Assembly (NCBI GenBank): GCA_010093605.1
Contig: MU004183.1
Coordinates: 496,001-560,000, forward strand
Direction of reading: 5' to 3'
Length of the DNA: 64,000 nt
From: Lophium mytilinum
Lineage: Eukaryota
Positions 1 through 64,000 of the stretch are shown one piece after another. The stretch's first letter is position 1. Each line of letters opens with the position of its first letter. Both the position numbers and the translations under genes were made by a program. Under the pieces are notes generated by a model. It worked only from the letters and a program-made list of their open reading frames with translations. It had not been told where the DNA came from and made no database searches.

Positions 1-783
1 GCATTGTCGCGCTCATTACCGCGTCAACTCTCCCAAAACTCTTGGCGATTTGGCCCACCTATTCGCCGCTCTTGCGCCATGAATAGACACTTCTACTCCA
101 GCCTAGGCTCCAACAGAATGGACGGCTTCAACCCACGCCAAGGTATGGGCTTCATCTGGGGCCTTATTGGTGCCAACGTCGCTGTCTTTGCAGCCGTCCA
201 CGCAAGCCCATCGCTATCTCAAAAGCTGACTCGAGATTTGCCTTTAAGCCTCAAGAGCGTTCGGGAAGGCAGATACTGGACGATCATCACATCCGGCTTC
301 ACACATTTCAGCGGCATGCACCTTATATTTAACATGATAGCCCTGCATGCATTCGGTCGCACCCTCGTTTACGGCGCGAGACTCCCCGTCCCTCGCCTTG
401 CCCTTTTGTCGGTTGGCTCACTTATCTCTGGAAGCGCTTTCTTCCTTGTGCACGAGAAACGACGTGAACGGCGTTTCTACAATGTTCAAGGCATCGGCGC
501 TAGTGGGATGGTCATGGGTCTTGGTGCTGCTGCTGCCTGTCTGGTCCCGATGCAGCAGATGATGGTAGTGATTGTCCCGGCGCCACTATTCGTCGTTGTC
601 GCTGGGTACTTTGCGTATGACTTTTGGTATCTCAACCAACACACTGGAACAGCCCATTCCGGCCACCTTGGAGGCATGGCGTTTGGCCTGCTCTACTACG
701 TCCTAAGCCTTCGAAAATTTGGCGGAGTTATGGGGCAGCGGATGATTAAATCGGCGCCGCCCTTCTGGCGAGGAAGGAGATAA
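1..783 (+). CDS. Rhomboid-family intramembrane serine protease (Pcp1/PARL-like); 5' end probably upstream of the window
   Basis: Motifs TSGFTHFSGMHLIFNM, GIGASG (catalytic Ser) and AHSGHLGG (catalytic His); several hydrophobic helices; frame open from base 1. Confidence 0.88.
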   Translation, partial: ALSRSLPRQLSQNSWRFGPPIRRSCAMNRHFYSSLGSNRMDGFNPRQGMGFIWGLIGANVAVFAAVHASPSLSQKLTRDLPLSLKSVREGRYWTIITSGFTHFSGMHLIFNMIALHAFGRTLVYGARLPVPRLALLSVGSLISGSAFFLVHEKRRERRFYNVQGIGASGMVMGLGAAAACLVPMQQMMVVIVPAPLFVVVAGYFAYDFWYLNQHTGTAHSGHLGGMAFGLLYYVLSLRKFGGVMGQRMIKSAPPFWRGRR

Positions 784-1676
784 ACACTAGACTCTAGATG
801 CCTAGCCGTCTCTCCTCTGGTCAACTGTGGCTCCTTTCCGTTTCTCTATTTCGGTCCAGCCATTTTCCCTTGTTTCGGTTAGAGCGCCTCACAACAGTTG
901 TCTACTACCCGTTATGTGGTATTTCGGTTTTGATATTAGGTCCTTTTTTTGATCATGGCGCTCATCTGGCTGGCTGCTATCATAACCCACTTCAGGTGTT
1001 AATTTGAATAATACTCTCTTGCTTGGGAATTGGTTTCCACTTTGGACATTTAGAGCGGCACTTACTGCACCACAAGTGCACTTTCGGGTTTCTCATCCTC
1101 CTTTTTCGTCTTTGTAAGCTGAGGGTAGAAATAAACTTGCACTTGCTAGCCCAATCATCTGCATATTTCACGTCGAGTACCTCGGATGAGTAGATAAGCC
1201 TTGGTAAAACCACAGGATAGACAGACGTCTACTCCTCTCAAGATTACGAATCTTGTCTTTAGGCCTGGGCCATAAGTTTGGGCACACTGACTTAACCCTG
1301 CTCGCTTTACTGTTACTCTCTTGATGCCAATGGGAGAGTAGCCCAGGTACTTGGTTGGCAATGAGTTGAACAGCAGTCTGATCTGCGCTGCCTGGAATTT
1401 GACACCGCGCCTAGATCTTTAAAACTTTACGGGAGTACCCCAAGCAGTGGTGAACGGGGGTGCATAGACTTCTAGCTTACCACTGTAACTGTCTTCTTGA
1501 AAGAGGTGGAATTCAAGTATAGGTTCTTGGAATAATACCCAAGTGGTTGCACGGCGGTGCGAAAGCGGGGACATCCATGCTGAAGTCTGCCAGGCGTTTA
1601 CCCCACCAATTGCCTGGATTATATCTTCAAGATTGACCTCTTCAATCCACGCCTCATCCCTATATCATATTCAGAT

Positions 1677-2687
1677 ATGTCGTCCCTCCTCTCCATCCCT
1701 CGCGAAATCCGCGACAGCATCATCGAACTTGCCCTCTCCTCCAGCCGAGAACCTTATCCAAGCATCACAGCCGCAGAACCCACCCGCTCAACCAAAATAG
1801 TCCCACACCGACCATTCTTCAAATCCTGGAGCTACGGCCGCAAGCACGTGCTCTTCGAATCCCATTCCTACCTCTCCAACAGCCTCCCCCTCCTCCTCGT
1901 AAACCACCAGCTCTCCTCCGAAACCACCTCAACCATCTCCCGCCTCTCCAAAAATGCTTCACTCCCCCACTACTCGCTCGACGTCATGTTCGTCAACGAG
2001 CTCGAACTCTGGCCCACCTGGCTCTCCGTCCCCACCGTAGCTGCGCACCTCGACCGCGTCAACGTCACCATCCGCGCCGTCGGCGTCGACCCGACCGAGC
2101 AGAACCAGTGGAAAGTGAAGGACGGGATGCCCCCACAGCTCATCTGGTGCTTCTACTACCTGCTAGAACATGTTTTGCGCCACGGCCCTCTCCCAGACAC
2201 TTACTCCCCCGCAGACAAGGACGTCAGCATCAAGCTCCTGCATCTCGACGTCGTGGGCCGGGAGAGCGGGTCCTGCGGCAATGACCACTGCGGCTGTTTC
2301 CCCGGCGTCGGCGCGGGGCGAGGGAAAGAATGGTGCCCGGCGTTCCTGGCGCGCTATCTGCGTATGTATATCGGAAGGCTCGCGAGGATGGGGTATCACG
2401 AGGCGCAGTATGGCGGCATCTTGTACGAGAGGGTTGGCGAGATTCGCATTAGTGTTATGGGAGAGGAAATGCTGCCCCGCGTCCATTTTGGAGACAGCCT
2501 AGCGGAGTTGAAGTATGTGGATCCGAGGAATACGTTTGGGCATGTTTGGCCGCGGGCGAAGAGGGTGCCGGCGTTTGAGGAGTGGAAGAGGAGTGCGTGG
2601 AGGAGGAGGGAGGAGAGGGGGTTGCCTGCCGCGAGCGAGCGGGGGCGTGAAGAGGTGGGATCTGGAGAGGGTGAATCTGAATCTTAA
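1677..2687 (+). CDS. Hypothetical protein with F-box-like N-terminus
   Basis: Intronless 336-aa ORF with strong codon bias; starts SLLSIPREIRDSIIELAL, resembling the fungal F-box-like L-x-LP-x-E-IR-x-x-I pattern. Confidence 0.72.
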   Translation: MSSLLSIPREIRDSIIELALSSSREPYPSITAAEPTRSTKIVPHRPFFKSWSYGRKHVLFESHSYLSNSLPLLLVNHQLSSETTSTISRLSKNASLPHYSLDVMFVNELELWPTWLSVPTVAAHLDRVNVTIRAVGVDPTEQNQWKVKDGMPPQLIWCFYYLLEHVLRHGPLPDTYSPADKDVSIKLLHLDVVGRESGSCGNDHCGCFPGVGAGRGKEWCPAFLARYLRMYIGRLARMGYHEAQYGGILYERVGEIRISVMGEEMLPRVHFGDSLAELKYVDPRNTFGHVWPRAKRVPAFEEWKRSAWRRREERGLPAASERGREEVGSGEGESES

Positions 2688-2962
2688 CGCTGCTCGGCAA
2701 CTAATCGTGGAGAATGGGAGATGCGTGGCTGCTGCAATGCTATGCCTTCTGGAAAGCTCAAATTGTAGACTTCTAATGGCCCGTTCATTAGATGCTCGGA
2801 GATGGTCCACATCTAGAAGAGAAATATTTACACAACCCCAAACATGCTCGAAAGTCCGTTCCTCTAAATCAGCAATAGATACCTGAATTGTCCCTCAATA
2901 AGCGCCCACTTTTGTACATCGCCATACCGAGAAGCACAAGAGTCGAGAAAGCCGATCCCTGC

Positions 2963-4404
2963 TTAGTACGCCGAGATGGCATCGAGGTACTTCTGTCCAC
3001 TCTCAGTTATGACCCCGTCAATCACTGGCTTCCACTCTTCTGCCAGACCCTCCCCAGTCGAGTACGCGTACGCGTAGACACGGTCGTCTTTCTCGAGCAG
3101 AGGAACAATGTCCGTGATGTACTGGTTAATCAGAGTCTGGTCGGTGGATGGGACCCACTGCGTCACGGTTAGCATATCTCCCTATAAATCACTCCAATTC
3201 TCAGAGAGGCTAAGTAAGCAGACTTACAGGGTTATCTTGAACACAGCTAAACTCAGTCACCCAGATGGGCAGGGCGTATTTGTCCCAGTAGTGGTCCTAA
3301 AAGAAGAGTTAGTCAAATCTACTTCCAAAATCGTCACACATAGAGGAGCCAGAAAAGGCTTACGAGATCTTTGTTCACGCCATCCATATCAACCTTGTTG
3401 ATATGAACGGTAGTAAAATCCCACGGCGTGCTTATCTTGGAGTAGAACTCCTCCAACCACGTCTCATCGGCTTGCTTGCACATCCCCGGACTCCCCAACA
3501 GCGTCTTGCCCTTCAACGGCGCGAAGTATTTCTCCCACAGCACAACCGCGGCATCCACATCCGGCATGTCGCTCGAGCCGGTGGAGCTGCAGTCCGGTTC
3601 GTAGAAACCCATGACGTAGGGAAGGTCGGTCCGCTTGACTGTCGTCTCCGTGAAGTAGTCGAAGCGTTCTTTGTCGACTGCGTCTACATGGCCATTGCCC
3701 CAGAGGATGGGGACGGGCACAGGGGCTGTGGATTCGCCGCTGTCTGTTTTGTTGGGGAAAGGGGTGTAGTCCCACCACCAGCCGAGATGGGCTTCCCAGA
3801 GGGAGTAGGCGTCGCCGCCGGACATGCCGGCCTTCTTGCCATGAGGGGTGAGGGAGGCCGAGGTGGAGGCGACGGCAGTTTTGGAGGCGGAAGTCGCAGC
3901 GGCGGCAGAAGCTTCGATGGAAGAGACTTTCGAGGAAGAGGCTTTAGTGGCAGAGGCTTTAGTAAGGTAAGCTGCGGTCGAAGAAGCTGCGGGCGAAGAA
4001 GTAATTTTCGAAGAGGCTTTAGCGGAAGATGCTTTGGCGTAGGATTTCTGAGCAGAGGGGCCTTCGGAGGTGGGAATTGCTGGTATAGAGAACACGGGAG
4101 TGTACTCAGACGAAGACACGGCCGCTACTTCACTGCTAGCAACCACAACGGGCGAAGAGCTCGCCGAGCTGGAAGTGTATGACGCCTGGACTGTCTTGGT
4201 GACGGTCTCCTGAGCTATAATAGTTGACGTTTCTATACAAGATGTATTCGAGGACCCCGCGGCACTAGCACTCGAGACTGTGGAGAAAGCTGCTGAAGAG
4301 TGGCTTTGGCCATAATGGAACTTCCGATGTCTGTCGGTAGGAAAGGCATTCCCTAGGGCGGCGGTCAGAGCCAACGTAGCTGCAACAAGGCTCTTGGAAA
4401 TCAT
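2963..4404 (-). CDS. Secreted GH128 (Asl1-like) beta-1,3-glucanase with Ser/Ala/Thr-rich linker; exons ~4404-3364, 3296-3228, 3157-2963
   Basis: Signal peptide MISKSLVAATLALTAALG and S/T/A linker. Spliced catalytic domain reads WWWDY..VPILWG..MGFYEPD..LGSP..DFTTVH..KYALPIWVTEF..DDRVYAYAY. GTAAG donors and YAG acceptors keep the frame. Confidence 0.85.
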
Positions 4405-5411
4405 GATGGCGGTAAACCGGTACCGGATCGAGAAAGAACGACTGAAGAAAGTAGAAACGAGTGTAGTTGGCACTGGGCCTAAAAATGAACAAAATGCGCA
4501 AAGAAGGAACGATAGAGAGTGTGCTTTCAGCAACGGCTGTGCAGAGGTACTTAACCATCATCTTGAGCAAAACGCCATGTTTCGCAAAGTTGTAGCCACT
4601 CCGTCCATGCTCCCCCTACAATTACGACAAACCCTGCCAGACCTCGCGTCAACCTCCTTTCTCACGGTTTGTAGCATGTCTACGGAAGGATTCGTTGCTT
4701 CTGTAGCGGAGCAACCAGCCGTCTTTCGTCAGATTCTCCCCTGGCTACCACGCCACCACGAATCGTTGAAACACTCGGTCGTCTGCAAACAAAAAGGTTA
4801 GCACTGGGCCATAGCTCAGATCCGGGAGCGCCTCGGCGGGTAAAGGGTGGCATAGGCGAAGGAGCGTGTTAAGTGGCACGGAGCTGAGGGTGCGCCGTTA
4901 GTCCCTATTAGAGGTGTTTCAGGCTCGTCTAAGGCGCCCCTCCTGGCCCACGGAACGACCGTTGACTAGTGGCCGCAGGATCCGGCCTGAGGCTCAGATT
5001 GGACAAACTCTAGAGACCTTCGAAATTGGAGTGGCCATCGGTGAAGGTTGCAAACGCTGGGTCCGTGGGCGTGCAGCAGCATCATGCAGCATGAAGATAC
5101 TTAAACACGTGTCGGTAACAATTCCGACGGTACTCGCGAATGCTACCTTGCGATTACAAGAGCAAGCACCCAATCACAAAGTGGACAAGAGAGTCATGTC
5201 CTAGCGCAGAACGGTCAGTCGGTAAATTTACAGAAATGATGTTTGAGAATGTCTTTGATTTCGCTCGTCCCGAAAGATATCGAAGTTTATACATAAGCTT
5301 CCCTAATTCAAACTCATCGATTGTCAAGGACAATCTATGATTGCATCCTACGTCAGTCCTCTCTGACTTTCTGCCCAGGCCTTAGAGCTTCGCATAGTGA
5401 TAGGATTTTCG

Positions 5412-6910
5412 TTACTCGTATCGCGTCCTTGCTCCTGGTGCCGGCCACGGTCTGTCCTCTGGTACTCCACCCCACTCTTGCCTACGTGTTTGCGGCCCTC
5501 CATCCAGCTCCTGCCTATGTACTGCGGCGCCTCCATACAACTCCCTAGGTGCCTCAACCGGTGATACTGCTGCTGGAAAAGGGTATTGCTGTTGCCCAGA
5601 AACCGAATGTCCCGCCGAAACTGAGCCAGTCATTGGAGTTGAAAAGTAGTTCCTTTGAGATACCTGCATGGATTTCCGTGAATACTCATTAGGTGGAGGT
5701 GAGGCTGATCCAGGAGTCCAGTCCGCCGAGTATTTCTTGCTGCCAGCTGGACCAGGGCCATTCTCGCTGAACTGTTCTCCGAACCTCCCCTCCACCAGCC
5801 CAGGGGCATTTTGTTGCCACATGGGGGCGGTAGTACTGTTGACTTGGGACGGTGCCGTGTGATGTACCATGGCTGGATCAGTGCCTGGCCTGGAGTTTGT
5901 GAGGGGCTGAGGTGCTGCACGATCTCGTTTCCGGTCACGGCGTTTCCAAAGGATGAAGAACATGAGGACCCCAACTGCAAGAGCACCAACACCGGCACCC
6001 GCTCCAATGCCAATCTTGGACGGTAGAGCTAGGCCTCCCTTCTTCGGTATCTTGACTTGGTATTGCATCGCGTAGACGATATTGACAATGGCGGAAGTAG
6101 GTTTCGAAGTTCCACCGGACCCGGTCGCCTTGAGAACATATGTGTCTGGCATTGGCGGTGGAGTCATTAAGGCGGCTCTCGATATTTCAGAATAGCAAGG
6201 TGTCTGGCCGTCAAACGCTGCGTTCCAGGGACTGTATTGACTACAACTTCTATTAACTGACTGGAATCCGGGAGTCAACAGCTGTAACTTACGATGGACA
6301 GCATCCATTGCCGACGGAAGTGTAATCGTCCGGGCATGTATCCAACTCAGCACCACCAGATCTCGGAATCGGGAACCCAACGGAGGCTCCTCCAGCCTGT
6401 CGGGCTTGCATTGTTTGCTGAACAGTGGGGGCCGCGGTCATGGCCGCAGCGCTGAATGCACAGCAGTCCGTCTTATCACCCACGCACCCAAGCACTGGAG
6501 CCCAATAAGCCGTAGGACCTCCATCGATCAAGGTGTAGTCTGGTGTCGCGCAATAGCCTTTCAGTACATTCCCCGAGCCAGTGTATGGCGGGATCGGCGA
6601 GTGACTCGAACTCGTATACGCAGTAGCTGTAGTGACAGCAACGAGGCTCAGGCTTGGTACTGAAGCAGTAGAAGTTGATTCGGCGGATGATGATGAGGTT
6701 GAGCCTGTCAAAGAAACTGTATCTAATTTTGGTCAGGCTTGACGCCAGAATATCCTTTGGTCAAGTGTAGAACCTACTTTGTGAACTGTCGGCTGGAGTA
6801 GCGGTTAAACTCCGATCACTGCTTGACTGCTCAATGGTGGTGGTGGTGGTGGTCCCATTTAAAGCATTCTGGCGAGGGAAACGATGTACTGGCGCTCCTC
6901 GCTCGGCCAT
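5412..6910 (-). CDS. Single-pass membrane protein with Ser/Thr-rich and Cys-rich ectodomain; exons ~6910-6778, 6722-6293, ~6249-5412
   Basis: Two GT-AG introns join ORFs 6289..6711 and 5412..6380 in frame; Cys cluster (GCVGDKTDCC..CPDDY..CCPS); TM helix IGIGAGAGVGALAVGVLMFFILW followed by KRRDRKR. Confidence 0.72.
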
Positions 6911-8731
6911 CTTCATGACTGCAATAACAGCAAGCTCGACGTATTAGAGATATAATAGCCTACAGGCACTAGTAGCCTCAAGGTATGTGATGAAGCAACA
7001 ATATGGGAAGTCAAGGACGACTCGCCCTTATGAAGCTAAATTCCAAGGGCTGAAATCCGACTCCGCCGCCCCGAAGGCTTCCATTTGGAGCTGAGAGGAG
7101 GTAAACCAATTGGGGGCGCAAAGCTGGGGACACATACAGGCTGAACACGAGATTTCGTTAGTTCGTAGGCTGCCCAGAATAGTGGCGCTGTGGCTGGGTT
7201 GAAACAGACCAACGTTTAGGTACGGCTGTATGGTCGTATACGGAAGTATTCTAAGTTTCCTAGAACAACGTTCTCAGTCACTGCTGTCACAAAATTACCG
7301 TCGCTAGTGACAGGACATGAACCCGCCAAGGAAGCTGTCGAGGAGTGTGAGTTGTCAAAGACTGTTGGCAGAAATTACCAAGAGCATCCAAGAACTCCCA
7401 AGACTATTTTCGCTAAAGGCATTGGGCCAGGCTGGACGCCTTTATGGCTGCAGAGGACGCCAAGTACGCCTGCTAGCTCTTTGGAGATCTAGGCGCCCCT
7501 TGCAGAAAGCTCAAACTTGTGATTATGTTGGACATAGTGAGTTCTGTATTTCTTCGGGAATCTAGGAAAAGATAGCAGTAGCTCTTTGAGCTCTTTGCAG
7601 CCGCCCTTTCATGATGTCTAAACTCACAGGACTGTACTGCAAACCTTGCATTTCGAAGCTGTGTAAGACATGGGCCCGTGATTTCGACCCACCTAATGCC
7701 TCCTCGAGCCTCCTCAAGTGGCTGCAGAGGGTCGAGGTGGTTGAGAAAAAGGAAAAAAGGAAAGTCCTGGTAGGAGTCAAACCAGGTCCTCCAAGGAGCA
7801 AAATGATAGGCCTCACGCCCTCTCCGAAGATCAGATTATGTGAAGCGGGCAACGAGAAACTTGAACACTCCCCCAAATGGGTAGAATTCTTAAGCCGCAC
7901 GCTTGCCCATGATTGCTGGGTAGAGGCCATATTAGCAATTATTGAAAATTACGCTGTATAAGTAACCCTAACCCAAATTCTCTCACGTCATAGTCACAAA
8001 CGCTGTCCCGGTCCGTAATATCTCCACGCTCTTGCCCTTTCCTTCTCAGACGGCGCAGTATAAGCGTAAGAAAGTTGATGCGACATGTCTGCCAGATTTG
8101 TGATGATGAGAGGAAATGCCGTAAGAGGCCTAAACAAGGAAGCGAGCATATACCGAATGCTTTACGTTTTGTCTAAGATATCGAAACTACTACGCACCAA
8201 CCGTGTTATCGACCCCGATCACACCCTTAATCGCGTCTCATACTGCTCTTCTAGTTCGATCGGCGGCATTTAGGTAGCATAGTCTCGTGAATCGCGACTC
8301 TTGAATTATACATTAAATCTCTTCAAGACGCACGTAATAGGAGAGTTCCTAGTCATGCGCGTTTTCCCACCTGCCAGACACCATCTAAAGTCTACCAAGT
8401 AGTCAAATGAAATCGGACAGTGATGTACCATATTGCAGCGCGAAAATCAAACCTTGATAAAGCACTTCTTTAGCAGCTTTGTGACTTTGTCTGAAGTCCT
8501 TACAGGGGTGGACCGGAACCGAAACTGACAGAGGTATTTGTCGTGTAAAAAGAGGTCATGACGTAGACACAACTTTCTAGCATCATAACGCCATCGGGAG
8601 GTGTCCGAAGATAGCCTCGGACTGTGCATTGAATGCCCCTCTCTCTGCGTCGTCTATTCAGCCCTTGGGAAGGATAGCCATTAGGTAGAGGAAACCAGTT
8701 GTTCCTTGACGCTAATAATAGACACAGGTCA

Positions 8732-10404
8732 TCAAGAACCATCTTTGTTCCTCTGTGTACCGCTCGTCACCACAAGCCGAAAAGGCGACTCGAAATCGCT
8801 CGCAGGCATCTCATGCACTTTCACAACTGCATCGTCCGATAATAATGCAGGGCCTTTCTGGCCGCCGAGCTCATGCCGTAGAGTCGGACCATCCAGCTCA
8901 TGCTTCTGCTCCGACATCAACTCCGCTCCATAATGCCACCTGTCCTGCTGCCACTGAGGTATCCCACCATCAAGCCTGAGCTCAGCAAGTGGCGCCTCTC
9001 TGTTTCGTCTCCCGCGCCGGCGGAAGAAGTAGACGAGGACTGCGGCCAAAAGAAGCAGTATCGCTGCCGCACCTACGCTAATACCGGCGATGGCGGCTAC
9101 CGGTAGGCCTTTGCTGTTCTGGGGCGTGGAGGTGCCGTTCGTGGTATTATGGGCGAATCCTTCTGGAGGTAAAATGGCCACAATTGTTTGCGATGGCATG
9201 TGTGACTCAAAATGAGCTTGATGAATGGAGAAGTTGGCGTGTTCGTAGTCGGCGATCACGTATGCTTCTTGAAGAAAAGCGCGTCCGAGGGTATATTGGG
9301 TATCATTTGAAGCGCGACGAAGAGGAAAATAATTAGTAGTATTGGTGTAAATCGGAGATTTTGCCTGCAGATCAAAGGCACCATATGGAAGCGATATGCT
9401 GACGGTCTCTGCGGGGTCTCCCGTATTTCCGAGGACAAACGAAATCTGAGGGTTGAGCGTCTGAAGCTTTGTATGGATAGTGTCGTTCACTAGGTAAAGG
9501 TCCGTTTTGTTGTCGTATTGGAGGCCAAATGCATTTTCGAAGGCATCGCATACTGTTCGGGAGAGCCATACTTGAGGCACAGTGGAGTCTACGAGAGATA
9601 GGATCTCGGTACTCATGAGAGACACTGTCCCCTGTAGAGTGTTTGTAGCCGTGATCCCTTGAATGCCGATACTGAGGACTCGAGAATCGTCGGCGCCGAA
9701 CGGGAACGACATTTGATTTGGATTAAATCTGGACGAGTCGTATCCGCCAAAGGTAAGGCTCCCAGGAAGCTGTGGTATTCCTATGATAGTTTAGCTCGTG
9801 GTCTGAAAATTCGAGGAAGAGCTTGTAGCTTACGGTATGAGGCGCCAGCTGTGTATCCATACGACAGAGACGGGATCTTATTCTGATCCTTCAGACTGCG
9901 CATATAAGATGGCTGCGGATAATCAAAATTCGAGAAGTTGGAAGGTTTCGGGCCCAGTCCAAAGATGCCGAGATAAAAGTCCTTCGTTGCAATACCAGCG
10001 ACAACCTGACCAGACAGAGTGGGGCCACCGGAGTTCTGAATCATGAGACCAACAGTATCAAAGCCATACATGCCACCGCCGGCATAGCCGAGTTGATGCT
10101 CAAGGCCCAGGTCGTATAGCCCTATAGATTTCCATGTCGAGGATTGGTTTGATAGGAAGCCGGAGCTTGTCTTCCCATCGTACGGGTAGACGCCGCGTAA
10201 ATTGCCGCAATCGCTGGGATCTGACGCTATGCAGCCTTCAGGCACTGGAACCCAGATTTCTTGGCCAGCGGTCGAGGGGAGGACGCGGAAGTTTTGTTCT
10301 GGAGTTCCTACGCGAATTGTAAAGGTAGACCAGCTCCCGTCGTTCCCATCCCAGGATTGAGACGCAGAGAATACGAGCGGAGCGGGGATAGTGTCGTTTC
10401 CCAT
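8732..10404 (-). CDS. Membrane-anchored aspartic-protease-like protein (peptidase A1 fold); exons 10404-9834, 9780-8732
   Basis: WDGNDGSWSTFTIRVGTPEQNFRVLPST, GIFGLG, IPSLSYGYTAGA, GSLTFGGYD (formed across the GTAAG...CATAG intron), LVDST, YTLGRAFLQEAY; C-terminal TM helix followed by RRRGRR. Confidence 0.88.
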
Positions 10405-11296
10405 AGTTTCGAAATTAAGGCAATGTTTGTTTAACTAAAAAGTGGAGAGTAAAGACAGAAGCATGTCGCGCATGGTGAGAGATGAGAGACGAGGAAGATG
10501 GAGAGAAGTTGAAGAGGATTAGGTAGGCTACCAAAGCTGCGCCCAAGCTCTGTGTACCTAGACAGTGCATAACGGTTCCTTCCCGCTAGGGTGAGATGTG
10601 TGGCCAGACCTGTTTCAATGAAACACATGGCCCCGGCCCTCATGTGGGCGCATTTGGATGTGTCCAGCAATGGACGAGGAGGAGAAGCTTTGCAACACTG
10701 CCCCTTGCACATGGAATGCAAGCCGTAGGCCAGGAACCCTTACACTAGTCGCCATAGCAGCGAATGGGGGGCCAATTGATCGTGTGTGTTCCTGTCAACC
10801 GCGGTTCCTTGCCGCAGCCTGCATGTACTGCGCACGCCAGCTGAAAGATTCTCGACACAATGGATGAGCTGCAGGAAAGGTATCTAAATAAAGATTCAAA
10901 CAACAAATACTGTAGAAGAAGATTGTGACTGGTACGCATTACCGAGAGGGTTATCAGACCGAGAATGGAGAATGGAAGGAGGTAGAGGGCTTGCCTTGGG
11001 TGAAATCGCGGCCTCCTTCGGGGAGGGAGACGAATGGGGTATAGTATAGTCTGCAGGGGTGAGTTCTGCAGGGCTCTACGCGCCGTACCTTTCTCCCGTC
11101 TGGTACTATAAAAAGCCCTGTAAGCTTTTTGTACGACATGACGCTTGTCATTCATCGCCTGTAAATGAAATGTGTGCAGGTATGACCCGGCCTCGGGACG
11201 GGTTAGCTATCTTGGTAGGCAGTGAGCAGTATGAAATGGAAGCGTAAAGTCCACCTCCTCGGTCTTGGATGCTGTCAACTCTTGTTGATACTTACA

Positions 11297-13446
11297 ATGT
11301 CGCTCGTTAATCTGGCTTTAGTGCTGTTTTCTGCTAGTGTAGCGTTTGCGGCTAATATACCAGCTTGTAAGTCATCATACCATGTTTCCTCTACGTACAC
11401 TCTTTCAGCACTGCTTGGGGGGCTGTCATCCATTTTCAAATGTAAGAATCTGTAGAGGCTCTGTCACGGTAGGCTTTGTATCCAAATCAGAGGCGTCACT
11501 TCAGCGATGGAGTTCCTTTGACAGAAGTTTACGCACGAGAGCGATTGAAAACATACCTAGTAATCAAACAAATATGGGTCGAGTCCTGGCACCGTTTGCT
11601 GAATGAATACTGATAGCCTATAGCTTCAAGTTTCTATTCAAACTCTTCAGCTCAATCCCCAGTCACCACAATAGCACCCTCTGGAGCATCATGTTGCCTG
11701 ATCGTGCCCCAAGACGTCGGACTGAACTTCTGGTGGAACCAGTCTCTAACTATCACATACGCCACCGTTCTTACCCAGTATCTTCAATATAACAATACCG
11801 TCATTCTCAACACGACAACGATATACAATGCCTCCGCGACTCAAGGACCCGTGGTTCCGACGGACATCATCCCGGGTTACCTCATCTATTCGGAAACTTT
11901 CTTCGATATAGGTACCACTATAGATCTCAACACCACAACCCTAACGTATCCAACACCATATGTTGCTATAAACTCCGCATTTTATATCACGGGGACCTAC
12001 AGTATGTCTGCTGGGGAGCAAATGTGCCAGCAAGACCTGCAGGGCTTCGATCCCGTTAGCACCGTAATCCAATTAACAGCGGAATACGACTTCGTTCCCG
12101 CGACTTCGACGTTCTGGTCCGATGCGACTTACGTGAATGCGCCGACGCAGCTTAAAGACACGATTCTGGCAATCCCCAGCGTCACGGAGAGCTTCTTGAT
12201 GATAGCTTCGTGCTCTCTTGTGAGCGGCTCAGGGCAGCCTTCGGTACATTTGCCGGTCAGTGCGTTAACAACGCATGATTCGACGACGATCAGCGTAGGA
12301 GGATTCTTCTCCGGGTCGGTAGGCTCACCAGCGGCGCAAGTCACTCCACCCCCGATCTCGTCATCTCAGTATACTCCTCCGCCTTCTTCCGTTGGAAATG
12401 GTCCGCCTCCTCCTGCGTCTGAGAACCAGCCTAGTTCTACTCCTCCAGCCGCTTCATCGGCAGTCGGTGCGCCGACACTTCCTTCATCAGCAAATAGCGC
12501 ACTGCCCGTCTCTTCCGTAGCAATCAACGCATCTCCGGCTTCTCAAAACGAGCCGTCCTCTTCTGGAAGCATCCAAACTCCTCCACCGGTCGTCGTTATA
12601 CCTCCGGCGGGCGTATCCTCCATCCAAATAGGCTCATCCATCATGCCAGTATCGTTCGCCTCAGCCTCAGGAGGCGGCATCGTGCTTCCAGGAGGTGCTA
12701 CTCTCTCACCTGGCGCCGTAACAACGATTAACGGCGTTGGCGTATCTCTCGCACCCTCTGAAACAGCTGTCGTAATTGGTGGCTCGACGGTTATCCTCCC
12801 AGTTCCGGCTGCAGCATCTACCGTATCTGTTGTTACCATTCAGTTAGGCTCCTTTTTGATCACAGCCGCATTCGCTTCCGCGAGCGTAGGCGGTATTGTC
12901 TTCCCTGGGGGCGAGACATTTCTCCCTGGCTCTACGACCGTGGTAAATGGAGACACGATCGTGCTTGCGCCATCCGGAACAGCTTTAGTGATCGATGGTA
13001 CGGAGATGATAAAGCCGGCTCCGCTCACTCCAGCTCCAGCCCCAGCTCCCACGACGCTGTTTGTTGGCTCATCTGCTCTTCCGATCACTTACGCTACTGC
13101 TACGGGGGGAGGCGTGATATTACCCAACGGAGGAACGCTGTTACCGGGTTCAACAACCGTGTATAGTGGTGTTACGATATCGTTGATGCCATCCGAGACT
13201 GCGATTGTGGTGGCGGGTTCGACGATCCCTTTGACGCCGCCGGCGGCTACTTCGAGTGGAGTTGGTGGATATGTCCTCAGTGGCCTAGGTGGAGCAGACG
13301 GAACTAGCACTACGAGTGGAAGTGGTACTCAGATGGCTGGGTATACCGGGCTCATGGCTACGGACACCGCGGGACGGATAGGATCATTAGGACCGCTCAC
13401 CATTTTGCTAATAATAGCGGTGCTATGTGTGATCTGGACACGATAA
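11297..13446 (+). CDS. Secreted Ser/Pro/Thr-rich, mucin-like cell-wall protein, probably GPI-anchored; exons ~11297-11366, 11624-13446
   Basis: Signal peptide MSLVNLALVLFSASVAFA then GTAAGT donor; phase matches the acceptor at 11623; three repeats of GGxV(L/F)PxGxTLxPGxxTxxxGxxxxLxPSxTAxVxxG; hydrophobic C-terminus. Confidence 0.75.
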
Positions 13447-14431
13447 TGATAGATAATGTATGTATGAGTGAATGTAAAAGAAAAGGCTTCTTGCGGAACA
13501 TCATGGCGACAAATACTTTGAACTCGATTTCATGAGAAGTCTAATGACCGCAAAGACAACAAGTCGAAGATGCACTACCTGTTGCGATCTCTTGAACTGT
13601 CTCCTTGATCCAAGCTTCTGCACACTTAGTTGCCGCTGTCTGGGGTGCTCCGGCACAGCAGCAGAAATTTGACGAGATGTACAGTGCTCCAGGACGCAAT
13701 CAAGAAAGCACTCAGAGGCAACATGAGAATATGAGAAAGTCGATGTTCTTCCAAGTCGAGATCTCTAATACTCCACACCCGCAGTGCTGTATTAGGCCTA
13801 CAAAGGTAGATTTATGGAGTCACACGTCATCAGGAACAGTAAGGCCGTGGTGTGAAAAACTGCATGACATTGATGCGGTGATTCCGGATGATAGGGGAGG
13901 AAAAGCGCGTCCGGGGAGCGAAAATTCTCGCAAAAAAGCAAAAGATCAGATGCTACGCTCGCTGTTCATGGTTATGGAAGTTTCAAAGTGCAGATGCTCC
14001 TAGCCCATATATTCGATTGAAATGACGCCTGAAGGTCTCGCTGTAGAATAGTTCCACTATGTAGCATCTTCATTGTCTCGGGGATCGGTGACGAGCAATG
14101 GCAAGCCCGGGAACGAAGCAACATTCAGCCTTATCGGAGACAGCTCTGAAAAAGAAAATGCATCACCCCGCATCGTATGATTGGTGTGTGTGAAGCTCCC
14201 ACGTCGCGGTGGAACATCCATGGATCCAGAACCTCGCCCGGGAAGAGCTCACCACTCCTTCCCGACCTCCCATTTTCTTTTTATTCAACATGCACCTGGT
14301 CATTCACATCCCAAACCTTTCCACCCGCGTCTGAGCTATACTATATAGCTTCCTCGTCCACACTCCGCCCAACGACTGCATCCGACCTCCCAATTCCCCG
14401 CACCCCCAACAGCGTTCCCGAGTTCAACACC

Positions 14432-16854
14432 ATGGCCCCGACCGAGCCTCCGCCACCCCTTCCGGGCAAAAAGCGCCGCATTGGCGTCATGACCAGTGGA
14501 GGGGACGCCCCGGGCATGAATGGAGCTGTGCGAGCCGTTGTCCGCATGTCAATTGCCCAGAACTGCGAGTCCTACGTTATTCTCGAAGGCTACGAAGGCT
14601 TGGTACAAGGAGGGGATATGATCAAGGAGATGGGATGGGAAGATGTCCGGGGCTACCTCTCTGAGGGCGGAACCCTGATTGGCACGGCGCGGTGCAAGTC
14701 CTTCATGGAGAGACCTGGACGCCTGGCTGCGGCGAAGAACATGGTCTTGAAGGGCATCGATGCTCTCATCATTTGCGGAGGAGACGGTAGCTTGACCGGC
14801 GCTGACAAGTTTAGGGGAGAGTGGCCTGGACTCGTTGCAGAGCTGGTGGAGAAGGGCGACTTGACTGCTGAGCAGGTTGAGCCTTTCAAGCATCTGAACA
14901 TTGTTGGGCTGGTCGGCTCCATTGACAACGACCTGTCTATGACCGACGCGACTATTGGCTGCTACTCTTCCCTGGGACGAATATGCGAGTCGGTGGATTA
15001 CATTGACGCCACGGCTTTTTCCCATCAGCGAGCCTTCGTCATTGAGGTCATGGGAAGGCATTGCGGCTGGCTTGCTCTGATGGCAGGTGTCAGTACCGGT
15101 GCTGACTTTGTTTTTATCCCGGAAAACCCCCCCTCAGATGATTGGGAGAAGGAGATGTGTCACATCATCAAGCAGGTAGGACTTATAATCCAGCATCAGG
15201 CAAGATCAATGTGCTAAATATCACAGCACCGAGACATGGGCAAGAGAAAGACCATCGTTATCGTTGCCGAAGGTGCCATAGACCGAAGCCTAAACAAGAT
15301 TACACCCTCGATGGTTAAAGATCTCCTCACAAATCAATTGGGCTTGGACACTAGGATCACTACTTTGGGCCACGTCCAGCGAGGAGGTACTGCATGCGCG
15401 TATGATCGCATGCTTTCTACTCTACAGGGCGCCGAAGCTGTCAAGGCTGTACTGGATGCCACCCCAGAAACACCAAGCCCAGTCATTTGTATACTTGAGA
15501 ACAAGATCGTACGCAGGCCCTTGCTGGAAGCTGTGAAGCAGACCCATGAAGTAGCAGAGGCTATCGAGGCCAAGGACTTCGATCGAGCTATGAGTCTACG
15601 AGACGCAGAATTTGCCGAATACTACCAGGCTTTCAAAATCACGACCTCGTCGGATCAACCGAAACTGCGCCTCCCAGAAGACCAGGTAGATATATCTCTC
15701 AAATCGCCAACGAAAGCCCTCATACTTACAGTTTCTAGCGATTGCGGGTTGGTATCGTTCACGTCGGTGCACCAGCCGGCGGGATGAACGCAGCAACTCG
15801 AGCCGCCGTAGCATACTGCTTAGCACGAGGCCATACACCAGTCGCGATTCACAATGGCTTCCCCGGCCTACAAAGGCATCATGACGAGGGAGCAATCAAG
15901 GAGATCAGCTGGCTAGACGCAGAGAGCTGGGCCAGCAAGGGCGGTTCCGAAATTGGGACGAACCGTGGCCTACCGTCTGCAGACCTCGAAACGACCGCCA
16001 TGTGTTTCGCGAAATACAACATTCAAGCGCTCTTCCTTGTCGGTGGATTCGAAGCCTTTACTGCAGTCAGCGAACTAAGAAAAGCGAGGGAACATTACAG
16101 CTCTTTCAAGATCCCATTGGTTATTCTCCCGGCAACTGTCAGCAACAACGTCCCAGGAACCGAGTACTCGATTGGAAGTGATACCTGCTTGAACTCTTTG
16201 ATTCAGTACTGCGATGCATGTAGACAATCTGCGTCAGCCTCACGACGCCGGGTCTTCATCATCGAAACCCAAGGCGGCGCATCCGGCTACATTGCCAGCA
16301 TAGCTGGTCTCTCCATCGGCGCCCTTGCAGTCTACACCCCTGAGGAAGGCATCAACATCAAGATGCTCGACCGCGACATCGACCATCTCCGCGATACATT
16401 TGCGAAAGACAAGGGCCAGGGTCGTGCCGGCAAGATCATTCTCCGGAACGAAAAGGCATCTAAGACCTACACCACTGAAATAATCGCGAACATGATCCGC
16501 GAGGAGGCCAAGGGCCGCTTCGAGGCTCGTGTTGGTGTTCCCGGCCACTTCCAGCAGGGCACGACGCCGTCGCCGATGGACAGAGTGCGAGCGACGAGGT
16601 TCGGCGTGAAGAGTCTGCAACATATAGAGCAATTCATCGGGAAGAGCAAGGACGAGATTGCGGCTGATCCGATGAGTGCAGCGGTCATCGGTATCAAGGG
16701 AGCCAAGGTGTTGTTCTCCCCGATGGAGCAGGTGGAAACTAAGGAGACGGATTGGAAGGACCGACGACCGAAGGACGAGTTCTGGATGGACTTGAAGTCG
16801 ATCATAAACATACTGAGCGGAAGGCCGCAGGCACCGAAGGGGGAGGGAGCATAG
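14432..16854 (+). CDS. pfkA: ATP-dependent 6-phosphofructokinase; exons 14432-15175, 15227-15685, 15739-16854
   Basis: [58 protein letters not shown]; regulatory half [27 protein letters not shown]; canonical introns. Confidence 0.97.
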
Positions 16855-17280
16855 AATGAGCGCTGTAACGAAACGATGAATGATGACATTCTTTGACGGA
16901 ATGGGGGTGTTTAGCATTTGTAAAGCTAGTACAATTAAGTAACCAGTACTCATAGAGTCCATATCATATAATCCCCCTTGTATGAGAAGAGAGCGCAATA
17001 TGAAAACCAGCATCCCAATCTTTTAGCGGTCACGTGCGTTCCAATCCCTTGGACATCGATAAACTCATGGGATGAATGTGGGGTGATTCCAAATAGTATC
17101 TAAACGAGCTATCGACGAACTGCAAATTGTTCGTGGATTTCGAAACCCTGCTGTCTGCATACTACAGCCTAGCTCTATCTATCCTCGGCTTCAATTTCAA
17201 GCTCAGACGTCACACCAAAAACATCTCTCGACCTCAACACTCAAACTCCTACAGCTCTCCGCAACCACCCAATCCCCACA

Positions 17281-18477
17281 ATGGCCTCCAAACGTCTCTC
17301 CCAAACCGCCCTCCGGCCACTCCTCACCTCTACGCCCCGCACAACCCTCCCCACCACCGCGCTCCCCTCCGCCCGCCGCGCCATCTCCGCCTACGGCTAC
17401 GAACAAGCCAAAGCCCTCACCTTCACGCAATACGGCGACCCGCCCGCCGTGCTCTCCCTCCACACCCACTCCATCTCGCCCGCCCACTCCAACCTCCTCA
17501 CGCTGCGCTTCCTCGCCTCCCCCATCAACCCCGCCGACATCAACCAAATCCAAGGCGTCTACCCCTCCAAACCCACCTTCACCACCGCCCTCTCCACCCC
17601 CTCCCCCATCGCCGTCGCGGGCAACGAAGGCGTCGCCGAGGTGATCAGCGTCGGCGACAAAGTCAAAGGCTTCGCGAGGGGGGACTGGGTCATCATGAAA
17701 GCGCCGTCCTTCGGCACATGGCGGACGCACGCGCAGACGACCGCTGACGCGCTCGTGAGGCTGGAGAACCGGGATGGGATTACGGCCGTGCAGGCGGGGA
17801 CGGTTAGCATCAACCCGTGCACGGCGTACCGGATGCTGAGCGACTTCGTGAAGGTTGGGGAGGGGGAGTGGTTTGTGCAGAACGGGGCGAATAGCGGGGT
17901 GGGGCGGGCGGCGATACAGCTGGGGCGGAGCTGGGGGCTGAAGAGTATTAATGTGGTGCGGGATCGGCCGGAGGGCGTGGAGGAGCTGAAGAGGGAGTTA
18001 CAGGAGCTGGGTGCGACGGTGGTGGTTACGGAGAAGGAGTTGATGGCAAGGGAGTTTAGGGAGAGGGTGAAGGAGTGGACGAATGGGGGTAGGGAGGAGG
18101 TGAGGTTGGGGCTGAATTGTGTGGGTGGGGAGGCGGCGACGGCGATGGCGAAGATTTTGGCGCCGCATGCGCATTTTGTGACGTATGGCGCGATGTCGAA
18201 GAAGCCGTTGATGCTGCCGGCGAGTTTGTTGATTTTTAAGGATATCCATTTTGATGGGTTTTGGGTTAGTAAGTGGGCTGAGTGGCATCCGGAGGAGAAG
18301 AAGAAGACGGTGGACCATGTGTTGGAGTTGACGAGGAGGGGGGAGTTCAAGGATATGCCGTTCGAGCAGGTGCCGTGGGAGTGGGAGACGCCGGAGAGTA
18401 AGCTGATTGGGGCTGTGAAAGGGACGTTGGAGGGATTCAGGAAAGGAAAGGGAGTCTTCGTATTCAAGAACACGTAG
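17281..18477 (+). CDS. ETR1: Mitochondrial enoyl-[ACP] reductase (trans-2-enoyl-CoA reductase, MDR family)
   Basis: Arg/Ser/Thr-rich presequence; SPINPADINQIQGVY, GNEG, GTWRTH, INPCTAYRML, QNGANSGVG, TYGAMS, LIFKDIHFDGFW. Confidence 0.95.
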   Translation: MASKRLSQTALRPLLTSTPRTTLPTTALPSARRAISAYGYEQAKALTFTQYGDPPAVLSLHTHSISPAHSNLLTLRFLASPINPADINQIQGVYPSKPTFTTALSTPSPIAVAGNEGVAEVISVGDKVKGFARGDWVIMKAPSFGTWRTHAQTTADALVRLENRDGITAVQAGTVSINPCTAYRMLSDFVKVGEGEWFVQNGANSGVGRAAIQLGRSWGLKSINVVRDRPEGVEELKRELQELGATVVVTEKELMAREFRERVKEWTNGGREEVRLGLNCVGGEAATAMAKILAPHAHFVTYGAMSKKPLMLPASLLIFKDIHFDGFWVSKWAEWHPEEKKKTVDHVLELTRRGEFKDMPFEQVPWEWETPESKLIGAVKGTLEGFRKGKGVFVFKNT

Positions 18478-19024
18478 AGATGGCAATAGGAGGTGGATTG
18501 ATGGTTTAGCGGGCATGAACGGAGTTTGGGATTTCGTATGAGTACAACATACACTGTACAGTTACATATCATAGAGAGTACAGCAAACTTTGTCTGTCAC
18601 ACGAAATGAGACGGAGCCTAGAAGTAGCACATAGAAGGCGAACAAGAATTGATACTCCGAGGGCAATATCGATACCCCTTGATCCAAAGCATGTACAGAG
18701 AAACGAGTAGTAATTTGTGTGTGGAACAGCTGTACGGTTGGACTGCTTCATCGAACCAGGAATCATCAGCGATCCACGACGCCAGCACTCTTTTGAACCC
18801 ATTCTTTTCCATATCAACAACTCCTGGACACCATCCCCATAAACCTCTTATGCCAATCTCTCGAATTGCTTGTTTGGGGTATCGTGTATCCAACGAAATG
18901 AACAACCGCAAGCCATCTCTTCCATGCGGGAAACCGAGAAATATAACCCCACCCATGCCTGCCATTACTGCAATGGCTCTTTCTTAGCTAGCCTCATCAA
19001 TCTCCGCCATTCAATTCCGCCTCT

Positions 19025-19728
19025 TCACTTGATGTCCTTGAACATGTCGTCCGCGCCCATGGAGACTGCCTCTTCGCTGACACCTAGGCTTTTCAGCTCC
19101 GGGAGAGCCGGCGGAGGCGGACCCTTCTTTTCCGGTACAGGCGCCATCCTGGGCGCTGCATTCTCCTTCTCCGAATTCTCCTCCACCCGGCCAACGAACA
19201 TTGTGCTCTTCCGCCTGCCGAACCAGCTGCCGCTCTTCTTCCGGTTGAGGGACGGCCTGCTGTCCACTGTCGAAGGGCTACCAGGCCTCTCGGTCGCCGT
19301 ACTCCTCAGGCTGTCGGAGCTGCTCAGCGTGCGCAGACCTAGGAATTTGCGGACTGATGACGGCCGCTTGCCTAGACTGCTCTGAGTGGGGGAGAGGGGG
19401 GTTGGCGAGATGAGGCCGCCTTCTGTTGAAGAGTTTCCATTGGCAGCTGCGGCTTCAGCGAACGTTCCTACGGAGGGTGTAGGATGTGAGGAGAGAGGCC
19501 CTTTACCAGGAGTAGGAGGGCGAGGAGTGTCAGGCGGCGAGTCTGGGGGCGCGGGTATCGAGGTCCCATCTGTGAGGCTGAAATTGACCGGGGAGAGCTG
19601 CGCATGTTAGTCAAGGGCATCGAATGGCCACTTAGAGAGCCCGGAGAGATCCGTGGGGTTGAGGGGTCTAGGTTTCACTGCGCCAGGAATCAACGTACGG
19701 TCAGCGGGGTGTATTTGCCTTTCGCCAT
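19025..19728 (-). CDS. Pro/Ser-rich hypothetical protein; exons 19728-19699, 19597-19025
   Basis: ATG in GCCATGG context, 30-nt exon MAKGKYTPLT, GTACGT donor, CTAAC branch and CAG acceptor; continues LSPVNFSLTDGTSIPAPPDSPP into ORF 19025..19267. Confidence 0.75.
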
Positions 19729-21001
19729 GGCAGAGGGGTGTAGTGCTCCGGAGAGGAAGTGTGTTTATAATTATATATCAAGGAGGAATGATGAAGCGGT
19801 GAACGCGTTTTAGTCGTGCTAATGGATGATATAGACAGGTATCAGGAGTCGCGGCGCGGAGCACGCGGGTAACGTGGCGATTGGCTGGGAGCGAAAGACA
19901 ACCACGGCTCATGTACGTCGTAGCAATGCTGGGTGCGCCGAATGGGAGCTTATATTGGCGCTGGTGCTAATGTTGAGGGGTCCTCGAGTGTGGCTGGGCG
20001 GCGGACAGCGGAGAAAAAGAGTGGTGTTGGCTGCTCAAACTGCGGGAGGCGGTTCGTCCCAAGCTGACGCCGGAGAGAGCTACCGCTCGAATAGGGCAGG
20101 TCTAGACTAAAAGGGGTCCTCGATGCACGCTATGCCGCCTTTACCACGATAATTGCCGTATCAGGCCCTTCAATCCTTATGCAAGCTTCTCAAGCCAATA
20201 GGAGCTTTTCCTCTGCACTTCCTTCATATTTTACGGTGAATGCCAATATTTACCGCTGAAGTAAGCGACTGTAACTTTTCACGCCTCCAAGAGCGCCGCC
20301 ATCATGAACACCTGACGCTAGGCCCACCCCATCCGGTGAGGCTGAGCGTAAAAATAGCCAGCAGCTGCCTTTCGGATTAGGCCATGGCTTGCCCAGGTCT
20401 TGCCGCCATGTTGAAGAGGGGGTCGCGATTCTTTTTCGTTTCCGCCGTCTTCTTCTCTTCCAAAGCTCACATCTCACGGCCTCAGGCTACTGCCATAAGA
20501 CATTTTCCCCTGTCATTTCTAACCAGGTTCGCGGGACACCCCGCCAGTCACCAGCCTTACTCAGCCCGACGCTTGCTTCGACGGACCGGGCCATTTGGTC
20601 GCAAAAGCTAGGGTCAGGACACCCAGGCTGGTGGAACCGCTTGCTGCGAACTCCTGCGGGAGCCTCTTCACCTACTCCGCCTCTCTATAATGTTTTGCAG
20701 CTTGTTCGCGCTATCGTCATTACCCGACCCCATTACGCTCGCTTGCCTGACTTGGTCGTGTTGTGAGTTTCAGCTCTCGGCGCAACGAGGCTGAATTCAC
20801 GGACACGAAGAACCTCAAGGCACATCTGCTTTCCCAGGCTCCAGCAACCTTCATACCCCAAAACTCCTCTGATTTCTACCACCTAGTTCACGTTTGGCAT
20901 ACTGGAATACCCTCGATATCACTATACCACGTCCTCGAACCCATATAAGCTCGCTTGTGAACCGGAGATCCGATTAGGGTTGATAGTCGATCAGGCCTTC
21001 C

Positions 21002-23692
21002 ATGGAGGGCGTCCCTAATCCTTTGCGCATTGGCTCTCCAGCAGCGGAGAGGAATTATTCGAATGAGAGTTTCCCCTCACCCCTCCGAGTCGGGTCGCCT
21101 CTCGTGGAACGCCCTGGGTCGCAGCAATTCACCCGACCATCCCTCTCGCACCGTTCCACGTCCGATCGACTCTCACAGCTCTTCCCGTCTCGACCGGCCT
21201 CGGTCGCATCTATCAATACCGACCATGACTCCTCGAGACGAACGTCCTACCCATCGCCTCTCACACCCGCTGCTGAGCCATCCTATCGGATACCACGCGC
21301 ACCAGCCCCACCAACACTATACGACAGTTCTGCCTCCGATCCCTTCGATACACGTCACCCACCGCCTGAGTTGAAATCAGGAGGAACACATCGATTGTTA
21401 AGTAGGCTCACCTCGCTTCGGACTGCGCGAACGAACAAACAATACGGCGTGTTGGAAGATCAGGATGATGCCGACAGGTTGCGGAGACTCAAAGGTGTGG
21501 ATGAGGAGGATGAGGCTCTTGGTTTTGACATAAGCGCGCTCTCTGGGTCACCTATCGCTATGCGAAGCATGGAGACCGGCGGCAAGAAGATGAAGAGTAC
21601 GGCAGACTCTATTGATGCCGAGCAAGAGTTGTTGCAGGCAGGCTTTGCTGCCGAATATGATCGATTAGAAGCCCAGCCCAGATCCGCCAACGCAATTTTG
21701 GGTCTGGGAATGGGCTCGGTTGTGGAGGCACCATTTGTCCATCACCCAGGACCAGTGCATCAGCATCGCCGCGGACCGTCGAATGTAGACTCGTCCCGCG
21801 AGGATGCCCAAAAGGCCGCGGAGAAGACCGGAGAGATTTTAGCTGTCGCAGAAGTCCCACTCATGGACATCAGCAATTTGGGAGGCGCCGAGTATGAGAC
21901 TCGAAGTGTGATGAATGCGGGTACAGGAGAGGGTGATGCTCCGCAAAAAACTAGCTACTATTTCCCTCCAGGTACGTTGAGCGCTCTGGTAAGCCTGTGT
22001 ATATCTAACACTCGTCCAGATCCCGACATGCCTTCCTGGAGACCAATGTCAATGCACTGGCCGTACATATCGCTTTTGGTCGTCATTGCCCTTGCCCTTG
22101 CCGGCTTGCAGGAGTTCCTGTGCCAGCTATCGATCAAAAGAGCCAAGGATGGTAAGGGCTTGATAGAGTTCACAGCCCCTCAGGAGCTCAGCACAACGGC
22201 ATACTTCACGTGGAAGTACGCTCCAGTCTTGACATTTGTCACTTATGGTATTCTATGGCAGATCTCCGATTTCGAGGTCAAACGATTGGAGCCTTACTAT
22301 CAGCTCTCCAAGAAGACCGGTGCCACAGCTGCAGAGTCTGTGAATATGGACTACCTGACGTTCATGTCCTGGCTGGTCCCATTCAGAGCTTTGAAATACC
22401 GACAATATGCTGTCATATACTCTTCGCTAGCCACCTTGGTTTCAGGCAGTCTTGTGCCGGTCTTGCAATCCGCGTCTATCAATATGTATCCACCCAAAAA
22501 GGATCGGAAAGAAGCAGATCTAAAGTTTGTCCGGATAGTCCCTATTTGGTCCCGCCTGGTCACGGCGAGTCTGTGCTGTGTCGCCCTTTTTGGAGTCGTC
22601 CTACTCTTTCAACTACGCAGGAAGAGCGGTCTACAGTCTGATCCCAAGGGTATTGCTGGTGTCGCGGCCATGGCAACCCGAAGCCATATTCTGAACGATT
22701 TCCATGGCCTAGATACTGCGCCTCTGCATATGATCCATAAGCAGCTTCGGCACAGGCGATACATTTTACATAAAAGCTCTTTATGGCAGGGAGAGTACAT
22801 CCGTAACAGCAAAGAAAACGTCCGGGAGCACGACACGGACAGCCGACCACTTATGTTAAGGCGCAGAGCCGGCATTCCCTACATTTGTTTCTTGGTACTT
22901 TTCTTTGGTGCAATTCCCGTCTTCATGTTCGTGGATGCAGCCAATGCTGTCACTGAGAAGGTTCCTTTCCTACTCACTGCCATCGCAACCGCTGTCAAAT
23001 TGCTTTGGGGCACTCTTGACTGCGACGTGCGCATGCTGGAACCTTTCTATATCCTCTCACGCCGACGGGCACCACCGCGGACACTTACCCTCGACTACAC
23101 TGGTACTATGCCCGGCTGGCTCTCTATCAAAGCCCTTATGAATCGGCATTACATCGTCTCCATGGTTGGCTTTGGCGCCATCCTAACAGAAGTCCTGACC
23201 GTCTGCGTCTCCTCCTTCTCCGTCGACGGCAAAAAGTTCTTCCCTGGACGGGGCCACTCCCCCGAAGACAAACAAGCCGAACCCGACGACCGCTACAACT
23301 CCGACGAGACTTTCAAATCCTTCTGGGTCTCCTTCTCGCTCGTCCTTGGCATCCTCCTCTCCCTCGTCATCATTGCTAGCATCATCTACCTCCGCCGCTC
23401 TCAGAAGTTCATCCCGCGCCAGATTGGTACCATGGCCTCCGTGCTTGCCTTCATCCACCAGTCCAAGATGCTGGTCAGTTTCGTCGACACCGAGAAGATG
23501 GACAGCAAGCAGATGACCGATTATCTGGAGAGTTTGCCAAAGACATATGCGCTGGGGTGGTTCAGCGGGCGCGACGGCGAGGACCATTGCGGGATTGATG
23601 AGGAGCCGATCCTTGCTCCGTATAAGTACGGGGTGGACTGGACCAAGACGAGGGTGCTGGGGAGTCATATTGGGACATGGGAGAATTACTAG
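21002..23692 (+). CDS. Multi-pass membrane protein, DUF3433-like, with disordered N-terminus; probable intron 21972-22019
   Basis: Duplicated motif DFEVKRLEPYYQLS / DCDVRMLEPFYILS followed by (M/L)DY, as in DUF3433 proteins; many TM segments. Confidence 0.85.
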   Translation: MEGVPNPLRIGSPAAERNYSNESFPSPLRVGSPLVERPGSQQFTRPSLSHRSTSDRLSQLFPSRPASVASINTDHDSSRRTSYPSPLTPAAEPSYRIPRAPAPPTLYDSSASDPFDTRHPPPELKSGGTHRLLSRLTSLRTARTNKQYGVLEDQDDADRLRRLKGVDEEDEALGFDISALSGSPIAMRSMETGGKKMKSTADSIDAEQELLQAGFAAEYDRLEAQPRSANAILGLGMGSVVEAPFVHHPGPVHQHRRGPSNVDSSREDAQKAAEKTGEILAVAEVPLMDISNLGGAEYETRSVMNAGTGEGDAPQKTSYYFPPGTLSALVSLCISNTRPDPDMPSWRPMSMHWPYISLLVVIALALAGLQEFLCQLSIKRAKDGKGLIEFTAPQELSTTAYFTWKYAPVLTFVTYGILWQISDFEVKRLEPYYQLSKKTGATAAESVNMDYLTFMSWLVPFRALKYRQYAVIYSSLATLVSGSLVPVLQSASINMYPPKKDRKEADLKFVRIVPIWSRLVTASLCCVALFGVVLLFQLRRKSGLQSDPKGIAGVAAMATRSHILNDFHGLDTAPLHMIHKQLRHRRYILHKSSLWQGEYIRNSKENVREHDTDSRPLMLRRRAGIPYICFLVLFFGAIPVFMFVDAANAVTEKVPFLLTAIATAVKLLWGTLDCDVRMLEPFYILSRRRAPPRTLTLDYTGTMPGWLSIKALMNRHYIVSMVGFGAILTEVLTVCVSSFSVDGKKFFPGRGHSPEDKQAEPDDRYNSDETFKSFWVSFSLVLGILLSLVIIASIIYLRRSQKFIPRQIGTMASVLAFIHQSKMLVSFVDTEKMDSKQMTDYLESLPKTYALGWFSGRDGEDHCGIDEEPILAPYKYGVDWTKTRVLGSHIGTWENY

Positions 23693-24285
23693 CGCTATAG
23701 AGTTTTTTCTTGGTTTATTTAACCAGGTTCGCATGGCGCAATCGGTGTTTGAGAGCATTTCTGGAGTTCATGTCATCGAGATCAGTGCTATTGGAGGGGA
23801 GGAAGCCGTCAATATCTCTTACGTTCTTGGAGACCTTGAACCGTATCTATAAGCAGATTGTCCTTCTGTCTTTATGTCTTTCTCTTTTTGGCCCCTACTA
23901 CTACCTTGTTCACGCACAGATCGTTTCGCTCACATCCATGCCTGCTTGGCGAACCACCCGCCCAGCTTTGCACATTTTCTTCACGGTTTGGCTTAACAAG
24001 AAGCCACATTCGTTCGTCTCAATGAATTGAGACATTGTCCGCTTGCATACACCCTCGAGATTTCGCGGTACACTCTCGCTAGGCATGACTCGGAGGAATC
24101 ACGTCCTTTGGAACGGTGGCTAATATCCGGCTAATCAGCCTTATATGAACTGCATCCTTCTCGGGTAGAGAGGGATCTATGGTAATGAGAGCATTTGGGG
24201 CGCATTTCCCCGCCCGCGTTAGTGAGCTCTTGGGCCGAGACTGGGACTAGAATGAAGTAGATAGAGGGCGGAGGAAGTGTCAGTA

Positions 24286-25560
24286 TGAAGGTACCATTCG
24301 TTCTATGATCTTTTCACCCTCTTTTCGCGAATGCGCATTCTCCAATTCACTTTACCCTTTAGTCTGTCTGACTGGGAAGGAAGCGTTTTTGAGTGTGGTC
24401 GCCGCTTTATTAGGCAGTGTATTAGCTCAGTTGCCGGGGCTGGGGGAAGATGGGAAGTATACTTTAAGTGCAGACGGCATTAGAGCTCAGGTGTGTACTT
24501 TTACTATTTCTCAATTTCTTGAGGTTTAGAGAGATAGTCATGCCAGATTTTGTTTGTTTAATTCGATGTACATTGATGCTAACACTATCCAGTTCATTCC
24601 ATATGCCGCCACCCTCACGAATCTGTCTGTCAAAGGTAAGTAGCATCAGAAGAGCTTCCGGCCCCAGGCTAACCAAAAGATCAGACAAGAATGGAATTGA
24701 AAGAGATATCGTTCTTGGCTATGACAACGCCTCATACTACCGTACCCACCCCTTGATCCCTTCCGTATCAACCGGGCCAAGCTCAATCTCCATCAGCTGT
24801 CGACTCTAGCCACCCCGTATACAATGGAATACCCGGCCCCTACGTCAACCGCATCGGAAATGGTACCTTTACCCCCGTGCGTGCTAGCGTCACCTACACC
24901 CTCTCCAAGAACAAATGGAGCATCAAGATAGAAGCAGCATCGTTGAAAGTCTGAACCCCCATCATGCTAACCCAACACACCTACTTCAACCTCGATGCGT
25001 TCGCGAACCCCAATACTCACACTATTTGGAACCACACGCTGCACCTCCCGCACTCGCACCGCGTGCTCGCGATCAACGGCAACGCGCTCCCGACTGGTGA
25101 GATCGTCAACATCCCCCTCGACGCCGTCGACGACTTCTACTCTGCGCCCCACCAGCTCGGCTTCGCGGACTCGACGCCGGCGTTTGTTGGCCACTGCGGC
25201 GGCGGCGGGTCGTGCGATGGGTATAACGGGGAGTGGCTGGTCGACGCCCACACCCCGGACTCTGCCGTCAAGCTGACGCTCGCGAGCGAGTGGAGTGGAA
25301 TCAAAGCGGATTTGAGGACGGATCAGGAGGGGTTGGTGGTGTATACATGTTTCTGGAGCGATGGGAGCGCGCAGATCAAGGCGGGGCAGGGGTATGAAGG
25401 GGGGCCGCGGAATATCACGAGTGGGGATTGCGTGGCTATCGAGGCGCAGGATTGGGTGGATGGGATTAACCACCCGGAGTGGGGGAGGTTGGATCGGCAG
25501 ATCTGGGGCCCCGGGGAGAGGTATAGCTGGGAGGCGGAGTGGGAGTTTGGGATTGTTTGA
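24286..25560 (+). pseudogene. Secreted aldose 1-epimerase (galactose mutarotase-like), apparently disrupted
   Basis: Spliced reading GKYTLSADGIRAQ/FIPYAATLTNL..KDKNGIERDIVLGYDN/..HPVYNGIPGPYVNRIGNGTFT..TPIMLTQHTYFNLD..CVAIEAQDWVDGINHPEWGR; in-frame TGA at 24952-24954; segment after GNGTFT apparently missing. Start codon uncertain. Confidence 0.75.
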
Positions 25561-26537
25561 GGGGCGTGGTACGGAGGGTGTGCGTTGGGTTGCTTGAAGC
25601 AGAATTGAGTAGGTGTCCACAGTGCCCAAAAGTCCGTGTGGATGTGGTTGATTAGATGGTGTGGGACTAGTATGCTGCGATTCGTGATGTGTCGGTCTTT
25701 ATGTTCATCTTCTGAAATCTTTAAACCCCTGGAGGTGCCTCGGATAGTCATTTATACTTTTGTGGCTCGATTCAGTGTACAAGCGATTAGTACAATTCGG
25801 TATGCCTTGACTTTTATTTTCGATCTTAAAAGACTTGTACCCTTCAGGGGCGTCTTCCGTGATTATCTATCCAATCAGAATGTAAGCTCGCAAAGGCCGA
25901 TTGAAGGGTACGGAAGTAATTGCGATTCCCGAGGCCTCGATCTTTACTTCCAAAGTGTCAAATCATATACCCGCCAGGGGTGTCTTTGATGAATATCTAT
26001 AGCATTTAGGATACGCATGAGGAGTGTAATTTACAGCGTCGTGACCTTAATATTCGATGTATATACTCACACACCCCTTACAGGGATATTCCATGTTACC
26101 TAGGCGATATGAACCATCTCCAGGTATGACCCCACTAGGTAAAGCTGGATCCAGGTATGAATATGAGCATACAGTAGTTACAAGGCTTTCTCTGAGTTAA
26201 GGCTTAGCGAACCTGTGCAGAATGAGCTTGCCTGATCAGCCCGGAGCTGTTCAGAACCAGTGCTTTTTCCAGATAGCCTAAGCCTTCACTGTGCCTTTCC
26301 ATCTTGCGTATCACCTTTTCTTCATCCCTATATCAACCATCGCATTCCTTTGCTTAACGACCGCCCCTTTACCACCACTGCTATTTGTATCCCAGCCAGA
26401 TATATCTATCGCATACACAAACGCATTGTGTCCCTCGCAGTACCACTAACGAAAGGCTGCGAGGCTATGTCTGCCCTTGATCAACCGACGAGCAAAGCCA
26501 AAACCTCAGCCGCTCCTTCACGCACACCGGAACCACA

Positions 26538-27750
26538 ATGAGCTCTCCAAATCCGAACGCTGGTTTCCGATATGATCCACTGGACCTATCGCGTGAAGAG
26601 TTCCGGCTGATTCGTATGACGCGGACCCATCCTAATGCCCTCAGCTGCGAGATGATCGTCGACTGGCTCCCGCTTCACACAATTCACAAAGCCTTGTCCT
26701 ACCAGTGGGGAGAAAAACTCCCTGCCAGGCAAATACTAGTGAATGGCGCGCGATTCACCGTTCGAAACAATCTATACTCGTTCCTGGAGACAATCCGCGA
26801 CGACACCGAGACCTGGTTCTTCATCGATCAGATCTGTATCGACCAGTCAAACGTTCAAGAGCGAAACCATCAAGTGAAATTCATGCGACAAGTCTACAAA
26901 AACGCCGACGAAGTTGTGGCTTGGCTCGGACCAGAGGCCGATCGCAGTTCTCTTGCCATGGCCTACATTTCTGATAAGGCAAGTTTTAGTCAAGAGTATA
27001 CGCAGCACAGGGCGGGGTTTCCAGACTTCGAAAGTTTCCGAAACTTCTATCCGGAAAGACCATATTACTTATTTACTTTGAAATCCCCCCCCCTACAGCG
27101 ACAGAGACTTGGAGAAGGCTTTGGCCTCTCTGTTTCAGCGGCATTACTAGACTCGTATTCGGATCGTTCAAGAAATCCTACTCACGAAAACTGTGGATGT
27201 GCATTGCGGAAATGTTCGTCTCGAGTGGTCAAAGTTCGAGGTGTTCTTCACAATCCCAAAAACTTTCGGCTCTGACCCAGCCGAAGCCCCCAGCTTTTAC
27301 GAACAATTGAGCACCCCTGGGAGTAGCGCGGCGGAAGCTATAGTCAGTGAGAAGGCCGCAATTGAGGATGGCCAAAGGCTAAGCTACATCCTCACTACTT
27401 TCTGCCAATGGCAATGTGAGAAGCCTCATGACAAAGTCTATGCTTTGCTCGGTCTTGTTCCGGCCGACCGTTGGGAACGGATCGTTATTGACTACGAAAA
27501 GTCGCTTTGTCAAGTCTTTGAGGAGGTCGTGTATAGCGTTTTATTGCATGAAGAGTTGCTCCGCATGGAAAGTTACGTCGAATTTGCTCGACTACTGAAA
27601 AGATCTCTGCTTGAGACCGGATTTGACAAGGAACTCTGGGCGTTAGATGTAGCGTCTCATGTCAGAACGACTCATACCATGCAAAGATTAACTCCGCAGC
27701 GTCACCTTCGGCAGCAGCGTAGCCAGTCTAGTTCCTCATTTGAATCATGA
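26538..27750 (+). pseudogene. HET-domain (heterokaryon incompatibility) gene with frameshift and premature stop
   Basis: YDPLD..FRLI, ALSYQWG, FFIDQICIDQSNVQERNHQV..M..VY..A..V.AWLG; the downstream motif LFQRHY*TRIRIVQE lies in a different frame with TAG at 27148-27150; C-terminal CEKPHDKVYALLGL..IDY. Confidence 0.85.
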
Positions 27751-28826
27751 TTTCAGCGTCTTCTCCTAGAAGTCGCAAACAAGAGTTACCGGCTTCAGTG
27801 CAATCAGCAAAATTCGCAAATATTATTAGACATAAAAGCCTTTCCGTGTACTCCTAACCCTTTATCATCGCGCCGGTGCTTGAAGATTAGGCTTTGGAGT
27901 GACCACGTCGGAAGAAGTGACAGATCTGACAGTGACCGAATTTCTGAAAGAGAGTACATGAGACACAAGGACGTACCCATCGATGCGGCCCCTCACAGCA
28001 AGACTCTACTCGAAGTAGTACAAAATATATCATATGAAACCGCAAATAGACTTATTTACGACACCGCGAGTAGAGCGAGGCCCTTTGCGTAAGCAGGAAG
28101 TGGAATGACTGAGCTGACTTGACCACTACTGCTCGAAAGCATGAACGCCTACCGTATAATTTCTGAATATAGGGACGCCACTCTTGGCAGCACTATCTCA
28201 GGCATAAATTTTCGGCGTATCAGGTCACCGCCAGCGAGCTGAATTATGGGCCACACACCTCCTGAGTTGGCCCGACAGCACCGCCTGGACCCACTTCCAA
28301 CGCTGTTGAGTTTTGGGATCAGCAGGCTTGCCAAGACTGGCGTCCCTATGTTCAGAAACTATACGGCAACGCTGCGTTCTGACATGACTGCACACAAATT
28401 AGCGCAAGGGAGGGCGTCGAGGTGCTGTAAGCTGTCAAGAGTGCTTGCTTCGTCGTTCAGATGTTGGAAATCTTCGGGAAGTCCAACTACGACTCCGTAA
28501 CGAGCTGAGCAGACATAGGCTTTGCCGGTGAGGGGTTGTCTCTACACGAGAAGACGGCATGAAAAGGTAGTGGAGCTGATGTATGTTTTAAAGGGTCACA
28601 CGGCTACAAGACCGAGGACGTGCTGCACGTATAATCTCGACTGAACTTATGAGGTATGGTGTGAAGCATTTTGTTAAAACAAGACTGTAAAATAAAGAAG
28701 AACATATTATGTGGAGCAAAGAGATGACATGCTTATGAATCAAACCACAATGAAGAAAGAAAAGATAAACAAAAAGACTACTATGAGCGCTCGTGAATGC
28801 TGAAGATATAGACCACACCGGCATAC

Positions 28827-31580
28827 TCACATTTCTTCATCCACCACAGTACCCACATATCCCTCAAGCCCAGCGACCCCTTTCTCGCCTCTTTCCATAC
28901 CGCCGTATAAACCCGGCCCACCCCCCGGCACGAGGAGTACTTGCGCTCCGTACTCGACGAACTCCCGCGAAGCGATGAACTGGAACGTGACTATCGCAGT
29001 AGCGACGCCATCTGTGCTACTCTCTCCATCAAGGGAACTACCTTCATCGTCATCGAATCCAAATCCGAACGCATCGTCGTCATCTTCGTCGCTAGTGTGG
29101 TTGTTCCTTGCGTGCTCCGTTTCGATCGCCACGGAGACGACTTTGGCCGAAGCGCGCACACTCGCAACATATACGACGACAGCGCTGCCGACTGTGAGGG
29201 AATTAACAGATGACACATGTTTACCCGCAAACCTTGCTTTTATAACGCGCTTGGCCACTGGATTGCCATGGACGAGAACCATGCCTTTACGAACGCGAAC
29301 GATGGCTGGCGTTGAGATAGGTTGGTCCAATGGCACAACGCCAATAGTTCCTACTTGTCCCGCGAGTAGCTTCAGGACCGGTAGGCGTAAATTCCGGAGT
29401 GAGCTAATTTGAACGCGCCGCCATTCATGCTGGTTCTCCTGTCCAGAGTGACGGGATGGACGAAGTGCAGATGAGCCTTTGTGCAGGGCACCGGGGAAGG
29501 AACGAGAAGTTGGTACAGGAGATGGGCGAAGCGGACGTGGTGTAGGACTGGTGCCTATCCTTCCACTGCCACTGCCACTATCGCTGTCGTCGGCAGTATC
29601 CATAGGGTAGGGGCCAAGCAGGAGCTCTTGACCCAAAGACAGTGTTCCATACTGGAGATGACCCCCTACCACCACACCACGGCCCACATCGGGGTCGGTG
29701 TTCGCAAGTGCCTTGCTTGGAGATAGAGTGCTGTAAATCTCTTCCACGTGGAAGAGGGCCGAAGGTAGCTTGCCGGTATTATCGACTGAATGAGAGGGTG
29801 GTGGAGGCATGACCGGCAAGGGCAAAGGAAGCTCGTGGAGCAGTGCATGCAATTTACTAATGCCTGTACCGTTGACCGCGCTAGTAAGCACAATAGGAAC
29901 TGTAGTCGGCGACGCAGTGACTGCTCTAGCTGTCTTGTATGCATCTGCAAGGTCCTTGGATGAAACCACATGCAGGTCTGCCTCATCGACAACAGTCGAC
30001 GCGTCAGATAGGATGCTGGGTTTCCTGCCGGCCGCCTTCAATGCGGATAGGAGGCTTGACAAGGTTTGACGGAGTCCGTTCTTGGTGGCAAGGTCGAGCT
30101 TGGTGATCACCACGACTAGGGGTAGATTTAGGTTCAAGCACAGCTCAAGATGCGCCTGGGATAGGTCCACGTCTGCAGCGGCTAAGCCGAGGACATCTTG
30201 GGACGACGGTGTGCTTCCAACTTTTCCAGAGGTGTCTTCGGAATTGTCAGCAGGTATGCAAAGCACAGTCCAATGAGGTGCCCATCCAACAAGGCCGCGA
30301 ACAGTTGTCCGACGATAGCGAGGATGGCCGGCAGAGTCCGAGAGAAAGACGAGTCTCCCAGACTCCGAGGCGGCATGGATATCTGTCCACGAGGACACAT
30401 TCCCACATGCGTAGTTGACGACTTTGAAACAGTTGGCGGCACCATCTTCGGCCGTAGAGTCGCAATAGCCTATCAGCTCCTGGGTAACCGAGCTAGTCAT
30501 TCCAGAGGCAATCTCATGCCGGTGCTTTAAAAGACTAAGGCGGCTTTTGCCTCTGCCATTGTCAAACGTCGCTGTCGAAAGGCAACCCAATAGGCTTGAC
30601 TTGCCAGACATAGTCGCGCCAGTAAGGGACACCCTGAGCTGGTCCGCAGATGAGGGCAAGCCGTCCGAACCTCCGCTATCGGGCGTGAGGACGGCACCGA
30701 TCGTTAGGCCTGCAGGCTTCGAATCCTTCTCTAGAGCGCCTTTCCTTCCAGGAAGCAGGAGACTGAGATCGGGACGAACAAAGGCTTCGGTGACCCACAG
30801 TGGTCCAATTCGGCGCCTGCGCTGTGCCACTCCGTTCGTGTCCACGTCCTCGAACCATTCACAATCACCGACGTTAACTTTGCGAAGGATCTCCACGAGA
30901 CAGCCCAGACTAGCCGCCATGGCCCGAAGGTTGTTCAGGCTCTCTTCCATCTCGTCTTCAGCTAAACCCACAAAGGTTCCGTCGTCTGCAACACCAATCT
31001 CGTATAACGCACCCTTGCTCTCTTCTAGACCTGGTAAGAGCTTGCGTGGCACGTTAGCGCTAGAGAGCTCCGAGGCGTCCGGTAGGTGCGGAAGGATTAA
31101 GTTGTTTGCAGAAGACGAGTGATACTGTGAAGACTGCTGCAGCCGCCACAGTAATTGTGTGGTCAGTTGCTCTAGACGGTGCTGACGTGATTGGGTGGAA
31201 GACGTGGCTGGTAGGGGACTGGCTAGGTTTGACTCAGAGACACTTCGTGGAGCTGGACATAGTAGGGTTTCCGTGCGGGGGCGATGTGATCCCGACACAT
31301 GTCGTCCGGTGCTAACGCGGGAGAACGACCTGCGGCGGCGAAGGAGTAAATGAAGCTTGTACTCGGTTGGTCCTTCTTGGGGCTCTGCTTCTAGACGCGT
31401 GACAGTGTCATCATGCTGTGTAGCAACTGAAGAGCTGCTGCTACCAACACGCTTGTGACGGGGCTCCACAAATGAAGGATCCTGCGGGATCCTCGACTGT
31501 GGCTTGACCCCTAGTGGCGGGGTGGACCAAGGCGAGGAAACACGCGGAGGATCCGGATCGAACGTGAAAATCGATGCCAT
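28827..31580 (-). CDS. GTP-binding protein of the GTPBP1/GTPBP2 (translation-factor-like) family
   Basis: G1 GATMSGKSS, RHEIASGMTSS, G3 DSAGHPRY, G4 TKLD, TSAVNGTGI; N-terminal LEAEPQEGPTEYK..LTTQLLWRL..ALYEIGVADDG; intronless ORF, first ATG at 31580. Confidence 0.9.
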   Translation of the reverse strand: MASIFTFDPDPPRVSSPWSTPPLGVKPQSRIPQDPSFVEPRHKRVGSSSSSVATQHDDTVTRLEAEPQEGPTEYKLHLLLRRRRSFSRVSTGRHVSGSHRPRTETLLCPAPRSVSESNLASPLPATSSTQSRQHRLEQLTTQLLWRLQQSSQYHSSSANNLILPHLPDASELSSANVPRKLLPGLEESKGALYEIGVADDGTFVGLAEDEMEESLNNLRAMAASLGCLVEILRKVNVGDCEWFEDVDTNGVAQRRRRIGPLWVTEAFVRPDLSLLLPGRKGALEKDSKPAGLTIGAVLTPDSGGSDGLPSSADQLRVSLTGATMSGKSSLLGCLSTATFDNGRGKSRLSLLKHRHEIASGMTSSVTQELIGYCDSTAEDGAANCFKVVNYACGNVSSWTDIHAASESGRLVFLSDSAGHPRYRRTTVRGLVGWAPHWTVLCIPADNSEDTSGKVGSTPSSQDVLGLAAADVDLSQAHLELCLNLNLPLVVVITKLDLATKNGLRQTLSSLLSALKAAGRKPSILSDASTVVDEADLHVVSSKDLADAYKTARAVTASPTTVPIVLTSAVNGTGISKLHALLHELPLPLPVMPPPPSHSVDNTGKLPSALFHVEEIYSTLSPSKALANTDPDVGRGVVVGGHLQYGTLSLGQELLLGPYPMDTADDSDSGSGSGRIGTSPTPRPLRPSPVPTSRSFPGALHKGSSALRPSRHSGQENQHEWRRVQISSLRNLRLPVLKLLAGQVGTIGVVPLDQPISTPAIVRVRKGMVLVHGNPVAKRVIKARFAGKHVSSVNSLTVGSAVVVYVASVRASAKVVSVAIETEHARNNHTSDEDDDDAFGFGFDDDEGSSLDGESSTDGVATAIVTFQFIASREFVEYGAQVLLVPGGGPGLYGGMERGEKGVAGLEGYVGTVVDEEM

Positions 31581-32534
31581 TTTCTTCAAACTTTGAATTT
31601 CTCTGTGTACGTTTCAGAGAGTGTCTGAACAGGTAAGATGGTTGATTTCTTTGGTCTTTTGGTAAGTTTTACACCGCCGTGAGCGAGATAATAACCGGCT
31701 GCTGTGTATTGAGCGGGAGTTCGTGTGAGAGAAATGTGTCCGAAAGAGCTGCGATAATAGGGGAAGCATTTTGAAAATGTGTTTGGTTTGGGTGGTGAGT
31801 CAATCCGTTGGAAGCAAACGAATCGTGATGGCGATGTTGGCAGCGGTGAGGTTGAAGAAGCCGTGAGGCTCACATCAGCGAAGCCATGGGGTACTCTGTT
31901 CGAGATGGGGTTCGTGAGCTAAAGCCGTGTGTGCCATTTGTTGCGTAGTTGGGGATGGGGTTGATGTCGAAGCCTGTTGATGGAAGAGGTGGTGAGCCGG
32001 GTTGGAGGTCTTGGAGTCATGGAAAACCAGCACGTGAGCACCGATGACCACTTCAATATTTGACTCTTTTTAGACTATAGCAGGGATAATGTTAAGATTG
32101 TACTCTGCTATGTCGTCGAGTACACAAGTTTTATTTGATTACAAGGCGAACTAATCTTTTCACGTGATTTAGGCGCTCCCGTTATTCCCCGCGACGCGGG
32201 TCCTGTTCCGTTGTCCAACAACTTCACCAGCAAACTCGCACTAGGTCATATGTGTCAGGGCCCAGTCAGAACACTTTTACTTCTCCCTTGACTGCTAGAC
32301 GCCTTTCCCTTGCCTGGCCCCGTCAAGGAGCTGGGGACGGGTAAGCATTGAGCATCTAGTCGAGCTACCGCATCAGCACAAGTGCATTGCATTTTCCTTC
32401 ACGATCTCTAATTCTGCTCTCTAGACTTTGCTCAGCAATCAGAGTTATGCGGTAGGTACTTCACTGAAATCAGCCCGCTGAGGTGCCTAGTCAGGCACTG
32501 GTACTTGTGAACCCCTATTGACGGTTCTTCAGAT

Positions 32535-33887
32535 ATGCAGTCACCTGCAGGAAACAATCACAGTCCAAATTACCGATGCCTATACGTCAATTGCTCTTGG
32601 AGAGGGCGTAGAGACCGGGCCAAGACCCATCAAAGCCGAACTCACTGGACTTGCGATGACTGCGGCCTCTTGTTCATAGAATATAACCAAAATCAGCACA
32701 CTGAACTCTTTTCCCATGGCCATCATTCTTTCACCGAAGTGCCAGCAAAGACATCGGATACTTTCACCCGTGTGCAAAGAGTGTTGCCTAGCAGACACAA
32801 AGATATGGCCTCGACAAACCCTTTCTTGCAGTCGCTTTTGGATTCAAGCGTAACGGTTGTCTGTGAACCTTCTTCATTGGATTGGCAAGACGATTTTGGA
32901 TCTAGTCCATTAGACGTTCCCAAGATTCTGCCCTTCAACTGTATCCCATGGATAGGTGAGCTACAATGTCTACAAGATGTTCATGACGTTGTACTTGGTG
33001 GAATCCTAGACTATTCTTCCCCACCTACAGTCTATCAGAATGGTGCCGTTTTGGGTGCCGACAAAGGCACTGCTTTCCGACTCATCATCGACAGTCTACA
33101 GACCGACGGCACCACTGCGCTCACTAGTCAGATGGATACGTTCTTCATTGGGCAAAGGGTGCCAGCGCTGTCCAGATACTTCGTCAAACCTGCCTTCCTC
33201 TCTGGTTGGGATTCCTACCCGTCTACCTTCTCTGCATTTATTTTCTCTAAGTTTGCCGAATCCAACCTACGCCACAGCGACAGTTTCTTGTTATACACCA
33301 TTGCGGAAGGCGTTCTGATATGGGTGGTATATCCTCCTAGTGCGGACAACATTGTCGCACTGGGCAAGTTCGAATGGCGAACGAACACGTCCTTCCAAGA
33401 CCTCCACCCACAATTCGAGGGAGGCATTGCCCTCACCCAAATCGCGGGTGATACGGTCGTGATCCCTCCGCACCACATAACCTACACATTTGCTCTCTCG
33501 TCGTGCATAATGTATGGCGCCGCGCTGTCTAACGTGGATCAGCTTCCTAAGAAGATGGCTTCGTTGCGTACAATGAAGACATCGAGCAAGTCCAGAGAAG
33601 AGAGACTATCGACCTTCTGGACCAGCTTCGTAGGGGATCTAGGAATAGCTCTCGAGCGACCAGATATGTCGAAAGTGATCATTGCTGCGTGGCTATCGAA
33701 CAGCAAGATACTAAAGCAGACGCTTCCATTGGAGATGCAACACGAAGACGATGCAAGGTCGCTCATAACGATCTTAGAGAAATTCCTCAAGGCTAAGACC
33801 ATCACAAGCTGCCCTTGCGGCAAACAGAAAGGCACGTCCTTCAGGAAACACTTCAAGCGCAAGCACACTTTCGGCATATTGTGGTGA
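32535..33887 (+). CDS. Protein with C2H2-like zinc fingers and a divergent JmjC/cupin-like domain
   Basis: CLYVNC..THQSRTH and CDDC..QH..SH at the N-terminus; EGVLIWVVYPPS..Q..GDTVVIPP resembles JmjC core strands; C-terminal CPC..KHFKRKH. An upstream exon is possible (acceptor-like TTCAG ending at 32532). Confidence 0.65.
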   Translation: MQSPAGNNHSPNYRCLYVNCSWRGRRDRAKTHQSRTHWTCDDCGLLFIEYNQNQHTELFSHGHHSFTEVPAKTSDTFTRVQRVLPSRHKDMASTNPFLQSLLDSSVTVVCEPSSLDWQDDFGSSPLDVPKILPFNCIPWIGELQCLQDVHDVVLGGILDYSSPPTVYQNGAVLGADKGTAFRLIIDSLQTDGTTALTSQMDTFFIGQRVPALSRYFVKPAFLSGWDSYPSTFSAFIFSKFAESNLRHSDSFLLYTIAEGVLIWVVYPPSADNIVALGKFEWRTNTSFQDLHPQFEGGIALTQIAGDTVVIPPHHITYTFALSSCIMYGAALSNVDQLPKKMASLRTMKTSSKSREERLSTFWTSFVGDLGIALERPDMSKVIIAAWLSNSKILKQTLPLEMQHEDDARSLITILEKFLKAKTITSCPCGKQKGTSFRKHFKRKHTFGILW

Positions 33888-36683
33888 GGAAAGCCGTCGT
33901 CTGAACATCACCGCACCCAACCAGGAGGGTAACGCCAACGCGCGAGAGCAAGCAAAGAGTTCAATGCCGTTTAGGAAGTGTTTCCAAATCTTCCTCCGAG
34001 GCACAGTCACACCTCTCGTTGACTCTTACTGATGAGGTCGTTCCGCGGGATCGCACAGTGTGGAGTTCTCGTCGCCGATGTTGGAGGTCGCCGACGTGAC
34101 AATTAAAAATAGTATCTGCGCATAAAACTTGCTAGACTTGAAGCACGAGGCTTGCGTGGGTTTATGGGAAATGACTTCATGAGGTTATTTCGACCCGCCA
34201 TCTGATTGCCGAAAGGGGTATGGGCATTTTCCTGGAACATGGAATTGAGGCTGTGTACAATGTATTATTAGCTTAGCATTAACGCTTACTACTGGGGCGC
34301 TAGCGAAACATGAAGTGACGAAGAGGGCGGAAATAGCAGTGCGAAGCAATAAAGGAAGTGTTGTGGAACCTTGGAGAGACGGCATGGTCTGAGGATGACG
34401 GCACGGTGGGAGAGGGCGGAAAGCGACAGCCTCACCGAAGCTCCTGTATACCATTCTGTCATATCGACAAGGACAGCACGTGCAGCCCCCAGACCCTGTC
34501 CCGCAGACCAGGGGCCCCTGGTACGACCTGTCAGGGACTTGAGCAACAGCCCGACGTCCAGTTCGCCGGGGCGTCCACCGCCTTGTAGGTGAGCCTTGCC
34601 CTACTGCACCTCACATCCAGCATCACCATCCTTCAACACCCTGCGCACGCACGGCAGGAAGGCCGTTGGCCAATCCTCCCGCCCGCCGTCGCCACCTCTT
34701 TCGATCCTCCCGCACCGCGGCGACTCTGTACGCACATGCAGCCGTCCAGCCCGCCCATTCCATTCGACGCCTGCCCCGATTCGAGGCTTGTCTTGCCGTC
34801 TCGGGCCTGTTTCAACGTCCTGCGGCGGTGTGAAGATGCCGCATGGTTTGGTCCGATGCCGATGCCGTTTCTGAGTGGTCGGCTCGGGCCTTGGAAGCAT
34901 GTTGCGACGCCGAGCATGGGATAGAGATGGTCGTGTGCTGTTTGTTTCAACCCAAGACGGCGGCACCGTAGATGCCACTCCGCGCGCCGGAGGATGCTTG
35001 CCCTCTCTCGACCTCGAGCGACCCGTGCTCCATCTACGAGCCTTGTCGGTATGTTCGGGTTTCGATCATCCCCGAAGACACTGGCGGTGGGTGCGGATGT
35101 CCGCATCTCCGCAATCTGTCTACCATGTCAAGTCCTTGGGTCAGGGCGGGTCGCCGGTTGGGCCTCGATGGGCGCGTTACAGGACGGGGTGTGCTGCACG
35201 ATGCCCGTTGTGTGTTACCTTCTTCTCAACCACCCCAGACTCCGACTCTCCCTTTCCCCATGAACGGCCCCTGCCACATCGTATGCTTCATGTGGTCGCG
35301 AAGCTTGCAACCGCCTCAACCTTCCACGCCACCACCTCTGGCCCCATGGAGACCAGCGCCATGCCTGCCTCGACCAGGACAGACCTGACACGCCTGTCAG
35401 CACTCTGTTTTGACTGCGGCGCAGCTCGTCCACCGCCCTGCTCTCCTTACGTTAGCACACTTCACCACACAGACCGCAAGCCTTGCCCGACACGGACGCA
35501 CACAACTGACAGGACTGCATTCGCGGGCGCCGAGTCATTAGCCCCAAGCGGGGTACTATTTGCTATTCGAGGCACTCTGTATACAAGATTCTAACACGCG
35601 TATTACCCGCGCGTCACGTCAAAAGCCGGTGTGCACGTCTGTCTGTTCCACACATTCTCCGAACAATAGTCGGCGACTCGGTGACCCGGCGACCTGGCGC
35701 AGCAGACCATTTTACTGGGATAACCCCGAATAGGTAGTTCTCTCTAGCTGCATACGCCCTCGGTCGGTGGCTTGTCTGCAGGTGCTGGGGATCGAGCCTC
35801 CGCAATAGGAAATGCTCATTACAGCAAGCAGAACAGCAGCGGTGGAAACTCCCGCCCCCCCTCATCAAAGATCAAACCACCATCTAGTCCTAGCACGTGC
35901 CAGACTACTGTAGCACCCTGCAATATCGCGCGATATTCAAGATTAGGTGTCTTGGCGTCTCCGCACGCACCTCTCCTAACGTCCGCACCCCTGAAGCGTG
36001 GACGCAGCTGTGGGAAACTGCATACCCGGCGCAGACCTCGGTATCGCCAATTACACAAGCTTACATATCGCGGAACAAGACCGACGACTTCAGCACCGAA
36101 TCGAGTCAGTAGTAGCTTTTTTTTGGAATCACGAAAGCAAAAAGAGGGGCATGTGAGGCTGTCGCCAGTGCCATGGAGCACAGCCTCGCTGTATCAATCA
36201 AACCCCAACACCAACACCAACCTAACCCAACTTTTAGCCTCGTAACGAACAGCGTCTATGCTCCCCACGACCCATATATTTTCAACTATCAAGAGCTATT
36301 CCAACCATTTTCGTTTCTCCACGGACCCCCAACGACTCGCGATAGAATGAATGTCTCATCAATTCCGCGCCCGTCGTGAAACCCATCCCCAAATGGCGTA
36401 CGTACACTAGCGCCCATAGTATCCACCGCATCACACCCTCAGAATCCACGTAATTGTATACACGACGCGGTTAGATCAGCAACAAGGAAGCCAATCAAGC
36501 ATCATTCACGATGCACGCAACTCGACACGAGCAATCGCCGCTACAATGGGGGGATAGGCCCCCCACCAAGTGCCGAGTGATTTTTGGATCCTACCGCCCA
36601 AATTCGCCGACATCATAATGATCTGATAAATGTAGCCAGTGGCCTCGTATTCGCCAAGCACACGCTAGAACACCCGCGCGTAT

Positions 36684-36860
36684 TACAGCCCGTTCGCACG
36701 TCCGGTTTTTAGCGTGCAGGTGGCTGCAAGGGTAAATTACAGTACTGGAAGCTGATGAAAGAGATTCCATTGGCCAGAATAGCCTTGGCAGGGTTATGAA
36801 GCCTTTTGTTACGCAGCATTTATGAGATGCACTAACCACCGGACGTGCGAACGGGCTGTA
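36684..36860. repeat. Perfect 23-bp inverted repeat with 131-bp spacer
   Basis: TACAGCCCGTTCGCACGTCCGGT (36684-36706) and its exact reverse complement ACCGGACGTGCGAACGGGCTGTA (36838-36860). Confidence 0.92.
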
Positions 36861-38508
36861 CGCATTCGCGGGCTTGGGGCTGCCGGTTTACGGCCGAAAG
36901 CCGTTGGCGCTCGTACATACTTTGTACATAGATGCCTAGTTAGAGGGGGGTTTCGGTGGCTGGCTGTATAGCGAAAACCCAGCCACCACCAAACGTGGGG
37001 GAGATTTGGAGGGCAGGGTAGGGGAGGATGTTAGGCGCGCTGTTCTATGGAGCGTTTGTCGGAGACAAGTTGGTTCCTGGAATCAAACATTCTCCGCACG
37101 TAACACATACTAACTAACCAGTCTAATTCAATGATAACTGCATTATAACATTCGACCTTTTCAGCCTTTCCACGAACAGGCTAGGTAGTAGAGTATTTAT
37201 ATATAATCATAGTTCATATTTCATGCGTTATACACGCGAGTGAGAAAACAGTACAGTAGTTGACATCCGAAAAAAAGCCCGCGCCCTAATGCTCTATTTC
37301 CAAAAAACCAAAAAAGGGTATTGCGCAGTGGGTGATAAAAGTAAGCCCTTCACTCTTCTCGCCACCCACAATGTATGTAGGTAAGCCCAGGCTCAGCCTC
37401 GCCCAGCCGGCACACCCAAAAAAGTAGCAGAAATGAGCAGCAGCCCATGTCACCCACAGCCGCCCAGGGGGTGGGGTTAAACGAGCAAGCGAGCCAGCGT
37501 ATAGCATAGCCCAACCGCTACCCGCCCTCTTACCAGCCCCCTAGCTGCGGTAGTGGATGTTCAAGTCTTGTCCAGCCCGGTACGGTGAGTCCTGCGGCCT
37601 GGGGTCGCGATCGATCATGCAGATTGCAATGTGGCCGATCCTTCGTTGCTGAGATAAGATCGGAGAAAAGAGGAGATGTGTTGTGTTTGTGTGGCCAGGA
37701 AAGAAAAAGGCGGTGTTGGCTGTGCTACATGGCCTGACGGGGGGCGCACAGCCTCGCGCAGCGGACGACGATCCCCGGTGCAGATCTTGCGCTAGGGCAA
37801 CAATCGCTGAGAAGTGTTTCCGAGGGGAAAAAAGAATATAGCCGAAGGAAACGAAATGAAGGAAAATAGGAACTCCGGCAAAGGGGGAATAGTCCGAAAG
37901 GAATAGAATGAAACGAGAGGGTATGGGTGATGGGTAATTGGTATGCAAAATCGCTCGAAACGCCGGCCCAGATGCTTTGTGAAGATGGCAATAACGAGAG
38001 AGCAATAAAAGAAGTTCTAAAGCGCGATCAACCGCACAGTGCGAAGAAAAGGACTTGAAACGCTCAATAATAATGGGGGTTTCTCCCTTTGAACAGAGTG
38101 AAGAGCAAGCGAATGACGAACAAGCGAACGGGTCAAGGCGTCTTCGGAGAAACATAATGTCTGTGAAGTTGTTTTGGTATGTGACAGCCCCCAGGGCCTT
38201 TGAACTCGTTTACGCCGGGTATATGGTAAAACGGTATGGCGATAGGGATCTGAGCCTCGGAGGAGTCGGATGCTAGGCAATGTTGACGGGTCTAAACCAC
38301 GTTGCTTCGCTGCGATCCGGCCCGAGCCAGACACTTCTGTCGCGCCCCCACCGCCGACTGAGACCCCGGTGCGAAACATGCTACGTATTTGCCATACGCT
38401 GGAATGTGCACACGGCGATGCTCAAGATGGCCCGTGCGTTCGCCGGTTTCGTGGTGAATTGTGGGAGGCACGGACGATGAGGACACGACATCGGCGCAGC
38501 CTTACAGC

Positions 38509-40005
38509 TTACTGGCTTGCGTCGGACGGCCGTCGAGACTTGCACTTCTCGTGGGCCATGTGTCCGTTCCGCGCCGTTGTGCGCGTGAATTCAGCGCCGC
38601 AACGAGGGCAGTAGCTCTTCGCCGCGGTTCCAGACTTCTCGCGCTGGTGCCTTAAAAGGTTGCTAAAGGTCGAAAATTGGCGTCCGTTACATCCGTGCTC
38701 CCAGCACTGCGGCTTGGGCCGTTGGTTGAGTACACGTACGTTACGCTGCTCCGGCGAGGAGGAAAGGCCGCCAGCTGCGGGGTTGGGCTGCGCCATGTGG
38801 TCGTAGGAGTAGGCGGGCGTTGCTGAGGGCGGGTACATCGTTGTAGGCAGAGATCCATAGCCCATATCGTAGCTAGTCGGAGGGTATGCGCCAGCTCTGT
38901 TGCTTACTGTAAGCAAGGCTCTTCGCCGCCTGTAGATCTTGCAACTTACGGTGGATAGCTAGACCCGTGGTTTCCTAACGAGCCTATCGGTTGGTTTGGT
39001 AGGGTGGGCTGCATTGCAGGATAAGCGTATGGATGTTGTGGAGGGGTGCCAATGATCGCGGATGAGTCGTTTGACCCTTGGGGATAAGACATTGGTGTTG
39101 GACTGCCACGCATAGGTCCTAGTGGCTGCTGGTAGGGGCTGCGAGGTATTGAAGTTGGCTGATATGGTGGCATCCCTGCCTCTGACCGGCCTGACTGGCT
39201 CCGTAATGGTGGACTCGAAACATATGCTGGAGCGTATGTTGCCGATGACTGTGACTGCTGTCCCATTTGGTAGCCTGCGAGCATCATTAACGTGGCTCTG
39301 GGCTCAGTCCCGCGGAAGTCCTTACTGTGAGAGTCCAGCGGGGTGGAAGAACCGTACTGATCCATAGAACCGTACTGCGAAGGAACCATGAAGTCAATAG
39401 CACTGAGTTCAGTCAGTTGAGGGATCTGCTGCACCTCATGCCTCCGGAAATTACCTCATATTCTGTAATTCCACTTGCTGGTTGGATTGAAGGCCGGGGT
39501 CTCCTGCAAGGCGCAGATCGAACTCGCCGGAAGTGGGGTGCTCTGAGAACTGGGAAAGGTGGAGCGAAGGGACGTTTGGCGTTGGTGATGCCTGGAGATG
39601 GTACTGGGGGATCTCGGTGTTGAAGGAAGATAGGGTTTCCGCACGAAGCTGTTCAGAGCTGTACGGGTCTACGGGCTGGGAAAGCAGCGAATTTGAATGA
39701 GACTCAGAGTGGGGCTCATAAGCCGTCGAGCCCGAGGTTCGGACACGTTGAAAGGAGTGCGGGAGCTCTGGAGGATCCCAAAGAGTCTCGTGATGGGGCT
39801 CTGGTTGCGAAGTGACAGATATGGCGGATAGCTGTCCAGCGGGGGGATTCCTGGAGGATGCTGCTGCTGTTGCGGCGCGGCGGGAGCGCAAGTTGCGGAT
39901 CTGAGGGAGCTCGGGCAGCTGTATGGAGAGGTGCTGGCCAGCTCTGGATCTAAGTCTGCGTGAGATGGTGGTCGACTTATTTGATTTGGGTGACCGTGGG
40001 GTCAT
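38509..40005 (-). CDS. Fungal C2H2 zinc-finger transcription factor; exons ~40005-39455, 39402-39326, 39274-38950, 38896-38509 (start uncertain)
   Basis: C-terminal PQCWEHGCNGRQFSTFSNLLRHQREKSG..CPRCGAEFTRTTARNGHMAH; P/Q/S/Y-rich region upstream; three GT-AG introns of 51-53 nt preserve frame. Confidence 0.82.
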
Positions 40006-43000
40006 GGCTTGGTGTGAGGGAACATGTGAAGTAAAAGGCACAAGCCGGGACGGTCTTACACTCGGGCAGGTTGCTGGATCGGGACGTATTATGTGCCTTT
40101 TTAAAACTAGACGGGCTGGCGGAGGGGAGGGCTTAAGGTAGACTGGGTAGCACTGGTTGGCTGGTGGAGAGCCTGCGCCTCGCTGGGGGACATAGGAACA
40201 TATAGATAGACCATCTGAGCATCACGCTGGCGATTGGACTGAGCTCTAGCACCAAGACTAGCAGCATTTCTCCCGGGAGTGCGGCTGGTCAGTGGGTCGG
40301 TGCCTGAAGGATTCACTTCCTGGCCCCGACCTTGCGCATTCTGAGGAGAGGGTGCGGGCCTCCTCCCGACCGTTTTTTTTAGGTCGTGCACCAGTCAGTG
40401 AGTGGCATGTTCCCTGGAACTGGAGCACAGGGTTTGCTGCCGCAGATAGCAGCCCTCGAGACGGTCGGGGCGGTCGAGGCGTGCCTCGATGGCTGCCGTG
40501 CTCACGCCGCTGAGGCGTCGCTCACTGATCGATCGCGGCAAGCCACCTCATTCTCGGCATGGCTAGCTACTTTGTCGCTGCCAGGGTCGCGGAGTATTGC
40601 TGGACCTAGTAGTGTGCTGGTGAGGGCATGGCGGGCATGGCGGGCCTGGCATCATGCGCGTGCTGCCTCCCGCGTCCGCAACGGGAGGCTCTGTACGGAG
40701 TAGGCTTTGGTGTTGGTGGCTGCAGACCCCCCCGAGACCAGCACCCCACAGCCTGGCTGCAACTGGCAAACCGCGCCCTACCAGGCGGGTTCGGTGGTTT
40801 CAACTCGCTCCGTCGGGCAAAGGCTGCTTCTGCGAAAATAGGTGAGGCCTTGAGCCTCGCGCTGCGCCACCAGTGCTCGGCGATCATCGTTTGACGCACC
40901 AAACTGTTGCTCACCGCGGCGAGCCTCACCCGTCGCACCGTGTGCTATTTTCGACCAGCCTTACCGACAACGCGCCCGCTCTGGCTGCTGCCCCGGCCAC
41001 CGCAACTCGACGCGATACAAGCAGATCTGGCGGGCGGGACGACGGTGTAGATCTGTTACTCTCCCTGCGTCGCGGGTCGCGTTGCCATCATCGACGAAGC
41101 TTGGTGCATGTCTCACGGCGGGCCGCCAGCACTTGCATGTCTCCGGGCTGTAGAGGCCAGAGGGCCAGAGAAATGCCGCCGCTGGGCCTGCCACCCCCAT
41201 CCCCGTCCTCGTGGCGCTGGGGATAGCAAGAGTACTTGGTCCTGTCGAATCCAGGTCGGCGGGTGCCGCGCTCAACCACCTAGCACCCAGCACTGCCCAG
41301 CAAACCACTCCCACTTCCCGTGCGCTGCAGCGCAATCAAATGGGGAGCCCAATACAGACTGTCTTCGCGGTTTCGAACAAGGTGGCAGCAGCGATTGGTA
41401 TCCAGCCTCACGTCTCCGTTCGCCGGAAGTCTATCAAGCTCCCGTGCTGGGAAATTTGCTAGGGACCATGTCGCTGGGTCACGACTACAAGCCGCCGCTT
41501 GTTATCATCAAGATGAAGCCAGGGGCTGTTGAATCCTTCTGCGCAGTCGGGATGTCGAGCATGGACACGCAATCTCGTGAGGGTTAGAATGAGGCGAAGT
41601 AGAACGGCACAGAAGGGCGGCTCCCGATGCGGCGTGGTGGTTGCAGATGAACCGCCAAGAGGCCAGCAGCTGCGCGACTAACAGACGTCGAGAGCCAGTG
41701 CTTCAAGCCTGGGATGTGGGGAGTTGGGTTGGCATGCATGAGACTACGCTCTGCATCGGTAGTGCTGGACACTATACCTGTTACGTTGAGGCCTATGTAT
41801 GTACTGTAAGAACTAGAGGGTTGTGGCTCTTCAATTGACGAGAACGCCTTCTGATGAAAGGTCTTTAAGAAACGTGTGCTACCAGCACCCACTACACTCT
41901 GAGGATTTTAGAAGGTAATGCAGCTATCAGAAATCATCTGATTGGAAACGCTACCCTGTGAATTTGTGAATGGGTCATGCAGCCAAGCGTATAGCGTATA
42001 GCGAATAGACTCCACAGCGCCGGAAGAAGTCAGTGCCTCATGCGAGGACGCGCGGGAGAAGCTTCGAATGCTTCGATGCCAAGACGTCGCTGAAGGGCCC
42101 GAGTCAGGCCGCCCGAGTTGCAGAAAGCAGCCAGCCGGGAAGTCCGTGGCAGGACCACAAGTCATTTTCCGGATGGTTGAAAGCGAAAGCGGTGGTAGCG
42201 TATCCAGTTGAGGCTGCTATCCACGTGCAATTTGGGCAGCTCGCAGCAAAGCGCCTGGGTGTCCTGTTGGTTAGCTGTACAGTGACGATGGCGTGCCTGC
42301 GTAGGTGTCGTTCAATTGCCAGGCTTGGCCATGTTTGGCTGTAGGGTGATGCGCCTTTGACGTGAAGGTAACCCTGCGATGCAGGGTGAGCTGCAGGCCG
42401 CGTGGGAGAGCTTAGGTAGAGCGAGGGACTCATGCAAGCCTAAGTAAGTGGCACTCTTGGCTTGAACATACCACTGTAGGCGGATGCTAATATTTGGGCT
42501 GCTTCAATGAACTATCTGAAATATGAACTTGATGGAGCGCCTTGAGCTGGTCGCGAACTCGTTGAAGCACCGAAAGCAGTGGCAGATAAATGTCCACATG
42601 GGGCAGCGTGATTGATGCGAGTGCCACTCTTCTCACGCCTAGATAGCGTGGCACTGTACCTATTCACTCTCTAGGCCGCCAAGTCGGCCTCCGGACCGAC
42701 GCCGATGGACTGCAAGCGTACCGTTACTGCTGATGCGCACCATTAAACCTGGAATTAGGAAACCGCCATAGCTTCTTCAGCGACCAAAGCTGGGGACGGC
42801 ACAGGACGCCTTAGATCATGGTGTGGAACTTGCAGTCCTGCGCTGATTCGCGCGCATTGTAAATACCTATGCAGGATGCGACGCGATCCACTGCCCAACT
42901 TCAACGTGTGCAGCAACAGATGCTGACTAATGTGTTCGACAACCGGATCGATTAGATCTCTATCTTGAATCCACAAAAAGGCTTGAGTGCCGATCATTTG

Positions 43001-44061
43001 GAATGGTGCCTCACTACTTGAATCAGTAGAGCAGTACATGGACTGCAAGACGGCACTCCCCGTCTCGCAAAACACCCCTTCAGTGCGTATAGCGCCTACA
43101 GCGCGCCGCCGCTAGATGAACGTGTTGCATGTTTCCACGGGATGCCGTGTGCTGCTCTCGGCCCACCCGAACGCCTGCTCTGCACGGCTTGCCTATCAGA
43201 TGGAACAGCTAGTCAGGACGGCGAGATCGCCACACGCTGTCCCGTCAAGCATTCCGTGCGGCTGCAACTGTCACGCGATTCTGCACCGGCCGGCTCCTGT
43301 AACTTGCTGCTCGCGGGTCCATCCTGGATGCCACACCCGCACACCTGGCTCCTGGCGTGGAGAGCTTGCCGTGCGTGCGGTCTGCCCACTCCGACCGTCG
43401 GCCTCCTCGGACTTACGCTATGGCCCCCTGAAATGCACGCCCGCACGCCCACCACGTCCCCCGCACTATGAAAGTCTCTTGGAATCTCCAGCGTCGGCGA
43501 GCCCGACACGGAAGAGGCATCTTCTCCGACAGATGCCCGCTGCAGCTTCACGGCACGGCAACCCCGCAAACTCTGCGGAAAGGATAAGCTAAGGGATATG
43601 CTTCCAGGCTCTAAATCGAAACGGGCAGACCATCCAGCCATGAGGTCTTTGTTGAAAAAGACTCAGACTTCGCTCTAGGCCAGGGCCAGCAGTCCCATGC
43701 CACTCCGACACTCCATCGCTGCCCAGGTACTGTCATTCCGTCCGTCTCAGCAGCGCCTGACACCGAGTCTGCCTTGCGGACTCCGATGTCTATCCCTGTG
43801 ATACATCACGCCTTCGCCACCCAACCCCATGCCTGCAGGACCAAGGTCGTCTTCCAGGTGCTCCATGTCTGTCATTCTCCCGCTACGTCCCCTGAAGAAG
43901 TAGGGGGCTGTAGAGTCGGTGCTCGTGAACCTAGCCCAGCCCAACATCTTGAAAAATCTCCTCTGAAGGAACCGCGTCGATCTCGCACCAGAGCCCTCAC
44001 GTCCTTCTCATCCTTCTCTCCACCTCCCATCAATCGTTTGTTTCAGGTTGATGCTTTGTAT

Positions 44062-46229
44062 TCATTGCGGAATTGCCCTTAATGCCCGCTCGAAAGTGTC
44101 TACCAACTCTTTGGCATCCTCAAGACCAACGCTGAACCTGACTAGGTCTGTTTCGACACCAAAAGACGCAGCCTAGTAGTTTCAGTTTCATTCATGCGAT
44201 GGCCTTGCAGAAGTGGGGTGCTTACCCAATCCAGTTCCGAATAGTGGGCAAGAATAACATAGGGAGAGCTACAGCCACATGTTAGCGCACGGGAAGATCC
44301 AAGAGCGGAGAGACATCGAATGTCAGCTAACCTTAATGTAAAATTTGTCCCAAGACTCGGGCCCTTGGCCGTGTCCAGGTGGTCAAAGAATGCCACGGCA
44401 TCTGCCGTCGAATAGAAGGTAGCGGATAGCAGGCCGCCATAGCCCCCGTTAGGATTACGACACTGATCGTAAAACGGCCGCGTGGGGCTGTACTTAGGAT
44501 AGTTGACTTGCTTCACTGTGCACCTTATCAGCCCTGAAGAAGAAAAAAGCAAAATGCCTGGGATCTTGCATAATCATACCACGTGGATGAGCTCGTAAGA
44601 CGTCGCAGATAGCTTCCGCATTGGTGTTTATGCGTTCGATGCGTGGGACGAAATCGCGACTATTCCTTTCAAGGAAGACACTGTCCTCAGCCCAGTGGTT
44701 GTCCTCATACTCTGCCTCCCAGGTCTTCTTCAAAACTTGGAATTGGCGCCCTTTGGGATTCAAGATGGCGCTGCTTGAGTCAGTGACTAGTCCTCAATTC
44801 GTACAGGGTACGGCACGCTGTCTTACCTCCCGCCCATGACATTGCTGTCGCCACTGAAAACTTTAGTTAGGCTGCTCACCACGACATCCGAATAAGGCAG
44901 GACATTAACATTGAGGAAATTGCCAACTGTCTCGTCGATGACCACCGCGAAATCGTACGTGTCGGCTAGGGTGCGAATACGCTGGAGATCGGGGGACTTC
45001 AGCAGGGGGTTACCGGGGAACTCGGTGAAGAGCGCCAGATACTTTTCACCGCCCTCAAGCCTCTTTTCCAGATCGTCGAGATCTTCGGCGGATCCGAACC
45101 CATAGAATAAACATCCAGGGCCAAACTTCTGTACGATCTTCAGGGTATCGACATAAGGGAATCTGTCTGCAGTTAGTGCTTGTCTCCTGAAGGAGTAGCC
45201 TCAGCCTACCCAAATATGATGCTCTTCAGCTCGCCTCTCGCAGCTAGCAAAGTCCGGTGGCTATTGAATATGGAGCTCATTCCGGTAGGGTACAGGTAGA
45301 CGTCGTCCTCTGAAAACCCTGCAACTTTCCTCGTCCTCTCTTCATCTCTCTCCAAAGTCAAAGCTTCTGTCAGACCTACATCGGCCGTCAACGAGCCTGC
45401 AATGCGACGCCGGATTGCTAGCTTAGCATTGGCAGCTAAGGAGAGATCCAGGTTCCTTCCAAAGCGCTCCTCGACGAAGCGCGTAGGGTCCTGTACTTCG
45501 TCTCCAGTTCCTTTTGTTGCGGAGTCAACACCGTTGGAATGGCCGGTGATGTCTACAGATGTCTTCTTCTGGTACCTTTTTGGCCCTTTGCACATCCGCG
45601 GCTCCTCTTGCTTGCGACGGTCGACTAGTAGGCCTTTTGAAAACAGATTGAAGCAATAGTCTGCTCGGCGACTTGAGATTCCGTCGCCTGAATGCTGCCA
45701 GTATGCCTTTGCGACACTGAAGTTCTCTTGCGGAAAGATCACCACAGAAATACTCGGGGACACTTCCTCGGCGGTCCCGGAGCTAGCTGCTGGGGTAACA
45801 GGCACAAGATCGACAACTCTGACACTCTGGGGACCAAGCTGCGGAGCTTGACGATTGAAGAAGGCAAGACAGCGTGATGCTACGGCATTTGAGGGGAAGA
45901 GGAAGGCCCCTTCACTGGGATGACCATATTTCTGAACTATTGCAGCGGCTAGCTTTTGAATAGACTTGTGGATGAAGAACCTTCTTCTCTTAGCAATAGA
46001 TATACCTGTTAGACGATCTTCGTGTCCTACCTAGGATAGCCGGTCTTCATTTTGCTGATGACCCATTCCTCACCCTCTTCATATGCCACATTTGACTTCC
46101 ATGTGGGTAGTGACACACTCACAGCCTACAACGTCTCAGCATGTACAATGACAATATACGGAAGTGACTCACGTGCGCAGTCATAGCGGGAATGCTCTCG
46201 CCAACGTCGTTCGCGGGGTCTGCCGCCAT
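44062..46229 (-). CDS. metB: Cystathionine gamma-synthase (Str2/MetB-like PLP enzyme), multi-exon
   Basis: Spliced reading [87 protein letters not shown] (PLP lysine), [21 protein letters not shown]. Confidence 0.93.
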
Positions 46230-46524
46230 TGAGACCGTCATGGTGGAGCAAGTGAAGAGCGGATGGCCTAGACGCGTGAAACGTACGACAATTATGAAGT
46301 AGGAGTGTGGTAGACCCGCCTGCCAGTAAAGTTCCGCATATTAAGCGTCGAAATGCCGTTCGGAGGGTCGTTTGCCCCACACTCCGAGTTCGGATGTCAA
46401 AATTTAAAGTTGTCGGCGGCATTATTCAGCCACGCCGATGCGCCACATCCGCACCGCCACGTTAACTTTTTTTCCGCGCATCGAAAGTTCGGGTGCGACG
46501 CCCAACCATTACTCGACATCCACC
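46230..46524. promoter_or_regulatory. Compact divergent promoter with PAC-like and RRPE-like elements
   Basis: 295 bp between head-to-head ATGs; CGATGCGC at 46436-46443 and its inverse at 46476-46483; A/T tracts AAAATTT (46399-46405) and AACTTTTTTT (46464-46473). Confidence 0.5.
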
Positions 46525-49500
46525 ATGGCCCCGCCAGCGACAAAGAGGAGGAAGCTCAGCCATAGCGACAGCAGTGAGGACGAAGACACCGCAATGTCTG
46601 GCAGCAACAATTTTGCTGGGAACGGGTCCGGAGAAAGCGAGCCGTCCAGCGGGGATGAAGACCTCATGGAAGAACACGGCCATTACGGAGACGAAGACGC
46701 CTTAGGAAGCGAAGGCGAGGAAGGCGATGCCATTGAGGAAGATATACCGGTAGCGATCAAGAAAAGGAAGACCACCGGTCCAGAAAGTGTAGCAAAACTA
46801 CGGAAGGGAATCGACGACATACCACAGGACGGAGTGTACACCGCTGAAATATACAAGTCAAATCTCTTCAAGCTACAAGTAGATGAACTGCTGAAGCAAG
46901 TCAAACCGAGGTATGGAAAGAAGGAGGTCACAAACGCAATGCACGCGTTGAAGAGCATTATCGAGCAAATACCTAATCGCGAACCTCAGCTGGTATGATT
47001 ATGTACATAATTTCCTCCTATACCATACACTAACAGTTCGTAGGTTCACGACGCGGAAAAATCTCTTCTCAAATCAAGCAAAATTTCCACGCCATTCCCG
47101 TATCCACGACCACCAAAAGACGCAAAATACAAGCTAGAATATGAGAAGCCGGCAGGCATAAACGTGACGGGAAGCTATGTCCTGGAAATAGCAGCTAAGC
47201 ATGGCGATGAGCTTTCTATTGATCTTGTTGTTACTATGCCCAGTGTAAGCTGTTCCCTCGTCTATGAGATGAGGCCCTACCTAACACCTCGCAGTCTCTT
47301 TTTCAAGAAAAAGACTTCCTCAACTATCGATATTTCTATAAACGGGCCTACTACCTAGCCTGTATAGCTGCCGGTATTAAAGATTCTAAGGACCACAAAC
47401 TTGAAATACGTTTCGAAAGCTTGAATGGCAATTCTTTACAGCCAATTTTGGTTGTGCGACCAAGCAAAGGTATGGAAGCATCCAGCCTGTCATGACACAA
47501 TCTAATTAGCTTCAATAGATGCCGGCGGCGACCTTTCGGCCTCGAACTTTTGCATCAACATTCTTCTTACGCCTGGAGAGAAGGTTTTCTCGTCTGAGAA
47601 GCTTCTGCCGGAGAAGAACTGTGTACGGCCAAAGGGCTCTAACGACGAATCGTCTTCCAGATTGGTCCCAACGCCTTTCTACAATGCAACACTACAGGCG
47701 GATTGCTCCATCACAGCATACTTGAAAGTGCTCCATGCCGCATCGAAGCAGAGTGATGCGTACAAGGACGCTTGCATACTCGGGAGAGTATGGTTAAGGC
47801 AGCGCGGATTCCATGGCCACGTCCGCAAAGGGGGATTCGGCAACTTCGAATGGGCCGCCATTATGGCAATTCTTCTTCGGAGTAGCAGCGGTACCGGTGC
47901 ACCAATTCTCTCGGCCGGATACAGCAGCTACCAGCTGTTCAAAGCCACCATTCAATTTCTCGCGACTAGAGACTTGACCAAGATCCCGTTTGCGTTCGAG
48001 GCTGCCAGCATACCGTTACCAAAGACTGAAGGAATGCCTTATTTCTTTGACGGTGAACGGAGTGTCAATCTGTTGTTCAAAATGACAGCCTGGTCTTACA
48101 AAATGCTACGGAAGGAAGCAAAGAATACATTGAAATCCCTGGCAGACTCTACGTTCGACCAATTTGATTCCACCTTCATTCTCAAGGTTGAGTCCCCAAT
48201 GTACAGATACGATAGCATGCTCGAGCTTCCTCTCACCGAATTTGAGCAAGACACCAACCACGAAGACATCCGCCAAACTCTACCTCAGATTTGCAAAAAG
48301 TTGTATACTACTCTAACACGTGGTCTCGGCAATAGAATAACTTCTCTGTCGATAAGCCTTCCCGAGGAGACTGGTTGGCAAGTCAGCTCGTCTAGGCCCT
48401 TTGAAGATAGACAAGGCAGAATATTAATCGGACTCGAGACAGACCCGGCCAATTCTACAAGATTGGTGGATCATGGCCCTGCAGCTGAAAATAAAAAAGA
48501 AGCAGCCTCGTTTCGTCGCTTCTGGGGCGAGAAGTCTGAGCTCCGTCGTTTCAAAGATGGGAGCATCCTCGAGAGTCTAGTCTGGTCACAGAAAGACAGC
48601 AGTGGGACGATTGTGGAACAGATCATCAGGCACCTCGTGCAGCGGCATTTCAGCGCCAAGGTTGCAGATTCGGCAAAGTTTTTAGGTGACTCTTTCAACC
48701 GCCTGATCACTGCTGGCGGTTTGAGCGGGCAGTCTGGGACAATTCCTTTCCTGTCACTCATGACTGCTTTCTCTACTCTTGAAAAGGACATTCGAGGGTT
48801 AAAGAATCTTCCTCTCCAGATTCGGCACATTCTCTCCGCGGATTCCCAACTACGCTACTCTTCAATTGACCCACCCTTCAACGCTTCAGCGCAAATGAAA
48901 ATTCCCGCATCCATTGTCGTACAGTTTGAGGGATCTGGACGATGGCCTGACGACCTACTTGCTATTCAACGGACCAAGATTGCCTTCCTTCTCAAGCTCG
49001 CGGAACTTCTTTCCGGAGAAAACGCACAATACATCACCCGTGTCGGTCTTGAAAACACTTCCCAACCATCTCGAAATCAATCCTTCCTCGACATCATCAC
49101 TCCGTCGGGGGCAGCATTCCGTCTCCGCATTCATCACGACCGTGAAGCCTTCTTACTGGACCACCAACTAAAAGACAAACTATTGGACGGCCCAACTCGT
49201 GAAGCAACAGCCCACGCTCTAGCAGCTTACAAGCGCGACTTCCTCCGTATTCCAGCACACACACAAGCTATGCAAACCCTCTGTACTCGTTTCACTGCGC
49301 TCTCGCCCGCAATCCGGCTTACAAGGAAATGGTTTGCCTCCCACCTACTAACGTCCCATTTCGCTCCTGAGTTTATCGAACTCCTCGTCGCACGCTCCTT
49401 CCTCCAGCCTGCCCCTTGGACAACGCCATCATGCGCTACCACCGGCTTCCTACGCACGCTGTTCTGGCTCAGCCGGTGGGACTGGACTCACAGCCCACTA

Positions 49501-50271
49501 ATCGTCGATCTCGCCAACGCGGAAAGCGGCGCCGACAGCATGAAAGCCGACGACGTAGCGGCCATCACGACGCGCTTCGAAGCCTGGCGCCGCATCGATC
49601 GCGACCTGAACCGGGTCGTGCTCTTCGCAGCCTCGAATCTAGATCCAGACGGCACCACATGGACGGACCGAGCGAGGCCGGCCAAAGTCGTTGCGAGACG
49701 CATGACTGTGTTAGCTCAAGCTGCTGTAAGCGTTCTCAAGGACACCGAGCTCGGACTCGTTGCAGGCACGACTGGAGTCGTTGACTTCCAACCTGAAACT
49801 CTCTTCGCGGGCCCGTTGAGCGATTACAGTTTTGTGCTCCGTATCGCGCGGCCGTTTACCCGCTTTGGGCGCCCGAAGTCGGATGCGAAGGCCAGCAACG
49901 CCATGTTCAAGAACTTGCAGTTGCAGATGCAGTCGGAGGACAGGGATGTGGAGACGGTTGGGTATGCGCCTGTCAGCTTGTTCGTTGAGGAGCTGAGAGA
50001 AGTCTATGGGAACACGATTATCTGGTTTTACGACGAGGAGGGTGGGGATGTGGTGGCTGGGCTCTGGAACCCGATGGTGACGGGGAAGAGGGGGTGGAAG
50101 GTCAGGTTGGGGACGTCGACTGTGCCTGTTGTTGGCAATTCTAAGCCATCAAAAGGGAATGATGATGGAGGAGTGGATGTGATGATCAATAAGGGTGGGA
50201 TTCTGAACGAGATCACCAGATTGGGTGGGGATTTGATTGAGAAGACAGAGGTGTTTGATATCCAAAAGTGA
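46525..50271 (+). CDS. UTP22: U3 snoRNA-associated protein 22 (Nrap family); introns ~46993-47043, 47245-47294, 47470-47518
   Basis: KRRKL NLS and acidic N-terminus; SNLFKLQVDELL, KDFLNYRYFYKRAYYLA, PTPFYN, WLRQRGF..GGFGNFEW, FRRFWGEKSELRRFKDGSILES, FEGSGRWPDD, GFLRTL..LSRWDW. Confidence 0.95.
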
Positions 50272-50829
50272 TGGGCTGGTTTGCATAGCGGTAAGCGTTG
50301 GATGATTTATTTCAGATCAGTGCTTGTACGCCAATCACTCGGGAAGTTTACGAACAAAACTCAAGAAAAGTTTGAAGCAATTCATATGATCCCAGAACCT
50401 TCTTCTTATTTCAAATATCCGAAACATGAGTCAGTATCGGTCTCGAACATGCCTAATGTCCAGTCTCTTTTGGTATATCATCGCCGTGAGGCTTCAGATC
50501 AGAGCTTTGCAAAAAGCCGACATACTGCTTTAGCTTTCAAGATGAAAACATCAAGGCCACCGGTTGTAATTCCTTTGATATCTCTAAACCCTTCCTTCGT
50601 GCTTGGACGGAGCGTGCATTCACACGTAATCACCTCTACATCACATTGTTGGATTATAACAATCACCTACAGAAATCAATGCTAGTAGCAAGCAAGACCG
50701 CTCATGTTTAGATGCCACTTACGGGCTGCATTTAAACAGCTACAAAGATCGGTTGTTGCAAGATGAAATTGAACGAACCTTATCGAGTGTATGTAGCAGA
50801 GTAACATGTATAAATATTTTTTTAGGTGT

Positions 50830-51490
50830 AAGTTGGTGATGGTGTGACTTGGTCCATGCCTTTCACGTGCTGTGATGGGTCCGAAGAGTATAAAAACTTG
50901 GTTCGCGCTTTGCAAATTTCCTTTTCCGTGGAATCTGGTCTTAGGGTTGGTGGTGGAAGGGAAACTTGGTGGATTGATCAAAAGATCTGAATATTGGGTT
51001 ACATGGGGGGTGGTCGCGCCGGTGGCCAATCAAAAGGCGCGAAGCTCGAACTATATGGGTTTGGTTCCTCGAGTGTTGAGCGCCCGGATATGCTCTATCT
51101 GCGCGTAGCTGGTGATGCTACCTATCATTCGCCCCCGCCTCCTCTGATAAACATCGGCGGCTGCTTCTTGATATACACATACCCTCATTGACGATATCAG
51201 TTCCCATAGTCTGAAAGTATTGGCCAGCACCACCGAACGGTGATGAAGAAGCCTCGAAGACGCTCTTCCTCCGCACGCAGACACCATTCGGGGGTGTCAT
51301 CGTACTGTTTTTGATCTCCCACCGCAAGAACCTAGACCCTTAAACACAATGGTATTGATCACCGCGCCGCCTCCTCCCACTCAACAAGAACATGCAAGCT
51401 TGGGATCGGGGTTTTCCGTTACACAGCAACCCCAAGCCATCATTCGCAAATACATGAACTTTCAGGATTCCCATCCCCTTCCTCCATGCT
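50830..51490. repeat. Weak back-to-back arrays of the ~50-bp GATCAAAA/TTTTGATC unit
   Basis: GGATTGATCAAAA (GATC at 50976), CCAATCAAAA (51028), then inverse TTTTTGATCTCCCACC (51313) and TATTGATCACCGC (51357). Confidence 0.45.
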
Positions 51491-52049
51491 TATTCCTGGT
51501 CCGCGAGCGACGAGATTATATACCCATGTCCGGTCTACCTCACGTGGGCCACACGGGGTTCTAGTTTCGACCTCGTGACTAGAATAGTAGTACTGTATTC
51601 GGTCATAGATGGCGTCAAGTACCCTGCGTTCAAGGTAGGCCGTAGCATCTGATATTAGGCGGAAGATGAGCTAAACTACAGAAATGCACTCAAGTTTGCT
51701 ACCGTGATTGCCTACTGTAGATAGGCGTCATAATCTAACGCCTGGGAGGGGAGGGAGAGTATTACTGCTTGAAGTCTTTCGCCATTGATGTATTTCTTGA
51801 ATGTGACACGAAAAGCACACTCACCGGTGCTCGATTTTCCAGGAGCAGTCTACTAGAATCAGTTGATCCGATAGAGAACTGGACGAGCCCGACCAAATGC
51901 ATGCTTAGTTAACGAGATCACCTATTCTCCATCTCTACAATACCCTCCGCCTCTTCCGAGCGATAGCAATAATCATCTTTCGGTAAGAGCACCAACCACA
52001 TTTCCCCCGGATATCCGTCACTGAAAATTCACAACGGTGAGCTCCACCA

Positions 52050-52480
52050 GAGCCCAGATCTACCCCCTCCTCCCAGCCATGTGCCTTTTTTTGTTGCGAT
52101 TTTATCCTCCAGCTCTTCTCCTCCCACCCCCAGTCATAAGCTCAGAGACTTAAGCTTTTTGATCCACCACGCCGGCCTTCCAGCCATGGCATGACAATAC
52201 CCAGCCATTTTGATCCACCAATCCTCCCACGCTCCCCGCCTGGCCTTCACAAATAGCCGTGCTTTGATCCTCCACACCTTCCGACCATAGTTCTTTAGTC
52301 TGGTCTTTTTTGCTCCTCCACCATACCACCAGCCCATACTCCGTACTCATCCTCAAGTTTTGATCCCCCACACAACGCCGCAGTCATCAAGTCTTGCGCG
52401 ACCAGCTTTCGATCCACCACTCCACCCATGACAAGCTTTTTCGACGCCAGTTGTTGAACCCCACCCCCTCCAAACCTCCC
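52050..52480. repeat. Degenerate ~50-bp periodic array, unit TTTTGATCCACCAC-[C-rich]-CCAT
   Basis: Cores at 52161, 52212, 52266, 52312, 52362, 52411, 52456 (spacing 45-54), weaker ones at 52057 and 52103. Confidence 0.8.
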
Positions 52481-53494
52481 CTGATCTCCAGAAGCCAGGT
52501 CCAGAGCGCGGAGGTCTCGGTTCTTATAGTCGAGAAAAACGGAGAAAAACCAGAGAGCAGGTGAGACTGACGTGGCAAGGAGACGAAGCATGACCAGGGC
52601 AGTGACGTATGCATGTTGTGTGAAACCTACAGGTGATGCCTCGGTACGTAAACATGGAAGGGATCTACCTGACTATCGCCTTATCACCCCTTTCCCATAT
52701 CTTTAAAGATCCTACATGACTTGCCTGTCGCGATTGTGAACCCGAGAACGTGGAGAGTGTAGAAATACAGGCTGACGAATAACGCGAGGAGCAGAATACC
52801 GGAGAGGGCGAGGATGCTGAGGGTGGAGCTGCAGAAGAAAGGGCGGTGGGGGAAGGGGAGGTAAAGGTGATGGGTAGAGGAGATGGACCGGGATGGTCGA
52901 TGGTATGGCAAAGAGTCTGAGCCTTGAGACGCAGAAGTGCCCGCGGATTCTTTCAAAGAGGCTGTGGAAGTGTTGAATCGATGACGAGCAGATAGATATC
53001 AAGTCCGAAGAAGAAAACGTAAAGATACTTGTCCCAACGTCACAACCGCAATTACTCTCACCGCGATGATCACAGCACTCATCAGAGATCCCGCTACCTA
53101 CAAGCACGATAACGAGTCCCAGTCCAGCATTCTGAGTGAATTAGGCGCCCCGCAGCAAGAGAACACAAAGCTGAACCCGCAAACCGCAGGCATGCCATGC
53201 TAGCGCAGCCCCTCTACTATTCCTCGTCGCACGACCCCCAAAAGCCCGATTCGTATCTCTTGCGGCAGGTTAGTGATCATTGAACGATGCGAAAGAGCAT
53301 AGCTGGACAAGGGTGTTTTACTTACGCATCATGGGTGCGATGGGTGCATGTGACTGTCGAAGACGAGAATTCGGAGGTGCTGATTTGATAGAAAGCGGTG
53401 CAAAGGCAGAGTTGTAGGCCCTCCTGGTAAGGGTCTGGGACGGGCCACAGGGGAGGCAGGAGGTGTGGATGCGGGGTCATTGAATGACATTGAA

Positions 53495-53530
53495 GTTGGA
53501 TTTAGACTTAGGGTTGGATTTAGAGTTAGG
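53495..53530. repeat. 18-bp direct repeat x2 in a hexamer-periodic tract
   Basis: GTTGGATTTAGACTTAGG / GTTGGATTTAGAGTTAGG. Confidence 0.8.
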
Positions 53531-56500
53531 TGGACGTTGGAGTTAGGAGGCGAAGTTGGAGTGGAAGTTGAAATGGAGGTGGTGTCCGGGTAGGAGCTAT
53601 GAAATGGTGTTTATTCTTTTTGCTTTGGAAATGCTATTTTGCAGAGATCGTTTGAAGCCTTCTTCTGCATGATTTCTCAGGAGGGCTTGTGAATCTTGGG
53701 AGTCTATCAGTGGCCTCCTCCGCGAGTTTGAGGGAGCGGTCATTTGGCTTCCTCTGCCGAGCACTGCTGCTTGCTCAAGAACACATTACCATGCCAGCTT
53801 GCGATGTGGTGTAACGGCACTCAGATTCACGTCCCAAGCCATGCAAGAGGAACTCTTGGCCTTTCCGCCTCCGTGGCCGCAGAGCACGCGAGGACCCCCG
53901 GCCATATCATGTGTCAACTGACGCCTCCAAGATTCCTCGGAACGTCGCTGTACAACTTCGTTTCCTGCTCGCGGGCCAGGGAAGCCTAGACTCGAGGACG
54001 CTTAGACAGTGCCAAGGAGAGTTGGTTGCACGGGAAAGTGATGCATATGTTAGCCAAGAACAGGTGAATATGTTGTGTTACGCCCAAATCCTTTCCGCGG
54101 GCTGTCATAATAAGAAGCGGGGAGCAGATGGATGATGTGTCTGTTCTGGATTGGTGGTGCGGAAGGCAATATCATGAACCAGACTACTGCTTGAAACGAG
54201 GTATGCTGGGCGTCAGGTAGATAAGAATGTGTTACCACAAAACGTGCAGCTTTCTACTCTTGGCTATAGGAAACGAGGTCTTCTATCTGGAGACTTAGAC
54301 ATTGGTAGACCACAAGAGATATTGAGGGGATGCCTCGCAGAAGGGAACAGATATCGCAAATCGAGGCCGAAGAGGAGAAAACTAGCTGGAAAGCCAAAAT
54401 GATGAGCGGGGAAATATACTTTGCCAATGTTCGTTACGAAAGTCGGTGTGAAGGGCCGTTTGGTGGTCAGATAAACACGTATCCAATCCGAAAGTGATAG
54501 ACCTTCCCCGCCATGTCCAGAACATCAGTTGCCGGACTATTCTCGCCGGGATATTTCTCGATCACTGCTGCTGTCACGAAACCGATGTGTCTCCTTGTTG
54601 AGAGGGGGTGTCTAGTATGAATCGCAGATGCTTGTTGCATTCAAGTTCAGGGCATTTGTTTATCGTGAACCCCGCCAACTAGAGTACACAATAGAAAAGC
54701 TGCATGCTCCGCTGACCGCAGACTCTTGGAAGCGCTTGGCATGCAGCAATGCGTTCAATTCGTGATCGATAACAGGGTAAAGAAGTCTGAGAATCCGTGC
54801 TCAGTTCGTACGGGCTGACACGAAGGAGACACGGCAGCAGCTACGACGAGTAATGGGCGCATGAAACGAAGAAAGGCCGTTCGCAGGTGTGCGCGTGATG
54901 GCTAGACGTCCGCTGATCACGGGGCAGAGGCAGAAAAGAGGCGGATGGGCCCAGGAGCCAAGGCGCGGAGTTCATCTTGGCGCTGGAGCGGAGAGCGTAG
55001 ATTCGACGGGGGGACTAGCAGAGGGGAGACCCTGGCGAGGCAAGGCGACGTGCATGTGCAGGATGGCGTTGAGGCTGTGCTGCTAGCTGTCTCGATGCCG
55101 ATGGATCGAGGGATCGATGGATCGATGGTGGAACGGCGTCTCTGGCACATGCTTTGCAGCAGGGCAGATGGGTTCGCAGGTCGCTCGGTGATGGCGGAGT
55201 GGTCTGACAAGCTTCTCGCGTACTCATGAAAATTGCAGTCAAGCGTTACGTACCTGCTACCTCGATCCGAAATCCGGCAACTGGAGGGCGAATCCGGCGG
55301 CACAATTGGACAGATGGCCCGGGGCGCGTGCTTTTGTATTCAGCCAAAATGATGATTTTCGAATTTTCCCCGGGCGCAAGCATGATGAGATGTGACGGGG
55401 GGGCATATCTGACATGGGCTGTCTGCATGCGAATCTGCAGACGGCAAGCTTGCGGACCACGACGGCGCAAACGCCGTAAAACAGAACGTGTTTGCGCCGC
55501 CAGTTGCTCGCTGCGTGCTCGTTGGGCAGCAATATCGGGTTCGGCGCCATAGAGAGGGAAGGGATAGGGTTAGCCTTTTTGCGCCTGGCCCTACTCCTGG
55601 CCTTGCACCTGGCCGACACACCAGTCCTCTCACGCACCCTTGGAGGATCGTATGCATAGGAGGCCCTATTTGGCAAAGCAGAAGGGCGGGGAGAAAAACA
55701 TGGTGGTGGTGCGAGGCAGGATCAGACGAGTGCTTGATAAGGGGACGTTGGACGTTGGACGACGTCGAGGACATGCCGCTACGCCGCGCATCCTTCGCCC
55801 ACCTCCCTCCGCAAGGGGTTCCAGATGTCGCAGAAGTTCCCGTCTCGACTTCCACCGGGCTCCACGCCACAGGGAAGAGGGCTGCTGCACGGAGGGCGGA
55901 CTGGCGGGCGGGAGAGATAGCGCAGCCCCGGAGCCCAGCAACCAACAAGATGACGGCGCTCGGGAAAGGCCAGTCGATCCCCGTCGTGCCGCGCTGGTGG
56001 AATTAGCCCAAAGGAGGAGGCAACCTGGCCATCTTCCAGGCGTGCCTCTCAGGATCCCAGCCGGCTATAATCTCATCTCGGACGTCACTCCAGCGGCGTT
56101 AACGGATCCGCGCCGTTGCACAGTGCACACGGGCACAGAAAGCAAAGAGAGGGCTGTGATAGCGGCTGCGGGCCTATCAGGGGCGCACGTTGTACCCCTA
56201 TCGCTGGGGCGTGGTGTTGAGGCAGCTTGCGGTGAGGGTGTCTGCATATGGGGGCTCGGGATAGTGCGCCCACATGGCTCATGGGCTGGGCGGATGCAGT
56301 TTGGACGGTTCCGAGGCGGTGGATGTGGATCTGCCAAGGAGCGGCGAGCGACTCTAGCGTGTGTTTCGCGTGGCCTTTGCAGCTGGAGCGCTGACTCTCA
56401 AACCCCGTCACAGCCCTGGGCGTGGTGTTGAGCCCAAGATGCGACTGAGCTTTGCCTGGCTACCTTGCTGCATCGCTCCCGAGCGCCTGCTGACGACGGC

Positions 56501-57320
56501 CGTGGCCATGTGCTTAAGACGGTGCCCCCCCAGCGTGAAGGCGAGCCCGGTTTCTTCGATTCACCAGTCTCACCCCGTCTTCCACGTTGCTGCAGCGGCG
56601 AATTGTTTGTTCTAGTGCATTCCAAACTGGGAAGCTTTGTTGTCATCCATCCACCCCTCTGTGACTCCAACTCACCGGCCTTACCAAGCCCAGCCTGCTC
56701 ACCCACCTCGCTCATCCGCGGACAGCCTTTATCTCGACGTCGTCCGGCCTGCTTCCGCTGTCTCCCGTTTGCTCCCTCCTCGAATCACATCCAGCCACGA
56801 GCACGTGCCGCCATAGAGTTGCGCCGGCTGCTGCCCCGTCTGTCATCGCCCGTCAGCTAGCCGTCGAAGCTTACCTCGATTCGGGCCTATCAGCACTGCG
56901 TCTCGTCGTCGTGCATAACCCAGAAGTAGGCAGCTGCGAGGACGCACTCGTCGCGCAAGATAAGCCTGACCGTTACACCGTCTCGATCAGATACATAACC
57001 GCCCCACCGTCACCTGCTGTGTTTGAAACACCTGCCGTACAACTACACCAGCAACGTCCGTGTACAGAAGCGATCCCGACGTAATATCGCACCACAATTA
57101 CGACACTACCCAATCAATATTGCTACATTGGGATTCACTGAGCCAGCTTGTCCCCTACTCAAAACCAACTCTCATCAACAACCCTCAAGCTTAATCTTCT
57201 TCTCAACCACGACACCTCCACGCATCACACCATCATCACCCAAAACCTCAATACCGACCTCACCTACCCACCCCTCGCCCAAGACGTCTCCATCAAACTC
57301 CCACCTCACGCACCGCAAAC

Positions 57321-57893
57321 ATGTGCGTCGCCGAACTTAATGTCTCCCTTCTCCCCTGCCGCCACCGCTGGTATCATCTCGTGCGCCCCTGCACTCCCTC
57401 TGCCAACCTCTCCAATTGTGGCGACAAGCTCGCCCTCTCCGGCTGGGAGATCAAATGCGACTTCTGTCCCTACTGCTCCGGCTGGAACTTGACCAACTCC
57501 GAGTATCGCCTGGTTGGCAATGACCGCACGCCCTCCATCGGCGGCCTCTCCCGCTCCCCGAGTCTCTCCCTCTCATCAGCCAGGCGCGAATCTCGCCGCG
57601 GCAGTCTTGCCCGCACCGACAGTAGCACTAGTATCACTATGATGGCCGCCCAGGAGAAGAACCGCGCACTAAATGCCCGAGTTGATGCCTATCTACGCGT
57701 CACCCCCGAACACATGCCGGAGTCGAAGACCGGTGAAGACGAAGCCGACGGCGTTGGCGGCCCACAGAGCCTGAGCGACAGCGACAAGAGCGAGGGCCAG
57801 GGATCGTCTGCGCATAGCGAGACGAAGGGCTCTGGACTCTTCGGCAAGGGCTGGAAGAAGTCGAAGCGGTTCAGCAAGACACTATTCAAGTGA
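57321..57893 (+). CDS. Small hypothetical protein with N-terminal Cys/His cluster
   Basis: MC..PCRHRW..C..C..CDFCPYC followed by Ser/Arg-rich low-complexity tail; C-ending codon bias; AAACATG start after a CA-rich leader. Confidence 0.8.
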   Translation: MCVAELNVSLLPCRHRWYHLVRPCTPSANLSNCGDKLALSGWEIKCDFCPYCSGWNLTNSEYRLVGNDRTPSIGGLSRSPSLSLSSARRESRRGSLARTDSSTSITMMAAQEKNRALNARVDAYLRVTPEHMPESKTGEDEADGVGGPQSLSDSDKSEGQGSSAHSETKGSGLFGKGWKKSKRFSKTLFK

Positions 57894-58829
57894 TACGCTT
57901 TACAAGCAGAGAGTGCTGTCCTAACGATTGTGCTCTCTCACTCTACTCTCGGTTCATTCTTTCTCTCCTGTCTTTTGCCAGATCTGTTCTCCTCGGATTT
58001 CTTTCTTAGCGGATATACCCAGACTTGTTTTCATCTCAGCGCGCGGCATTGGAAGCGTATTGCTCTGCGGGGCGCTACGTCGAGGAAAAACAAACGAATG
58101 AATCATACTCTCGGCCGGGTTTTTCTCTTCCTCAAAAAGATTTCATGAAAAGCAAGGGCGACCTTCAATTCTGCTGGAGGTATTTGTGTTTTTCGGCGTT
58201 TTTCTGGAAAAATCGGCATGGGAAATGGGAATTGGTCCTGCTCTAGGATTCGGATATCGGGACCCCCGGGATGGGCTGGGTAAGCGCGATCGACCTCCTC
58301 CGGGACAGCCGGTTACGAGTACGTTACGAAGCGGACTCGGCTCGCTTTAGTATTTGTGTGGTTCCTGTCGCTACGAGAATCTGGGAATGGCTCTTGGTTT
58401 CCGGTGGCTATGTAGCGAGTGAATGGAACTCGATCTCACCTCTCATTCTGATCCGTATGCTATGACTGCAGTGCCGTTCTATCGATACAATCTTTCAACA
58501 CCTACAGGTAGAAAACCGAGAGGCTTTTCATCAAACCCATCCAGATTGTCTTCTCGCGCATCCATTCAGCTCACCCGTCTCTGCGTCCTATGTAAGCAGT
58601 TCGCGTATAATCACCGCCACCGCGGCCTCCCCTACCCTCCCTACCCCTCTCACCCTCATCACACGGCTTTCACGTGCCTGTCTCCACTCACCGCCTCCGC
58701 CTCGCACCCTGTCCACCTACCTCATCACGTGCCCTCCCTTCGTCCTCCCTTTCTTCCTGTATAAAACCTCTTCCTCCCAACCCCAAACTCGTCTCCAGAA
58801 AGACAGGACGGGGGGTCTTGAGCAGGCGG

Positions 58830-59260
58830 GGATAAATATTTACCTACTCGACTACCCATGGGCGAGTCGGGAGATCAAATTGCCCCAACCATTTCGTCGA
58901 TGGCTGGGTGGAGTGGTGGATCAAATCAAACAGCGGCTCAAGCTATGGTGGGGTGGGTGGTGGGTTGAGTAAACTCGAAGAGGAAACAAAGCCTATGGGT
59001 GTGGGTGTTGGGAGAGCAGAAATCCAGAGCTGGAGTGTGGGATGGCTGGAGGGGGTGGGGGAGCAAAACAAGTGAAGACCAGGAACGAATATCATGGCGG
59101 GGGAAGTGGGTGATCAAAAACGCGACGTCGACGACGACGATGGCTGGAAAACGTGGGGGAATTGTTTGGAATTGGTTCTGCTCGTCATGGGAAGCGGTAG
59201 ATGGTGGATACTTGAGGGTCTCGACAATGGATGTGAACAGCATCATTAGGTGGATATGTG
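58830..59260. repeat. Degenerate ~47-bp periodic array, unit ATGG-[G-rich]-GA(T/G)CAAAA (reverse complement of the 52-kb array unit)
   Basis: Cores at 58873, 58919, 58967, 59014, 59061, 59112, 59159, 59207, each preceded by ATGG 15-22 nt upstream. Confidence 0.8.
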
Positions 59261-60570
59261 GAAGCTACCCAAGCGCAAATGCTTTCTCCATTAGGCACAT
59301 ATAGGCCATTTTTTGACCACTGTTCGTTATCTTCCTTGTTTTCTAGTTGATGGTCAATGAACAGGACTCGTATATAAGTGGCTTCAAGAAGGTATATGAA
59401 ATGTCCACGTGATCAGGACGCTAGTGCATGCACGTCCCATCTCAACCTGCTGTCAGGCCTGAGTCGTCAGGCCGTCTCTTCTCCTTACACCGTCATGCAT
59501 CACTTCCTCGAATCGCTCTGATTTACTACCACTATGTTGCAATTGCTAGCTACTTGTCGTGGAACAAGGAGCTGTATGCTGTGTACCTAGCTTTCTGCTT
59601 TTCACTGTCAATCATTCCAACTAGCCAGTGCTCAACGTCCGACCCTTACGCTACGTGTACGACTCACAAGCAAGCTACTATGCAAGGCAATGGACAAGCC
59701 GTGCCGTTTAACTCACTTCCTTCCATTCCCATCCGCGAGTGTTCTTCACTTCTCTTCGAAATCCGCTACCAACGCGCGCGTGGGACACGGCATGATAGTT
59801 TCCATGGCCACGACAACGCGCTCAACAACCAACATCAAACGACAACGCTGACGCCAATACCACCGTGAATAGAAGGTCATTTTCTCAAGATATAGAGCCG
59901 GTCGTCGGTACAGTAGGTTAGTTGTGAAGCGTGGGAGGGTGAAGGTGAAAGTTCAGATTAAGGCGCCAGTTCCTTTTACGAATCAACATGAGTAGAAGGT
60001 CTTTGTAGGTCTCGCACAGACCTTGGGCTGCAGCTTATGTAGTTCGCTATTTTCTCTGAGTGATCGAGGCCCTTGGAGTCGAAAAACGACTTTGTTTCTT
60101 GTCAAAGGGATGCTTTGTCGCCATGTTTTCAATGTCTCCACCAACCTCTTAATGATCCCAACATGTAAAGCTAGGGGTAGAGCGTCACCTCTACATACGC
60201 TACAAGTTCTTAACTACGCAAGATTTTACTTCGTTACGATGCCAACGCTGCACAACGCATCCTCTTCTCACTTTGATTTGTGCACGGACAACGCTCATTG
60301 GCTCGCGTTCCTATTGTCATTCTTTATTCGCATTGTCAACTTGACAATAGCATCAAAGCGCACTGTTAAGCCGCGCCTCTCATATATAACCACTCTTCTA
60401 CGTGTCTCTAGAAGACTCTTCACACACGCATCTTTTGACTCAGACTTACTTGCATCTTCAAGCAAATACAAGTCTTTTTGAATCTCCCAAACAGCTTCCT
60501 GTTCTCCATTACCACAGACAGCACCCTGTTTACCACCATCACAAATATTTCCCTTCGCGGAACCTCCAAG

Positions 60571-61656
60571 ATGTCGCAAACTTCACTCAAGACCGCCGCG
60601 ATCGCCACGGCTCTCGCGTTCGCCACCGTCACCAGCGCACACTACTCGCTAGTTGACGACTACACCAAAGAGAAGTTCTTCCCTGGATTCGATTTCTTCA
60701 CTGGACCAGACCCTACATCGGGATTCGTGCAGTACCAGACCCTCGAGCAATCCATCGCCAACCAGTATATCGGCTATCTCAACAATTCGATATACATCGG
60801 CGCGGATTACACTAACAAAACTCCACAAGGTCGGCCATCTGTGCGAGTCGAAGGCAAGAAAGCCTACAACCAAGGACTCCTGGTGGCCGACGTCCTTCAC
60901 ATGCCGGATAGCACGTGTGGCTCGTGGCCAGCACTCTGGATGTTTGCAGACCCGTGGCCAAGCATGGGAGAGATTGACATCGTCGAGGGAGTATCTGACC
61001 AGCGCAGCAATATAATGACGCTGCACACTAGCGCTGGGTGCGCCGTTGATAATGCATCCGCACCTCTGAACGGCGGCGGCAACGTCAACAACAACGAAGC
61101 CAGCTTCCTCGGTCACATGTTGACGAAGAACTGCGACGTCGGAGCTCCCGGTCAAGACAAGAACGTTGGATGTGGCATCGAAGCTCCGTCCTCCATCGCT
61201 CCACCGGCCTCCCAGCGCCGCGATACTAACGCAACCGCACACTCTGGCTCGCTTCCTTCCTATGGAACTGATTTCAATCAAGCCGGTGGCGGTGTCTATG
61301 CCATGCAATGGACTGATAAGTTCATCGCCGTTTACTTCTTCTCCCATGCCGCCAACGAGACGATTCCAAAGGATCTCCTTTCCGGCAATCCCGATCCCTC
61401 AGGCTGGGGCACTCCACTCGCGCGCTTCGGTGGTGACGGATGCGACTTCACCAAACGGTTCAAGGATCTGAAGATTGTCATCAATCTCACGTTTTGCGGC
61501 CAGTGGGCAGGCGATATCTGGACAACTGGCGGATGCGCAGCGAAGACCAAGTCTGCGACATGCGAAGCATACGTCGAGAACAACCCAGATGCTTTCTCCG
61601 AAGCTTACTGGGAGATTGCTAGCCTAAAGTGGTTCGAAGACAAGGATGGACAATAG
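60571..61656 (+). CDS. Secreted GH16 endo-1,3(4)-beta-glucanase (Lam16A-like)
   Basis: Signal peptide; FDFFTGPDPTSGFVQY, GRPSVR, HMP..CGSWPALW, catalytic GEIDIVEG, FNQAGGGVYAM, NLTFCGQWAG, AFSEAYW. Confidence 0.95.
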   Translation: MSQTSLKTAAIATALAFATVTSAHYSLVDDYTKEKFFPGFDFFTGPDPTSGFVQYQTLEQSIANQYIGYLNNSIYIGADYTNKTPQGRPSVRVEGKKAYNQGLLVADVLHMPDSTCGSWPALWMFADPWPSMGEIDIVEGVSDQRSNIMTLHTSAGCAVDNASAPLNGGGNVNNNEASFLGHMLTKNCDVGAPGQDKNVGCGIEAPSSIAPPASQRRDTNATAHSGSLPSYGTDFNQAGGGVYAMQWTDKFIAVYFFSHAANETIPKDLLSGNPDPSGWGTPLARFGGDGCDFTKRFKDLKIVINLTFCGQWAGDIWTTGGCAAKTKSATCEAYVENNPDAFSEAYWEIASLKWFEDKDGQ

Positions 61657-64000
61657 AGCCGGCCGTTGAGCCGCCTTTGTCTTCCTTGTACGAGACTACT
61701 AACTGACTTTCCTTTGTTCCTTTGAGAGCATCTTCCTTGTATCTCTTTCCATTGCAGTATTTCGGCAACGTTGATGCTTGATCTTCCTGTCTTCTGTTCT
61801 TGCATAGCTCGTCATTCTTGGATATCCTCGGCGTTTTCTAGCATCGCCTCAAATTGCGACTTCAGCATTCCGTTTCTTTTCTTGAGATAGCCATCTGGGT
61901 GTTCACTTTGCATCCATGATATCTCCCTCCTTCTTCAATTCTACCCAAGCCTGTAAGACGAAATAAAATACTCTTTTCTCATGAATCCCGTGTACTTTGA
62001 GTGCTTGACTAACTGTGATATGATGACTAAGATAGCCTACTCTCGGATCCGAAAACATGACTCTGGCAAACTCATTATTATGCTTCCCATGACTCCAGAA
62101 TCCTCCCAAACAACAAGCAGCCCCCGTTTCATGTCCATATCACACTAGAAGCAAGCTCTCACACAAATATAATTCCCTTGTGCCCTTATTGACCACCTCA
62201 ACACCACCACCGCGGCCACCACGTACTCTCCAACCACCACCCGTCTCGTCTTACCCACTTCTTACCCCCACCGGCCTCACCACAACACCCCTTCCGCCGA
62301 CCCCGCCTCAAAAGTCGCGACCCTCACGCCAAATTACTCACCATCACGCCCCTCGCACCAAGCCACCGCACTCCCATTTCCCCTCAGACGCCGCTACATC
62401 CCGTCCGCATGCCTTTCCCCCCCTCCCCTCCCCCCCTCCTCCCCTTCTCCGCGGAACCCACCCAAGCTCTCCCATTGCCCATCTAGACCCCACTCTCCAG
62501 ACCTCACACATCCAGGGACAAGGTTCCCACGCCCCCGTGGCGTATCCCGGCACCACCTACCACGGCATCGCCGAAGCGCCTCCCCATCGCACCTAACCCG
62601 CCGCCGCCACGCCCTGAATCGGCCACGCCTCGCCATCCCCCCATAAGGCAATGATGCGCGCTAGATCTAGAACAGGCCTGTCGCGTGGTGGGGACGCTTG
62701 GATGGGGATGTTAGTTTCTTTGTTCCCACGCGGGATGGCGTTCGAGACGCTCGCTCCGCGGAGGGGGGAGGGAGGGAGGGTCTGGAACGGGATTCGAAGA
62801 GAGGCGGAGATCGGTGCCTGGCGATCGTCGTGATATCGATGTGTATAAAAAGAACGGGTAGGGTTGTAGTAGAGGGAGTCTAGTGGAAGTCCCAGCCTCG
62901 CCGTTCTCGCTCCCTGATTATCTTTATTTTGGTCGCATACCCTTTCCTCTGTGCAGCTTTCTTGCTGCTACAAACCGAGACATTCCCCCTCCCAGATCGT
63001 GGAGCCTGGTCGGTATTGCTACATGCTCCCCACCCTTTCCCTGAGCATGCTCTTCTTCCACCTCTTCTTCCCCAGCGTGTTTTCCCGGCACCGCGCTCAG
63101 CACCCGCTGCCCCTCCCGCAGTCGGCTTGCCCAACCGCCCCGGCACCGACACCGCCGTCCCCTCCACCTTCCCTCAGAGATCTGCTCCTATAGCCGTCCT
63201 CTACGCCAATTCCGCCCCCAGTTTCGCCCCCATCCCGTCTTGTCTACACTCGCCCTACCCGCTCTTCGGCCCTAACGTCGTACTCTTCGAACCCTTTTGA
63301 CCACGATGGGGGAAAGAGGCATTACACACTACACCGTATCCCCACCTCGTCGTGTCCCAGCGAGTCCTATCGAGCCAACTCAAGGCTGTGCTACTGGCCA
63401 CGGGATTCGATACCTTTCACCACCACAACTACCAACCCAGAATGTATCCTGATACGCGAACGCCACTCAGGGGGTTGACAGATCGGATCTAGAGTCAGAA
63501 GAGTAGATGACGATGTAAGGAGAGTGTAAGAAGGCATATAGGACGGAAGCACGAGACAAGAGGGAGGCGTTTTGCGCGCTCACCTTTGTGACAAGAAGAG
63601 CGATAGTGAGTCACATCAATGGATGATTGTTGAGACTAGTTGCTAATTTGATACTCTCTAGGGATGGTCAATGAGATGAGGGACAAGAGATGAGGGACGA
63701 GAGAAGGGGTATGAGAGATGGAAGGAAGCGGCGCCATGACGGTAGCAGGTAGAAAGCTATAGAGAAGAGAACGAACAAACGAATGACACGAGAAACAAAC
63801 CCGAAATCTAACCTTTTCTATTGTCAGCATGTTCATGATTTGTGAAGAACCTCAGTGGCAGAAGGCTGCTGTTTGCTTTGGTCAGCTTTGATATCAGAGG
63901 CCATGGAGCTAGAATGCTGTGGCATCTATACCTCTTTTATTTCGCAAGAAGACCCTTCACCACTTCACAAACCCACCGTTATCACTACCAAACCGCACCC

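Follow-up and report, generated by a model that had tools for sequence, protein, structure and literature searches.

Two inverted arrays of a bipartite motif in putatively transcribed non-coding DNA of Lophium mytilinum

In a 64,000-nucleotide stretch of the Lophium mytilinum genome (assembly GCA_010093605.1, contig MU004183.1, positions 496,001 to 560,000; hereafter the window, to which all coordinates refer), we find two arrays of a common bipartite motif that lie 6.4 kb apart in inverted orientation, have no open reading frame running through them, and are each traversed in the same sense by an RNA-like contig (Table 1). A sequence-only reading of the window had singled out the first of these, array 1, as a non-coding series of one motif recurring every ~50 bp within otherwise unrelated sequence. 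That array is real, and all seven motif copies then reported were located on the + strand between 52156 and 52465, but it is not unique, the inverted second array (array 2) having been missed. Judged from their sequence, both resemble arrays of binding sites for a putative partner and do not resemble a gene or any known RNA or mobile element; we class them as core-plus-spacer putative binding arrays in what appears to be transcribed non-coding DNA.

Table 1. Coordinates of the two arrays, of the RNA-like contigs that cover them and of associated features in the window.
Feature	Position	Strand	Description
Array 1	52050-52480	- (G-rich strand)	~8 units of 46-62 nt
Array 1, core starts	52420, 52371, 52321, 52275, 52221, 52170, 52112	-	minus-strand coordinates
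Array 1, degenerate cores	near 52456-52470 and near 52050	-	
Array 2	58860-59215	+ (G-rich strand)	motif family of array 1, inverted relative to array 1
Array 2, starts of well-formed cores	58867, 58913, 58957, 59055, 59106	+	
Array 2, degenerate cores	near 59010, 59159, 59200	+	
Isolated partial unit	51280-51323	-	GTGGGAGATCAAAA...; ~730 nt beyond array 1; weak match (51311-51322)
T1	51659-55370	-	RNA-like contig 10, 3645 nt; covers array 1; strand from intron
T1 intron	53259-53325	-	67 nt, GTAAGT ... CACTAAC ... AG, canonical fungal spliceosomal
T2	56808-59391	+	RNA-like contig 14, 2584 nt, mean word depth 693; covers conserved ORF and array 2
T2 ORF	57321-57893	+	190-aa Cys-rich protein, conserved in Dothideomycetes, no Pfam family
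TATAAG	52523-52528	- (G-sense)	99 nt upstream of first ATGG of array 1 (52429)
TATAAAA	58760-58766	+ (G-sense)	98 nt upstream of first ATGG of array 2 (58858)

Unit anatomy and relation of the two arrays

A repeat search recovered from array 1 a six-copy family, TTTGATCCNCCAC, with start-to-start steps of 51, 54, 46, 50 and 49 nt, unit lengths that bear out the earlier remark that the spacings are not consistently multiples of three. The degenerate word TTKVTCCNCCA occurs nine times in the window against 1.06 ± 0.91 expected, a count reached by none of 100 dinucleotide shuffles, and six of the nine matches fall within 52101-52370; for the 12-mer TTGATCCACCAC with up to two mismatches there are 18 matches, with 5.43 ± 2.48 expected and 11 in the largest shuffle. 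When the whole window was scanned for 10-mers recurring at lags of 40-60 nt, array 1 ranked first (19 hits, median 0) and the region of array 2 second. Periodicity, which the sequence-only reading had set beforehand as a test of its own claim, is significant against shuffled controls.

Read on the G-rich strand, each unit is composed of a core, GTGGNGGATCAAAA, followed by ~19-21 free bases, a second box, ATGGCTGG, which reads ATGG(C)TGG in the alignment, and a G-rich linker. This second half-site, originally noticed as CCAT on the opposite strand, is genuine: the ATG lies 32-34 nt past the core start in nine of the 12 well-formed units (binomial P = 2.9e-9), the remainder comprising two units at 38-39 nt and one in which CAGG replaces ATGG, and with the four degenerate units added the same distance is found in 9 of 16 (P = 1.2e-7). 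One correction concerns the regular spacing: its constant part, on the G-rich strand, is the interval that separates a core from the ATGG box after it, with a standard deviation of 2.2 for core to ATG versus 4.4 for ATG box to next core (12-25 nt). As had also been observed, the rest of the unit differs from copy to copy: within array 1 the cores are 0.81 identical and the spacers 0.47, the latter to be compared with 0.445 ± 0.085 for shuffled spacers. A conserved core with variable spacers in several copies is the arrangement of lncRNA repeat modules. At a minimum score of 30, TRF reports no tandem repeat over 52050-52480, so whole units are truly unlike each other, and array 1 is, as described, unlike a normal minisatellite.

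Cores that are 81% alike, set beside spacers of near-constant length and random-level identity, argue for selection on the motif, and together with the tight core-to-ATG distance they agree with the earlier impression that motif and spacing are selected. Neutral decay of a tandem duplication would hardly yield conserved cores next to random spacers. We infer that selection would act on the bipartite site, that is, on its binding by a sequence-specific partner.

The C-rich-strand version of the motif lies on the + strand in array 1 and on the - strand in array 2. A 12-unit profile searched against the 64-kb window with nhmmer gave 11 matches at E < 0.1, seven in array 1 and four in array 2, and matched elsewhere only a weak partial unit at 51300-51322 (E = 0.53). 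Decay has gone further in array 2 than in array 1 (core identity within array 2 is 0.48 with degenerate units counted), and three of the eight candidate cores of array 2 are barely recognisable. Aligned directly by Smith-Waterman, the arrays score 359 against 180 ± 28 for shuffled sequence, whereas neither their inner flanks (546 versus 471 ± 38) nor their outer flanks (215 versus 187 ± 21) are alike; no significant similarity that would indicate a wider duplication was detected at the 5' or 3' array boundaries or in the upstream 300 nt, and tblastn found no pseudo-copy of the T2 ORF within T1. Collinear, unit-by-unit paralogy, first read from a global alignment (score 65 versus 10.6 ± 5.8 for mononucleotide shuffles), did not hold up against controls. 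In a comparison of seven units per array, which omitted from array 1 its degenerate first unit and from array 2 the unit at 58867, spacers in corresponding positions were 0.44 identical, those in non-corresponding positions 0.46 and shuffled ones 0.445, and the score of 77 obtained in the true unit order stands against 70.6 ± 10.1 for shuffled unit order, with 28% of shuffles equalling it. Either the duplication is old enough for its spacers to be saturated, or units have turned over inside the arrays.

Coding capacity and comparison with known sequence classes

Each of the six frames contains between one and five stops in both arrays, which for array 1, with three to five per frame, confirms the earlier non-coding call. 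Protein homologues were not found, neither for the 98-aa ORF of the G strand (word-based search) nor for the 102-aa ORF of the C strand (exhaustive HMMER search of 1.84 billion representatives), and there were no Pfam matches; by the same three measures (open frame, homologues, Pfam) no repeat-protein gene, intact or decayed, was recognised. Coding by way of mini-ORFs starting at the conserved ATGs was considered and rejected, as the ATG-to-core distances fall in all three residue classes modulo 3 and hence leave no conserved peptide.

Among RNA classes, Rfam returned no match at E ≤ 1 over 50000-56000 (a range that takes in array 1), ARAGORN found no tRNA gene, and the folding of the arrays is no better than that of shuffles (z = -0.42 and -1.20). 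These results do not favour the suggestion, made from sequence, of a processed multi-unit or structured RNA, against which it also counts that a single RNA-like contig passes unbroken through each array. Two further candidates were discarded: a tRNA or B-box likeness of TTCGATCC, given the ARAGORN null and the presence of TTTGATCC in most units instead, and base-pairing between the G-rich array 2 and the C-rich block that precedes it, whose joint fold is no more stable than that of shuffles (z = +0.83).

The G-richness of the sense strand raises a different prospect, that of an element acting through two-tetrad G-quadruplexes or R-loops that would pause polymerase or mark the 3' region with no specific partner involved. 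GC skew in the RNA sense is indeed ~+0.4 to +0.5 across both arrays, two-tetrad G-run motifs number eight in array 1 and six in array 2, roughly one per unit, and 25-mers with a G4Hunter score of at least 1.2 make up 15-19% of the arrays versus 3% window-wide. However, canonical quadruplex motifs of the G3+ kind are lacking in both arrays, G4Hunter scores are higher in some other bins along the window, and G-richness alone would explain neither the conserved non-G parts (GATCAAAA, ATG) nor the fixed spacing, so that we consider a purely structural element very unlikely.

A relic of mobile DNA has somewhat more to recommend it. The arrays might be subterminal or internal repeats, once bound by transposase, that a single ancient DNA transposon or two ancient copies of a non-autonomous element left behind, with no present function: motif clusters at both ends in inverted orientation are a feature of DNA transposons, the two inverted copies 6.4 kb apart have no detected flanking similarity, and selection on the motif could date from within the element. 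A short dispersed repeat also lies close to array 1, at 50646-50690 and 51637-51711. About 70 nt of it are matched at ~85% likeness by seven or more contigs of X1, a DNA run, and by several of the RNA-like run X3, all of which then diverge, and in one contig 50681 is linked to 51704 with a change of strand; an inverted pair of at least 14 nt was not found in this repeat, which may be the end of a small mobile element. Set against such an origin are the lack of terminal inverted repeats beyond motif-to-motif pairs and chance-level 11-12-mers, the lack of a transposase or other mobile-element domain in all 16 ORFs between 50281 and 60481, the presence between the arrays of a single-copy gene conserved across the fungal class, and a regular ~50-bp period unlike typical subterminal repeats. 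Moreover, the depth of X1 over 51835-54770 is accounted for by the contig of the locus alone at a threshold of 80% likeness, so there are no close copies elsewhere in the genome, even though array 1 is well preserved. We therefore regard a mobile-element relic as unlikely. No match to a transposon end or to a decayed repeat-protein gene, the other outcome that the sequence-only reading had named as speaking against its proposal, was found.

The arrays thus fail the defining tests of a minisatellite, a transposon end, a repeat protein, a known RNA family and a canonical G-quadruplex. A literature search, in which the motif itself was not used as a search term, turned up nothing on it.

RNA-like contigs, neighbouring genes and relatives

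Contigs of a public sequencing run (X3) are identical to the window (0 differences), with depth between 0 and 693 along the stretch. One of them, contig 10 (T1), skips 53259-53325, an interval kept by X1, and from this splice joint and the depth range we infer that X3 is RNA, its run type being labelled only as a guess. The ends of T1 are not taken as true ends because the contig stops in the dispersed repeat at 51659. In T1 the longest ORF with an ATG start measures 98 aa, and the two ORFs searched gave no homologue; T1 is a candidate fungal lncRNA, spliced, at least 3.6 kb long and divergent from a conserved gene. The strand of contig 14 (T2) is given by the ORF that it contains. T1 and T2 run divergently, each with the G-rich strand of its array as the sense strand, a same-sense arrangement that the sequence-only reading had overlooked. 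The RNA-like contigs continue for at least 390 nt after array 1 and for ~180 nt after array 2. Array 1 is contained in a spliced RNA-like contig with no ORF longer than 98 aa, which as a contig is not proof of a single mature RNA, and array 2 may lie inside an mRNA 3' UTR; contigs as such cannot establish the presence of an array in mature RNA, its RNA level, or its linkage with the ORF in one molecule.

A TATAAR box on the G-sense strand precedes each array at nearly the same distance from its first ATGG (Table 1). With 27 occurrences of TATAAR on both strands of the window, a match of the two distances to within ± 2 nt has a chance of ~1e-3, a coincidence noticed after the fact. Such boxes might serve as promoters from which array RNAs start, or as signals for polyadenylation of the upstream RNAs. 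A third TATAAR (TATAAG, in the 59373-59391 region, + strand), 18 nt short of the end of contig 14, would be suitably spaced for a poly(A) positioning element. Ahead of each G-rich array, on the sense strand, comes a strongly C-rich block (58600-58800 on +, 52800-52900 on -); the one before array 2 contains a 30-nt direct repeat (58611-58640 and 58688-58717), and the two blocks could not be aligned with each other.

The window is fungal, as seen from an ORF at 47662-50271 with five Nrap domains, towards whose 3' end T1 heads in convergent orientation. The T2 protein has 119 homologues, all hypothetical and all from Dothideomycetes, the closest being 93% identical and from Mytilinidion resinicola. 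Residues 1-52 hold seven invariant or nearly invariant Cys and two nearly invariant His, followed by a central part rich in R and S and then by a basic tail; AlphaFold modelled the protein poorly (mean pLDDT 55), too poorly for a structure search. The contig that encodes it is the deepest on the stretch (693). Farther on, a 392-aa ORF at 60478-61656 (+) resembles, by eye, a secreted glycoside hydrolase, with no Pfam family at E ≤ 1e-5.

A protein-guided contig scan yielded 13 metagenome loci with T2 orthologues (44-73% protein identity). The core, allowing up to two mismatches, is present in none of the 13, the unit profile is likewise unmatched (best E = 4.6), none of the four long loci examined carries a ~50-nt array downstream of the T2 orthologue, and the 13 loci lack synteny with the Nrap gene or the 392-aa ORF; a periodic stretch in one of them (L009) proved to be a K/E-rich coding ORF. 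These loci belong to distant relatives, and the arrays are consequently not a class-wide feature of the T2 gene. A run from a related organism at ~93-96% likeness (X4) has no cover over either array and so no bearing either way. One of its contigs, of 191 nt at 55126-55311, shows seven differences in 186 nt, which makes this 5' piece of T1 about as conserved as the adjacent coding sequence.

The absence of the motif from 13 of 13 relatives' loci, the degeneracy of array 2 and the undetectable unit correspondence between the arrays would suit a decaying and functionless remnant of an old tandem duplication or of a dead repeat-protein gene, in which the core is slower to decay or was under constraint up to a recent time, as would the fact that some unit lengths of array 1 sum to multiples of three (51, 54, 46+50). 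Neutral decay, on the other hand, does not give 81% cores alongside random spacers of near-constant length, and a dead gene is at odds with stops in all six frames of both arrays, with ATG-to-core distances in three residue classes and with the lack of homologues of the 98-aa and 102-aa ORFs and of Pfam matches. On balance we find a mere remnant doubtful.

A tentative RNA-level reading and comparison with known systems

We tentatively prefer to read each array as a multivalent, RNA-level platform of bipartite sites for one putative factor, a reading that we hold possible, though still short of probable. About eight bipartite sites per array (GUGGNGGAUCAAAA, ~20 free nt, AUGGCUGG) would be bound by one sequence-specific factor and would be read on RNA, array 1 being carried by the spliced T1 with its lack of a credible ORF, and array 2 by the long 3' part of the divergent neighbouring T2 mRNA or, alternatively, by an RNA of its own starting at the TATA-like box that lies ~60 nt ahead of the array. 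Each RNA would recruit or titrate many copies of the factor, in the manner of lncRNA repeat modules. Reading on RNA is favoured because both arrays are same-sense in RNA-like contigs, one of them spliced and devoid of a credible ORF. Also consistent with it are the uneven conservation, the fixed geometry with free sequence, the single consensus despite unalike surroundings, the specificity of the profile to the two arrays in 64 kb and the TATAAR boxes at 99 and 98 nt. Against it stand the lack of excess RNA structure (z = -0.42, -1.20, +0.83), the 1-in-2 chance of finding the same sense in both units, the absence of the motif from the 13 orthologous loci and the visible decay of array 2. Furthermore, a fixed 20-nt spacing of half-sites is more typical of double-stranded DNA than of RNA sites.

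Half-sites fixed at 32-34 bp, a period of ~50 bp and freely varying spacers would also suit a polar array of sites read on DNA. A putative sequence-specific DNA-binding protein would then serve as roadblock terminator or boundary at the distal end of each divergent unit, and the inverted pair would bracket the T1/T2 domain. Since the arrays are inverted, each has the same polarity relative to incoming transcription; a TATAAR that is a possible poly(A) signal lies ~60 nt before each array, with a third at 59373, and T1 points to the convergent Nrap gene, whose 3' end it faces. Nonetheless, the RNA-like contigs cross both arrays and go on, so that termination within them would be partial at best, the arrays are asymmetric about the divergent promoter, and the binding protein is itself putative. 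We consider a DNA-level terminator or boundary somewhat doubtful, and return below to platforms read on RNA.

It is through arrays of conserved cores and free spacers that a protein is brought in many copies to several well-studied non-coding RNAs and chromatin boundaries, and to our knowledge such arrays are almost undescribed in filamentous fungi, our literature search not having been aimed at this question. The present locus offers a compact test case, with two copies of the module, a defined bipartite motif, a host transcript that is spliced and apparently non-coding, and a conserved neighbour with an apparently high level of expression. Were the cores to prove conserved in related Mytilinidiales and a binding factor to be found, the result would be a new cis-element/partner pair and a way into what fungal lncRNAs and long 3' UTRs do; arrays private to the species would be a curiosity of repeat evolution.

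Among DNA-level systems, the gypsy Su(Hw) insulator (12 sites), the Pol I Sal-box/Reb1 terminators and the S. pombe IR B-box clusters all place short motifs at regular intervals among unrelated spacers over a few hundred bp and act in an orientation-dependent manner; in S. pombe, the IR elements bracket a domain as an inverted pair. The array motif matches none of theirs; its likeness to the B-box (TTYGATCC) lacks the critical C in most units, and in contrast to such arrays these are run through by RNA-like contigs, a terminator or boundary role being only putative. In hAT, CACTA and Mutator DNA transposons, the subterminal repeats cluster short motifs for transposase binding close to either end, inverted with respect to each other, whereas here terminal inverted repeats, a transposase and other genomic copies at ≥ 80% likeness are all lacking, the interior holds a conserved host gene, the ~50-bp period is strict and each array keeps one orientation. 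With classical minisatellites (VNTRs) the arrays share head-to-tail units of tens of bp and a strongly G-rich strand, but they are alike only in the core and the ATGG box, their spacers being at random level.

On the RNA side, NORAD units and roX boxes are similar lncRNA repeat modules. The DICE of the 15-lipoxygenase mRNA 3' UTR comprises ~10 tandem motif copies bound by RNA-binding proteins in translation control; its unit is a pyrimidine-rich 19 nt from a mammal with no spacers, unlike the G-rich sense, bipartite build and 20-nt spacers found here. The nearest described architecture is Xist repeat A, in which 7.5-9 copies of a well-conserved GC-rich core with variable spacers lie in a long non-coding Pol II transcript and act as a multivalent protein platform (PMC12101419). 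The arrays resemble it in having ~8 units, a conserved G-rich core, free spacers and, for array 1, a spliced RNA-like contig lacking a credible ORF, and differ from it in their unrelated sequence, in spacers that are fixed in length and not U-rich, in having neither predicted inter-repeat helices nor excess folding, in their fungal origin and putative partner, and in the position of a second array next to or inside an mRNA 3' region. In its fullest form, which we put forward with considerable doubt, the reading of the arrays as RNA-level platforms would amount to a fungal repeat-module RNA system: two paralogous modules, each with a TATA-like box and ~8 GUGGNGGAUCAAAA-N20-AUGGCUGG sites, would serve as multivalent decoys or scaffolds for a putative sequence-specific RNA-binding protein and couple the fate of the highly expressed conserved T2 mRNA to that of the divergent non-coding T1. 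Such a system, if true, would bring a principle like that of Xist repeat A to a filamentous ascomycete.

Follow-up and report, generated by a model that had tools for sequence, protein, structure and literature searches.

What kind of element recurs eight times between positions 58830 and 59260 of the 64,000-nucleotide stretch of Lophium mytilinum DNA analysed here (the window), and what might it do? A first-pass annotation had described eight units there, on the strand opposite to a related array near 52 kb and with a tight period of about 47 bp. We located all eight on the + strand, at 58858, 58900, 58945, 58995, 59042, 59094, 59140 and 59187. Their end motifs are spaced 46, 48, 47, 47, 51, 48 and 48 bp apart; six of these values agree with the annotated core spacings, and the sixth had been given as 47. 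A two-part motif common to both arrays had also been proposed, on the argument that its recurrence speaks against chance. This is supported by cross-recovery: a two-part matrix trained solely on the 52-kb array (− strand) recovers 8 matches of at least 8 bits in 58830-59260, compared with a mean of 1.1 and a maximum of 5 in 2000 dinucleotide shuffles and with at most 3 in 286 other windows.

The tight period did not hold as the constrained quantity. In a first catalogue of the family, the end-to-end period varied from 30 to 62 nt, and a fixed 47-bp period was therefore rejected. The conserved blocks in this catalogue measured 12–41 nt, whereas the linkers between them measured 22–24 nt in 92 of 117 cases. 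What is constrained across the family is thus the linker, of 23±1 nt and unique sequence. The period of the array at 58830-59260 is nearly constant because a fixed linker is combined with blocks that happen to be 19–26 nt long. A minisatellite or satellite, in which the whole unit would diverge evenly, was rejected as well: the blocks are kept, the linkers are near random in sequence but kept in length, and Tandem Repeats Finder reports neither this array nor the 52-kb one.

The layout of the locus can be read from 5′ to 3′ on the + strand. A distal E-box CACGTG (58671..58676) and a proximal one (58726..58731) precede a TATA box TATAAAA (58760..58766), the proximal one by 34 bp. The first G-rich block, which lacks the ATGG start, occupies 58797..58834, and by the family pattern transcription would start near 58797. 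It is followed by linker 1 (23 nt, 58835..58857) and then, in 58858..59211, by eight G-rich blocks of the ATGG...GATC type (19–26 nt) and seven unique linkers of 23, 22, 24, 24, 29, 24 and 23 nt, where the 29 may be read as 24 and the last two junctions are degenerate. A candidate for the 3′-terminal motif of the family (TGATG-N-TGA-N-CATC-like) lies at 59227..59247 (+), with low confidence for this array. A possible decayed convergent partner unit, which our parser did not call, lies at 59250..59411 (−; CACGTG 59406, TATATA 59371).

The parser called four units in the window, with TATA boxes at 50889 (+), 51522 (−), 52528 (−) and 58760 (+). The 52-kb array (52050..52574, −) belongs to the same family, with an E-box-like element at 52569, TATAAG at 52528 and eight linkers of 22–24 nt. 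A third member at 51250..51546 (−; CACGTG 51541, TATATA 51522, four linkers of 22–25 nt, weak score of 24) is convergent with a fourth at 50864..51130 (+; CACGTG 50864, TATAAAA 50889, two 23-nt linkers and the terminal motif). Among four window proteins scanned against Pfam, one is encoded by a Nrap/Utp22 gene at 47662-50271. The gene flanking our array on its upstream side (57321..57893, +) encodes a conserved Dothideomycete protein of 190 aa with a Cys/His-rich N-terminus, which is 93% identical to a Mytilinidion resinicola protein and belongs to no Pfam family. Downstream, a 392-aa ORF at 60478-61656 without a Pfam match looks like a secreted glucanase, which we take to resemble GH16.

Are the arrays transcribed? 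The contigs of run X1 skip three introns of Utp22 and leave the neighbouring glucanase-like ORF uncovered, and this run therefore represents RNA. One contig (56808..59391, +) spans the 190-aa gene, runs 1.5 kb beyond its stop codon and includes the whole array; it joins the array to the upstream gene and does not show a separate array transcript. The array could also be read as part of a long 3′ UTR. A spliced contig on the − strand (51659-55370, intron 53259-53325) runs through the 52-kb array. It has no ATG-started frame over 99 codons, which makes it a candidate long non-coding RNA, and it includes short tandem repeats of period 6, 12 and 18 at 53494-53577. The unit at 50864 has no contig cover in this run, an absence that carries no evidential weight. 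Since these two contigs cover the arrays, the arrays are present in RNA on some transcript; the firing of their own promoters is not readable from contigs.

The array at 58830-59260 is one member of a genome-wide non-coding gene family in this wood-dwelling Mytilinidiales fungus. Five pattern searches of the 43.4-Mb assembly returned 8, 18, 74, 30 and 39 matches, against 0, 0, 10, 0 and 5 for the reversed-pattern controls. In 417 kb of own-genome DNA, read in stretches chosen around pattern matches, a parser anchored on the E-box and TATA box found 106 candidate units with 590 linkers; 87 units score 20 or more, and none of 150 random starts reaches the threshold. The overlap of a junction search (about 44 clusters) with a promoter search (about 22, 10 of them shared) suggests a family of ~100 clusters. 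All six loci chosen by promoter pattern alone (6/9 such new loci fetched) carry arrays. Among eight new loci selected by junction, two (C1:810 kb and C15:1209 kb) are without a promoter-anchored unit in the stretch read, and the one at C1:950 kb has only a weak one. Very long arrays with 31–59 called linkers, in which three or four block types are repeated in order and every linker is different, occur at C17:741700-743900, C5:1073100-1076000, C15:1144800-1147200, C10:1028400-1030000 and C9:542000-544200.

Units of the family share a layout of helically phased CACGTG, a TATA box and then G-rich blocks (AUGG...GAUC) alternating with linkers that start with AAAA. The first block ends 59–77 nt after the TATA box, and the start sites are predicted. 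TGATG follows the last block in 49 of 106 tails, compared with 13 in shuffles, and the EM log-likelihood of this 3′-terminal motif is 280 versus 36 and 44; a stem-loop reading of the motif failed two covariation tests. CACGTG is found within 80 bp upstream of 49 of the 71 TATA boxes followed by a block end and of 6 of 160 other TATA boxes, a ratio that is too high, since this pattern had itself served to find some of the loci. The E-box-to-TATA spacing, which was not selected for, clusters at 24–25, 34–36 and 44–46 bp (Rayleigh Z 33 at 10 bp); a real arrangement of activator and TBP would be expected to show such phasing. Both the TATA box and the phased upstream activator site of an RNA polymerase II TATA gene are therefore in place.

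The promoter bears on an idea implied by the first-pass annotation, namely that the array is regulatory DNA for flanking genes. As DNA, the arrays would offer phased sites for transcription or chromatin factors, or quadruplexes, and a fixed distance between two short motifs would suit a DNA-bound complex. The quadruplex potential that had been noted stands in a weak form: four GG runs occur in 57% of blocks versus 38% in shuffles, and two-tier folds are allowed. Three-tier quadruplexes are not supported: none of 207 blocks has four GGG runs, GGGG occurs less often than expected (109 versus 191), and the array at 58830-59260 contains no canonical pattern. The TFIIIC B-box has the consensus GWTCRANNC, with an invariant last C. 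B-boxes of the ETC/COC type were rejected, with the C at the required place in 30 of 117 cases and one match in the array at 58830-59260. Moreover, arrays lie in tandem, convergent and divergent clusters (14, 21 and 13 neighbouring pairs, thus 21/48 convergent) rather than before genes. Because a phased CACGTG-TATA promoter of its own precedes the array, and the two always share a strand, a role as RNA is likelier, and we regard a DNA role as highly improbable.

We analyzed the length and sequence of the linker across the family. When no length was encoded in the scan, 61, 156 and 62 junctions had linkers of 22, 23 and 24 nt, compared with 1–14 for every other length from 5 to 45 nt. A re-parse of the six promoter-selected loci with a flat prior placed 38 of 66 linkers at 22–24 nt, where about 8 were expected, although it is not fully independent, as the units were first called with a peaked prior. 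Among parser calls, the coefficient of variation in length is 0.035 for linkers and 0.33 for blocks, which range from 9 to 49 nt, fall into several types and are conserved in sequence. All 552 linkers of 22–24 nt are unique, and their information lies only in the four leading bases (AAAA) and in a weak terminal YC. Where block types recur, in five long arrays, the identity between linkers in homologous context is 34–38%, versus 29–31% for unrelated pairs; a test that is near saturation detected no faster divergence than in the flanks. Since the distance between two motifs stays at 23±1 nt over hundreds of unique linkers, something measures the linker.

The linkers are also biased in composition. 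In 325 confident linkers, stop triplets number 139 versus 210 expected, on the transcribed strand only; the linker reverse complements contain 187 versus 206 and the flanks 1347 versus 1361. Ranked by depletion among the 64 triplets, TGA comes first, TAG second and TAA fourth. With stops excluded, the linker trinucleotide profile correlates with sense coding DNA at r = 0.63, compared with 0.44 for antisense and 0.25±0.08 for flank samples. An early result had suggested captured fragments of own genes as linkers, but codon periodicity is absent from the linkers (-0.06±0.02, versus +0.07 in the fungus's own genes), which does not support intact fragments of this kind. Block cores are also stop-poor. 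The triplet bias would suit guides whose composition reflects pairing with coding RNA, or the avoidance of a word for cleavage or termination.

Could the units be translated from the block AUGs, as short peptides or as upstream ORFs? Every block starts with AUGG, stop triplets are under-represented in linkers and blocks alike, and 27 of 68 arrays have one open frame versus 19.6 expected from a lenient shuffle. However, AUG-to-AUG periods are spread evenly over the three frames (126/119/116), stops are equal in all frames with every anchor tried, none of 87 units has an unusually long frame, and there is no purine bias at -3. Protein or peptide coding was rejected on these grounds. Functionless decayed repeats, in turn, could not keep linker length and promoter phasing while the linker sequence saturates. 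We give very little credence to either translation or decay.

A search for linker targets gave negative results. Two linkers searched genome-wide yielded nothing above chance, and 325 linkers matched neither 104 kb of retrotransposon DNA nor 277 kb of open frames in excess, after removal of exact 'CDS' matches in the open-frame comparison that were the arrays themselves. One 18/20 match to a linker of the array at 58830-59260 lies at C17:138534-138553, on the open-frame strand; ~0.14 such matches are expected per search. Nearly all of 150 scored reverse-transcriptase matches genome-wide carry TAA/TAG stops, the pattern of repeat-induced point mutation, and the array linkers show no TA excess of this kind.

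What, then, measures the linker? The reading we favour, with confidence that falls somewhat short of an even chance, is that the units are short RNA polymerase II genes whose transcripts serve as polycistronic precursors of ~23-nt Argonaute-type small RNAs. It builds on the observed promoter architecture, strand-fixed blocks, fixed linker length, unique linkers, lack of a reading frame and presence in RNA. Proteins would recognise the block end (G-rich...GAUC/AAAA) and the start of the next block (YC/AUGG), and two cuts would release the linker as a small RNA. By an alternative route, an RdRP could copy the linker into a 24-nt antisense RNA beginning with U. The released product would have to fit an Argonaute, and under this proposal linker length would be kept for that reason while the sequence drifts. 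An Argonaute-sized product may well be the simplest measurer, though we hold this with some doubt. In the accessible text of two papers, Magnaporthe small RNAs of 19–24 nt with a 23-nt peak and a 5′ U provide the size class (PMC9549407), and Neurospora ERI-1 offers, for fungi, an earlier case of G-rich RNA elements that feed Dicer-independent small RNAs (PMC5131781).

The genome contains two Dicer-like loci, four RdRP loci and about ten Piwi loci, and some Argonaute genes lie close to arrays. On C1, three tandem divergent Argonautes end 3.6 kb from an array match, and a single small gene separates them from it. In the middle Argonaute the first two catalytic motifs are kept, and its PIWI part is only 44% identical to the best foreign match. 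The region C1:826500-844500 holds the three intact-looking Argonautes, a small stress-protein-like gene and then four units in convergent/divergent pairs. On C15, the distance between the QDE-2 orthologue and a 17-linker array is 3.7 kb, and a small membrane-protein-like ORF sits in this gap; the array, within C15:437500-444600, alternates long and short blocks. In a simulation over eight Argonaute loci, the probability of two within 4 kb is 0.013-0.018 and that of three within 10 kb 0.003-0.005, with thresholds chosen after seeing the data and a weak unit as the third locus. For five of the eight loci, the array matches include none within 300 kb.

We count the 22–24-nt linker peak, the unique linkers, the Argonaute proximity and the strand-specific loss of stop triplets in favour of small RNAs. 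Against them count the lack of targets, of a hairpin precursor, of faster-than-flank linker change and of codon periodicity, as well as the different gene between Argonaute and array in both near cases and the post hoc thresholds. Block interiors are, in addition, conserved as distinct types, more than simple cut marks need. GGAG (152 versus 64), TGGA (82 versus 27) and GAGT (67 versus 26) are enriched in blocks, and in long arrays 3–4 block types recur in order, their cores being 74–79% identical in pairs that had been chosen for at least 65%.

These conserved interiors are better accounted for by a spaced protein scaffold than by an Argonaute product. Here the transcripts would act uncut as scaffold or decoy, the G-rich blocks would bind an RNA-binding protein, perhaps an RRM or zinc-knuckle protein of a GGAG/UGG type, and adjacent complexes would be spaced by the 23-nt linker as a mere ruler. 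That conserved information sits in the blocks, that linkers drift about like flanks and match no target, and that an RNA contig spans the whole array all agree with such a role. On the other hand, protein sites joined by a single-stranded spacer would seldom require its length to be exact to ±1 nt, and the strand-specific stop-triplet loss and the Argonaute proximity would be left unexplained. The accessible text on Neurospora describes ERI-1 as binding G-rich RNA via its RRM (PMC5131781). Overall, we consider the scaffold, together with its binder, possible but rather doubtful.

Alternatively, the blocks and not the linkers could be the mature RNAs (AUGG...GAUC, 10–45 nt), in which case the nuclease that frees them would gauge the 23-nt linker. 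The types of block sequence are conserved, and a unit often opens its first block with one recurrent word, CATGG/CAGGG, close to where transcription is expected to start. A 23-nt Fusarium small RNA shares its final seven letters with many blocks (PMC11130915, accessible part), though it is represented by 2 reads inside an ORF and the shared letters may be coincidence. Yet block length varies tenfold more than linker length, and no complement was found for the one specific block searched, nor in 32 tRNA 3′ ends. This makes mature block RNAs improbable. The tRNA comparison also speaks to an antisense-to-tRNA or primer-binding-site decoy, which was rejected: 177 blocks against 32 tails gave 6.87 versus 6.71±0.08 matches and a duplex energy of -25.07 versus -25.04 kcal/mol.

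Returning to the precursors of ~23-nt small RNAs, we compared the family with known systems. A hairpin precursor of the milRNA/miRNA kind was rejected, with z = -0.95 for the array and a block-linker-block energy of -14.2 versus -14.4 in linker swaps. Rfam gave 2 weak matches in 50000-64000 (E 1.5 and 4.5), both outside the arrays, so that no known structured ncRNA was recognised there. Fungal milRNA loci resemble the family in being intergenic non-coding genes that give 20–26-nt RNAs, according to the accessible parts of three papers (PMC9757828, PMC4139310, PMC9113603). They are, however, defined by fold-back, whereas the arrays here fold no better than shuffles. The loci of C. elegans 21U-RNAs encode many unique RNAs of fixed length behind a shared promoter motif, much as in the family, but are monocistronic. 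Bacterial CsrB/RsmZ sponges likewise carry repeated GGA words in one non-coding RNA, with GGA in hairpin loops, but have no fixed unique spacer. Neurospora disiRNA loci and ERI-1, in the accessible text of two accounts, share Dicer-independent ~22-nt 5′-U RNAs, a G-rich element and convergent transcription (PMC5131781, PMC9549407). In the same text these loci are ordinary genes with overlapping antisense transcription, and no punctuated array with fixed spacers was found in it.

In layout, the family resembles CRISPR and TIGR arrays. Apart from a one-line description in a TIGR paper (PMC12045711), the CRISPR features used here are general background. In the CRISPR arrays of bacteria and archaea, a promoter leads into conserved elements that take turns with unique spacers, nearly constant in length. 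This arrangement is also seen in our family, whose linkers are all unique (552/552) with a peak at 22–24 nt. Unlike CRISPR, the arrays are eukaryotic and TATA-driven, their 'repeats' are of several types and 9–49 nt rather than near-identical and of constant length, they form about a hundred dispersed clusters that appear to grow by tandem duplication, and no spacer target was found. TIGR arrays, as far as the accessible text describes them, have two alternating repeats of 8–12 nt that begin with UG and end with (C/U)CA, 9-nt spacers, 36-nt products, a truncated first repeat, a terminal element and an adjacent Nop-domain Tas gene (PMC12045711). The family shares the variable spacers of fixed length, the truncated first repeat and the terminal element, and its blocks start with (A)UG(G) and end with (U/G)CA, which is a resemblance only. 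In contrast to TIGR, its spacers are 23 nt and its blocks long and variable, without two alternating repeats. The genome has three Nop-domain genes, the number expected for what are presumably Nop56, Nop58 and Prp31, and none of them lies at an array match as a Tas-like partner would. The layout is thus like that of a CRISPR or TIGR array, yet fails the defining tests of both.

We also looked for the family elsewhere. BLAST-type searches with two arrays matched only the arrays themselves, with one candidate scored each, and such searches are therefore blind to 19-nt matches. A pattern search of metagenomes gave 74 matches, 12 of them with a 22–24-nt gap versus about 10 expected, and no convincing array among the matches listed; viral contigs gave 0 matches. 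One fungal-looking metagenome contig (L053, about 1900-2150) combines a pair of G-rich blocks and a 22-nt linker with CACGTG close by; it lacks TATAAAA, and is possibly a distant family member or a chance match. A bacterial intergenic 51-bp tandem repeat (L033, L067, L080) matches the pattern with identical 23-nt gaps and is a chance look-alike. In the literature searched, with most subscription papers beyond its reach, we found no account of this family and no description of repeat-spacer arrays in fungi.

In prokaryotes, unique spacers of fixed length in repeat-spacer arrays are the mark of programmable RNA-guided systems. The function of the family may be the supply of small guide RNAs. Conceivably, though we think it rather less than probable, it constitutes a eukaryotic repeat-spacer guide system: hundreds of polymerase II genes with roughly a thousand unique 23-nt guides, stored between processing blocks, would serve lineage-expanded, fast-evolving Argonautes, and the spacers would be shaped by coding RNA, own, viral or mobile, as their pairing partner. 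If the linkers are Argonaute guides, they would represent a new small-RNA route that needs neither hairpins nor long double strands, as well as a natural cassette for multiplexing. Should they be rulers, the arrays would still form a large, selected non-coding gene family with unusually strict geometry.
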